Assembly: GCA_013265495.1 (NCBI GenBank)
Contig: MU057651.1
Coordinates: forward strand, 1,623,674 to 1,687,673
Length of the DNA stretch: 64,000 nucleotides
Direction: 5' to 3'
Origin: Vicugna vicugna
Lineage: Eukaryota
Within the stretch, counting starts at the first letter, position 1; each line of letters opens with the position of its first letter. Of this stretch, positions 1-64,000 are shown piece by piece. The notes below the pieces were generated by a model, which saw only the letters and a list, made by a program, of their open reading frames with translations, had not been told where the DNA came from and ran no database searches. A program made the position numbers and the translations under genes.

Positions 1-302
1 TGCGCCTCCTTGGTTGCTAGAGTCTCTCCTTTCATTCTCTCTAACCCCTCTTCTTTCTCTGTCTTTCTCATTCGCTTTGCTCACTCCTCCTTACTCCTGC
101 AAGGATTTCAAGCACTTTATGAGAAACACGACAGAAAAATCAAAGGGGAGAGACAGAACACAAAATTAAGAACAGTATCCTCAAGTTGCCTAAAAAGTCC
201 CCGTCCTTTTTGTTGTTGTTTGTTCTTAAAAAAAGACAGCAAAGAAAGAATAGGACGCAATGAGAAAGCAAAATGTTAAAAATTGTGTTGAGTTTTTTTG
301 GA

Positions 303-440
303 GGGGGTGGGTATAGCTCAGTGGTGGAGTGCGTGCCCGGCATACATGAAGTCCTGGGTTCAATCCTTAGTACCTTCATTAAAAAAATAATAAAGAAATA
401 AACCTAATTACCTCCCCCAAACCCAAACAAACAAAAAAAC
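303..440 (+). mobile_element. tRNA-derived SINE (camelid-type)
   Basis: Pol III A box TAGCTCAGTGG, B box GGTTCAATCC, A-rich linker, AAACCTAATTACCTCCCCC motif and A-rich tail. About 11 related copies occur in the window. Confidence 0.85.
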
Positions 441-1110
441 AATGTGCAATAGAAAAGCAAAATAAACTTAAACAAGCAGAAGGAAATAATAAAGAGCAGA
501 AACCAGTTAAATTGAAAACAAAAATAATTTAGAACATCAGTAAAACATAGAGGGTTTTTTTTTTGTTTGTTTGTTTGCTTTTGTTTTCAAATTGTGCTGA
601 GTTTTAAGCCAAACTCCTAGAGGCCAACTTGTTCTACGGTAGTTGTCCTGCTCTCTGACAGCCCAGCTCTGTGCCGGTTTTCTGTTGAAAACTGGGCTCT
701 GGCTTTGCAGGGATTTTACAGTCGATAATCAGAGAGGATTCTGGAGGGAGTCGTGGGCAGAACCTCCCCGTGGATCAGTCCCGGAGGGCGGGGAGCTCGG
801 TCCGGAGCCGGTGATGGCTGGAGCTGGGTTTGGGGTGCACGGCGTTCATTACACCATTCTTGTCCACATTTGTATTGACCTGAAATCTCAAACAGCAGAA
901 ACGTACGAAACAGGGACCAGTTAACCACATTCCAGTGAGGGAGCGCCAGGCAGTTCGCCACAGCTGGGACTGGAAGACAGGACACAGTCTGCATGGGATG
1001 GGGATGCGCCTGGCAATGTCTCTTCCTTTTTTGCACTTTTCTCTTCCATGTTTTCTGTCATCAGAAAAATGGCTGCCGGGAAACAGGGATCCTTACCTCT
1101 TTCTTTTTAG

Positions 1111-2030
<920 letters not shown>

Positions 2031-2122
2031 TAGTCCACCTCCAGTTCGGAGTCTCACCCGTCAGGGCCCAGCTCTGCCTTCCAGGACCTCTGCCTCCCCG
2101 TCTGGCCTCTCGTGGTCCCTGA

Positions 2123-2528
<406 letters not shown>

Positions 2529-2839
2529 ATCAGCGTCGCGTCTCCTCGTGTCCGGCTTCGTGCGCGCTTTGTATGAGGGTTTGCGGGGGGCGGAGAAAGC
2601 ACACGTGTGTTCAGTTCTCAACTGGACATACATTTAGGGAACGGGGTGCATTTCAGAGGCAAGCAGACCTGCGTTGACTCCACAAGAGGTTTTTTTTTTT
2701 TTGGTGAAAGTTTCTTTGGAGCCCCTGCCACCGTGTTAGCCTGACTTGGCGTTCCTCTGAATATCTGAAGTATTTCCAGGGAAATGAGGCAAAGACTTGT
2801 CCGCTGGAAGGGTCGTCAGATTTCACTCTCTAAGCAAGA

Positions 2840-3900
2840 AGTCAGGTCCGGCCCCCGGCGTCGCCCCGCCCCGGCGTCGCCCCGCCCCCAGACCCCTGGA
2901 ACCTGCGCGCCCCGCTCCATGTAGCTCAGTCGTGGGGTCCCCTCGCTGGGAGAGCCGAGGCCGGCAGGAGGGAGAATCCGTGGTGTCCCCTGAGGCCTCC
3001 GGTGAGTCTGGCAGCAGCCACGCTTGGGGCGTCCCCAGGTCCCCCGGCCCGGGCAGTCGGGCCTTGGGGCCTCACTGGCTTCGGCTGCCTCAGTCGGCTT
3101 CTCGGCCCTTGGTCACCAGCGCGGCCAGTTTCTGCTGCTCGGCTCTGCGCTGAGCGTTCGCTCCGGCTGCTCCCTGGGTGCGCGCTGGGGTTGCGCTCGT
3201 GCCGCGTGGCAGCCGGCTCTGACTTTTCGGGGTGCAGGGGAGCCGGTGGGGACCGCGGTCATAAAGCCCCTCCTCCCGGACTCTGAGGTCCCGCCCGAGC
3301 GAGGTGGTGGCCAGGTCAGTGCAGGGTGTACCGAGCCGAGCACCGTCCAGACGCCGACACCCCCTTCCCTCCTCTGTGCTGGAGGCTGTGGTGTGGACGG
3401 GGAGTGGCCTGCGGTTTCTCCCTGGGGTCCCCAGACGGTCCTCTGGGCACCCCGAATTTGAGGCTGCCCAGGAGGGAGCAGCCTGGTGGGCGGAGGTCCG
3501 GCTGGAGCCCCCCGGAGGCCGGCAGGTCCTGGAATGTGTGTGTCCGCTGGCCCGCCTGCAGGAGCTGTTCCCAGGCCGAGATCCCTGGGCCCCCAGATTC
3601 CCGAGCGCCCCAGACTCCAGGGCTGAGGCTGGCCCCCCACCGGGGTGCGTGTCTGCCAGTCCGTGAGACCCGGGCTCAGGCCCAGGCTAGGTCAGTCTCC
3701 CCGCAGCCTCCGGCTCGCTGAGCTGGGCTGGCCGCCGACGTGTGTGGCCCCTGCAGCCCACGTGTCCCGCCTGGGAGCCAGCGGGCCGTGGACACGGCTG
3801 ACCCCTGTCCGTGCTGTGGCCAGGCCTCAGGCTGCTGGGCTGAGGATGCGGACGGGCCCAGCGCTGCGGCCTGCGGGGGACCGACAGGCTGGTCCTCTTC
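2840..3900. promoter_or_regulatory. CpG-island-like region with tandem GC boxes
   Basis: Very high GC and CpG density. The unit ccccggcgtcgccccgc occurs twice at about 2853-2889 and contains CCCCGCCC (Sp/KLF) boxes. Confidence 0.45.
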
Positions 3901-5069
3901 GCACCCCTCCGTGCAGGTGTGACTAACGGGGTCCCACCTGGTCCAGCAGAGAGAACCCCATGGCTAACAGTATCTGAACCTTTTTCTTTTGGTAAAGAGG
4001 GTGGCACTTAACCTTCATTTACAGGACACTGCGAGATACCAAATTCCACATAGAAATGGGAAACCCTTCGGGAGGACAAGCAAGAAAAGGGCTGGTTCCC
4101 TGCACGGTGCCCAGTCTCCCCGCCGCGGCCCCCCACCCGCCATCCCAGAGCCTGCTCACTGACCACCTCCTGGGGACGGGGCCAGGCTGAGTATCAGGGC
4201 CCCTTGGACCAAGTTCTTTTCTCCCTGACATGGAGGCTCCCAGGTGGGCCTGCCTCGCCCTCTGCTGGCCATGAGAAGGAGGGCAGGTCACCACTCATGT
4301 GGCAGCCGGTGTCCCCAACCGCGGCCTCACCGGGGTTGTGGGCCAGTGATGACTCGCAGCAGGGCAGGACGGTGCCCACATGCAGGGAACGCTTGAACTC
4401 TGGTCCTGATGGGATAAAAATAACCACCACCCGCATTTCTGCCGGGACATCTGAACGCACCGGACTAGTTTCTGGATGACACCGGAGCCGACGTCCTCCA
4501 ATGCGTGTTCTCCGGGTTCCTCAGCATGCCTCCAAAGACCCGACCCTCCCTCCCCCGACTTCGCCCACCCCGCACCCGGCGGGGGCTGGGGGGACTTTGG
4601 CCGGGTCCCCCTGTCTCTTCCTTCATCCCAGGGAGATGAGTTGGTTTCCAGCCTCTGAGTGTCCTTGTCTCCCTGCCTTTCTGTTGTGGATTCAGCCTCC
4701 TTCTCCGCACCCCACCACCCCAAATATGATATTTATAAGCTGATTTGAGATGCCTTGTGACAGAGGGTCAGGAAAGAGAATTCCGATTTGCAGTGATGGA
4801 TGCCTGAGACACACAGCCCGCCGGCCCTGCACAGACCAGTCCTGGCACTGGGCTCAACATGCATGACCCGTTCTCTGCCGGGCAAGCCTCCGCTTTGCAG
4901 AGAATCCCCAGGAAGTTCCGGTCTCAGGATGCTTTGATATAAAGACCGTTCTGGTACCTCCGTGGTTTCCTCAGCGGCTTCCAGGGCCAAAGAAACCCCT
5001 GCCCTGGGTACGATGCAAGCAATCATCAGCCTTAAACTCCTTCCCCAGACTGTCGCCTGCAGGGACGCA

Positions 5070-5468
5070 CATGCTGTTTGGTTTCCCAGGCCTCCTGTAA
5101 ACCCTCGGTGGTAACTCCCAAGGGCAGGCGGGGCGGGCAGCCGCTGACATTGATTTCCCACAGTGACGGAGACTGTGCGGCCGAGATTGAGGTGTCGGCA
5201 AGGCTGGCGTCTGGGGAGGCCTCTTCCTGGCCTGCAGGCGGCCACCACCTGGCTGTGTCCTCATGCAGCCTTCCCTCTGTGCACGCGGAGAGAGAGCGAT
5301 CTCTCGTGCCTCTGCCTCTTGTAAGAACACCCGTCCCATCGAAGGCGGGCCCACCCTCATGACATTCAGCCCTAATCACCTCCCTATCGTCTTATCTCCA
5401 AGAACAGTCACCTCGGGGGCTGGGGCTCCCCGTAGGAGTTTTGACGGGACACAGTTCCACCCCCAGCA
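5070..5468 (-). mobile_element. MaLR (MLT1/MST-like) solo LTR
   Basis: Typical MLT1 segments: ...aggtgtcggcaaggctgg...ctcttcctggcctgcag...tgtgtcctca...cccaccctcatgac...ctaatcacctccc...tctccaagaacagtcac...gggacacagttc. Confidence 0.75.
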
Positions 5469-7559
5469 CTCTCCGTCCCTTCCTCAGCTCTCCCGGTGAT
5501 GCAGGTTTCATGGTGGGTCTCCCATTTCCTGATCCCTGTCAAACCAGCAAACCTTGGCTTCTGTGCGTCATGACAGAGGGGGGACCGGTGAGCTGGGTTC
5601 TTTCCTCTGGTTGCCATGGTGACACGTGAACTTTCACACTGCTCTCTATGCGTCATTGGCCGAGCAGAGAGACGTGGAACGGGTGGTCGTCCAGGTAGAC
5701 GGCCGGCAAGAGGCGGTGGGCCTGGCGCCGGAGGATCTGGGAGCAGGCGACGTTGGGAGAACCCCAGCTCGCTGACTGCATTTCCGTAGCCGCCACTCGC
5801 GAGCCTCCTTTACGCCAGGAACGGCGCTATTTCATCCGTGGTGCTCATTTCAGGTGTGCTGGCCGAGGTCATGGTTGGCCAGCGCCACGCAGCTGGTTAA
5901 CCGCAGGCAGGACCTGGAATTTCTGCCCGGCTGCTTCCAGTGCCAGACCCGCCTTCCCTGGGAACCCCGCCCCTGCCTGGCGACCCCAAGCCCGACACCC
6001 CACCCCTGAATCGGCCTCTCCCCTTCTCTCTTTCTGTAATGACATCACGGAGCCTCGCTTTGTCCCCGTCCCTGCTGGGCTCACGGCCTCCGGGTTGTGT
6101 TAAGGGGGCTGGAGGCTGGGATGGTTATTTGCAGAGGACCGTGGGGAGGGGAGGCAGGCTCCAGGGGCGAAGTCCGTTCTCTTTCAGTCACTTGTGTCCG
6201 TGGGGCTCCCGAGGGAAATGGAGAGAGACGCAGAGGCTCTCCTGAGGGCAAGGACAGGCTGGCCTCCACCCTGGGGCAGCCTCCCCCTGGGAGCTGTCAT
6301 CTACCGTCCACCATGGGCAGACCCCCTTCCCCTCGGGTCAGCAAGGAAAGTAGAAATCAGGCCGAACCTCTACAGGAGAGGAATTTACTGTGGAGAATTG
6401 GTTGTGTGGGTGACGGGAGAGCTGGGAAGCCGAACAGGCCTGTTGGACTGAAGCCAGCGGCAGCAGGAAGCCCCTGCGCCCCCAGGCTGGGGAAGGATGG
6501 TCGGGCAGGAGGCCGAATCGCTGGGACCCAGGGTCAGGATGGGAGCGGAGCCCCGGTGGGGGGTGTGGAGGGCCTCCACCCAGAGTCCTCCACAAGCCAC
6601 GTTAGCTAGCAAGGCCACACCGCAGTGGCTCAGCGCAGGGACGCAGGGACACGGGGCCACCTCTCCTGCTCACCGAGCATTTCCCTGACTGCCCCTTGCT
6701 CAGGGGCTTCACCCCTTAGGGAGGTCCCGGGGCCCAAATTCCCCCATCTTTTTGTTCCGCTGTCCCCTCTGTTGGAAAACTTGAACTAGGAAATGGCATA
6801 CGGCCCTCCCCTCCCTCTGTGGGTGCCTGGTGGGGTGGGGGGCTAAGCAGACCTGTGGGGCACCCCCTCTCAGCCCAGCAGCCACCCCACACTGTGGGGA
6901 GGGGGTGCCCCGGGACGGAGGCTGCCTCTGCCCACAGGCTCAGTCCTTCTGTCTTTCCCTGGACTTGGTAAAACTTCGGGAGGGGAAGGGAGAGGTGGGT
7001 CAGGGCCGGAGCTGTGCTGGTTGGCAATCTAGGGAGCTTCTGGGGTGAGACCTGAAATTGGCCGCTCCCGCGGAGGGTGGGGAGGTGAGAAGAAGGCGCA
7101 AGTCCCTCCAGAGGGGCAGGTGGCCGGGATTCACCTATGAGGCGTGTTCTGGGCGCTGCCAGGTGGGCAGGTCTCCGCACCGCCCGCCAGCATCGTCCAG
7201 CTCCCCCTGAGGCCTTGCTGGGGTTCAGCCGCGTGACAGCACCGCGTCACCTCTCCCGAGGCTGCGCGCTGGGGACCCCGGGTGGGCCGTCCGCTCCCCG
7301 CACCGGGACCCCGACGGCGGCCCAGCCCCTGGCTGTGCACACGTGCGTGGCTGCGTACGCACAGAGTGGTGACCTGGCAGCTGCCGCAGCCGTGCAGGTC
7401 CAGGCTCACAGCTTCCCGGCCACACCCCCTGCTCGGGCTGTCGTGGGCCTGGCCACAGAGGAGAGGTGAGCAGAGAAGTTCATTTAAAAAATGATTTCCT
7501 GAGGCTGAAACTCCCAAAATGCAGAACAAACCATTTTAAACTGAATATTTCGTATATTC

Positions 7560-7990
7560 TCAGTGTGCGACCTTCCACCTGCTTCCAGACCCGTGCCCTT
7601 CGCTCCAGAGGGTGACCCTGCACCCCTTTAAACCTCTCCTCCCCGCCTCCCCTTGCCTGGCCACCACCGGTCTGTGGCCTTACCTGCACCTGCGTGGAGT
7701 CCCACCTGCGTGGCCTTTTTTTTCGGGCTTCTTCCTCTGGCTGCAGTGTCTTCTGGGCTCATTCATGCTCTAAGGGTGTCCGCTCTGCTCTCCTTCTTGA
7801 GGCTGCATGGCCGTCCGTGTGCGGATTTGCCACATTTTGTTTATCCACCATCTTTAGATGGACACTTTGGGTGGTCTCCACCCTTTGGCAGCTGCGGATA
7901 CGCCGCAGGGAACACGGGTGTGCGTGCACTTGTTTGAGTCCCTGTTTTGGATTTTTGCGAATCGAATTTCAAAGTCACATGGGAGTTCTT
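7560..7990 (-). mobile_element. Old L1M 3' fragment
   Basis: ccacattttgtttatcca...gatggacactttggg...tgtttgagtccctg resembles antisense L1M 3' sequence. Confidence 0.65.
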
Positions 7991-9381
7991 GGCTTAACTA
8001 AAATTGCCGTCTTGAATCTTGGAAAACTGCTCTGGGCAGCAGCGCATCCTCACGGGTGCAGCTGTGTGAATACCACACGCGTGGCACCCTCCCCTGAAAG
8101 CAGTGGGTGGCGTCACGTGCGAGGCCCCAGACGCTGGCTGCTGTGAGAAGGAAACGGGGAGAACCCCACGGGTCAGGGCTCCTCCATACACGGGAGCTTT
8201 TAAAAAGAGTGACAGCTCCCTGTGATGTAAAACGTTTTCAGCGCCACCTGCAAAGGGAGCCAGGGCAGCAATGCCGAGGCTGCAGGACCGGGCTCTGGGG
8301 GGTGATGGCCAAGGGGGGTCTTGGGGGAGCATCGGGCGAACCGTGCCTGTGTGCCAGCCCCCCGCTACCCTGCTGGGGAACGGCTCTTACCCTGGTGCCA
8401 CAAAGTATGTAATCAGTAAGAGAATAAAAATGTTAAATTACGTTCTTTAAAAAAAAAAAGTGGATTTACGGGATCATTGGCTCCATTCCTCGCTGAAGCT
8501 TGTGCCATTTCCTGTTGCAGAAGCCACCGTCCCGAGTTTTCATTGCTTGTGAAAATCGCTTGATGAAGTGAAGACCACAGGAGTCTCGTTGCCTGACATC
8601 CCTCTGACCACAGCTGGGGGCAACAGGAACCCAGGAGCCTGGGCCCCAGGGCGATGGAGCAACTGCCGCTCAGCTGAGTCCATCATCCCGGTTAAGACGG
8701 TGCCTGTGTGCAAGGGTCCCCAGGCCCCTCTGAGCAGGGGCCCCCACTGTGGATGCTCCCAGCCCTTCGTCCATAGCCCTTCCGTCGGGCGGCAGTGCAG
8801 AATTACAGGTGGGAGAGTGGCGGCGTTCCTGCCTTCCCCGGGCATCCCGGGTTTACCCACGGACCCCCTGCCCCGCCCGGTGCCCTGGGGAGCACAGATC
8901 CTGAGCTTTGGGGGAAACGGGTGACAGAGGTGGACGAAGGGAGTGCGTCAGCATGGTCATCCTTGAACTTGAACCTCCCCGCCCGACTGCCCCGTCCCCT
9001 GGCCCCCATCCCCTCCCCGCCCCAGACCGGCAACATTTCCATGCTTCCCCTGATGGTCCACCTCGGGACCTGCACAGCGCACCCTGTTTCGCTGGGTTAG
9101 TCTGGTTTGTCAGGGTCTCAGGAGGGGGCTGGGGTAATTCTACCCAATTAACATCAAGCGAGACAGAGGCTGAGGGCTGGACGCGAGCATCGCTTCTGGG
9201 CACACGCGTCGGTTGCATGTGTCCTTGGAAATGTGCGTGCCCGGGACAAGGCCCGGGGGCTGCCGCCTGTAACCCAGCCCTCCCAGAACTCTGGACGGCC
9301 AGTGGGAAGGTAGCACGTCCCCACAGATGCAGAACAAGAGGGCCTTCAATGCCCGCCTTCTTCAGTCCCCAGTAAGCCGTC

Positions 9382-9450
9382 TTGCATCACTCCCTTTTGT
9401 TGGGATTGACAAATAAGCACCATGCTTTCGCCCAGCCCGGCGGATATAAG
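9382..9450 (+). promoter_or_regulatory. ABCA13: Putative ABCA13 proximal promoter: TATAAG box and C/EBP-ATF-like element
   Basis: TATAAG at 9445-9450, about 60 nt upstream of the ATG. TTGCATCA at 9382-9389 (reverse strand TGATGCAA). Confidence 0.5.
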
Positions 9451-9506
9451 CCGGGTGCTGGGGGCTGGCGGGGGCCGGCTCCCTGACCGAGCGCAGGAGG
9501 GCAGGC

Positions 9507-9575
9507 ATGGGGCGGGCTGCGCGCCAGTTCCGAGCCCTGCTCTGGAAAAACTGGCTCTGCAGAATCAGGCACCCG
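9507..9575 (+). CDS. ABCA13: ABCA13 coding exon 1 (69 nt)
   Basis: Kozak context ggcATGG. Translates [23 protein letters not shown]. Donor CCG|gtgagt. Confidence 0.95.
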
Positions 9576-10939
9576 GTGAGTGAGTGCGGCGTGCCCCGCA
9601 GGGTGGCGGGGAGGTGGGTGAGGTCGGGGACGAGGGGCTGGTCCCCACACTCCCCGCAGGGAACTCGCGGAGGCCGGGTGACTGAACACCAGAACCCACC
9701 CTCAGGGCCAGAGTAGCTGAACCATTGTGAGCAGCTCAGAGTCAAGGCTGCGGCATTGGGTCAGAATAGGGCTAATTTAGAAATCTTCTTTAAAAAAAAA
9801 AAGGGGAGGGAATTTGAACTATAATAGATGTTCTGATGTAAAAACTGAACTGTGGACCTCCTCCTTGAGGGGACGGCATGGAATGCATTTAATGCAGAAA
9901 CACAGCCTCACAGGTAGCGAGTTCAGTCCGTGAGGCTGCACGGTGTCCGTGACCGGAGGCGGCACGAAGCATCACTCGGTGTAGTTCTTTGATGCCAGAC
10001 CTTGAGCGTCAACTCACATCTTTCGGGAACCGTGTCCAGACTGCATCCTGGGGCTCTCCTAAGTGGCTTGGACTTGCTCAGACCCAGTGTGCGCTGATGC
10101 CACATAAATACTCAGCGAGGGGGTGTCTTCATGGAGCAGAAGTCTTACTGTTCTGACCGGCTCGCCTTTACTCCTAACGCTGCTGGAGTAACATGAGCAC
10201 TTGTAAGCGTCACTTTCCGTGGACGTCGCTCCGTGTCCTTCCTCGCGTCAGGGCCCACACTTAGCTTATGGAGTTCGTTTATTTTTTTATTCTGCTGGGA
10301 GAAGTTCAGCCATTGACACTGAATTTCACTTTGCTGAATGCTCACATGCAGACTCTTCCTTCTTTCGCCTTCAAAATAAGGTCAATGTTAACAATGGTAA
10401 AAAAAAAAAACAGGTGTTTTCTCTCATGCAGAGATTTCTCAGGGTTAGAAAGACTTCAGTTGGAAATTTGCACAGACGCTGTGAAGTCAGGAGCTAAAAG
10501 TGAGACTCTCGATGGATTGTCAGTGTGTTGGTATCTGTGTAAGCTTTTATTTTTTTCAATTTACGAATGGCGTATTTTATTCACGTACTGTTGGTTTGGG
10601 GAGATCTAAGCCTATTTCCCCAGGAAAGAATTTTGCAGGTGGAAGTCAGGTACCCAGGCTCCACTCTGTCTGGTTTTTGCTACCAGCTCGTTTAAACCTC
10701 AGACCCGCTGAGTGGGCCAGGTACCGGGACTGACTCTCCTTCGTCACTGGACACCTGAGTTGTTTAAATGTCTTCATGGTTACGAACGCTGCTGAGATCA
10801 ACACCCACATCAGAAATGTCTTATGTGTTTATGAATTTGAGGACCGCTCCTATGAGCGGTAGCTCTGGCATCTCATTATTTGCCTTATTTTTCTTGTTGG
10901 TATTTATCACCTGGTGTCACGTGGATTTGCCTGTCAGTT

Positions 10940-11080
10940 AATTTCCTCCGGAGCTTAGATTCCCTGGGGCAGAGAGTTTCTCCTGGTTTGTTCACTGACG
11001 TGTTCCCCAGCACCCGGAACAGTGTCTGGAACCTAAGAGGATAGGTGTCCAGTAGACATTTGTCGAATGGGAGAGGAAGC
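10940..11080 (+). mobile_element. L2 3'-end remnant
   Basis: tttgttcactgacgtgttccccagcacccggaacagtgtctgg...atttgtcgaatg is typical of an L2 3' end. Confidence 0.6.
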
Positions 11081-12142
11081 AAAGAATACAAGATTTATTG
11101 CAGCTCTGCTGTGTGCTCGACGCTGGGCGAGCTGGCCGAGTGCCTGCCCTGAGCTCCAGGCGCTGTGACTCAGGACCGAGGAGAGCGATGCGGTGCACAC
11201 GGTCGTACCTAAGGAACCTGCTTCTGGGGGGTCTCTCGTACCCACGTCCCTGCACACGTAGGGCATGGTGTTTGCACCAGTGATTCGTTACAGCAAGACG
11301 GTGGAAACAACACAGGCGTTTGGTGCAGAGACCTGGGCTCAGGTCCCAGCTTTGCCACTTCCCCGGTGACTCGTGTGGGCAAGTTCCCTACCTTGGCTTC
11401 CCTCCCTGTGCAGTGGGATCGCTGCTAAGGGTGAAACGAGTCTAGCGAGCGTGCAGCATGAGTGAGAGCTGTTTCCTTGCTTGGCCTCGGGCCAAAATGG
11501 GGGTGGTAGGAGCGGGTGGGCTCGGGCGTCCCCGGGGGAGGAGGTGGCCCCGTGGAGTGCGAGGATGGGGGGCAGAGCCAAGGGCAACTTCCACCTGCAC
11601 ATCTGGGTCAGGATGGAGCCCGGGGGCTGCAGAGATGGCTTCGCGTCTCCTCACGCTATTGCCTTGGAAATACTGGGGCCGGACCCCTCTGGGCGATGTC
11701 TGTGGACCGACGTCTTTACTGCAGTGTCCTCCTGCTCCCGGAGGACAACCTGTCCATTCTTTGCTTCTGCACGGCCGCTTCCCGACCGTGTTTGAAATGG
11801 GGTGTCGGCGTAGCTGGGGGGTAATCAGTCTGACCGGGAGATGAGATGGCCTCAGAGAAATGTTCATTTAGTAAATAAAAATCAAGCTGTATGTGGCAGG
11901 CGAGCATACCTTCGAGGGAAGCATGTTTCATGTCATATTTAATTAAAAAAACCTCGTTATTATATTTTATTCCTATAGTCCCTTTAGGAGACCTCTTATT
12001 ATGGACATTTCAGACAGAAAAATAGAACAAATAGTGCAGAATGAACGAACAGTAATCACATGTGTATTCATACTTTCTTAGCTTTACAGATTGTTGAAAT
12101 TCTACTACTTTGGGGAAAAAAATTAAGTAGAAGCACTTTAAA

Positions 12143-12299
12143 TTTTTTTATTTTTTTTTTTCTGGCAGGGGAAGGTAATTAGGTTTTTTTAAATTTATGT
12201 ATTTATTTTATTTTTTCTTAACGGAGGTGCTGGGGATGGAACCCAGGACCTCGTGCATGCTAAGCATGTGCTCCGCCTCTGAGCTACACCCTCCCCCCC
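12143..12299 (-). mobile_element. tRNA-derived SINE
   Basis: Reverse complement of the same family (ggtaattaggttt...gaacccaggacctcgtgcatgctaagc...tgagctacaccctcccc). Flanked by the direct repeat gaagcac. Confidence 0.88.
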
Positions 12300-12520
12300 G
12301 AAGCACATTTTTATATCTACTTTAATACCACTGATTTTTTTCTCTTGAATTTTATTTATTGCGCAAACAGCAGGACAACAATAAAGAAACATTTAAAAAT
12401 CCGTTTAAGCAGAAGCACATTTTTGTAACTACTGAAAAACTACGTGTTTTTTTTCTCTTGAATTTTATTTATTGCACAAAGAGCACTTTTAACAGTAAGG
12501 GACATTTAAAAAAATCATCT
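12300..12520. repeat. Diverged tandem duplication of about 112 bp
   Basis: gaagcacattttt...ttttttctcttgaattttatttattgc(g/a)caaa...acatttaaaaa occurs twice in tandem. Confidence 0.75.
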
Positions 12521-13440
12521 AAAATTGCGTTGCCCTAATGTGCCTGCTCTTCTACGCTTTTCTCTCTTGCTATTCGGCGTGCATGATACACTGTTTCATG
12601 ATTCAAGTCAGAGCTTTTTGCTTTTTACTTAATGTTGAATCCCAGCGTTTTGCAATTTGCTGTGCAGTCCTCATTAACGGACGGTTTAACTGAATGCTAG
12701 TTTATCATGTGGATGCATGTGATGTATGTAGCCACACCCTTACGTGGGGCATGAACGTTCTTGCCTGTTCACACTGCTGTGAAGGACGCGTCTCCTCCTA
12801 GGTGGCTGCCCTTGACTGAACTTCCCCAGCAGGGTTTCCGGGTCCGAGGTGAGGACGCCTGCGCTGGGGGCAGGTGGGTCGCAGCCGATGGTGCCCCCAG
12901 GAGGGTCCGCGTGGGCTGTTTCTGAGCGACCTTGGAAACGGCTCCTGGCAGGGAGCCACGGTTTCCCACAGGAAGTTATGTATTTTGTCCTAACCATAAA
13001 TCAGTCTGGTATGTTGATTCTCATTTTAATAAAACTTAAGTAACGCAAGAGGAACAATGTGAGCCGAGTTTCAGCTCCTTGGCTGTCTCCTCGCTCTGCA
13101 GCCTTTGGGGGTTTTCCTGTAATTTATTGAAAAGGCTGGCCCACAGCCTGGACACTGTGGATGTGTCCAGGTCACTGTGGACCAGTGACCGTTCCCCTGG
13201 GTCACGGTTGCCTCCGGTCTCCGGCTTCTGTTGAAATCTTCCTCCCTGTTCCTCCTCGCCGCCTGTGACTCCCGCTCCCCGCTCCCCAGCTGGACCAGCC
13301 TCCCGTTCCTTTCTCATTAGGGAAAGCTGGTGCCAGCCCTGGGGCTCGGTGAGCTTTTCCTGAACACTGGGGCTAGCGGAGGGGGCGTGGAGCACACTTT
13401 ATTGTAAGGACATCATTATCCTAAAAACCTGTGGTCCAGG

Positions 13441-13560
13441 AGGGGAAGGTCTAGCTCAGGGGTAGAGCACATGCTTGCATGCATGAGGCCCTGGGTTCAA
13501 TCCCCAGCACCTCCATCAAAATAAGTAAATGAATAAACAAACCTAATTACCCTCCCCCCC
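13441..13560 (+). mobile_element. tRNA-derived SINE
   Basis: ctagctcaggggtagagc...ctgggttcaatccccagcacctcc...aaacctaattaccctccccccc. Confidence 0.88.
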
Positions 13561-14858
13561 AGGTATTAAACACATTTAAAAAGATGACTGTAATTAAAAA
13601 AAAAAAATCCGCAGTCCATTCCTCGCTGTGGGTTGGAGGGGGCTGGCGGAAATAACAAAATTCTCCTGGCCACCATTTTACCAGGAACACACTCCTGCCC
13701 CTGGACACCACAGCCCAGACCCCGGCCCACGCGCGAGGCACCGCGTTCTGGCTTTAAAGGGCCCCTTTCTGGTGAGATGCACGTCTCTCAGACACAGACA
13801 GAGCTACGCGTCTTGGCGGCGGCTTCTCCCTCTGGCCTGGCTCCAGGAAGCCCCCCAGGGTCTTTGCTCCAGGTTGGGGGGTATCTCCAGCCAGCAGGAG
13901 CCAAGTTCAAGCTCCACTGCTTCCCGTTAGCGGACCCCCAGGAAGCCCCCCCCCACCCCGGCTGCATCCCAGCCTCTCCCTTAGGGCCTGGTCCTTCACA
14001 CACCGCCCGGGAGGCAGCTTTCCTTTCCTTTAATGTGCGCAGAGCAGACCCTCAGTCTGCGAGCCGGCTGCTTGGGACCTTTACAAAACAAAACCCCTCG
14101 TGCTTCTTGGAGACTTTCTGTCCACCACTGAACTCAGGCCCTAAAAGCCTGGTTTGGTGTTCGAGAATAGTTTCCTTTGGGTTACAATGACTGTACTGGC
14201 CACCACTTGTGTAATTTTCTGAAATGGCAAAAAAGAAAAAAAATTATATGTAGAGGTGGCTGTGTGCCGGTTTTGTGGAATGACACGCTATCAATTCTTT
14301 GTTGTTAGATTTGCTCTAAAGGTCTGCTGAGGGTGTGAACGGGAACCAGGGGCTCAAAGGCTGATCCCTTCCTCAGGCAGGTTAGGAAAAAGACCAAAAA
14401 GTGGTTCCTGAGACGACGCCACCGTGTTGTATATTTTTCAAAAATAGCTGAATAGCTTTGGAGAAAAACAGTTCAGAAATTCAGGCATTAACTCTGCTGG
14501 CAGATCTGTGCTGGAAGTGTTTGCGAAGTGATCTGTGAGTGCTTTTTTTTTGTTTTTTTTGGTGAATGAAGAAGGTGAAAACAAAGTCACCGGGGCTCAG
14601 TCACCCTGGCTCTGCCCCCAGCCTCAGGAGCAAACCCGGGCTCGCCTCGGGACGCTGGGGACTTTGCAGGGAGCTCGTGGGGGGACTGGAAGTCAGGTCC
14701 TGCTCCCCGCGCCGCTGCCGGGAGAAATGCGTCCTTCACCCAGTGAAGTCGAATCCAGGAAGCTCGTCTGAGCGCGTCTCCCGGCAGCAGTCACGTCCTC
14801 TGCTCAGCCTTCCCTTCCCGAGGGGCCTGGCGTGGGGAGGGTGGCCGGGTGGCCCCAC

Positions 14859-15500
14859 TGTGAGAGCAGCAGACAGCTAGGTGTGAGCCGAGAAAGGGGG
14901 ACGCTGGCCACATGGCAGGAACTGGGCAGAAAGGAGGGGCACGGGCTAAATGCAGGGAACCACACATCATGTGAGCACCAGGGGACCCGGGCAGAGAAAG
15001 AAAAGAAGGAACCTCTGGGCTGACAAGTGGTCACACCTTTTAGGGTAATGAGTGGCCTTGAGGCCGACAAAGAAAGATGGGAAAAGGCAGGAATCTCCAG
15101 TGTCCGAATGGAACCTTTTGCTCATTCTGCCCTCATTTCAGTAACATTAGCCTTGCAGGTCAGAAGTCCCCATCGTGCACCGAGGCCATGACACGTCCGA
15201 TCCAGACTAAATAAGGACCAAAATGCCCCCTCCCCTCGGGAAGGGGGAGCTGGGATGGAAGTCAGGGAACACGACCCCAAACCCTTCCCTCCCCAATGAA
15301 TATTGCATTCATTCATGTTTCCACCCTGTGCAACCAACGTGCCAAAGCAGCTCGGGACAGCTGCTCACCTGAGTCTGCCCGCTCCCCCCTTGGAAGTGTC
15401 CTATCCATCCTTTAATAAATCCCCACTTTACCGTCTTAATCTCTCCATCTTGTCTCTGAATTCTTTCTGGGACGGGACAGGAACCTGGACACCGGCTACA
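14859..15500 (+). mobile_element. ERV1-like solo LTR, sense orientation in ABCA13 intron 1
   Basis: Starts TGTGAGAG and ends GGCTACA. AATAAA at 15414-15419 followed by a U5-like tgtctctgaattctttctg...ggaacctgg. No convincing target-site duplication. Confidence 0.6.
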
Positions 15501-18500
15501 TCCGCCGGCAGCGCCACCACCGGCTGACCGTCGCCTAAGCTGCAGGTCCCGGACCCTGCTCAGACCCACGGTCTGTACCCCACTTGAATGTCCGTGTCCG
15601 TGCGGGGACTGGACTTCCAGGCACGAGGCAGTCTCCCACCGTAAGCGCTCACACCCTGGCACCCCCAGCTGCTCCCTCTGTGGACGTCAGAGTCCCGGGG
15701 CCTCCCGCCTCCGCTGGCTTTGGTCCCTGGGGGGCCCCACGGTGCTCTCGTGGAAGGACCTGGGCCACGTGGTGCAGGCACACGGCCAGTGCTCAGATGC
15801 TTCGGCTGGTGTGACGCGCAGGCCGCAGGACGGAGCCTGGTGGCCCTTGCCCGCCCCCGACGGCGGTCACGGTGGCCGTCAGCCCCGCTGCCCTTGGTTT
15901 GCCGGCACTTGGCAGAAGCTCACAGTGCTGGTTCTGCTCCTGGGGTTGGAGATCCCCGGGGTCAGGGCGTCCTCGCCCGCCAGCTGGTCGGCGGTGGGGC
16001 CTGGGGGCGTGACCTGCCGGCCATTGTGCTTTACACGCCACCTCTTAGCGGCGACCCCCCACGAACCCACGGGGCCCCCGGCGGGGGAAACTGACCCTGG
16101 CCTCAGCGTTTCTGGCAGTTACAGGGCAATCGCCCGCTTCCTGCTGGGACCACAAGGAGAGCTCACACTGCCCGCTTCGCTCACTCCGGCCGGAGTCGCA
16201 GCCCACCCAGGTGCCCGGGGCCTTGAGAGAGCTCCTCAGTAAACCTGGAACGCATGACCGACTCTAGCAGCCACGGCCCTGCACCCTGGGGTCCTCAGGG
16301 CCGGCCTGGGGGAAGCAGGCCCAGTGGCTGAAGGTCCCCGAGGTCATCCAGGTGCGTTTCAGTTTACGGAGGGCAGTGGTCTAGGAAGAGTGGCTCAGAG
16401 ATCGAATTACTGAGAAGCAAGCATCCTTTTGTGTCTGCAGAGGGTGGGGAGCTCTGAGCTGGGCCGTCTGGGATCTGTTTGCTTTTTCCTCCAGGACGCA
16501 GTCAGGACGTCCTCGGGGCGAGAGCTTTCCTTTTGCTGGCTTGATCTTCCTTCACTTCTGTTTAGGTCGCATTTCCTCATTCTCCCTCTTACTGTGGTTG
16601 AGTAAACAGCCGGACACAGAAACCGCTTTGAAGGGCAGCAGGGAGGAGGGACGCCCACCACGAGAGGGTCCCGTTCGGAGTTCTGTGTGGCTGCAAACAG
16701 TCTTTTTGTCCTGCCTGAGTTCAAGAATGTTAAGAATCTCCCGTCTTTGAAAGGGATAAAAAAAAAACCCGACAGGACTTCAGAAACGAGGCGTCCAATT
16801 TCTCATGTTCCAATTTGATTGTTTCTCAGGGTGAAAAACATGCGCCTTTCCACGGCTCGCTTGCTGAAATGGCCACCAGCTTACTGGGGTGGGGGGAAAC
16901 TGTAAGGTTTTCCAGAGGCTGGGTCGGGGAGATCTTACTTAGGGTGGTGGCTTTGTGTGGCTTGTGTGGGGGAAAAAAATCTCCAAACAGCGGAAAACCA
17001 AAAAACAAGCTGCCTCGTTCCCACTTGGTGGAGATTCTGGAGTTTCTCTGTTTAGTATCTTTTTTCCTTTGGCCCAGACAGACCTGGGTTTTTCAATTAG
17101 AAGCAAAATTAAATAAATGCCGCAAACTTCCCAGTAGCAGTAAGTCTGGAGACAGAGGCCGAGGACCTCAAGGCTTGTTTTGTGAGAATGTGTTGGAGGC
17201 CGGGGCTGTCCGCTGGGGAAGCGTCCAGACCGGGCAGCACACCTCCAGCCCGTGGCCCGAGGGCCTCCATGCGGGGCCTTCGTCTGGGGTCAGACTTGTG
17301 TTTTCTGCTCAGTGTGCACCCAGGTTCGCACCCGGCGGGGATGTGTCCTTCCCCGGCTGCTCAGGGCTCACCCGAGGGGTCGCACTGAGCCCAGAGTGCC
17401 CTGTTCCCCGGGGCATCCTGCTTGCTAACCAGCGTGGGCTGGTGTGACACTGAAGGGTCTCCCGGACCCCTGCCACCCCCAGTTTGGAAAAGAACCACCC
17501 CTTGGTGCCGAGCGCGGAGAGGCGGCGTGGTGCCTGCGTCCCATCTTGACTTGGTCTCAGCCTGGCGGAATCCCGGCTGAGGGTGGGGCAAGGGTGTCGT
17601 GCTGTGACCTCAGCAGACCTGAGAGCAGGGGGTCCCCTCTGCCCGGCCCCGGGGCCTCAGTGTCCTTTCTCCTCTTCCCGTTTCACAGATGAGGGAAACT
17701 GAGACTGGGCGGGTGGGGGAGGGGCGGCCCATGGGCGGGAGGCACCTGCCCCTGTTGCAAACCCCAGGACTCTGTCCCTGCTTCCTCCAGTGAATGGTTC
17801 TGAGTCTGCTTGTTGGGGAGCAGAGTAGGCGGATAGGACAGAAGCTGTGAAGCCCTGAGAATCAGGAGAGTCCTTGTGGCTCGGGCTGGTTTGGCCGTGC
17901 CCGCGTCAGAAACTGCTGGAAGTGAGGCCGTCCCCGGCACACCCTTGAACTCTGTCAGCAGCACGGATGGAGCGGGCTGTCAGCCCCCACGCCGGGGGGC
18001 CCGCGGCCTCGCCCTCATGGGGGCCTGCCTCGTTTCCAGGGGCCCTGAGAGCATCCCCAGTTCTTCCCTGGCTCGTCGCACCCAGAAGTTTGTTTTCTCA
18101 TGTATTTGGAAACATAGTTGGGTCTGTTTTTGGACTTCCCAGGCTTTGCCATCGATCTGCATTTCTGCTTCTGCAGTTTCGTGGCTTAAAAAGCATCCCT
18201 GCTTTATGCTCTGCTGTGCCGTGGGCTGATCGTCCTTCATGCCTCGTCCTTTCCCTTCAGCTTTCTCTTTGCTTTTGGAGCATTGTCTGCCCACCAGTTA
18301 TCTTTTAGAAGCATTTCGAGTGAAAAAAAATGATTCTGGTCGGAATTTTTTTTTTTAATTTTGATTTTTTTAATTGAGTCATCATTAATTTCCAACATTG
18401 TGTTATCCAGTTGGAATTTTGGTTAAAATTGTGTTCGGTGTGAGCAGGGACTCGGGGAGGGGGTCATCTGAGCCCTCCTCTGACCGTGTGCCCTGCGGTC

Positions 18501-20130
18501 TTCTTGGACCACCTGTGCCCCCGTGGATGGAGCGTTCAGTCCCTGGACGCCTGTCCCCTTGCCTTTCTGGTCGCCGGTCACTTCAGCCGCCTCTTGGCTG
18601 TAGCCTTCTGTGCGTTCGCTGGACTCAGGAACCCGTGTCCAGCTCACTTTTTTCAGTACTTCCTTTGCAACTGTCTTCACTGGAAACATCTGCTGAGTTG
18701 CAATCTTTGTATCAAAGAGCCTGCATATTGATTGCTCTGAAACATACTGTTCACCTGATTTCCGGAAAAAGATGCATCTCCTCCCGCTGTTCAATTTTTT
18801 TTTTTATTTTTTTGCTTGTTTCCTTCAAGTCTTTGAGGGAAGAATTCATTCGTCTTTATAACTGACTGCAAAATCTCCCTCACAAGGCTGGAAAGAATTA
18901 TGTGCTAAATGAATGTGTAATGAATATATACTGAAAGAAGAGCAATTGTTTTTCAATATGAAGCTAAAAAAAAAACATAATAAGGAAAGAGAGAGTTTAT
19001 CTGTTTCTTCCTCTCAGGACCAAACTAACTCAATTAGCAGCATAAAGCTTTGCAAAAGGGGCTCTTCGGGAGGGAAGTTCGGACCCTCGTGGACTGGGTG
19101 TCGGAAGTCCCAGATCTGAGCTACAGCGGACTTAGGTCAGCTCAGCTGAGAGTCGCCGTTTGGTTTTGACTCATGGTTTGTCTGAACCCCTTTCTTGCAG
19201 TATTTCCTCGCAAGGACCTCACGATACTGCTGGGAAAGTCTCCTCTTTTGAGAGGTGGGCATCCATCCAGAGGCCCAGACACCCCAAAGAGACACAATAG
19301 AATTTCACGCTGTTGCAAGGCCCTTTGTTTGCAAGCAGAAGGGCCGCAGACTAATTGTATGTTGTGCTGCAGCTTCCCTGACATTCTAAACTTTCCGTGA
19401 TGTGTTTCCCTGAGCCGTCAGCCGGTGAGATTGCGTGACCACCTCCTCCCTCGGAGGGGTCCGGGTCCCCCCTCTTTCCTTCTTAGTTCACTTACAAGTT
19501 TTGTTTTTTGTACTGAAGAGTTTTCTCCTTCGTGGTTTGCGGCCGTCACCAAACCCACGTGCCGCCCGAGTAACCTGGAGGATTTAAAAATGGGCTTAAA
19601 CTCGGCCTGTGAGATGTTTTGTCCCGGCGAGATGGAAGGTGCACATGTTGGCTCTGCAGGCCGGGGATTCAGGCCAGGTTCCCTCACAAACGGGTCCCAG
19701 GACACCCGGGGAAGGTAGTTACCGCCTTGGTTTCCAGCCTACGAAATGGGCACGCGTGACCTGCCTCCCTGGGTGTTGCGGGCACGGAATAATGGGTGAG
19801 CAAGAGCTTGCGAGGCTCCCGGGCTCTGCAGAGGACGACGGGGGTCGGGCCTCTTTCCATCCGCATCCTCAGAGCCTCGCTCGGTCTTCCTCACCTGCCT
19901 CCGTGGGCGGGACGCCTGCACTCCACCCCCCGAGGCGGGGACCGGGCATGTGTGTTCCCCGCTGCGTCCCCGCTGCCTCAGTCGGCGCACCCTCCCCGAT
20001 GAACGAATGACCTCACTTCTTTTATTGCCCTAGTGCACCCACATTTCCTGATCCATTCTCCCATTTTTTTGCACGACATCCCCCAGTTGTCTTCATTCAC
20101 AAGTAATGCTATTGAAAGCACTTATTAAAA

Positions 20131-20278
20131 AATTTTTTTTTGTTTCTTTTTTCTGGGGGGTGAATAATTAGGTTTTTATTTATTTCAATTTTTTTTTTTA
20201 ATGAAGGTTCTGAGGGCTGAGCCCAGGACCTCGTGCATGCTGGGCACACGCTGTACCCCTGAGCTACACGCTCCCTGC
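20131..20278 (-). mobile_element. tRNA-derived SINE
   Basis: aattaggttttt...cccaggacctcgtgcatgctggg...tgagctacacgctccc. Confidence 0.82.
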
Positions 20279-20399
20279 CTGAGCACACGTTTGGTTGAAG
20301 AGTGTAACACCCTCTCAAAAAGTAACTATTGGGTGAAACTTTTTATAGGTTAGAACGAGTCTAATGTAGTTGAAGTAACAGAATTCAACCAGTTACGTA

Positions 20400-23250
20400 G
20401 TTGGTGAATTTGCACATCTTCAGGCTGCTTCCAAAAGCCCTGGTGATCCGTGTCCTCACCGACGCTCGATGTTGCCAGACTTTCTACTTTTCCCCAAACT
20501 GTGGATGTAAAACGGTATCTCACGGGGACCCTCTGCATCTGCCTGGGCACCACGGGGATGGAGCACCGGTCCATGTATTTATGAGGTGTTCATACTTTGC
20601 TCCGGTCTGGCCGTATTTCTGGACTGCTTTTAATCAGATTATCTCCTCCGTGGCTTGTAGGCACATACATCCTATTCTGGATGCTACATTGTTCGTTGTA
20701 TCTATTGAAATAGATTCTTCAAGTCCGTGGCTGATCTTTGAAATAGAAGAACAGAGATTTCAATTTAACCTGGTCTGATTTTCCTTTTAATGTTTATGTG
20801 TATTTTTAGACAAAATTGAAGAAGATGCTCTCTGCTTTCTTATAAGGATTAAAAAAATTTTTTTTCACATTGAGAGTTTTGAATGGGATGAGTGGCAAGA
20901 ATGTAACCCCCAATCTGAGGATAACCAGTTACGTGGCACAGTTTGTTGAATAGCAAGTTTTTCTCCCATTGGTCCACTAACCACCTTTTTTCCTGTGTCA
21001 GGTTTCCGAGCAGGCAGACCTCGGTCCCTCCGTGCTGCTCCGCAGGTCAGTTTCCATACTGTCCAACTAATGGTCTTACTTCCTACCGTGTTATAGAAGG
21101 TCTTGAAGTGTGGAAGGACAAGTTCTTTCCGTCTGCTGGTGCAAAATGTCCTGGATATTATTTGAGTGTTTGCTCTCCCCAGTGCATTCTAGAACCAGCT
21201 CATTAAATTTGACAACAGGAGCAAAATCAAGCCAAAATGCACAAAAACTTGTTGGAATTCCATTGGAATGGCATTCACCCCATAGATCCCTTTGGGTAGA
21301 ATTAACCTCTTTAAGCTGTTGCCATTTCTGATGCATTAATTGTGTTCATTGCTTCATTTATTCAGTTTCCCTTTGGGTCTTTCAATAAAGGGTCATAATT
21401 TTCTTTGTGAAATATTTGCCTTCTTAGTTAATTTAGAGAATTACTGTGAGATAGGCATTGGATTCTTCCATGAAAGTAACTTTGAAATTTTCTTTCTGAG
21501 GTTCTATCAACTGTTGCTTTATATACTTCGAGTGTATTTATTAACCATATCAATGCATAAATTACTACATTTTCCTGTTATAGCGTTTCTTTTATATGTA
21601 GTGAACCTCGTGAAGAATGTTCTTTGTCATGTCTCTTGTCTGGTACCATCATAATTACATCACTTAATGTTTACTTAGTGTTTCTTTTTTGTCTCTTTTT
21701 TTTTCAACTGCTCTGTGTCCTTATGTTGGATACCTTGGTTTCGGATTATCTGAAATTTTTCTTTTATTCCCCGTTTTGCGGGGAGACGTTTTCTGGATCC
21801 ACGAATCTGAGTCAAGAGAATTTCTCCAAGTAATCGAAAGAGATTTAACTATCTTCTGCTTCCTTCTATTAAAGAGTCTTTGTGAAGTCTAATCTGAGGG
21901 CGTGTGTCTGTTTCTTGAATTGCCATTGAGATGTTCTCTTTGACTTTGGTGCTGAGGTTGTTAACGTGGACGTACGTTTCCTGGTACACAGTATATCCTT
22001 TTGTCGATGAATCTGTGTGTTTTATACGTCCTGGAAAATTCTCCGCCTTTAGTTATTTACACGTTGTCTCTTCTGCTCTCTGTCCCCTCGGAACCCTCCC
22101 CTTCGTAATTCCGTCTTTCGCTTGAATATTCAACTCACGACTTCTGTCTTCTTTTCAGTTTATAGTTTGTCCCTTCCGTCCTCCCAGCTCACTGGGGATT
22201 TCTGTCACTTCTTGTAAGACCGGCAATGTGATAAACCCGTATTCCTGCAGCAGGCAGTCCTCTGCCACTGCCAGTCCGCACAGTATTGGAAGCAGAGTGG
22301 TATTAGTGGATTTTTAATTTCATCGCTAAGCCCTCAGGCTGCATGGTTAACAATGATCTGTGTTCTCTTGTGCTGGGGAATGTGTGCTTGTTGGATTTTA
22401 TTTAAGGGTCCTTTTGGCCGGGTGTCCTGTTTTTATCACTCTTTCTCATAGAACTGGGTGAATGAACACTGATGCACTGGTTTCTGGCATTGAGTATTTG
22501 GAGGGTGTGTTTGAGGCCAGACTGATCTATGTCCCTCTCCGTGGTGGCTTGAGGGGTTTGCCCGTTGTCCCTGAAGTTCAAAAGCCAAAGCTGAGCTGCG
22601 GCGTGCTTTTCGGAAACACAGCACACACGCTCAGTCTTCGGATAAAGTCATCTCCGTTCTAGGCAAATGCTCCCGTGTTGCATCTTTGAGCACATTTTTT
22701 GTCCCATTTGTTGGATTCTCTGCGTCAGGGACGACAATTAATCCTTATGCTGTCTTTGTCTCTCAAAGCGTATTATGTTCGCTTTCTGTGTGTTGTTATT
22801 TTTGCCTTTCAAACTCTTTTTTTTTTTTAATCACCATTGTTATCTCAAACTGCTTCTCCAGTGTGGAAGTTAAATTTAACCCGCTTCCATTCTCCTCTTG
22901 TGGTTTCTGAATCGCTGAGAATTCCACAGTAATGATTTTTTTTTGTTATTTTTTCTTTTAGATCTGCAGCCTCTCTTTTCATTTATCACTTTTTTTTAAA
23001 GCTCTCGTTGTCTGAACGTTCTTATTCCATTGATCCTCTTTATGAAACAGTTGTAAAGACATTCTGGGTTTTCTTCGCGCCGTCTCTTTTCCGGTCACGG
23101 TCCGAGACTTTCTTTGGCTTGCGTTTTTTGTTCGTGTCCCTCCAGAATGCTTAGATTGTCGTTTTTGCTCTTTGTTTTCGTCTGACTCATACAGGCAGCT
23201 TGGCCCAGGTGTTACAGCTGTCCTTGACTCCCTTTTCAATAAATCTGAGG
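20400..23250 (-). mobile_element. Degraded ancient L1M fragments
   Basis: T-rich sequence with antisense L1 ORF2-like phrases (cacagtttgttgaatag...ttttctcccattg; gcattcaccccatagatccctttggg). No intact ORF; boundaries approximate. Confidence 0.5.
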
Positions 23251-26200
23251 CCAGTGTGACTTTTCCCCTTCCAGCTCCAGGGCGGCCTCTGAGCAGGTCC
23301 CCCCGTCCCCGAGCCAGCAGCCTGCGGCGGGAGGGATGGCGGGGCCCGTGCGGGAGGCGGCTGCGTCCTGCTCCAGCCGCTGGGCCCCGTGCTCTCTGCT
23401 CTGGAGCTTCCTCGTCGACCTTTTTGTAGCTTTTATGTTAGATGAGGACAAGTTCTCTCTCTCTCTCTCTCTCTCTTTGTGCCTCTATTTTCATTTCATT
23501 CCTTTTCCCCTCCCTCTTGTTTGTCTGGGAAAAGAGAAGGTCCCTGAGGAGGGCTGGATATGCCGTTTAACCCTGGGGTCCTTTGTGCACGTGGTTACAC
23601 GTGCGCATTGTTAAGGTCCCCCAGATGCCAGGGTGTCTCCGCTGCGCGGAGGAGAGTCAGGGAGGGGGGTCCATAAACACCCCTGTGGGGTGTGAAGTTT
23701 GGGGGTGCAGACCTGGGCACCTTTGCAGTCTCCTGGTGGGCGCCTCCGTCCTGGCCGCCTTCGGATGGCACTGACCCCAGCTTTTGTCTTGGGCCCCTTC
23801 CCACTGTTGCAAAGTCATGAGCGGAGATGGAGGGGGGCCTGGAAAGTCACCAGAAGGCGTACCCGCTGAGCGGGGACAAGGGGTGAGGAACGCCCAGCAA
23901 GATTCACGCATAATAATGACACGTGGGCAGGAAACCGTGATGCAGAAACGCGGTGAGAGAGAGAGGGCAGCCCTTCTGCCCTGAGAGGTGGTGGTTCGCT
24001 CCCTCATAGGGGACAGTGACCCGGCAGAGCGGGGGCGGTCAGCACCCTTCTTTTGAATGGAGCGATTTCAAATTCACAGCCGTGGAAGGTTGTTTTTCCT
24101 ACCTCTGCTTTTCAGGGGGCCCGTGATCGGCTGGTAAATGGAAAACGGGGCTCTTATCTTTGTAGGTTTAGTTGAAATTTTATTTCGATGTCGAGAGCTT
24201 CAAAGAAACTTCCCAGTTATAAGACGTAGGGTTTTGTTATTGCTATCTTTTTCTATACAGTCACTCCCATTTGAAACTGGAGATTTGCCATTGATTTTAC
24301 GACTGGATTGACAAACACTTGTACTTTCAGAGCTGCCACAGCCTGGTTTAGTTTGCGCTTGACCAAGTCCTTTAAATTACGGTGGTCTTTGAGTCTAGGG
24401 GAAAAAAAGCCAGATGCTGTATGTAAATAGCAAGATTAATAGGTTGATTGCATAAAAGATTTAGAGAAGGAAAAAGGCAAGTAAACAATTGGAGAAAATA
24501 TTTGCAAAACCTAAAACCAGCAAAGGGCCGACTGAATTCTTTAATTAAAGCAGAACGAAACCGGAAACAGTGATTTACAAGCCGGTGAAAGAAAACAGTT
24601 TCGTAGAAAAATGGGTTCAGGGGAGAACAGAAGTTAACAGACAGGGAACTGTATGTACTTATGAAAAATGCTCGATCTTAATTAAAGAAATGTTATTTTT
24701 TGCATGTATTATTTTTTGCATACACTTGGACAAAAATTTTAACGTTTGTTCGTCTCAGGTGAAGCTGGGTGTGTGATTAGAGTGAACACTGACCGGTCCG
24801 GCTTTTCCTGGGGGCATTTAGATTTTATCTGTCCAAACTGAAAATCTAAGCTAAAAAGTCACATACGCTTTGACTCAGCCGTCTTACGTAGCAAATCCCA
24901 CCTCACTGACGCACTTGCAAGTCAGGCAAACAGACAGAAAACCCAGGGTACAACTGACCCCAGGCAGATGACTTTGCAGATTTCTGTAAGTTGGTCATTG
25001 GTTAAATCAGTTCAATTCTCCAGGAAATTATCCTGTAGTCTCTGAAAACAATGAGACAGGTCTGTAGGTTCTGATGTGAAAAATTGTTCCCCCCGAACAA
25101 TTCTTACTTATATTTTTCTAAAAATGAATTAAGAAAACTGTTTGAGTGATTTTTTTTTTCCTTTGGGGACAGTGACTTTTTTTTTCCCTCTGTACTTCTT
25201 GAGTTTCTAACCATACGTGGAATTATTTATGTGCAATATTAGAAGTGGCTTTCTGAGCCTTGGGACTGTAACTTGTTTTCTGTTGTCTTGGCTACCCTAC
25301 GTTATTAAAAGCTTAAAAAGGAACCTGAAATTAATTACGTATTTGTTCTTAATAGTGTCAAGTCATCGATCCACCTGAGGTACGTTTTCTATTTCACACA
25401 TTTATGTTCAGCCTGAATTACGGACTCCTTGCCCCACCACCCTCTCCCCCCAGCGCTCCCAAGAAATGACCCACTTGCGGCAGAGAATGAAGATGACCAA
25501 AATGAATGCGTGTGACCTTTCTTTCTGGTTTAATTACGATCCTTTGAGCCAGAGGCTGCCCTCCCCGCCGCGGCCGTGTTCTCTGTGATCAGGGTGGGTG
25601 ATATTGGATTTTGGTGCTTTCCCAGGGAACTTTTCATAATGATGCACTTGCTGGCCCAGGACCTACTTCCTCATGACCCGTTTCAAAGAGAGGGTGGTGT
25701 CGTGTCTTCTGTAATTACACCGGGGACCGAAACCTCCTTTTCCACCTGGGTTTGTTCTGTGCGGTTTTAAGCCCTGTGTACTCACCTGGGCCCCTGGGGA
25801 TCCGTTTGCTGGACCTTACAGGGAAGGGCTGGGACAGGTGGCCTGTGGCCGTGGCAGTTCACAGAGCAGAGGAGGGAAGCCAACACGAAGTCCGCTTCAG
25901 CTCAGAGCCGTGTAACTCGGAGTCCGAACGAGCAAGGCACCCTTGGAGGCGCCGACAGCGTCTTTAGCTTCCCGGCCTGCAGGCGCTTAGATTTTCGTTA
26001 GTGCGTTTCTGAACGCCTTGCCTGTTTTGTGTCTGGCTGTAAACTTCTGTCTTTGCAAGCCGATATGAGCGGGAGCCCACAGAAGCGCATTATTTTCCAT
26101 GAAAACAAGTGGAGAGTGGTGACAATAGAAGTAATGTCGTGATAATTGAGGATTTTCTGTTAATGAACCTTTCCCTGAGCTGTAACCGTGTTTCTTTCTC

Positions 26201-26434
26201 CAATAATTAAATTCCACGTGTCCCTGGTGGCTCCTTTACTTTGGACTTTGAATATCGGGCTTACGCAGGTGACTGCAGCCCCCCGGGTAGCTGTTTTGCA
26301 ATTTGTGTCATGAGATTTGACTCCAGTCATCTGACTTTTCAGAGTTTGGTCCAATCTCAAGAGAGTAATTCAAAAGATAAGTTATTTATACTCAGAATTA
26401 TTCGTTGATGGAAAAATGGGAGTTATGATCTATT

Positions 26435-26568
26435 TTTGTTTGTTTTTTTGGGGGGGGAAGGTAATTATGTTTATTTATGTATTTACTTTAACGGCGGTAC
26501 CGAGCATTGAACCCAGGACCTCGTGCATGCTAAGTAGGTTCTCTACCACTGAGCTACACCCTCCCCCC
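26435..26568 (-). mobile_element. tRNA-derived SINE
   Basis: Same family. Target-site duplication gatctatt at 26427-26434 and 26569-26576. Confidence 0.88.
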
Positions 26569-27076
26569 GATCTATTCATTTGTAAGGGGGTTGCACAATC
26601 AGTAAGATGACAGTTAGGAGCCTTGCTTGGTGACACTAGAAAATTTTCATAAAATGAAGGTAAGTGTGTGCCACCACCATCCCTGGGGAAATTGCTGTTT
26701 GGGTAGAAAACTCAGAAATGTTAGAGAAATTAGAAAAATAAAAATGGTACAATTGTTGGCGTGTGAGAAAAATGGATGAAGTCATGTGTTTATTTAATGT
26801 CATAAAGTCTGCAGTAAAAAAACGGGAAGAAAAAGGGAAGACACAGGAGCCAGGTCTGGTGGGAGACGTGCAGGGCCAGACCCAGTTGTGGGTCTGGATG
26901 TCGCAGTGACCGGTGGCCTTCTCTGCGGGTCCTCGCCTCAGTGACTCTTCTCAGAGACGCATAGCAGGGCTGACAGTGACCTCCTTTAAAGGAAGCCTGG
27001 TCTGGCCTGCAAACCGTCCTTCAAGAGATGGAGATATTGTAATGCTTTGCAATTCACTCACACAAATTTCTTTTTT

Positions 27077-27096
27077 TGTGTGTGTGTGTGTGTGTG
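27077..27096 (+). repeat. (TG)10 microsatellite next to the exon 2 acceptor
   Basis: tttttttgtgtgtgtgtgtgtgtgtgacaactttcttag|GTC. Confidence 0.9.
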
Positions 27097-27109
27097 ACAA
27101 CTTTCTTAG

Positions 27110-27203
27110 GTCCTTTCCCTGTCTGAATTCTTCTGGCCATGTATCCTGTTCATGATCCTGACCATCCTTCGTTTTCAAGAACCTCCCAGACAGAGAGACA
27201 ATT
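27110..27203 (+). CDS. ABCA13: ABCA13 exon 2 (94 nt), first transmembrane helix
   Basis: Acceptor ttcttag|GTC and donor AATT|gtgagt. Translates [31 protein letters not shown], a hydrophobic segment with the ABCA E-x-x-WP motif. Confidence 0.93.
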
Positions 27204-27774
27204 GTGAGTTCCGCTTTCATAAAACGTTTGGAATTGCAAACCTCTGGAGGAAACAGTGCGGCATTCTTTTTTACTGTTGTTCTTTATAAATTCACCACCG
27301 CCGTCACCGTCATCATCCACCCAACTTTTCTGAACTTCTTTGCATTAAACGATCTTTAGCAACACTTAAACATTTAAGAACCCAAGGTATATCAGACTTA
27401 AAAAAATGGGCCAAACTAAGAGCTCCTACCTTTTTATGTGAGATGAGAAGGAGTCTCTATTCGTCTTCCTCCTGCTTACAGTGTCCTGGGGGCGTGGCTG
27501 CGTAGCAGAGGTATTGACGCTCCCTGAGCGGGACGATAGTGAATCGGGGGCCACGTACGTGGCCGGGCAGAACCGTTCTGCCTGGAGAAAGGTGTTACAT
27601 GTGAAGTGCTTCTTTGGTTCCTTCTTTTTTCTGTTCTGCATGCTCAGATCTTCTTTAAATTAACAAGAGCATTAATAACACAGTAACACTACATAACATG
27701 TCCGCGAACTCACCAGGGATTCTGTTTCCGGTAACAGCCGTATGGACTCATCTCTTTCTTGTATCCGCATCCAG

Positions 27775-27898
27775 GTTACTTGCAACCCCGGGATCTGCCC
27801 AGCCGGGGCGTCTTCCCCTTTGTCCGAAGCCTTCTGTGCAACACTGGGTCGAGGTGCAGAAACACCAGTTATGAAGGGTCCGGTGAGCACCGTTTTGG
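27775..27898 (+). CDS. ABCA13: ABCA13 exon 3 (124 nt)
   Basis: Acceptor catccag|GT and donor TTGG|gtaagc. Translates (C)[40 protein letters not shown], the conserved ABCA LPSxGxxPFxxSLLC motif. Confidence 0.93.
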
Positions 27899-29099
27899 GT
27901 AAGCGTCCTTTTCAGAATTCGTGGGAAGCCGGCGTGTAGAACGTGCACGATGCTTTTAGTGCAGCCTCTGTAATTCGGGATCGGTCGTGAAAAACAGAGA
28001 TCATGAAAACACAGAATCTGGAGTTACAAGAAAATCAGTCTTATTACATTCAGGCTCGCATGGTAACAGCTCCAAGTAATGCTTTGTTTCCAGCTCAAGG
28101 TCTTCCCACTGCTGTTTGAAGAATCGCACAGTGGTTTCTGATTAGGAAATGCCATCTGCTTGTCCTAGTTTGTGTTCTGTGGGTTTAAACTCTGTCCTCA
28201 AAATTCACTTTCTTAGCCAGCTATTCGTTTTGGTGCCAAATGCCCCCCCAAACAGGTATTTTTTTGAGTCACCCCCTGGACTTTTTCCTACTGTGCAATT
28301 TCTAACCAGAACCCTGTTCGCAACTGAGATCAATCAAAACACCTCTTTTTTCCTCAAACGAACCGCTTCCATGGACCAGGTGACAGTTAGCTCTCCTGCT
28401 GTGGCACTGGGTGCTACGCCAGGCCTGTGTCTGCCCACAGCACCAGGTGGCGTCAAAGACCAAATAAACAGAGAAAGAGCGGGAGATACTCTCAACATAA
28501 AGGAGGTTTTAACTTGGGGCATCATGACTGCCCTGGAATCTTCTCTCAGTGGAGCGCGGAGCGAAGGGAGGTGACTGACCAGTGGTCCGTGAATTCATCA
28601 CGTGTGAGTGATCTGGGCTTGTTTTCTCTGTACTTTGTGCCGCCGAGCAATCTGAGATGTTTAAACGTAAAGCACGTTAAGACACGTGACCTTATCTTTC
28701 ATCGTTAAGTGACGAGAAGGAGATAAAAAGTTTCTAGGTAATTTTGGACACATCTGGTGCAGTGTTTATAAACAGTGCTTAATTATGTTTTTTTTTTGAG
28801 ATAGGTCATATCCAAGTATGATGTGAAGAGTCATAACCCTGACATTCTTGGTGATCTTTTCCCACTGTGGCCAAAGAAAGTGTATCAAACTCCCCCTTTC
28901 TGGGAAAATTGGAAGACTGGAGGCGTTCAGCATCCCCGTTTCAAGTCTTCCTTGTGGCTCTTTGTTACTCGGCGTGGGAAGCTGAAATGCTGTCAAAGTC
29001 GGAAAAGTTGGGCTTCTCACCCCGACACTAGTTAGTTGCTTGAATCTCTGCAAATTTTTTTAAAATACAGACGATCCATTTTGTGGCTTTTTAATACAG

Positions 29100-30890
29100 C
29101 TTTAAATTTTTTTATTTTACATACAACGGCCACATCACCTGGAAATAACAGTTTTGCTCCATCCTTTCCTACCTGGATGCTTTTAAATTTCTTTTATTCA
29201 TAATTTGACATGTTCTTCTTTGTTTATTTCCTTGTTTATGTTCAGACTAGGGTCACTGAGTTTAGATCTTGTCCAACATAAAGATAAAAGGCCTTATGTT
29301 TCTTTCTGAGCATGGCTTTCCCACGGCTCACAAAGCTTGAGACGCTGTAAGATGGTTTGCATAAAGTTAAAAGTATTAACTGGTTCCCACTGTGGTTTCT
29401 TCTTTGACTCAGGGGCAATTTTAGGTTACACGTTTAGGTTCTAAATATCTGAGGATTTCCCTGAAATCTTTTTCATCACCAATTTATGCTTAATTCTGCC
29501 ATGGTCAGAGAATTCTGAGATTTAGGGGTTCTTAAATTTGCCGAGGCTTGTTTCATGACCCTCCCATCTGGTCCCCTCTGGTAAATTTTTAACGTTACTG
29601 AAGACACTGTCTGCTTTCTCCTGTTGCTCGTGGAGTGTTGTTCGTCTTTCTGCATCCTTCCTGATCTTCTGTCTGTTATTTCTGTAAATTATCAAGAAAC
29701 GGTTTGAAATCTCCAGTCATCGCTGTGTTCTATTCTGGCTTTCTTTTCGGTTCTTTCGGCTTTTGCTTCATTTGTTTGGAAGCTCTGGTGCATACACATT
29801 AGGATTGTTCAATCTTTTTTACTGACTCATTTATTAATACAATGATATATAATTATCTCTACTGTACATTATGCATATAGCACATTATTTATACAATATA
29901 TCACGGAGCGTATGATAAACACAATATAAAATAACATTACATCCGTTATATAAACATTGCATTATAATATACAGTGTATTATATAATATACAATCTCTTT
30001 ATCTCTGGTTATAGTCCTTGTTTTGAAGTCTGATTTGTTGGATATTTGTATAAACACTGTGACTTTCTTTTGCTTACTGTTTCATAAGATATCTCTTCCC
30101 GTTTTGTTCTACTTTTTGGCTCTCTGTGTCTTTATCTTTAAAATTTAAACAGCATGTGGTTGGCTGTTTCGTGTTGCCCAGTCTAACAAGCTTTGCTTTT
30201 AGGCCACTTATGTTTAATATTGGAGTTACCTGCTGCCCCTTGTTTTCCATGTTTGCCGTCTCTTCCATGCCCCTGTTTTTCTCCTTATTACCTTGTTTTC
30301 TGTAAACTGAATATTTCTCTTTCTTTAATGTTTCTCTGCTATTGACCTATTAGCTGTAACATTTCTGTTGCATTTTTCTAACAATTTGTGTCATTTCACC
30401 CTAGTGTACGTGGATCTGTGGAAGTGGTTCCTAGAAGCAGAATTGCAAGCCAAGAGATAAATACATTTAAAATTGTAATGTCCTTCCCCGAACGCTCCTT
30501 TGTGGGGATTGTAATATACTGCACTCTGTCTTCCAAGATATGACGCTGTCTCTGTCTCTAGGACAGTGTCAGAGCTTTAGATTTCTGCCATCTGATTTCT
30601 CATTAATTTCTTCATGAGCAGTGGTGTCTCAGTGCAGTTTTAACTGCGTGTTTCTTCTTATGGGAGATGTTGGACCTACTTTTATACCACTGTGTACAAT
30701 TTATACTTATTTTCCCGTGAAATATTCTTCCTGTCCTCTGTCACTTTTTCTCTTGGTTCACTATTTTTTTCTTCTTGATTTCTAGAGACTCTTGACATAT
30801 GAAGGAGTTCAACCCTTTGTCTGTGATACGAGGTGTACATATTCTTCCCTGAGTTTGCCATTTATTTTTTGACTTTGCTAATTTTTAAGT
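29100..30890 (-). mobile_element. Degraded ancient L1M fragments with AT-rich insert
   Basis: Antisense L1-like text (tgtggtttcttctttgactc; ttgaaatctccag; ttgaagtctgatttgttggatatt). The minus-strand ORF at 30074-30268 has endonuclease-like ILNISGL...TTCCL. Confidence 0.55.
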
Positions 30891-30969
30891 TTTCATTTAC
30901 AAGTAATGATAGACTCAAAGGAAGTTGCTAAATAGCACATCAGATTCAGCTTCTTCAAATAGTGGTGTC

Positions 30970-31100
30970 TTTTTTTGGCAGGCGGGCAGGTAATTAGGTT
31001 TATGTATTTATTGATTTTGATGGAGGGACTGGGGACCGAACCCAGGGCCTCGTGCACACCAAGCACGCACTTCACCACTAAGCTATACCCTCCCCTCCCC
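30970..31100 (-). mobile_element. tRNA-derived SINE
   Basis: ggtaattaggttt...gaacccagggcctcgtgcac...agctataccctcccc. Confidence 0.82.
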
Positions 31101-32984
31101 AACAGTGACATCTTACATAACTGTGTGTAATGTGGAAGCCGGAAGTGGACACTGGTCCAGTCCTGGTCAGCAGACTCATTTCCCCCCAGCTTACTCTGCA
31201 AATGAGCACAAGAGATCTTGATTTTGAGGACTGGCTTGGAAATCCCCTGGTGAGAAGCAAGCTGGAGACGGAGGTTACGAAATCCCATTAGGTACCGTAG
31301 CCAGTGTGTCTGGTCTGGAGTTTGGGTTTTTTGTTTTTGTTTTTAAATAGACATAAAGAAAGTCCCAAAGAAGTCTTTCCTCAGATGGGAATATCTCATA
31401 CTTGGCTTCTGTTTTACGCCCCAGATTTATTGAATGTTTCACAGGCCAGTGCACGCTTGAAGGCTGTCCGTGTAAGCACGGGCCCTGGGTGGAGGTGGAC
31501 GCTGAGGGACAGGGTCCGCCCTGGGCAGCCCGGCGCATCCAAACTGGGGTCCCTAAGACGGTTATATTTGCCTTTGGGTCTCGTTTACCTTAAGAAATAA
31601 TTCTAGTTCTGCAGGCGCTTGTCTTAGTAGTAAACTAATAGGAAAAGATTAGCACAGGTTACAATAGGAACAACACGCACAATGCTTTATCTTGCTTGTC
31701 TATTCCCGCAGCTCTGAGGCTGAAAGCATGTCTCTTGCAGCATTCGCAGTATTATCACTGCCCTTTGTTCTCATTTAAGGAGAGTTGGGAGCTGGATCTG
31801 TGCTCGGATTTGATGCAGGTCCCTCCTACAACCTATTACGTCAGTACCATTTGAAAGATGATTTTCCGAGGAAGACGTTGCTTGGGGAACATTTTGACTC
31901 CAGGGGAACCCTCATGGGGCCTCATTCCCTATGTGCAATCTGAGGGCTGAGCCTGAGGGGTTCCCCCCACCCTGGACACCCTGGCATCCTTCACTGGAGT
32001 CACCTGGGCATGGTTGGACCCTGGTCCTCGGGGAGGGTGGCTTCATGACTTCTCTGAGGGCTGAGAAAGAAGTGCAGTCACCTGCTCGGTGGCCCTTCCT
32101 TGTCTTCCTGTGTCCAAGCATCCATGTCCGCCTCTGCCTTTCATAACTCCTTTCATACCTGGCCAGCTCAGATGTTGCACGATAAAAAGACCGAGGGAAG
32201 AATTGGAATCAGGAAGGAGGAACTTGGTTTGCACCCAAATCCTATTACATTATGGGGCTCCGATTTCCCTGGGGCTCTGAATTTCTCTCTCTCTCTCGCT
32301 CACTCACACACAGACACACAAATACTTAACCCAGGATTTCCTTGTATGTATTTTTTTACTATAAACATTTGTCGTGTTGGTAAGAGTTCATCATCTGGTC
32401 TTTAGGATGCATGGAGGTAATTTTGGGATAATTGTTAGAAGAAGAACATACAACCAGCGCATGATCACAGGGAGACTCACCTGGACTCACACCAGTCTCT
32501 GCAACCTGGTAATTCTGTGGGTTCCCAGGAGGGTCCCACGTGTGGTTGAAGCGGGTGAGTGTGTTCTGTGGACCACAACTTCCAAGGATCCCTTATTATC
32601 CTTTCAAAGTGATCACACAGATTTCTTGTGCTTTTGGAATTCTGAGCCACCCAAGGTGAAGGCCACCCGTCGAAAGGTGAGATTTCCATCCCGTGTAGCA
32701 GGTGACGGACCAGGGCTGGGCTCTGCCAGGGCCGGGTCCTCGCTCTGCCTCATCCAGCCCCTTGCTTTCAGCAAATTCAGTTTGATTCTCTGGACCTCGC
32801 TTCTTCATGTCTAAGTGAAGGGACCTGGACGGCATGGAATTCGTTTTATTCATCACCAAACTTTGGGTGGGTCTCCTCTGACTTCAGCGTCAGAGTTGGT
32901 GACAGTTGAATGGTGGTGTTCCTGGTGTAGAGGGAGCTGGTGCAAGCTTTGTTATTCTTTCATGGTGGATTTACCTGTTGACAA

Positions 32985-33470
32985 GGGTTACTTCTGTTCA
33001 CGAGTCCAAGCTCACGCTGTTCGCTGCACGGCAGGCCAGTAAATGGAGAGAACATGTTTTGGGGCAGGAGTAGCGACTTTGTTCAGAAAGCCAGCAGACT
33101 GAGAAGATGGTGGACCCGTGTCCCAAAGAGCCATCTTCCTCCCAGTTAAAATTCAGGCCTCTTTTATACCAAAAGGGAGGGAGTTAAGTCTTGATTCTGG
33201 TCAGCCCCTGGAGGGGACATGTTAATTTCCTCCTTCCTGCAGCCACTCGCAGATGGGCTGGTCAGGATGCTTCCTGGGAGCTAAACAAAGGTTCTTTAGC
33301 TTAATGCTCATTTCCTGGGAGGCAGGGTTCCCAGAGATGGGCCATCATGTATACTTTAAGCTTGTAGGCAACATCCCTTTAGTGATTAACTTATAACAAA
33401 AGCAACAGATATGAAGTTGAAAGTAAAAGAAACAGACCCAACGCGGACTCAGAGTTGTTCCTCCCTCGTC
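32985..33470 (-). mobile_element. ERV1-like solo LTR, antisense
   Basis: gtccaagctcacgctgttcgctgcacggcaggccagtaaat...actttgttcagaaagccagcagactgagaagatggtggac...ctcttttatac (TATAAAAG on the minus strand). Confidence 0.6.
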
Positions 33471-33904
33471 CACTTCCTTCACACTGTAATCTGTCTAGTA
33501 AAGGTTTTGGAATTTAAAAAAATCTAACAGGTTCTATAATTTTCCAATCAGGAACAACTTCCCCAATTTTACTTTTTTCCCTCTTGGACGTGGTGCACGT
33601 AATTGGGCACCTGCTTACTTCAACAAGCTCCCAGCCACTTGTGAAACAAGTCTCTCTTTTAAATCAGCAGCTTCATACCGATTAAAATAAATCCCCACTG
33701 AATCTGAGATCAGATGTAGATGGGGGAGATGATGCTGATTTTAAAGGTCGTGTGAATGTGCCCTCTTGTTTACTAGGAAAAAAATATTTTCCCCCGTACA
33801 TGATATATATATGTAAAAATGTATAAAAAGTTAAGAAAAACATAGCCATTTTATCATCATTTTTCAGTTAGAATTATATAGTATTATTAAAACAGCAAAA
33901 ATCC

Positions 33905-34960
33905 AATGAGTAAATTTTACTTTTATTTAAAATTTAAAATTTTAATTTCTTAAATTAAATTTTTTTAAATTGAAGTATAGTTGCTTTACAATATTGTGTT
34001 AGTTTCAGGTGTACAACAAAGTGATTCGGTTATACATATGTATGTGTGTATATTTTTATTTTCCTATTTTTTCTTTTACAGTTTATTCCAAGATATTGAA
34101 TGTAATTCCCTGTGCTGTATAATAAATCCTTGTTGTTTATCTATTTTATATATAGTCATATGTATCTGTTAATCCCTGGCTCTCAATTTATCCCGTCATC
34201 CTTCTCCCTTTGGTCACCATATGTTTGTTTTCTTTGTCTGGGAGTCACTTTCTGTTTTGTAAATAAGTTCATGTGCATCATATTTTAGATTCCACATATG
34301 AGCGATCTCATATGGTGCTTTTCTTTCCTTTCTGGCTGACTTCACTTAGAATGACAATCTCCAGGGACATCCATGTTGCTGCAAATGGCATTATTTAATC
34401 CTTTTCATGGCTGAGTAGTATTCCATTGTATAAATATACCACTTCTCCTTTATCCAGTCATCTGTTGATGGACATTTAGGCTGTTTCCATGTCTTGGCTA
34501 TCGTAAATAGTGCTGCTATGAAGGGTGCAGGTGTCGTCCTGAAGTAGGGTTCCTTCTGGATATAAGCCCAGGAGCAGGATTCCTGGGTCATACGATAAGT
34601 CTATTCCTAGTCTTTTGAGGAATCTCCATACTGTCCTCTACAGTGGCTGCACCAAACTGCATTCCCACCAGCAGTGAACAGGGTTCCCCTTTCTCCACAG
34701 CCTCTCCAGCATTTGTCATTTGTGGACTTTTGAATGACGGCCATTCTGGCTGGTGTGAGGTGATACCTCACTGTAGTTCTGACTTGCATTTCTCTGATAA
34801 TTAGCGATGCTGAGTACCCTTTCACATGCCTGCTGGCCATCTGGATTTATGTCTTCTCTGGAGAAACGTCTGTTTGGGTCTTCTGCCCATGTTTGGGTTG
34901 GGTTTTTTTGTTTTTGTTGTTACTAAGTTGTATGAGCTGCTTGTTTGTTTTGGAGGTTAA
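33905..34960 (-). mobile_element. 5'-truncated L1 (3' UTR plus ORF2 C-terminus)
   Basis: Minus-strand peptides IIREMQVRTTVRYHLTPARMA and FIAALFTIAKTWKQPKCPSTDDWIK. Artiodactyl-type 3' UTR (ttgaagtatagttg...acaatattgtgttagtttcaggtgtacaac) and T-rich tail. Confidence 0.92.
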
Positions 34961-35314
34961 CTGGGTAAATTTTAAAGATTTAATTGGCTTTACTGAAGGA
35001 TTCATGACTCGGGCACGCTGGCTAATGTGTGTGGAACATGTGAAAAAAAGGACATAACTAATAAATAATGTGGTTGAGCCTCACAGATGATAAAGAGGTG
35101 GAGAACCGCTTCCTAACTTTAAATCGGCCAAGTTTTTAAAAAAGCTACTTTCCATTCTGGGCAAAGGCCCAGTAAGGCGGGCTGTTCAAGGCAGTTGGTG
35201 GAGGTGTAAGTGGTACGAGGTTTGTGGAAACACTTCAGCATTGGGTGTCAAGGACCTTGAAGACGCCAAGCCTTGAAGACTCCTGCTTGTGGTATTTATT
35301 CCATTTCTCTAAAG

Positions 35315-35469
35315 TTCGTCTAGGTTCCAGAGTATAGTCGGCCGTGGCGAGAAGATCAACGACCTGGCCTTCTTGGTGGAGATCCAGGACCTCGCCGAGG
35401 AAATTTACGAAGTGATGGACAAGGCACAAAACTTGCAAACACTCTGGGTAGAAAGATCCAAGACCCCAG
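35315..35469 (+). CDS. ABCA13: ABCA13 exon 4 (155 nt, GC donor)
   Basis: Acceptor ctctaaag|T. Translates [51 protein letters not shown]. Donor CAG|gcaagt keeps frame with exon 5. Confidence 0.88.
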
Positions 35470-35684
35470 GCAAGTAAATCCGTCCAGCTGTCCACGCTCA
35501 GCTCCCGTGCGGCTGTGAGACCCAGAATGGCTTTAGAATCCTGTTTACGTTCATCAGTGTGGGCGTAGCTGTCTCCCGGGCAGGATTCTGGGGATGGTCC
35601 GCGTGGTTTTAGAACCCAGACAGGCGCTGGGCAGAGCGTTCTGACTGCTGAGTGAACTAAGCTCTGAAACCTTCTTTCTCGTAG

Positions 35685-35713
35685 GTGCCTCTGATGGCTC
35701 CAGCTTTTTATCA
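35685..35713 (+). CDS. ABCA13: ABCA13 exon 5 (29-nt small exon)
   Basis: Acceptor ttctcgtag|GT and donor TCA|gtaagt. Translates (G)ASDGSSFLS. It supplies the phase 1 to phase 0 change needed between exons 4 and 6. Confidence 0.85.
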
Positions 35714-36275
35714 GTAAGTATCTTCACAAAAGCCTGAGACTCAGTCTTTGGGGACGTAACGTTCAAACACCGGCTTTGAGTTTATCTTTCCAGCCCCTCT
35801 CGCTGAGGGTCTGACCGTCAGTAGCGCTGTGCGGGGAAGGGTCCGGGGCCTCCGGCAGCCACTCACGAGATGGGTGCAAAGCTGAGGTTTAAGTTCCCAC
35901 GCCGGGCTCCGGGCCCGGAGAAAGCAGAAGGGGCACCGTGAGGCCCCGAGGGTGGTGGGTGACCCAGAGCGAGGGGCCTTGTAGGACGGCCTCGCGGTCC
36001 GTCTGACCCTGTCAGGACGGAGGGTCACGTGCTTGGCCCACACCTTGGCTTTCCTTGCAGCACATCCCCTCAGTGAAGGCGCTTGTTTGCGGCGTGGGCA
36101 CGTTCCGCTTTCCCAGGACGTTTGACAATGTGCGGGCGCGTTTTAGGTTTTCACACCGGGTAGGGGGCTGATGTCACGCTGGACCATTGGAGGCCTGGGG
36201 TCGGTGTTGCTGTCGGTCCTTCAGCTCCCGCGGGAGGCAGATGGTTGAACTGAACATTGAACTGCCCTGGAATAC

Positions 36276-36405
36276 TTTTTTTCTCCTTGGTTGAGGGTAC
36301 TTAGTTTTACTTAGTAATTTATTTTTAGAGGAGGCACTGGGGCTTGAACCCAGGACCTCGTGCATGCTAAGCACATGCTCCACCACTGAGCTCCACCCTC
36401 CCCCC
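36276..36405 (-). mobile_element. tRNA-derived SINE
   Basis: ttgaacccaggacctcgtgcatgctaagcacatgctccaccactgagctccaccctccccc. Confidence 0.85.
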
Positions 36406-36952
36406 TGGTTTTATGTCATGACTGTGTTGTCAAAATATTCTTTTAACCGCATTTAAAATCTTTACCTTCCTCCAGACTTAGAGTCTCTTGACTGTTGCAT
36501 CAAAACCAGCGTGGTGCTGGGGAGGGCGGGGGGGCGTTTTGTGTGGGTGGACACCCCAGTTATGGACCTGGGCGTCAGCTGGGACTGTGGTCCGTGTAGG
36601 AACGGAAAAACCCAGAACAACAGTGGGGCTTCCAGTTCTGTTCATGTTGGAACGGGTCACCTTTTCTGTCCAAAATCTATCTCAAAATCTGAGAAATCAG
36701 TCCACCTTGTTACAAAAACAGACCTGTGCCTCTCTGCCCAAACTTCCACAACGTTAACAAAACAAAACAAGACAAAAACACGTGCGGACTGATTTTGAAA
36801 TCTTCCCTGTTCAAATAGTGACGGATTCGGTGTGACCCTCCCCCACCCCGGCTTCTGCATCCTTAAGAGCTTTGCAGCTCTGCCCCCACCCCCGTCATTT
36901 AACTGATGTACGAAACTAAAGAGGGAACCTTGGGGCATTTTGCTTCTGTCAG

Positions 36953-37116
36953 ATGGACCTCAATCAGACCGAGGAGGCGATAGCGACACTGGAACATCTG
37001 CTCCGGCAGCCCCAGGTCTGGGACTTCCTCCTTTCCCTGCCGGGGCTGTTCGCGCACAACGTGCACGTGGAGGACGGCGTCCGGGCTGCACTTCACCTGC
37101 TCCGCGCGGTGTTCAA
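36953..37116 (+). CDS. ABCA13: ABCA13 exon 6 (164 nt)
   Basis: Acceptor ctgtcag|ATG and donor TTCAA|gtacgt (ends in phase 2). Translates MDLNQTEEAIATLEHLLRQPQVWDFLLSLPGLFAHNVHVEDGVRAALHLLRAVF. Confidence 0.9.
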
Positions 37117-37344
37117 GTACGTTGAAAACAAGAACAGGACGAGTCGCAGGAGGGGATTCTGACAGTGGGGAGCCTGGCCTTGTGCAAAGAGCGTTGGGAT
37201 TGCTTCCTGGAGCAGGAAGTCCCACCAGCCGCCCTTAAACCCTACAGCAGCGAGTCCTAGCACCTCTCGCCGCGGCCGAGAGGGGGATCTAAGATGTAAG
37301 AAGACATTGAATCCTAGGATTCTTCTGGCATAAATAGCAGACTT

Positions 37345-37547
37345 TTTTATTTTCCATAATATACCTTTTCCTTTACATTTTCTAGCTCACTTTATTTACT
37401 TACGTTTGTGTGTGTGTGTGTGTGTGTCTGGGTGGACGGCAGTAATTAGATCTGCTTACTTATTTTTTGGAAGAGGGACTGGGGATTGAACCCAGGGCGT
37501 CGTGCCTGCTAAGCACGCGCTCTACCCCTGAGCTGTGCCCTCCCCCC
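37345..37547 (-). mobile_element. tRNA-derived SINE with (TG)n-containing tail
   Basis: ggggattgaacccagggcgtcgtgcctgctaagc...gagctgtgccctcccccc. Flanking direct repeats aatagcagactt and agttgcagactt. Confidence 0.82.
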
Positions 37548-37845
37548 AGTTGCAGACTTATCTTTAATGATCAGGCGTAGAAACACACTGAGTAAAGTCA
37601 TTTGCAGTGCGTTGTTTCCGGTGCAGGAGGCGGGCTTTAAGCTCAGCTGCGTTTGCAGGTTTCTAACACATTGCCAGATGCTCACGTTAATTTAATTTCT
37701 GTTGGGAAACCACACTTTGCAGGCAACATTTCATTCATGTTTCACTACAGACCAGTTCATCATCTTGAAAAAATATGGTAGGTTGAATTTGTCTTGAATT
37801 GATTGACTTTCTTCTGATTCTGAAACAGTTGTGTTACTATTACAG

Positions 37846-40800
37846 GGTCTTAACTTCCGCAGAGGGACTTCTGCTGGTGGAAGAGAAGTTGCACGCCCTT
37901 GGGGATGAGCAAGTGGGCTTTCTTTCATCTTTCATGGAATATTTGGAGAAATTTTTATTGCCGAATCTTTTCGACTCGGACGGGGCTCCCAGATTCCATA
38001 ACCTCTCATTTCTCCCCGAGACTATTCTAAATACAAGTCATTTGTGGATAAGTCGTTTTAAAAGTTTAGAGAGAGACCCATCTACGCAGACACTTCTGGA
38101 ATTCGGCGAAGAGATGATCAAAAAAGTCCAAACTCTTGAAAGTCTCTGGGTAAGGAAGGAATCAAGAAATATCTCGAGACTCATGGAACTGGTGCTTTCT
38201 CAAATTAACCCCAAGTTACTGGATTTGTGGATGCGTGGCCTTTCGGAAGGAGAAAGAGCTAAACTGGAAATCTTGCCTACAACTGCAAATTTTTCTGATC
38301 CAGAAAGTGAGACGGTTCTCAGGAAAAGCCTTAACTTTTCCCAGTTGTTCCGTTCAGATGGGCCTACATCGCCAGCCACGGAAATGGATTTTGTTCGTTT
38401 AAGTGAAATTATGATAAAAAGTCTCCAAGAATTTGGATTTCTGAGGCAGGAGCAGGTCTCGAAAGCTGTGGACACAGTCTACGCCCTGAGGAACGCATCT
38501 GATCGTTTCTCAGCCCTTTCGGAACCTCAGAAACGAGACGTTGATCAAATGTTGACTCATCTGTATGTCAGTGTCTTCCAGGACCCAGACGCAGCCTTGC
38601 TTCTGCAGATTTATTGTTCATTTTACCAAAGCATGAATCAGCTCTTGAGCATTCGGACTGGAGAATCTTTGCTGTCTTTCCTGACACAAACCTCAAAACA
38701 CATTTTGAACCTCACAAAGCAGTTTGATCTCCAAGAGTTCAGTAAAGCAATTACGTTCTTCCATGAAACAGCGAGGGTTCTCGGGGGAGTTTCTGAAGCA
38801 TCTTCTTGTCAGCAGTTGCTTGCGATTTTTAACTTTTTGGAGCATCAAGGCCAATCCCCAGTGTCTGCAGAGGGCCCAGAAACGGCGGCGATCCACGTGA
38901 CTCTGACGGGCCTCAGGCAGCTCTTCACCGTGGACGAGGATTTCCGTGTTGCTTTGCTTCAGTACGTGAGCCAGCTCTTCAACGGCTCAGTAGAAGCCCT
39001 GCTGGGGCATGAATGCTCTGTTTTGGGTGATAAAAGCATTTCTCCTGTGAACTATTCGATAGATGGGGGGTCTTCAGTCATTCCTCCGTGGGCTCAGATC
39101 CTTTCCAGCCTCTCAGCCAACGGCAGTAAACTCAGTGAGTTTATGGGGGTCCGTTGCACCATCTCATGGCTTCAGATGTGGACTGAAGTCTGCACGTACG
39201 TGGCTCGGGTATGTCAGCTGGACGTGAATGTTCTCAGTCCTCTCCACGATGGCCTCACTCAGCTTTTGGGTGAGCTGGAAAGAGATGTGAACATTCCTCG
39301 GGGCTGCCCGGGACTGTTTCCCACCCATCACCCTGCTCGCCTCTTACTACATTTGTTTAAAAATTTAACCCCACCGGATGGCTTTCACGATTGGGACAAC
39401 GTTCTGAGTCTTAAGGGCCTCTCGGCAGCATTAAGAGATGGGTTAGTCAGAGCAAAGCTGCTCCGCCTGGACCACGTGGAGAAATTCCTCTTCACCGTGG
39501 AAACTGCCCTGAGTCAGCTAAAGTCACTCCCATCAAACACGCCTGGGAGCAGAGACTTCTTACATTCTGTGCTTGACGTTTTCATGGAATTGAGCAACAC
39601 TGCAGAACAGACAGAGAGACGTGTCCATCGGACCCGTCGCTTTCTTTCAAATAATCTCTCAAATTATGAAGCAGAGTTTGCAAGTCTCATTCCTCGCCTG
39701 AGAGAAACGGTATTATTTCTTAAAAATGTGTCTCACGACCGAGATTTACCGTCCTGTGCTGACGTCTTCCGAAATGTAACGGAGTTTATTTTGGAAGGTG
39801 GCCTATGCTGTGTGAATACTTCGCAGAGGACGTCGCACCTCCTGGCCGTGTTAAATTCCACGTTTTCCTCCGAGGACGCAGTTAGCAGACTGGAGGGGTG
39901 CGTCGCATGGATAGACACCGTCAGCCGTCTGTGTGTGATGGGTAACTCCAGCTTTTCACAAGGCCGTCCTCAGGGCCTTTTGGGGAGCTTCGCGGACGTG
40001 GAAGACAAAATTAACTCCACCTTGAAGCTTGTTACTTGGCTGTTGGCTGGAACGGAACCCAGCTGTTCACCGAATACGTCAAATATGAATTGTGTGAATG
40101 CTTACTTAAAAAACGTGACTGCCTTGCTGAACGCGATACTTGCTACAGTCTTTGAGAAAGAAGGGGTTCCCGAATTTGAGATTTTATCAACTCTTTTCAA
40201 TGATTCCACAAACCAAGTCAAGATGGTTATCGGCCACTTGATGAGAGACTTCGACTTTCCGTCTCAGTCCAACTGGACACGTTTCACTGAGCTGGTTCTA
40301 AAACCCATCGAAAGAGCAGACAAAATGCCGCATCGATTTCAAAACATCTGGCTGCATTTGGCAGCTCTGGGGAAGGGAGTTCAAACACTTGTGAAAGGTA
40401 TTTCCGCTAATGTCCTGGGAAATGACACCTCTTCTAAAACTGAAAAAATTGTAAAGGTATTTGCTACCAGTGCAAGGGAAACAGACATACACGGTGTAGG
40501 CAACTCATTGTATCAGTTGGCTAGTTACCTTGCTCTCAATTTATCTCACGATCCCCAACATCCGCCCAGAACAAGTACGCATGAAATGCTGAAAGCTGTG
40601 GGTCTCAGCATGCAACTGGCGAGGGACGTGTTCAACTCCCTGATGCACTCAGTTTATCGAAATGTTCCGCAAGACCCAGACAATTTCCAAGTTGTAAAGA
40701 AGGTGGCTTCTCTCCTGCGCAGTCTCAAGAAGACGGACATAGACCTGCTGGTAGGTCAGGTGGAACAAATCGGTGACAGCTTGGTGGGTTTCTTTCAGAA

Positions 40801-42582
40801 TGTCAGCCGGTTAGGTCCTGGCAGTTTGGGGGTCAACTTGCTCGTTGACCTGATGGAGAAGCTTGTAGACAGCTCCCGCGCCTGGAACGTCAACCCCCTG
40901 CTGAGGCTCTCACGTCTGTTTCCTAAAGATGACTTGAGCGCCGTGGTGGACGCGTACCACGGGCTCCCTCACGCCGTGAGGCTCCTGCGGGGAGCAGCGG
41001 ACAAAAACGTCACGGCCGCCCTCAAGGACGTCTACAACTTCACCCTTCTCCACGGCACCTGCATCGCCAACGTCAGCAAGGAAGACTTCGCCGAGGTCAT
41101 CAAAACTCTTTCGGACACGATTGAACTCATCTCAGATAAACCTGAAGTTCTTTCCGAGGCTTTAACGTGTCTCCCTGTGTTTTGGTGCGGGAATCACTCA
41201 GCTTCTGGACTCCGGCAGAACCCCGAGTTCGAAAGCTGTGCTGCCCGCGTGCTCACGTTCCCAGCCTTGTACAGCGGCGTGGCCGGCGTACTTGCCCACC
41301 TGCGTCTGTCTGCCCCAGCGGAGGAGTCACGGTGTTTAAATGAAAGCTCACAGGAGGAAGTAACTCGGAAAGTGGTCTGTGCGATGCATGAATTAATGGA
41401 CTGGAACTCCATTCTTCTAGAGCTGTCTGAAGTCTTCCGTGTTAGAACTCTGCTGGTGAAAAATGTGCAAGACTTTTGGCAAAAGGTGTTGCCATTTGTC
41501 GCGGCTCCTGGAAATCACAGCAGGGGGAGCCTCTCTGAACTTTGTCCCCGTGGGCCCATCAAGCAAGTTGCTTTGCAAATTATAGAAAAATTAAAAAATG
41601 TCAACTTTACAAAAGTCACATCGGATGGCAACCTTCCTGACAAGCTAGCTAGTTTAAACGTTGACGAAGCAGAAGCATCTGCTCGAAATCATACTTTCTT
41701 AAATTTGGAAAGGGTAATGAACTTGCTTTCTGGCGACCAGAGCCTAGGGAACAGTACGAATTCTCTCGTCTCCCCCTTCACGATGTTTCTGAATGCAAAC
41801 CTTACGGGTCGTGCTTTACAACCATTGTCAAGTTTTATTAAAAAAAGTGAGGCTGCTTCTAGCCTTGAAGAACTTGGGCTTGAGTTTGACCGAATCCTGG
41901 AAGATCTCACCCATGACTTGAGTATCGGGCCCCTGTTTTCTGAAGGAAACAAAGAGATGCAAATGGCTCATTCAGCTCTTCTTCAAAACATAACTTTGCA
42001 GCTTGCCCGTTTTTTGGAAAGCCTGGATTCATTGTCCCTGAAGGCGTTGGAAATTGCTGAAGATTTTTTATTGGCTGTTAAAAAGTGGCTTCATGAATTC
42101 ACAAAGGGAGGTTGCTCTAGAATGATACAAACGTTATTTCTCCTTGCGGCCGACGGGAGTTCAGCTGATGATACAGCCTCGTTGACCAAAGACGTTACCG
42201 CCCTTTGGGATTATCTCAGAAACGTGTCTGGGGAAGGTCATTTGAAGGTTGCCTTTCTCCCTCATCTGCTCAACCAAGAACGGCTACCTGATTTCTCAGT
42301 TGTTCGGCTGCTTTTCGAAAGCTTCCTGAGCAATCGGACCGATACCTTAGCAGCCGTGGACGTAAGTGATGTGGGCCTTCGGGTAGTGGATTTCATCGGC
42401 CGCGCCTTGAACCAGACGCCGTCGGAGGATGGCGGGAGGCTCACCGTCCCTCCGAGGAGCATGGTGGATTTCACGGAACGGCTTTTGGAGACATTCTTCT
42501 CATTTTTTCTAAAGGAAAATTCTGGGGACAAAATGGCTCTTCTGCTCAAAGACGTCCACGGAGATACCTCAGCAGAGATGAG
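37846..42582 (+). CDS. ABCA13: ABCA13 giant exon (equivalent to human exon 17), 4737 nt
   Basis: Lies within the 1595-aa ORF 37799-42586. Acceptor tattacag|G and donor ATGAG|gtgagt, phase 2-2. Leu-rich with many N-x-S/T sequons, consistent with the extracellular domain. Confidence 0.95.
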
Positions 42583-43109
42583 GTGAGTCTGCTCTTATAG
42601 GCGCTGTGTGTTACAATCAGCTTCGTTTCCTGGAATATACGAATGCCACTAATCGTGTTGTACAAGCACCTCTGAACCATCTTCGAGGTGAATGTTGGTC
42701 TTAATGAACATCAAGGGTAAATAATTTTGACGATTGTCATCTAACTAGTGAACATGTATATAAACCTGTCCCCTGGCAATTAGTCACTTACTGCAGTTTC
42801 CTGCATTTTTGGATTATGGAGATAATTAAGAAATTCTATTTCATATAGAATTGAGAAATTAGTTATTCTATACGTAGATGCATATATACCATGGACGTAT
42901 TTTGAGTTAATGCATTAACTGTCTAATCACAAATGAAGGGTTTAAATGTTTTCGTTCCAATGAACCTGCTGTGATGTTTACATTTGCAATTGATCAAACT
43001 TTAAAATTTTAAAACTGAAGATTATTTTTTTCCCCCACGTATCTTTATTTTTTAATCCCTTTTGAAGCTTGCCAGTGAGACGGCTGGAGGGAAATTCTGA
43101 TTCTGTGTC

Positions 43110-43420
43110 TGTGTCAGTCAGGGCTCAACCACAGAGGTAGAACCAGAACAAGGGTTTCGTGCAAGGAATTGGCCGCCACCCTTTGGGGGGCTGGCCGAGC
43201 GGGTCTGGAGTCAGTGGGTAGGCGGTCAGGAAGGATGCTGTGTCTAGGTGGGCTTGCTGGGTCAGGAGGCCCTAAACGCTCTCTGAAGACCTTCCAAGTG
43301 GTGAAGCCAGGCTTACCCAGGGCAGTGTCCCATCTCACCAGCTTACAGCTGACTGCTGGGGGCGCAGAGTCTAGTTAAATCTGCAAAACCTCTTCAGAGC
43401 ATCAGTTTAACGTGTCTCAG
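43110..43420 (-). mobile_element. Old ERVL/MaLR LTR remnant
   Basis: tgtgtcagtcagggctcaacc...agaaccag...caaggaattggc...ggtcaggaagg resembles antisense MLT-type LTR ends. Confidence 0.5.
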
Positions 43421-43835
43421 CATTTATGCTGCTCCAGAATAGCCATCCTCCGCTCTCTCGAGGAAATCGCCTGTGTGGCTCGGCCAGACGGGACACGTAC
43501 CAGGAAGGGGTGCCGGGGCTGTCGCTCTACCTGGCCAAGCTAACGCGTCACAGAGCCACCACGATGTCCCTGTGACTCGCTAGGACGCTGACCGTCCAGA
43601 AAGATGTTGCCTTTTACACTGACGATCACCTTATCCTCATTTTATGCTCCTTTCTTTTCTAGAAACAAAAGTACACAGCTTTTTATGGGTGTTAGATTTG
43701 AGGCGTTGTAATGGAATTATCCATGAAATTCATCCACTGTTTTCATTCTTTGGCAACAAAATATTAATTTTCGTTTGGGAAGTATCAATTTTATTCTCCC
43801 ATCTTGCTACTAGAAAGCAAAAAAAAAAAAAAGCA

Positions 43836-44045
43836 CAGTTGATCTTTGAACAACTGCATGGACCGACCCACTTATCTGTGGATTTTCCCCGTTTATACGC
43901 ACTACAGCACCACCTGGTCCATGGTGGGTTGAACCCATGAGTACAGAAGTGTAGACACGGAGGACTGGCTGCAAAGTTACACTGAAATTTTCATCTGCGC
44001 AGAGGGTCTGTGCCTGTAACCTTTGGGTTGTTCAAAGGTCAACTG
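43836..44045. mobile_element. Tigger-family MITE (MER8/Tigger2-like)
   Basis: 19-bp terminal inverted repeats cagttgatctttgaacaac (43836-43854) and gttgttcaaaggtcaactg (44027-44045), 18 of 19 complementary. Confidence 0.85.
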
Positions 44046-44107
44046 TGTATGTTTTAAATCTTTCCACTGCTAACCATGAAATTAAAAAAATATATGTATA
44101 TTTACAG

Positions 44108-45913
44108 TTTTGTCCTAAAGGATAAAATCCTAGACATTTTGAAAGCAGATCAATTTCTTACCTCCGTGAAAGAAGACAGATTGAGGAACATTTTTTCAAC
44201 TTTAAAGGAGACTCTGCACCATTTAGTCAAACACTCATTTACAGTAGACGGTGGAGGATTCTATGTGGATAATGATCAAGGATGGATGTTTATGAGAGAT
44301 TTATTTACCCGTCGTCTCACGGAAACCTTCTCACTGAAAAACAAGACAGATAACGACTTGGGGTTTCTTACGGCGGTGGTGAAGCACTTGTTTTCGGAGA
44401 AGAACGGTTCCGAGGACCTTGTCAAACTCAATCGAGATCTGAGGGCAGCTCTTCGCCTCGTGAGAGAAGCTTCAGCCGGGATGGCAGGTCTCCTGGACAC
44501 GCTCTCGAACTCCCCTGTTAAGGACTTCCTTGGCGCATACCCTGCCCTCCAAGAAGTCATACTTGCCAATTTAACCGACTTGCTTTCCTTGGCAAATAAC
44601 TCATTCCTTCTAAGAAACAGAGCAACGCTGGAAATTACTGAGAGGTTGCTAGGTGTGGTCGCAAGAGCTGGTGGGCACGGTCAGGTCCTGGAGCCCCTCC
44701 TGGAAATGTCTGATGCTCTGATCACGCTGGTGCGGGACGGTGCTGCTTTGAGACGTCTAGCCACGTCCGTGAACTCCACCGTGGGACTTCTCAACCTGGC
44801 CAAGGGCGTTTCAAGGAGGATGGCCTCTCTGGTTGCAGCTCATTTCAGCGCCAGCGCCAATGACACCATGAAAATCTTGGACACTCTTTATTCCGTTTTG
44901 CAACAAAGTGTTCGAAATGTCGTGAATGAAACAGCTACAGTGAAAAAAGGAGATCAGTTACTGTTTGAAAAGATAGATGACTTGTTGACACCATTTCTTG
45001 ACTTGGCTTTTGGGATGATTGGAGTCAAACCTAGTAGTTCACAGGACTCTGATATTTTCAACATATCAGCTCACGTATTCGCTTACGTGAACCAGTCCAA
45101 AGAGTTTTATGATCTTTCGGAAGAGATAGCTGGGTTTCTAAGTTCTGTGAACATCGATGCGGGAGACGTGGAACATCTCGTGGTAGCATTTAACAATGAG
45201 ACCGAAGGGTTTCCCGTGGATTCTGTCAGCTTGTGGGAAGAAATCCTGGCTTGCTTAATTCCTATAAATAACATCGCCAACCAGATAGAGTTTTTATTGT
45301 CGAATCCAAGTTCCACTCGTGATGGCCCTCAAGACACAGCGTGGGGAAGACTTCATGATGTGGTCCTGTTTCTGCGTGAAATGCTCTCACAAAACAGCAC
45401 AGAAATAGAGGCTTACTGGAGACAGGGGATTGGTCACATCTTAGAAGCTCGTTGGAACGACTTGGGGGAGGATGTCCGGAAGGTGTTTGATCTGTTGCCG
45501 TCATCGGCTCAGCATCCAGACGAGCTTTGGAAAGCCATAAAAACCGCGGCGGGGGTCCCCGGCGGGCTCACAAGGGACTACTCGCGTGGTGCGAGTGAAG
45601 CTTTGCTTTTCAGCACCTCTGTGATTCAGAATGTCACTCGTCAACAGCTCGGAGAGGCGCTCGCGACAGTGTTGGGTGCGATGGCTCTCCCTCACTGGGC
45701 ACGTTCCCCGGGAGCCTGGCTTCAGCCCGTTGCTGAGATTTTCATTAACGCCACCACTGGAAAGAACATCACGTCAGGAGCAGAAGAGACGCCAGAGACG
45801 GGGCAGGCTGATTCCCCTTCCCCTCTCACACCGGTACCACGTTGCGAGAAGTTCCTGAAGGGCTTAATTGCATGGATTGAATACTGGCAGGAGGTCTCAC
45901 TGTCAGATCAAAG
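44108..45913 (+). CDS. ABCA13: ABCA13 second large exon (equivalent to human exon 18), 1806 nt
   Basis: Lies within the 613-aa ORF 44076-45917. Acceptor tttacag|T and donor CAAAG|gtaaga, phase 2-2. Translates (S)FVLKDKILDILK...WQEVSLSDQ. Confidence 0.95.
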
Positions 45914-46107
45914 GTAAGAAAGCCCCTAAATTCTCTTCATCTTCCCCCCGCTGCAGTAACCGCAAAATAGAGCCACGCAGGAGCTGCACTGAACCAGGGT
46001 GGGCGGTCCTTCTGGACTTATACGTACATCACAGTCTGGAGTTGGCTTCCCCGGGGAATGGCTCAAGTCCAGCCTCTTTGCTGTTTGGTTCATTATTTGG
46101 CACTTGG

Positions 46108-46430
46108 TGGGAAGGGGTTAGATTTGGGAGTTTGAGATTGTGAATGTTAATATATATATGTAAAAACAGTATATACGTTAGTTTAAATATAAAACTATAC
46201 ATAAAACAGTATATAGTTATAAATGTTAGTGTGTGTATATATAAACGATATATAAAAACAGATAAAAAACCCAAATGTCTTCTGTGTAGCACAGGGAACT
46301 ATATTCAATATCTTGTAATAACCTTTAATGAAAAAGAGTATGAAAATGAATGTATGTGTGTATGTGCATGGCGGGGACATGGTGCTGTGCACCAGAAATG
46401 GGCACACTGTATCTGAATATATTTCAGTTT
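46108..46430 (+). mobile_element. L1 3'-end fragment with AT-rich insert
   Basis: gggagtttgagatt...gtagcacagggaactatattcaatatcttgtaataacctttaatgaaaaagagtatgaaaatgaa...gctgtgcaccagaaat. Confidence 0.8.
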
Positions 46431-47061
46431 TAAGCAAAAAAGAGTGAATAGAAGTGAGGAGGAAGGAAAAAAGTACTATATGAATTTATTCTAGGTTTTT
46501 CCAAAGTGAATTCTCTTTTCGAAAGTAAAATCCTCTTATTCGATTCACGGGGCCCAAGGCCTGGGAGATACACAGGTGCTTCTGGCCACGTGCCCCTGCA
46601 GCCCAGGGTCCTGCCGTGTGACACGCAGATAGAAGGTGGAGCTGGGGCGGGACCTGGAGAAAAACAGTATTCCATGGTTTATAAATAAAACACCCAAAGT
46701 TTAAAAACGATGGAAAGAAAGAAACCTGTTCTTGAAAGGCCCAGTGCTGGCGGTTCTCCATGGAGGGGGTTTGCACTGTGCCCTGAGACTGGAAGCTACT
46801 GGGCTGGGAGCTGGCCACCCCAGCTTTTAAATTCACACGGCTTGGCTCCCAGTTTCATTCTACTCGGGTGATACCTCGCTTGCACCCTTCCTCCCGTTTC
46901 ACTCTCCTCTGATCGTGGACTTCCTGAGTGAGTTCACAAGGTGCCTCAAACAGAAGCCCCCGCTGGTTGTGGGTTTAAGGCTCGACTGGCCTGACTCTGA
47001 TGTGAGTCTTGGCTCTGATGTTCAGTAGCTTTCTGAATCTAGGCAAGTCCTGTCAGCTTTC

Positions 47062-47232
47062 TTTCTTTTTTTTTTAAATGACGTCACTTTATTTTTATTT
47101 TATTTTAGTTTTTGCTGAGGGGGGAGGAAATTAGGTTTCTTTATTTTTTAATGGAGGTACCGGGGGTTGAACCCAGGACCTGGTGCCTGCTAGGCACACC
47201 CCCTACCACTAAGCTTCACCCTCGCCACCCCC
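47062..47232 (-). mobile_element. tRNA-derived SINE, inserted into a MIR-like remnant
   Basis: gggttgaacccaggacctggtgcctgctaggc. Flanking repeat agctttc. Surrounding sequence (ggcaagtcctgtc...tgtaaagcagggataacagtgatacct) is MIR-like. Confidence 0.8.
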
Positions 47233-48370
47233 TTTAAGCTTTCGGAACCTCCCTTTATGTGTAAAGCAGGGATAACAGTGATACCTTTCTGGGGTGTGGT
47301 AAGGGTTCTACAATAAAATAAATTTCAGAGATGTGAGTTTAACCCATGAAACATATTAGTAATAAAACAACAACCACGGACATCTAGGCAAAAAAATTAG
47401 CTTAAAATAAACTAATAAGAACCATCACAAAACCCCTAAAAAGGTGGAAAGTTCCATTAACATCCTGAAGATTCACCACGAGGTTCCTGGAGCTCGGACG
47501 CCCTGATGGCAGAGGTCGGGTGTCTAGAGCACATCTGGGCAGAATTCATTTTTCCTGCCTCCTGCTTCGGTGCCTACAGTTGTGCAGGGAAGGGAGGCTT
47601 GATCACGCCAGACCTGAATCCGCTGTGTTCTGTCCCAGAGAGCCCTCTGGCCCCTTGTCCCCTCCCCGCTGTGGGGCCTCGTTCAGCAGCCCTCTCTTTC
47701 GTGAGCATCCCCGTTGACTGCTCATGCCCCATCTGTGTTACTCCCGGTTAGAATCAAATTCCATTTCCGAGGGAACCTGCTTCTGAGCTGTTTGCATCCC
47801 TTAATCGATTAGAGGGAAAAGGCAGGCACCTCCACCTACCTGCTCTTCCCTCGTGTCTGAAGCCTTCCCAGTGCCGTGTGGGATAAGCAGAGCACGGCGT
47901 CCACCTGAGGGGGTCGGGGGACACGTGTATCCCCTTTGCTCCACAGTGTGAGGTCGGGGGACCAGCAGCCTCAGCTGAGAGCTGGTCAGAAATGCAGGTT
48001 CCAGCCTGTCCCCCCCCCGGCCCAGCCCAAGCCTGCGGTGGGCCCCCAGACCGTCCACAGGATGCATTAGTTTGTGCAGTGCTCCCCTGGACCACGCTCC
48101 CCACACTGGCGGTCAGCAGACCAGGACCTGGGACAGCTCAGCGCCTTCCTCTGCTGAGCGAGGCTGGCAGTGGCCGCTGGTGACCCCACACCGACTCTGT
48201 CAAATAAGCACTCTTCTGCTTCCATGTCCACGGTCACTTTGGCATAAGGGATTTGTGACAATTAAAACCCTGCAGTTTACGCAAAATACATGTTACCTGC
48301 GTGAGTGCTGGGCTTTGTGGGGTCCACTTGGGTGACGTGGAGAATGAGCCTCCAGACCAGCTTTTAATAA

Positions 48371-49021
48371 AACACGCATGCACATGTGCAAACACACACG
48401 CATGCAGACATAAGCACACATGCATGCGTGCACACACATGTGCACACATGCACAGTGCAAACACATGCAGATGCATGCACACATGTAAACAATATGCGCA
48501 CACATGCAAGGACACAACATGCACACGTATGTGTACACACACTTGCAAACACGCATGCAGAGACACATGCACACATGTAAATGCATGCGCACACATGCAC
48601 ACGCAGATGCACGCACACATGTAAACACAATGTGCGCACACATGCAAGGGCACAACATGCACATGTATGTGTACACACACTTGCAAACACGCATGCAGAG
48701 ACACATGCACACATGTAAATGCATGCACGCACACATACATGTACACACGCACACGTGCACAGCCATAAGCACACATGCACACATGTAAATGCACGCACGC
48801 ACACGCAAATGCACGCACAGTTGTAAACACAATACATGCACACATAAGCATACAACGTGCATACACACACATATTTAAACACATAAACCCACCCACACAT
48901 GTAAACACACATGCAAACACATAATACATGCACACAACACACGCGCACATGTAAACACACATGCACACACGTAAACACACAGACACACATGTGCATACAG
49001 GTAAACACACATGCACATGCG
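48371..49021. repeat. Compound (CA/CATG)-rich simple repeat, about 650 bp
   Basis: Units gcacacat, gcacacatgtaaacac and gcatgc. Internal higher-order duplication with an offset of about 138 bp (about 48491 and 48629). Confidence 0.92.
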
Positions 49022-49330
49022 GCTTCCTCACCTTGACTTCCGTCTTGCTTTCCCTCTTGATGCCCTTCCATCCTGGACCTTTGCATTTCAAGAGGCTGGA
49101 CCATGACCACAAGAGAGAGCACTTCTCAGGTTCACGAGCAACACAATGCTCTGAATTGAAACGGGGGACCCGCCGCTCTCCAGTCCGTGTCTCCTGTGAT
49201 TTTCATGGAGTAGACGGCTGGGCAGGGAGACGGTTCCTTCACATGTGTTACGACTTTTCCTTGCACAGAGAAGTGGTGCTCCCAGTTGCAGACTTTCCCC
49301 TTTAATGAGGTTGTCTGTTTCTTCCCTAAG

Positions 49331-49440
49331 TGTTGCTGAACTGTGTCGGGCTTTGCAGCAGCCTGTGGAGCCCCTGGAAGCTACGGCGGCCCTGCGGAGA
49401 GCGGGGATGCTGGCCCTGCGCGCGCTGGTCCTCCTTGCAG
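49331..49440 (+). CDS. ABCA13: ABCA13 exon 19-equivalent (110 nt)
   Basis: Acceptor ttccctaag|T and donor GCAG|gtgggt. Translates (S)VAELCRALQQPVEPLEATAALRRAGMLALRALVLLA. Confidence 0.87.
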
Positions 49441-50836
49441 GTGGGTGCGTCCGCGCGCGGGTGCCCGGGGCCCGCGTCCGGAGCTTGGCTGTCTGCACCA
49501 TGGCTCGTGAGCTGCTCTTGGACTAAAGCGCGGCCTTCCTGCCTGATACCCGAGGGCCCTGAGGGCCTGGTCCACCCCTCCTCCCCAGCCCCACCATGGA
49601 GATGCTTTTCCAGCTGAGGGCATCCACCCCTTCCCCTGCCCCTGAGCTTGGCTTCTGGTCCCTGCGTCTTTGCTCGTGGAATGTGCCCCCTGTCCTTCTG
49701 AGCTGCCCTGTGGCTGGAGAAGGCACGCCCTCGTCTCCTGGGTGGGCAGTGACCTGGGCAGACAGGATCAGTGCTCTGATCTCATACGTCCGCCTCCTCT
49801 AACGGAGTCACTGTTCCTTGGAGGCTGCGGCCACGTGGTCGCCTTCTGTGCACATCCACGCGGTGACCTGAATTCCCAGAATCCTTTCTCTGAACTCCCG
49901 GCATTTTTACTTATATTTGAGTTTCCTGGTAGCTGCTTCTGCAGCCGTTTGCAACTTCACGGAGAGCAGGATCTGCTCCTTGTTCGGTTCCGTCTCCGTT
50001 ATACTCAGCTTAGTGTGTCCCCGGGGGTAATTCATACTCAATTGTGAATGAATGAATTTGTCTCCTGAGATCCGACCTGCCAGATCCGTTGCTACAGATT
50101 TGAGTGAAACTTCCTCTCGAGGCCGTTGTTGGAGGAATGGACCGTGAGCTGCCCTCTGGGCTGGCTGGGTGCCTTTGATGACTTTCTCTGAGATGCACAC
50201 ATGAGGTCTCAGAGCCCCTCCGCGTCCACAGACAGGACCAGGGCTGCTTACGTAGCTTCGCACCCGCTCCCAGGCTGCTGGTTTTTGTGGCTTGGCCACC
50301 TGCACGAGGCTGCAGCCACCCTGTTGGTGCTGCCAGGGACGGGGTCCTTGCAAACACTGACGGCAGTGGGTGTGGGCTGATGGGTGTGAGCCCGGGGCAG
50401 GAGGGGCAGGGAGGAGAAATGGGTCTGATCACACTAAGAGCAGAAGAGGGGGCCAGGGGCCAGCTGAGGGGCCTTGAGCGCTGGTGGATCCCGCCAGCCT
50501 CAAATCAACTGTGTGCGTAATTCCGCCTTCATACTGAGTGACGGGGGACACTACCCGTCCCTACTCCCGGCCAGCAGGAGAAAGCCGAGACTGTCCTGGG
50601 CCAACTGGGGCCACCAGGTAGCCTGCCTCGGGGGACAGGAGAAGGGCCCGTGTGGGGAGGTGGGGGGAGGCGCTCACTGCCCTGCATTCAGTGGGGCCCA
50701 GAGAAAACCAGGTCTTCACTTGGTTACATTTGAGTCCCTGAAGGTACAGCCTCCCCCTCGTACTCTGAACCTTCATCTTGATGATTTAAGAAATCTTTGC
50801 GAATCTGTACCGTTTTGAATGTTCAAAAAGTGATTT

Positions 50837-51062
50837 CGAGATTTGCAGATACACACTGCTGCATATAAAATAGATAAACAACAAGGGTCTAAGGTGCAGC
50901 ACAGGGAACTCTATTCAATACCTCGTAATGACCTATACTGAGAAAGAACTTGAAAAGGAATATACGCATGTGCATGTATGACTGAAGCGCTGTGCTGTGC
51001 ACCAGAAATCAACACAGCGTTGTGAACTGACTAGACTTTGATAAAAACATATAAATGCAAAA
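50837..51062 (+). mobile_element. L1 3'-end fragment (second copy at about 53126-53351)
   Basis: cgagatttgcagatac...aaatagataaacaacaag...agcacagggaactctattcaatacc...gctgtgcaccagaaatcaacaca...gactagact. Confidence 0.82.
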
Positions 51063-51140
51063 AATACGATTTCATGCAAGTGGCTAGCTGGGGAGCGGAC
51101 AGTTTCCTGATGGCTTCTCTCTGTGTGTTTCCCCCGGCAG

Positions 51141-51259
51141 AAAACCCTTCCTGGACCGAGGACGTCCTCTGTGTCCCTCTGAGTGATGAGCAGGGCTGGA
51201 TAAGGCGCCTCGCTTTATCTGTTCTCCGAGGGGTCGCTCTGGTGCAGGACCACCTCCAG
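51141..51259 (+). CDS. ABCA13: ABCA13 exon 20-equivalent (119 nt), copy 1
   Basis: Acceptor ccggcag|AA and donor CCAG|gtgtgt. Translates (E)NPSWTEDVLCVPLSDEQGWIRRLALSVLRGVALVQDHLQ. Confidence 0.85.
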
Positions 51260-52067
51260 GTGTGTTGGCTTTGCTGTGCCCGAGGCTGGCCTGTCCATGA
51301 CGACTGGCCCACGCTAGGCAGCCCCGTCATACTGCGCTTGCTGGCTCGGTCCCCAGAAGCGAGGTGACGGCAGTGCGCGGTCACGGGGGCGGTCGGGGCG
51401 GCAGAGCGCGTGTTGACACGTCCCCCGTGGCTTCTCCGGTGGCCGGTGCCGACTCCTGTGCGCCGGCTGCTACGCTGTCAGGAAGTTTGCACGCTGGTTC
51501 TTACACGTAGACGTCATTGATGGTTACATTCTGTAGACGTGATAAAAAGTTAAACTCAAACGTACTGGATACACGGATTCATCGCTTCCTAGTCCCTTTC
51601 GTGTGTTTTGCTGATGTCTGTTCTCCTGAGATCGTTTATAGCTCTTGCGTCTAGACGGTGGGACACCACGTGCCTCTCTCTTCTCAAGTCTGTGCTGGGG
51701 TGTCATGTCGGCTGCTTGGACTGGTTCCACGGTGGGAGCACTCACACCGAGAAGGCAGCCTGTGTGACAGACGGGGTCTGTGTTTCTTCAAAGAGCCGTC
51801 ATTGCCCATTTACTGGCCCCGCGCGGGGTGTGACCGGCAGCGCACTGGCAAGTTCCAGGGGCTCAGAGCTGACGGGAACCGGCGTGGACGTCCTCTTTGC
51901 CTTCCCTGGGGCTTTTATCCGGGGCCGACGCCACTGCCTCGACGTTAACGAGCTCTGGGCCCATGGGCATCACCCCTGAGCTGCTGGGGAAGCCTGCACG
52001 ATGGAGTTTTTTTTTTTTTAATGCAACTGATACCAATTTTTTTTTTAATTTAAAAATCTTTTTGGGG

Positions 52068-52223
52068 NNNNNNNNNNNNNNNNNNNNNNNNNNNNNNNNN
52101 NNNNNNNNNNNNNNNNNNNNNNNNNNNNNNNNNNNNNNNNNNNNNNNNNNNNNNNNNNNNNNNNNNNNNNNNNNNNNNNNNNNNNNNNNNNNNNNNNNNN
52201 NNNNNNNNNNNNNNNNNNNNNNN
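52068..52223. other. Assembly gap (156 N)
   Basis: Run of N characters. Confidence 0.99.
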
Positions 52224-53429
52224 GCTTCTGCAGCCGTTTGCAACTTCACGGAGAGCAGGATCTGCTCCTTGTTCGGTTCCGTCTCCGTTATACTCAGCTT
52301 AGTGTGTCCCCGGGGGTAATTCATACTCAATTGTGAATGAATGAATTTGTCTCCTGAGATCCGACCTGCCAGATCCGTTGCTACAGATTTGAGTGAAACT
52401 TCCTCTCGAGGCCGTTGTTGGAGGAATGGACCGTGAGCTGCCCTCTGGGCTGGCTGGGTGCCTTTGATGACTTTCTCTGAGATGCACACATGAGGTCTCA
52501 GAGCCCCTCCGCGTCCACAGACAGGACCAGGGCTGCTTACGTAGCTTCGCACCCGCTCCCAGGCTGCTGGTTTTTGTGGCTTGGCCACCTGCACGAGGCT
52601 GCAGCCACCCTGTTGGTGCTGCCAGGGACGGGGTCCTTGCAAACACTGACGGCAGTGGGTGTGGGCTGATGGGTGTGAGCCCGGGGCAGGAGGGGCAGGG
52701 AGGAGAAATGGGTCTGATCACACTAAGAGCAGAAGAGGGGGCCAGGGGCCAGCTGAGGGGCCTTGAGCGCTGGTGGATCCCGCCAGCCTCAAATCAACTG
52801 TGTGCGTAATTCCGCCTTCATACTGAGTGACGGGGGACACTACCCGTCCCTACTCCCGGCCAGCAGGAGAAAGCCGAGACTGTCCTGGGCCAACTGGGGC
52901 CACCAGGTAGCCTGCCTCGGGGGACAGGAGAAGGGCCCGTGTGGGGAGGTGGGGGGAGGCGCTCACTGCCCTGCATTCAGTGGGGCCCAGAGAAAACCAG
53001 GTCTTCACTTGGTTACATTTGAGTCCCTGAAGGTACAGCCTCCCCCTCATACTCTGAACCTTCATCTTGATAATTTAAGAAATCTTTGCGAATCTGTACC
53101 GTTTTGAGTGTTCAAAAAATGATTTCGAGATTTGCAGATACACACTGCTGCATATAAAACAGATAAACAACAAGGGTCTACGGTGCAGCACAGGGAACTC
53201 TATTCAATACCTCGTAATGACCTATACTGAGAAAGAACTTGAAAAGGAATATACGCATGTGCATGTATGACTGAAGCGCTGTGCTGTGCACCAGAAATCA
53301 ACACAGCGTTGTGAACTGACTAGACTTTGATAAAAACATATAAATGCAAAAAATACGATTTCATGCAAGTGGCTAGCTGGGGAGCGGACAGTTTCCTGAT
53401 GGCTTCTCTCTGTGTGTTTCCCCCGGCAG

Positions 53430-53548
53430 AAAACCCTTCCTGGACCGAGGACGTCCTCTGTGTCCCTCTGAGTGATGAGCAGGGCTGGATAAGGCGCCTC
53501 GCTTTATCTGTTCTCCGAGGGGTCGCTCTGGTGCAGGACCACCTCCAG
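53430..53548 (+). CDS. ABCA13: ABCA13 exon 20-equivalent, copy 2 (within probable false duplication)
   Basis: Same sequence as 51141-51259 at an offset of 2289 bp, on the other side of the N gap. Confidence 0.6.
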
Positions 53549-54324
53549 GTGTGTTGGCTTTGCTGTGCCCGAGGCTGGCCTGTCCATGACGACTGGCCCA
53601 CGCTAGGCAGCCCCGTTATACTGCGCTTGCTGGCTCGGTCCCCAGAAGCGAGGTGACGGCAGTGCGCGGTCACGGGGGCGGTCGGGGCGGCAGAGCGCGT
53701 GTTGACACGTCCCCCGTGGCTTCTCCGGTGGCCGGTGCCGACTCCTGTGCGCCGGCTGCTACGCTGTCAGGAAGTTTGCACGCTGGTTCTTACACGTAGA
53801 CGTCATTGATGGTTACATTCTGTAGACGTGATAAAAAGTTAAACTCAAACGTACTGGATACACGGATTCATCGCTTCCTAGTCCCTTTCGTGTGTTTTGC
53901 TGATGTCTGTTCTCCTGAGATCGTTTATAGCTCTTGCGTCTAGACGGTGGGACTCCACGTGCCTCTCTCTTCTCAAGTCTGTGCTGGGGTGTCATGTCGG
54001 CTGCTTGGACTGGTTCCACGGTGGGAGCACTCACACCGAGAAGGCAGCCTGTGTGACAGACGGGGTCTGTGTTTCTTCAAAGAGCCGTCATTGCCCATTT
54101 ACTGGCCCCGCGCGGGGTGTGACCGGCAGCGCACTGGCAAGTTCCAGGGGCTCAGAGCTGACGGGAACCGGCGTGGACGTCCTCTTTGCCTTCCCTGGGG
54201 CTTTTATCCGGGGCCGACGCCACTGCCCCGACGTTAACGAGCTCTGGGCCCATGGGCATCACCCCTGAGCTGCTGGGGAAGCCTGCACGATGGAGTTTTT
54301 TTTTTTTTAATGCAACTGATACCA

Positions 54325-54471
54325 TTTTTTTTTTTAATTTAAAAATCTTTTTGGGGCGGGGAGGTCATTAGGTTTACTTACTTATTTAGGTTTTAGAGGA
54401 GGGACCGGGGATTGAACCCGGGACCTCGTGCATGCCAAGCACGCGCTCTGCCACCGAGCTGTGCCCTCCCC
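54325..54471 (-). mobile_element. tRNA-derived SINE
   Basis: ggggattgaacccgggacctcgtgcatgccaagcacgcgctctgccaccgagctgtgccctcccc. Its tail is where the duplicated contig ends at the gap. Confidence 0.85.
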
Positions 54472-55794
54472 GTGCCCCGGGTCCAGCTCTGAACATTGCT
54501 TATTGCTTTGGTGGTCCTTTAACTCCCCCGAATCCCACGTCCGGTGGGTGCAGGATTCTCACAGCGAGCAGAGAGGAAGACGGCGCCCGGAGGGACTAGC
54601 TGGGCTCCTGCTAAAGTCCCGCGACACGGTGAGGGCCTGGGGGGCCTTGCCTTTATGAAAACGCGAGCTGTGGATGCTTGATCGTGTTGTGCAGCCTCGG
54701 GAAGGGCGGCATGTGGGAGCCGGGGGTCTCATAGAAACATGTCTGCAGCCCCAGCAGGGGCGCGAGCACACGTGGATTTATTCAGACCCTCACGCCCTGA
54801 TCCCAGCTTGTGTGGCGCTTTGGCAGGTACTCCACGTGGGTGAAAAAAACAAACAACAAACGAAAAAAACAAAACAAGTCCAACAGACGGTTTGTGAGGG
54901 CTGAGGGAAGTTTGCAGCTCCAGCTTCTGAGACAACTGCCTCCAAGACCATGTTCACATGATCGTCACCTGTCCTGGCTGGTGACGGCTAGGTCCTTTCT
55001 GAATAGAGCAGAGGTGGCCGTCTGGGACGACCAAAGGAGACGGGCACTCATCTCGGGATGCAGTGCGTCTGGGATGCGTCTGTGGTCCAAGGGAGCCTGG
55101 AGGCCGACGTGATCAGAAATGTAAATCTTCTCCAGAACGTGGGGTGTGAAGTGTCCTGGGCCAGACAGATGCAGGCGGAAGGCACAGGGCCACTGTGAGT
55201 TTTTAATATTCCTGGTAAACCTCCTCACGCAGAGTGGTCTCCGTACCAGTGTGGGATCCCACTGGAAGTGGAAGTCCCGACCGGTAGTGTCCATGAGATG
55301 ACAGTCTGGGGTGTCGCCCCCTTTCGCTCTCTCACTGGTTGCTTTAAACTGCAGAAGATAGTCGTAAGGAGCTCCCTGGGGATCAGACAGCACATTTAAG
55401 AAGGGACAGCAAGTACCTGTGTGGCTCGGCTCTTCTGGGATGAGGTGATGTGGCCAGAGCTCTAGGTGGGACGGGGGCTTCCAACTGGCTGCCTCCCCAG
55501 ATTGGGACCTGTGGACCCAGCTGTGGGCAGCATTGCAGAGCAGACCTGGTACACTTACCTGGCCAGACCTTGGACAGTTACAGACCTGTTCTAGCCAGAG
55601 AGCAGGGCCTGAGTGAGCTCCCCTTCCATGTGGGGGTCATGCCCATCCCCCAGATGCAGCCCAGTGATGTCAGCCCTCAGCCTTCCCACTGGACACTCCC
55701 AGCATGGAGCCAGTGCCTGTGATAGAGGAAGTTAGGCCTTTCCTTCTGTGTCTTTGCTCCTGGGGAAGGAGCACTTTCCTCCTCTACACCCCCC

Positions 55795-56398
55795 ATATAT
55801 CAAAAGGATTATGCCCTTGCACCCCAGTGTTCACAGTAGCACCATTTACAACAGCCAAGACATGGAAACAACCTAAATGTCCATTAACAGATGACTGGAT
55901 AAAGAAGCTGTGGTATATTTATACAGTGGAATACTACTCAGTCATGAAAAAGGATAAAATAAGGCCATTTGCAGCAACATGGATGGACCTGGAGAATGTC
56001 ATGCTAAATGAAGTCAGCCAGAAAGAGAAAGAAAAATACCATATGAGATCACTCATATGTGGGATTTAAAAAAAATGATACAAATTCTATTTGTAAACCA
56101 AAAACAGACTCACACACCTAAAAAAACAAACTATGGTTACCAAAGGGGAAAAGACGTGGAGGGATAAATTAGGGGTGGGGATTAGCAGACACACACTACT
56201 GAACATAAAATAGATAAACAACAAGGACCTACTGCAGAGCTCAGGAAACTGTATTCAATTTGTAATAACATGTAATGGAAAAGAATCTGAAAAGAAAAAA
56301 AAATATATACGTAAAATGTGTAACTGAGTCGCTTTGCTGTGCACCTGAAACTAACCTTGTAAATCAACTACATCTCAATAAAATTTTTTTTAAAAAAG
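55795..56398 (+). mobile_element. 5'-truncated L1 (ORF2 C-terminus, 3' UTR, poly(A) signal)
   Basis: Peptide AKTWKQPKCPLTDDWIKKLWYIYTVEYYS...FAATWMDLENVMLNEVSQKEKEKYHM. 3' UTR ends with AATAAA at 56377-56382. Confidence 0.92.
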
Positions 56399-56927
56399 CT
56401 TATGCTGTTAAATCGAAGGATAGCATTTATAGCAGGAATATTACAAGTGACTAGAATTAAATTTAATTGGGGTGTCAGTACAGATTATGAGCTCAAGGCT
56501 CTTTTCTGTGAGGGGACACTCCGTGGGCAGAGCTGCAGTGTGACATGTTTTATTGAACCCCCATTCCCAGAGGGGGCCCTTCATTTACACCTGTGGTTCT
56601 GACCCAGAGCTGTCTGTGCACCTGTGTCCCGGGAAGAGGGGTCACCGTGGAGGAAGGGGAGTGTGAGGCTGCAAAGGGTTGTGGCGTGGGGTGTGGGGGG
56701 GTGGACGGGGGAGGCTTGGACGACGCCACACCCAGGATTGAGAGCAGACAGTGAGTGTCCACGGGCTTCTCTGCGTGTTGTTAGAACTTCCTGAGATGAA
56801 GGACAGTTACCTGACAGCTTTTGGTGCAGGTGGTGCCCAGCCAGGGCGTGCGGAGGTCTGGTTTCCAGACGTGCGCTCACCCGAACAAGTGTATGCTTCT
56901 AACTGCAACCACTGCTGTGTTTTCTAG

Positions 56928-57091
56928 GAAACGGCAGAGCTGTGGGCCTCCCCCCATCAGCCAAGCTGTGAAGATCTGAGCAGGAATCTCTCCAGCGCCT
57001 TGCGGAGCTTCCGGAGCGCCTTGGAGAAGGCCCGTGCGCGTAGCTGTGCCTGCGGGTCCCCGCCAGGCCCTGGCCCCCGGCCACTGCACAC
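56928..57091 (+). CDS. ABCA13: ABCA13 exon 21-equivalent (164 nt)
   Basis: Acceptor ttttctag|GAA and donor CACAC|gtacgt. Translates ETAELWASPHQPSCEDLSRNLSSALRSFRSALEKARARSCACGSPPGPGPRPLH. Confidence 0.85.
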
Positions 57092-57797
57092 GTACGTCCT
57101 GCTCACCCTCCACCCCTGCCCTCGCCAAGGCCATACCTCCCTGCGTTTTCAAATGACAGACTTCACACGGTCATGTGCCCCGCAGGGCATTACAATTCAC
57201 GCTGGTGCCGTGTTTGCACCCACAACAGCGTCTTTAGAGTGTGAACTATAAGAGCAGCTGTAACTCTAAGCCGAGCTTCATTGCGGCTCCAGGCGTTGGA
57301 TCAAAATGTCCAGACCCGAGGTCACAATTTGGCATTCGTTACGTTCTGGGGGACCGGCCAGCAACTTTTCATGCTGGATTAACTTTGTTCTGAGCTCTCC
57401 AAGTGTAACCCAGCCTGGAAGAGGCAGTCAGGCACTTGCTCGTCTGCGGCGAGCTGTTCACAGAAAGGACGATGTTCAGCTGAATTCTTGGTGTCCTAAT
57501 TTCTCGTGCATCCCAGGATCTGTCTTCTCCATACCTTCCACACTCATGAGACCCTTTATTCTGCACCGTGGTGCCTGACTCACCTTGCCTGGCAGGGGCT
57601 CCCAGACGGAAACGCTGGGGTCGTGATACTGACCAGTATTCACATCCAGAGTGCGTGTGTCTAATTATTCGGGGGATTTTTATAGAAATGGGGTCTTGTC
57701 ACCTTGTTCCCGGGGACCGACGCGGTACTGTTCCCTCCGGCATTGTTGCTTGCTGTCTCATCTTGCCCAAATTAGCTGCAGTTTTCTACCATTTTAG

Positions 57798-57877
57798 GTT
57801 GGCCCGAAGCCTCGAGAAGACTTTGCTGTCTGGGAACCCCATTATGGCTTTCCTTGGCAATTTCTCAGTAACTCAGG
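57798..57877 (+). CDS. ABCA13: ABCA13 exon 22-equivalent (80 nt)
   Basis: Acceptor cattttag|G and donor CAGG|gtaggt. Translates LARSLEKTLLSGNPIMAFLGNFSVTQ. Confidence 0.88.
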
Positions 57878-58537
57878 GTAGGTACGCGGTTCCTGCACGT
57901 CTGCCTGAGTGAAAATTGAGTTTAGTTTCTCGCACGAACGTGTGATTTCAGTAAAACACCCTCAGGGAGGGTTAGTGATAAAGAACAGGTTAGAGCCGCC
58001 TGGCTGCCCCGACGTCTTCGGGGTTGAGAAGGAGGTCGCCAAGTCCTGGGTCCGACACCGAGACAGGAAGGAAGGGAGACGTCCACGGTCGTGGTGTCTC
58101 CCTGCACACGGAGACCTCGACGAGCCTCTGTTTCTCTGTCTGTCTTGTCCGAGTGATCCATAAGCCCTTGAAACACCGATACGTCAAGTCTGAAGAATTC
58201 TGGCAAATCTCGTTGAGAAACGTGAGATACATAGATTCGCGGAGAGAAGTGAGTTCCCTACGGAGAACCACCTGTTTCCAGAGCAAATCTTAACATGCAC
58301 AGGGCTCGGGGGCGGCAGGCCACCCACCCTGGGGTTTTGTTTCACTGGTGGTGTCGGTGAACTCAGGTCCTCCTGGCAGATAAGGTGTGACTTTATTTAG
58401 TGCTTATGTACTGGGGGGCTGGGCACAGTCAAGGAGGCGACCCTGGCTGGGTTTTAGCGTCAGATCTTGTCTTCCCAGCCGGCAACACCCCAAACACGTG
58501 TCGCTATGAGATTTCCTGCCTCTGGGTCGCTTTTCAG

Positions 58538-58659
58538 ATGTAAAAGTCAAAGACGTGATGCAGAACGTCACCAGGCTAACCGAAGGGCTTCGGACGTCTC
58601 TGCACATCTCAGGCGCGACCATCGAGGGCATTTTAGAAGCCAACGTCTCCCATTCGAAG
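58538..58659 (+). CDS. ABCA13: ABCA13 exon 23-equivalent (122 nt)
   Basis: Acceptor ttttcag|AT and donor GAAG|gtactg. Translates (D)[40 protein letters not shown]. Confidence 0.88.
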
Positions 58660-61600
58660 GTACTGTCTGCTTCTCCTCGGGTCGCCCTCCCCGCGAGCCC
58701 TCGGGCGGGCGGCCGGGGGCTGCTGCCCTCCTGTCCTGGTGCCCCCCTGCCCCACAGCTGGGGGCCTCGTGTGAGTGATATAAACTGAGGCAGAAGGGAA
58801 ACGAGAGAATAAACCAGGAGCCAACGGACGTTGTCTTCCGCTGCCAAGACCTGGAGGACTGTCACGATGCTGCCTTTGCTGGCGTTAGAAATGAAGTCGG
58901 TGAATGACGTTTGTTCCGGAATTCCCAAACTGATGGGCGGTGCCTGGGGGGCCCTGCTGGGGGCTGTGATTTCCTCTGAGTGGGGGATGCCTGTGTGCAG
59001 CCGGACGTGTGCTGTGGGACGGCTTGGTGTGTCGGCAGATGGGCCGTTGCAGGCAGGCGCGTCCCCAAAGGGGTTGAGAGGTGCTGGTTGAGGCCACGGA
59101 GATAAGGAGATGGGGACACGTGCGGGGCGGGTTTCTCCGCGGAGGGTGGGAGCGGGTGAGTTTCTCCTCGTCCCCGGCGGACGCCCCCTGCGCCCCTGGC
59201 AGGTATCTGGCTGGGATGACCTGTCAGCACTTCCACTGGGGTTTCACTTCCCGGGACCCAGAACCTGCCGGAAGCAGCCGCCACGAAGGGGGCTGTCGAG
59301 TGAGCACTTTTCCTGACGTCAGCCGGGCGCGTGTGGATCCTGACTTTCCTGTGGCGCGCGTCTTGTGAATTGCGGCTAAACGCGAGCCTTGACAAGGAGG
59401 CCAGTTGACTAAGAGTTAACCCACGTTAAGGAAGAGATGAGAGGAGCCCCAGATTCACGTTCTGTCTCCTCAGGGACGTTATGGTGCAAGGAAGACGCCA
59501 AAGGCAGCTTATTGAGGACCCCCGTGCACCGGGGAGGGGTGTGTCCGCTGGATCGTGTGGCAGGCGAACGGAGCAATGACCGAGTTCGTTTAAGCAGCGA
59601 CTAGCAACGCGGTCAGAGAAGGGTCAGGGCGGCTGCCTCCAGGGGTCCCTTCAAATGCAGCATCTTGGGTTCCATGGTTTGTGCCCAGTTCAGCAAGTGG
59701 CCACTGGGTGTCGCTGAGGTTCCGTGGGCCGAGGGCTGGCTCCGGGCAGGCTCGGAGACGGCTGATGCCGCCGGGAGACGGCTGTGCAGTGCTTTTAGCA
59801 TTTGTCTGTCTTCGTCTACGTCTCGGGCTATGGACGTCGTTATGGAGGGTCACCTAAACCGCTGGGCAGTTAGGTCGCCGGGAGGGCATTAGAAGCCTTG
59901 CTTTCCTGGGACTCAGATAAATAAGGAAGGTTTTTGCTTGACGGCTGAGTGCATCCATGAACTGGAACGCGTCCACAGACCTTAGGTAATTGTTGTTTGG
60001 TTAGGAGAAATACGGTTGGAGCCTCATTCATCCACTTGCTGGAAGTCTTCCCTCCCGGAGCCTGGACCCCCGAGTCCCCGCTCTGAGGGAGTGGACGTCG
60101 TGCTGGGTGGCAGACGCAGTATACAGACACGTGACGTACGGCGAAGTTCTGCGCGGCACGTGTCCGGGGCGACCTGGCAGTGGTGGGGACGGGTGGTCCC
60201 GGGGGCTCCCTGAGGACGGGGCGTCGGGGCTCAGACAGACATGGGGAAACCACTGTCTGTAAAGACATGAGAGAGCCTCAGGGCTGGGGACCCAGTTAAA
60301 GGGCAGGGGCAGGAAGAAGGGGACGGCGGCCAGGCTGACCTGTGGGCGCCATGCGCTTTCCTCTCCTGCCGTCTGTTCTGGCTTCGGCTGCTGGGGGCCC
60401 CTGGGGAAGGTCCTCTGCCCTAGCGCTGCTCCATTCCTTGCCACCGGCATCTCCGGGTGCAAACCCCAGATCTCAGACGCCCGGGGCGTGTTGGAGCCTG
60501 GAGCCCGGCTCACCCACCTCCGCCCTGGACTGAGTCCCCCCACCCGCCCGGAGACGCCCCGCGCGTGTTGTGCCGTGGTGCCCGGCCCCTCGCTCCCGAT
60601 CGGCAGTGACCTCCTTCTCTGCACCAGGTTGATTTGTTACTCTTTTCAGAGGTGACCGTGAGGTTGCAAAGTCAGGACCAAGGAGCCTGAGAGAGCAATC
60701 AGAGGGTCTGCCCGCTCCCTTGGGAGACAGGGGTGCCACAGCCCCCTGCAGATTTGTGCTCCCTCCTCGAAGGTGGAGGAAGGTGCAGGCGGGGCTCCCC
60801 GCCAGCTCTGATCTCTTCTGCGAGGCTCTTAAGGGGAAAAGCTGATCTGCAACCTTTTCTTACTCCCCGTGGGCAGGAAGGAGTGCATTTGGCGGATCTG
60901 GCCTAATTTCTGTCTCTCACTGGGGGTGGCATCTGTAGGCGCCATGACCAGCCGGCTGGCACACTTTTTGGCGCGAGAGCCGCCTTCCGGGGATTTCTCC
61001 AGCCTGGCCCGCTCCGATGGTTCTGGCGCATGGAGCCAGGCTTCTGGAGCGCTGCATCGGATGGTTCCCGGTGTGACTCACTTCGGAGTAGACGCCGTTC
61101 ACAGCAGGCTTACCTTGGCTTTTTTTCTGAGAGAGAAAGAAATAATTAGCCTGAGTGGAGTTGAGAGTTCCCGGCGCACGAGAGGAACGGGGCCCGGTAT
61201 GCCTTGGCGGGCGCCCCCGGCCATGTGGAAGGTCTTACCCCAAATGGAGCGCATCCTGAGCTGTGAGTGTCACACGGTTCCCACAAGTAACCTCCCTGCC
61301 ACGTCATCAGGCTGGAATTCATGGTCCTTCTAATTCGGGAAACTTCAGACCCTCTGCCAACCTGTCATGGAAGATAAATGGCTGCTTCAGTGGGTGCCTC
61401 TTCCCTACTTGCACTTCTGCACGTGTGTTTCAACCTGAGTTTCCGTTGCTCTCTGCACAAGAGCGTCTCCCTGGTTATGGCCAATTATTCCAACCCTCAG
61501 GGTCCCTTGAACCCTGCTCTGCTTTGCAGAGTGTCATCCGTCACTCCCGGCTCGGCCAGTCACAAAGGGAACGAAGACGTCTCCTGAGCTTCCATTCGAG

Positions 61601-63539
61601 TCGTTCCTGCAGGAAGGTGACCGTGGCCTTGGGGGGTCTCCCCACCAAATCCACGTTCAGTAGCTTGAATCAGCCCCAGCACGTCTGCCTGGGGGCCTGG
61701 CGACGGCCTGGTCCACTCGGTCTGCCTTCCCAAGACGACGGCTTTGCACTGAGCCGGCCCATTTGTGGGGGTTCCGTCCACGTGGTTTGCACAACCGCCC
61801 TTCACTTTAAGAGCTCGTGGGAACTCATGGTCAGAGCTCACGCGGGGGTTGGCGTTAGTATGTCGGTGATCCCTGGAGTTAGAGAGAGAAAGTCAAACGT
61901 GGTTTCACTTACGCCATGACTGCTTGAGAAGTGGGGCCATAGGACGGTCATCCTGTCTGCAGTCGGAGAGGAGAGAGGGTTCCGGAGAGGCAGACAGAGA
62001 GGCGGGGCTGGGAGCGGGGCCTTCCCCTGCAGCCGGCAGGGCCCCGGGTGACAGCAACGCCGCCTGGACCAGCCGTGCGCTCAGTGCAGGGCGGGGGCGG
62101 GCGAGGGCAGGGCAGGGGCGCAGGGGGGCCCCTCCAGACAGCCCTGAGAGCTCCCTCCTGCCCTGGGATGGTCGCTCCGGTCCACGCCTCTTCACTGCCG
62201 GCAGGTCTGAGCCTCCGGCACTCCCCGCTCCTCTCTGTCCTGTGCAGGGCGGTGTTTAAGGTCTGCCCCGGTCTCCGTTCCTTGCTTTCATAGCCTCGCA
62301 TGTGTTTCCAGTTCTCCCCCGTCGCTCTCCGTGTTTCTTTTCTGGTCTTTAGGCTGAGGACGGTCAGTGCTCCTCTGCATCCCTGAGCCTAAAGTGACCA
62401 GCGGGGCAAAGCCGGGACCGTCTCCGAGGCGCTGCTCTGAGCACAATTAGGGTTTTGGCAGAAGCTCAGTAAACAAGCTCCTGCTAAAAATGCAGAAACC
62501 CTTCTCTCCTAGGGCCCATCTCCGTATTTATAGGGAGTCTGTCAACTCAAATAAATATCTAATTGAGTGTGTGCGCGCGCATGCGTGTTGGGGTCACAGT
62601 TGGGGGCACTGTCTGCCCTGGATCCCTGGCTTCGTGAGGTTTTCCAAGGGGGACACGAAGGAAAAGCAGCAAGAACTTGGCATCCGAATTTCTGATAACT
62701 GGCAGGGTCAGCCCAGCCTGAGTTGAAAGTTGCCAGTTTTGACTTTAAAAAGGATTCACGTGACATTTTTCCAACCCAACCAAACTGAGTGTTGTCTTTG
62801 CCTTTTTGTTTTCTTTTTTAAATTCTCCATCTGCTGCAGGCACCTTTCAAACAGGGGAAATGGACACAGTAAAATTTTAAAAAGATGGAGAATAAAGTCG
62901 GGAACCACAGAGAGAGGGAGAAGGGAGGCACAGACGCTGTGGGGCGTGGCTCTTGTGCGTGATGGGCCTGGGGGCTTCTGCGTGGTGGCACCTGGCACCC
63001 CCCCTGCTTGGTTAAAAGAGCTGCGTGTGACTTTTCAGACAAAATTTCTGTCTTGGGACTAAATTCTAAGAGATGCTTGAGTGTGCTCCCACATGGGGAC
63101 CGCCGGGTGACAGCGAATTCCCAGGCTCCCCAGCAGACGCAGAGGGATGTCATCGGCCAGTTCTGGTTGATGCCCACGCAGCACCAGGAGCAGTGAATCC
63201 CCCTTTTCAAGGAAAACTTCAGGAGAAGCCCGATCAAAGAGGGCTGCCCTAATCAAAGTGGAGGCTGGGTGTCTACACCCCAGCCAGCCTGCCTTCTCTT
63301 CGAGCCCCTGCCACAAGCCCAGCCAAAGGCGGCTTGCCCTTCTTGAGAGAACAAGGTTGGAAGCAGTGGCAGAAGGAACTCCTTCTCAAAGTATGTCTGT
63401 ACCATCCACGTCCCCTGCGGAAAAAGGGCTTATTGGCCAATTAGGTATGAAAAACTTCACACGTCTCTCTCAAAGATTCTGAGTGTACATCAGCATGTTA
63501 AAGTCTGCTAGCCATTTAAAAAAATAAATCTACAACTAG

Positions 63540-63632
63540 ATTATGTATTTATTTTTAATGGAGGTGCTGAAGATGGAACCCAGGACCTCGTGCATGCTAA
63601 GCACGCTGTTTGTCACTGAGCTATTACCCGCC
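63540..63632 (-). mobile_element. tRNA-derived SINE (short form)
   Basis: ggaacccaggacctcgtgcatgctaagcacgc...actgagctattaccc. Confidence 0.8.
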
Positions 63633-63646
63633 CTGTCCTTGCCTTT

Positions 63647-64000
63647 TGTGATGGATAATTTCGTATGTCGACTTGCCTAGGCCTTCGTTCCCAGATATTC
63701 GGTCAAACACCAATTAAATGTCCCTGTGAAGTTATTTCTTTTTTAGATGACATTAACAATGAAATCGGTAGGTTTTGAGCAGATTGCCTTCTGGAATGTG
63801 GGTGGGCCTCGTCTAATCAGTTGAAGGACTTAAGAGCAAAGTCTGAGAACTCCCGAGGGAGAGGGAATCCCACCTTCAGACGGCCTTCAGGGCTGAGCTG
63901 CAACGTCCGCTCCTCCCTGGGCCTCCTGCTGGCCAGCCTGCCCTGTGGAATTGAGTCTGGCCACATTCCCACAGTTAAGGGAGCCAATTCCGTAAAAAGC
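63647..64000 (+). mobile_element. MLT2 (ERVL) LTR, runs off the window end
   Basis: tgtgatggataatttcgtatgtcgacttg...cccagatattcggtcaaaca...gcagattgcc...aatgtgggtgggcctcgtctaatcagttgaagg is the MLT2 pattern. Confidence 0.82.

Follow-up and report, generated by a model that had tools for sequence, protein, structure and literature searches.

Predicted in-frame loss of an exon block from the ABCA13 gene of camelids

The gene for ABCA13, the largest ABC protein, begins in the analysed stretch of Vicugna vicugna DNA (the window, 64 kb in length) and carries a single short intron in the place where the orthologs of other mammals have about ten exons. We propose that a genomic deletion on the camelid stem removed this block of exons, left an in-frame hybrid intron behind and gave rise to a predicted shorter ABCA13; the probability of this reading is estimated at roughly 0.78. 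Judged from the sequence, the in-frame deletion of the exon block appears to be real, common to camelids and set in an otherwise intact ABCA13 gene. We further infer that the mRNA uses the new junction, that splicing keeps the frame across the exons upstream of it and that the protein is functional.

The junction and its intron

The junction is formed by a short coding exon, an intron and the giant exon of the gene. The features of this region are listed below with their coordinates in the window.

36924..37116, plus strand: ABCA13 coding exon 5, which ends in phase 2 (...GTG TTC AA, then gtacgt)
37117..37845, plus strand: single intron in place of about ten ortholog exons and their introns; 729 bp, no N, no exon remnant
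37406..37428, no strand assigned: (GT)n microsatellite in the 729-bp intron, read in the sequence
37442..37549, minus strand: tRNA-derived SINE in the 729-bp intron, found by its recurrence in the genome; orientation and tRNA-like boxes judged by eye
37846..42582, plus strand: giant exon, 4737 nt, phase 2 start, no stop, followed by the donor GTGAGT
44108..45913, plus strand: second large exon, 1806 nt, open throughout; a 619-codon open frame follows that of the giant exon

As read from the sequence, the donor GT of coding exon 5 is located at 37117-18 and the acceptor AG of the giant exon at 37844-45, so that the giant exon starts at 37846 (...ttacag, then G GTC TTA ACT). The GTC at 37847 is in frame with an open frame of 1599 codons (37787-42586). 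Across the splice, AA and G form a Lys codon, which gives ...AVF-K-VLTSAEG... with the frame kept. These observations confirm the sequence-only reading, made earlier from the letters of the window, which had described a phase 2 end at 37116, a phase 2 start at 37846, the in-frame peptide ...AVF-K-VLTS... and an N-free intron of 729 bp with one SINE and no exon-like sequence. The same reading had counted coding exon 5 as exon 6 and had placed its start at 36953, which needs correction. There are three candidate starts (36922, 36924 and 36953). The tblastn matches of the cow, chimp, musk deer and pig proteins to this exon begin at 36944, with no match for raccoon dog, and the pig alignment can be extrapolated without a gap back to 36923. 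The mammalian homology would thus run about 30 nt further upstream than had been claimed, and the acceptor is probably the AG at 36920-21 or that at 36922-23.

The sole run of N in the window is found at 52068-52223, and there is none at the junction. In a genome-wide search with 36900-37900, the repeated part was limited to query positions ~503-671 (~37402-37570), which is the SINE; this stretch had 3593 first-look candidates across the genome, and the 40 that were scored showed 71-89% identity. The remainder of 36900-37900 is single copy in the genome, and the search revealed no second contig with an undeleted allele or with either half of the intron. By eye, the SINE seems to be flanked by an imperfect repeat of ~10 bp. 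SINE-mediated recombination was considered as the cause of the deletion and set aside, as the flanking repeat would fit an ordinary insertion and is too weak to decide.

The missing exon block in the assembly and in other camelids

The window was searched by tblastn with five ABCA13 orthologs, those of cow, chimp, musk deer, pig (X2) and raccoon dog (P0006). Between coding exon 5 and the giant exon, cow aa 218-645, chimp aa 210-706, musk deer aa 220-649 and pig-X2 aa 173-678 found no match in the window. The raccoon dog protein matches neither of the last two upstream exons and is uninformative on the missing block. A relaxed search of the 729-bp intron returned noise only (best match 17 aa, E 0.043, minus strand), and a relaxed search for the block in the 264-kb locus gave scattered matches that differed by query, all with E >0.07. 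Five coding exons were counted upstream of the junction in the window, and the ~500 residues that orthologs carry between the fifth of these and the giant exon were not found at this locus. In the human numbering used by the sequence-only reading, the missing block would be exons 7-16 and the giant exon would be exon 17.

The searches of the whole assembly covered 2.03 Gb in 12405 contigs. Pieces of the block from pig (E 5.9), chimp (E 1.4 and 1.5) and cow (E 0.15 and 3.3) yielded chance matches only, on unrelated contigs. As an assembly-wide control, the whole pangolin protein recovered both short flanking exons (57.7 and 50.2 bits, 65% and 60% identity) together with both large exons; its residues 122-615 had no match in the assembly in this search, which ran with a stricter first look and may miss matches below ~60 bits. 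The claim of the sequence-only reading that a block of about ten exons is missing from ABCA13 is thus borne out in the intron, the window, the 264-kb locus and the assembly, and the tblastn of orthologs against the assembly that it had suggested placed the block on no other contig. Public sequencing runs were also sampled for words from 36600-38800. The DNA-like runs (14 runs from 5 organisms and 7 studies) contain 0.79-0.86 of these words and are uninformative on the junction, because a mis-join would alter only a few words; the RNA runs contain 0.15-0.20 of them and are likewise uninformative on the junction or on expression.

The living camelid genera are Camelus, Lama and Vicugna (NCBI). 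A search with a 54-aa exon peptide found the C. ferus model XP_032332222.1, which reads ...LLRAVFK-VLTSTEG... and has the same junction, with K before and V after the splice. Two C. dromedarius models, one of them P0098, carry the same junction, so that it is present in all three Camelus models that contain exon 5; the C. bactrianus model in the C. ferus cluster begins within the giant exon. The block is likewise missing from the alpaca model P0097, whose identity to the window is 99%. This model reads AVFN-ELIDFLLILKQLCYYY-R-VLTSAEG, its giant exon being 49 nt longer upstream and mapping to 37796 onward. The older C. ferus model P0111 reads into intron sequence that matches 37216-37306 of the window. 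All of these camelid gene models are predictions, in which exon skipping is possible. The Camelus proteins are 98.6-99.3% identical to one another and 91-92% identical to the window, which places the window on the other living branch of the camelids, and two camelid lineages therefore share this layout. Since the junction is common to the camelid gene models, the loss is very probably genomic and older than the split of camels and llamas, and not a mis-join.

An assembly artefact, in which two introns were collapsed or mis-joined through a shared SINE and the block was dropped, is very improbable. Such a reading could point to the SINE in the middle of the intron and to a 2133-bp redundant copy around the N gap (49935-54356), a local artefact of the same assembly 12 kb downstream of the junction. 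It is opposed by the absence of the block from all 12405 contigs, by the lack of a contig bearing one half of the intron alone, by the N-free site and by the models from camelid assemblies of another genus, in which both the junction and the intron sequence recur. The large in-frame genomic deletion assumed by the sequence-only reading is accordingly upheld by the assembly-wide absence of the block, by the search for a second contig with half of the intron and by the junction in other camelids.

With the block gone and the 729-bp intron real, it is also quite unlikely that the mRNA bypasses the splice from 37116 to 37846 through another acceptor or through a start within or after exon 5. The extended giant exon of alpaca P0097 and the camelid models that start at the Met of exon 5 would agree with such a bypass. 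However, the two window bases that precede the alternative alpaca start are 'ct' and not 'ag', the acceptor for 37846 is, by eye, the only canonical AG in the open stretch 37787-37845 with which the frame is preserved, and the three Camelus models with exon 5 use the junction between K and V.

The preferred reading, a deletion on the camelid stem, can be put into steps. Both ends of the deletion would lie within introns, one in the intron that followed exon 5 and the other in the intron that preceded the giant exon, and the lost stretch would have held about ten small exons with roughly 1.3-1.5 kb of coding sequence. The single 729-bp hybrid intron would be its residue. Exon 5 contributes the first two bases of a codon and the giant exon the third, so that the original donor (37117) and acceptor (37845) would splice in frame. 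The split codon would have become AA-G for Lys; in full-length orthologs, the upstream exon is followed by Asn and the giant exon is preceded by Arg. The predicted protein would lack ~430-505 residues in the N-proximal portion of its very long first luminal or extracellular region, with the first transmembrane helix, both transporter halves and the giant exon retained.

State of the remaining gene

The exons upstream of coding exon 5 were located by tblastn, with match spans at 9507-9578, 27110-27205, 27777-27914 and ~35316-35513, followed by 36944-37111 for coding exon 5 itself.

9507..9575, plus strand: ABCA13 coding exon 1, ATG start (MGRAARQF...), phase 0 end, donor GTGAGT; 75-88% identity to ortholog aa 1-24 (tblastn)
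27110..27203, plus strand: coding exon 2 with the first transmembrane helix, phase 1 end; 81-91% identity to aa 24-55 of chimp, cow, musk deer and raccoon dog
27775..27898, plus strand: coding exon 3 with the conserved Cys-rich ABCA motif, phase 2 end; 65-88% identity to five orthologs
35315..35469 (or to 35473), plus strand: coding exon 4; ~65% identity to cow, chimp, musk deer and pig, no match for raccoon dog

Coding exon 3 is 80-88% identical to that of cow, musk deer and pig, and it is identical to the C. ferus model P0111 at 41 of 41 residues. The link between coding exons 4 and 5 is less obvious. Exon 4 has two candidate donors, a GC donor after 35469 (CAG, then GCAAGT; phase 1) and GTAAAT after 35473 (phase 2). 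Two pairings would join the exons in frame, one in which the GC donor (35470) is spliced to the AG at 36922-23 and one in which the GT donor (35474) is spliced to the AG at 36920-21. Neither candidate donor of exon 4 would be in frame with the strongest-looking acceptor (cag, then ATG at 36953). An in-frame link would need either a GC donor or a weak acceptor and is, from the sequence, doubtful.

A protein search with the giant exon returned 81 long proteins with 55-61% identity and 97-100% coverage, and nearly all of the named ones are ABCA13. At least 60 mammalian ABCA13 proteins lie in this range of 55-61% identity, the best being pig with 61%; the identity of the exon reaches 99% with the alpaca ABCA13 model and 91% with that of dromedary. 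Its length may be set beside the 4.8 kb given in the title of a 2002 paper by Prades and co-workers. The comparison of the window with dromedary has 0 gaps over 1579 aligned residues of the giant exon. Cow aa 1-217 and 646-4885 align in order over ~183 kb by tblastn, with aa 218-645 as the sole gap. When the window was joined to 200 kb of downstream sequence, the cow and pig proteins were collinear through the last exon at joined coordinate 191916-192011. Stops were present in 5 of the 47 HSPs, each time in intron read-through at the edge of the HSP, and no stop was found within any of the ~50 exons over 190 kb in the tblastn with cow and pig. Five single exons of the locus were submitted to a domain search. 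Two of them matched ABC_tran (PF00005; 25.6 and 31.5 bits, cut-off 25 bits) and two matched ABC2_membrane_3 (PF12698) with 22.8 and 16.1 bits, scores under the cut-off of 31.6 for whole proteins being what single exons should give; the remaining one of the five had no domain match. The view of the sequence-only reading that the gene is still maintained holds at the level of the open frame, given the gap-free alignment of 1579 residues with dromedary and downstream exons that are all present and free of stops.

In a tree built from the giant exon, the stem of the camelids has a length of 0.30, and the root-to-tip distance is 0.49-0.50 for camelids vs 0.36 for pig and ~0.35 for ruminants. On the camelid stem the giant exon thus evolved at ~1.5x the rate in pig or ruminants, and the amino-acid composition of the camelid rows is odd. 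The fast camelid stem could reflect relaxed constraint. The three RefSeq-style camelid models start at a Met inside exon 5 and end prematurely at three different places; these early ends are read-through into introns and have no lesion in common.

These data bear on the possibility that the deletion is real and only one lesion in a decaying gene, or that a full transporter is no longer made, the open exons being read from another start or remaining untranslated. The late start and the three early ends of the RefSeq-style models fit such a decay, as do the acceptor at 36953, which looks best and breaks the frame from the upstream exons, the long stem branch with its odd amino-acid make-up and a difference of ~8-9% of giant-exon residues between the window and Camelus. 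Decay is nevertheless unlikely. It is at variance with the stop-free exons of the 190-kb gene, with the absence of any indel in 1579 codons between two camelid lineages and with the unchanged Cys-rich exon of the window and C. ferus. In addition, two in-frame splice pairings are available for the doubtful link of exons 4 and 5, and the camelid models end by intron read-through at differing sites rather than at one common lesion.

Other mammals and the biology of ABCA13

The junction was surveyed in stored ABCA13 models by means of two anchors, the exon peptide and the start of the giant exon; 84 models contain both anchors and 23 do not. In 39 of the 84 models, 467-505 residues separate the anchors, and on the evidence of these models the block is ancestral. 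Where it is kept, it is 58-63% identical between orders vs 63-66% for the giant exon. The block is conserved about as well as the giant exon, and its loss is therefore not trivially neutral. Only 0-1 residues lie between the anchors in 18 of the 84 models, namely three from Camelus (1 residue), 14 from noctilionoid bats and one from the northern elephant seal.

All seven noctilionoid species in the set have the junction with 0-1 residues, including all 8 Desmodus isoforms. According to the gene models, the phyllostomids Sturnira, Artibeus, Desmodus, Glossophaga, Phyllostomus hastatus and P. discolor and the mormoopid Pteronotus share the camelid junction, with ...AV, L or V, and K before the splice and V or I after it. 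Other bats have 86-297 residues between the anchors. The model of the northern elephant seal shows the same exon-to-exon join as camelids. The bats and the seal differ from camelids in that they belong to other orders, and the junction in their gene models may stand for lost exons or for exons that the models skip; being in other orders, they must owe it to events independent of the camelid one. The southern elephant seal model retains the peptide just before the giant exon, and the northern seal case may therefore be due to skipping or annotation. In block-bearing mammals the junction may pre-exist as an exon-skipping isoform, as the northern elephant seal model hints. We tentatively consider, as a less than even chance, that camelids and the New World leaf-nosed and moustached bats each lost the same phase-matched block of about ten exons independently and that it was partly eroded in most other bats, which would make it a module of ~500 residues in the enigmatic N-terminal region whose loss the gene can survive. 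The sequence-only reading had regarded the camelid gene as a natural experiment. The deletion behind that idea appears real, and the case is less singular than was thought, since bat and seal gene models have the same junction.

Human ABCA13 is described as a protein of 5058 aa, with 62 exons in its gene and >3500 aa in its first extracellular region (PMC3293240). Alpaca ABCA13 is assigned in PMC6598621 to a chr36 scaffold with HSA7p genes. Compared with full-length mammalian ABCA13, the camelid gene is alike in exon order, in the giant exon (4737 nt vs 4.8 kb), in the second large exon and in both transporter halves; it differs by the absence of ~430-505 residues before the giant exon and by the new Lys codon at the junction. 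The N-terminal region is reported to be without known domains and, in mouse, to be required for vesicular localisation and the internalisation of cholesterol (PMC7948424). Short forms of ABCA13 start at Met 2892 and are without the whole N-terminal region (Maess et al. 2013, as cited in PMC7948424). According to PMC7948424, such a short form was mislocalised in HEK293 cells and failed to internalise cholesterol. The camelid protein resembles these forms in being shortened in the long N-terminal region; however, they lose ~2900 residues through an alternative start, whereas camelids would lose ~500 through loss of genomic DNA.

In the literature found on ABCA13 in camel, alpaca, Phyllostomidae and bats, or on its exons and extracellular domain, the deletion is unreported. 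One preprint merely names ABCA13 among selected genes. The camelid deletion is visible in public gene models and has apparently gone unremarked.

As a lineage-specific loss of exons in a fast-evolving region, the deletion is of modest general importance. For annotators it implies that short camelid ABCA13 models are not assembly errors at the junction site. The camelid junction also provides a ready-made construct boundary for deletion mapping of ABCA13. A family-wide deletion of ~500 residues in a gene with an open frame shows a part of the N-terminal region that can probably be spared.

Splicing between coding exons 4 and 5

The junction between coding exons 4 and 5 of ABCA13 is odd, with the sites in question lying at 35466-35477 and 36917-36955. 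Two pairings keep the reading frame from exon 4 into exon 5. One of them uses a perfect GC-type donor (CAG/GCAAGT, the slash marking the splice point), and the other a GT donor located 4 nt after it. The acceptors for both of these donors are tandem AGs at 36920-23, with a weak pyrimidine tract ahead of them. The acceptor at 36953 (ttttgcttctgtcag/ATG) looks strong, yet it would break the frame. The presence of this acceptor at the odd junction may be the reason why RefSeq-style camelid models start at the ATG of 36953.

Features downstream and upstream of the giant exon

Downstream features of the ABCA13 region
49308-49409: 34-aa exon, contained in the camelid gene models of alpaca (P0097) and dromedary (P0098 and P0085)
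49935-52067: left copy of a repeated sequence, 2133 bp, directly before the N gap 52068-52223
52224-54356: right copy, 2133 bp, directly after the same gap

No match to the 34-aa exon was obtained from the cow or pig ABCA13 proteins at E 1e-4. The left and right copies share 99.5% identity, and therefore one ABCA13 exon is seen twice, at 51068-51259 and 53357-53548. The doubling within 49935-54356 looks like an assembly artefact consisting of redundant gap flanks; a real tandem duplication is disfavoured.

Upstream of the gene, ten open frames are clustered at 884-3691 on both strands; they overlap one another and are 150-303 codons long. The musk deer ABCA13 protein has a weak minus-strand match here (3649-3335, 32%, E 2e-4). 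This region is likely to be GC-rich or of low complexity.

The giant exon and the stretch preceding it

In the tree of the giant exon (37846-42582), the camelid stem branch is about 1.5 times the pig or ruminant paths. The end branches after the camel/llama split are short (0.049 and 0.043). Within the tree set, the amino-acid make-up of the window, dromedary and Desmodus rows differs from that of all other rows.

The length of the stretch between exon 5 and the giant exon was compared using the gene models P0021, P0026, P0056, P0058, P0068, P0069, P0081, P0110 and others. The gene models of all bats examined have a short stretch of 0-297 residues, compared with about 500. Shorter stretches are also given by the models of tenrecs (296 residues), a pig variant (383), a cat (407) and bovids and canids (about 409-452). 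The stretch is either labile or systematically hard to annotate.
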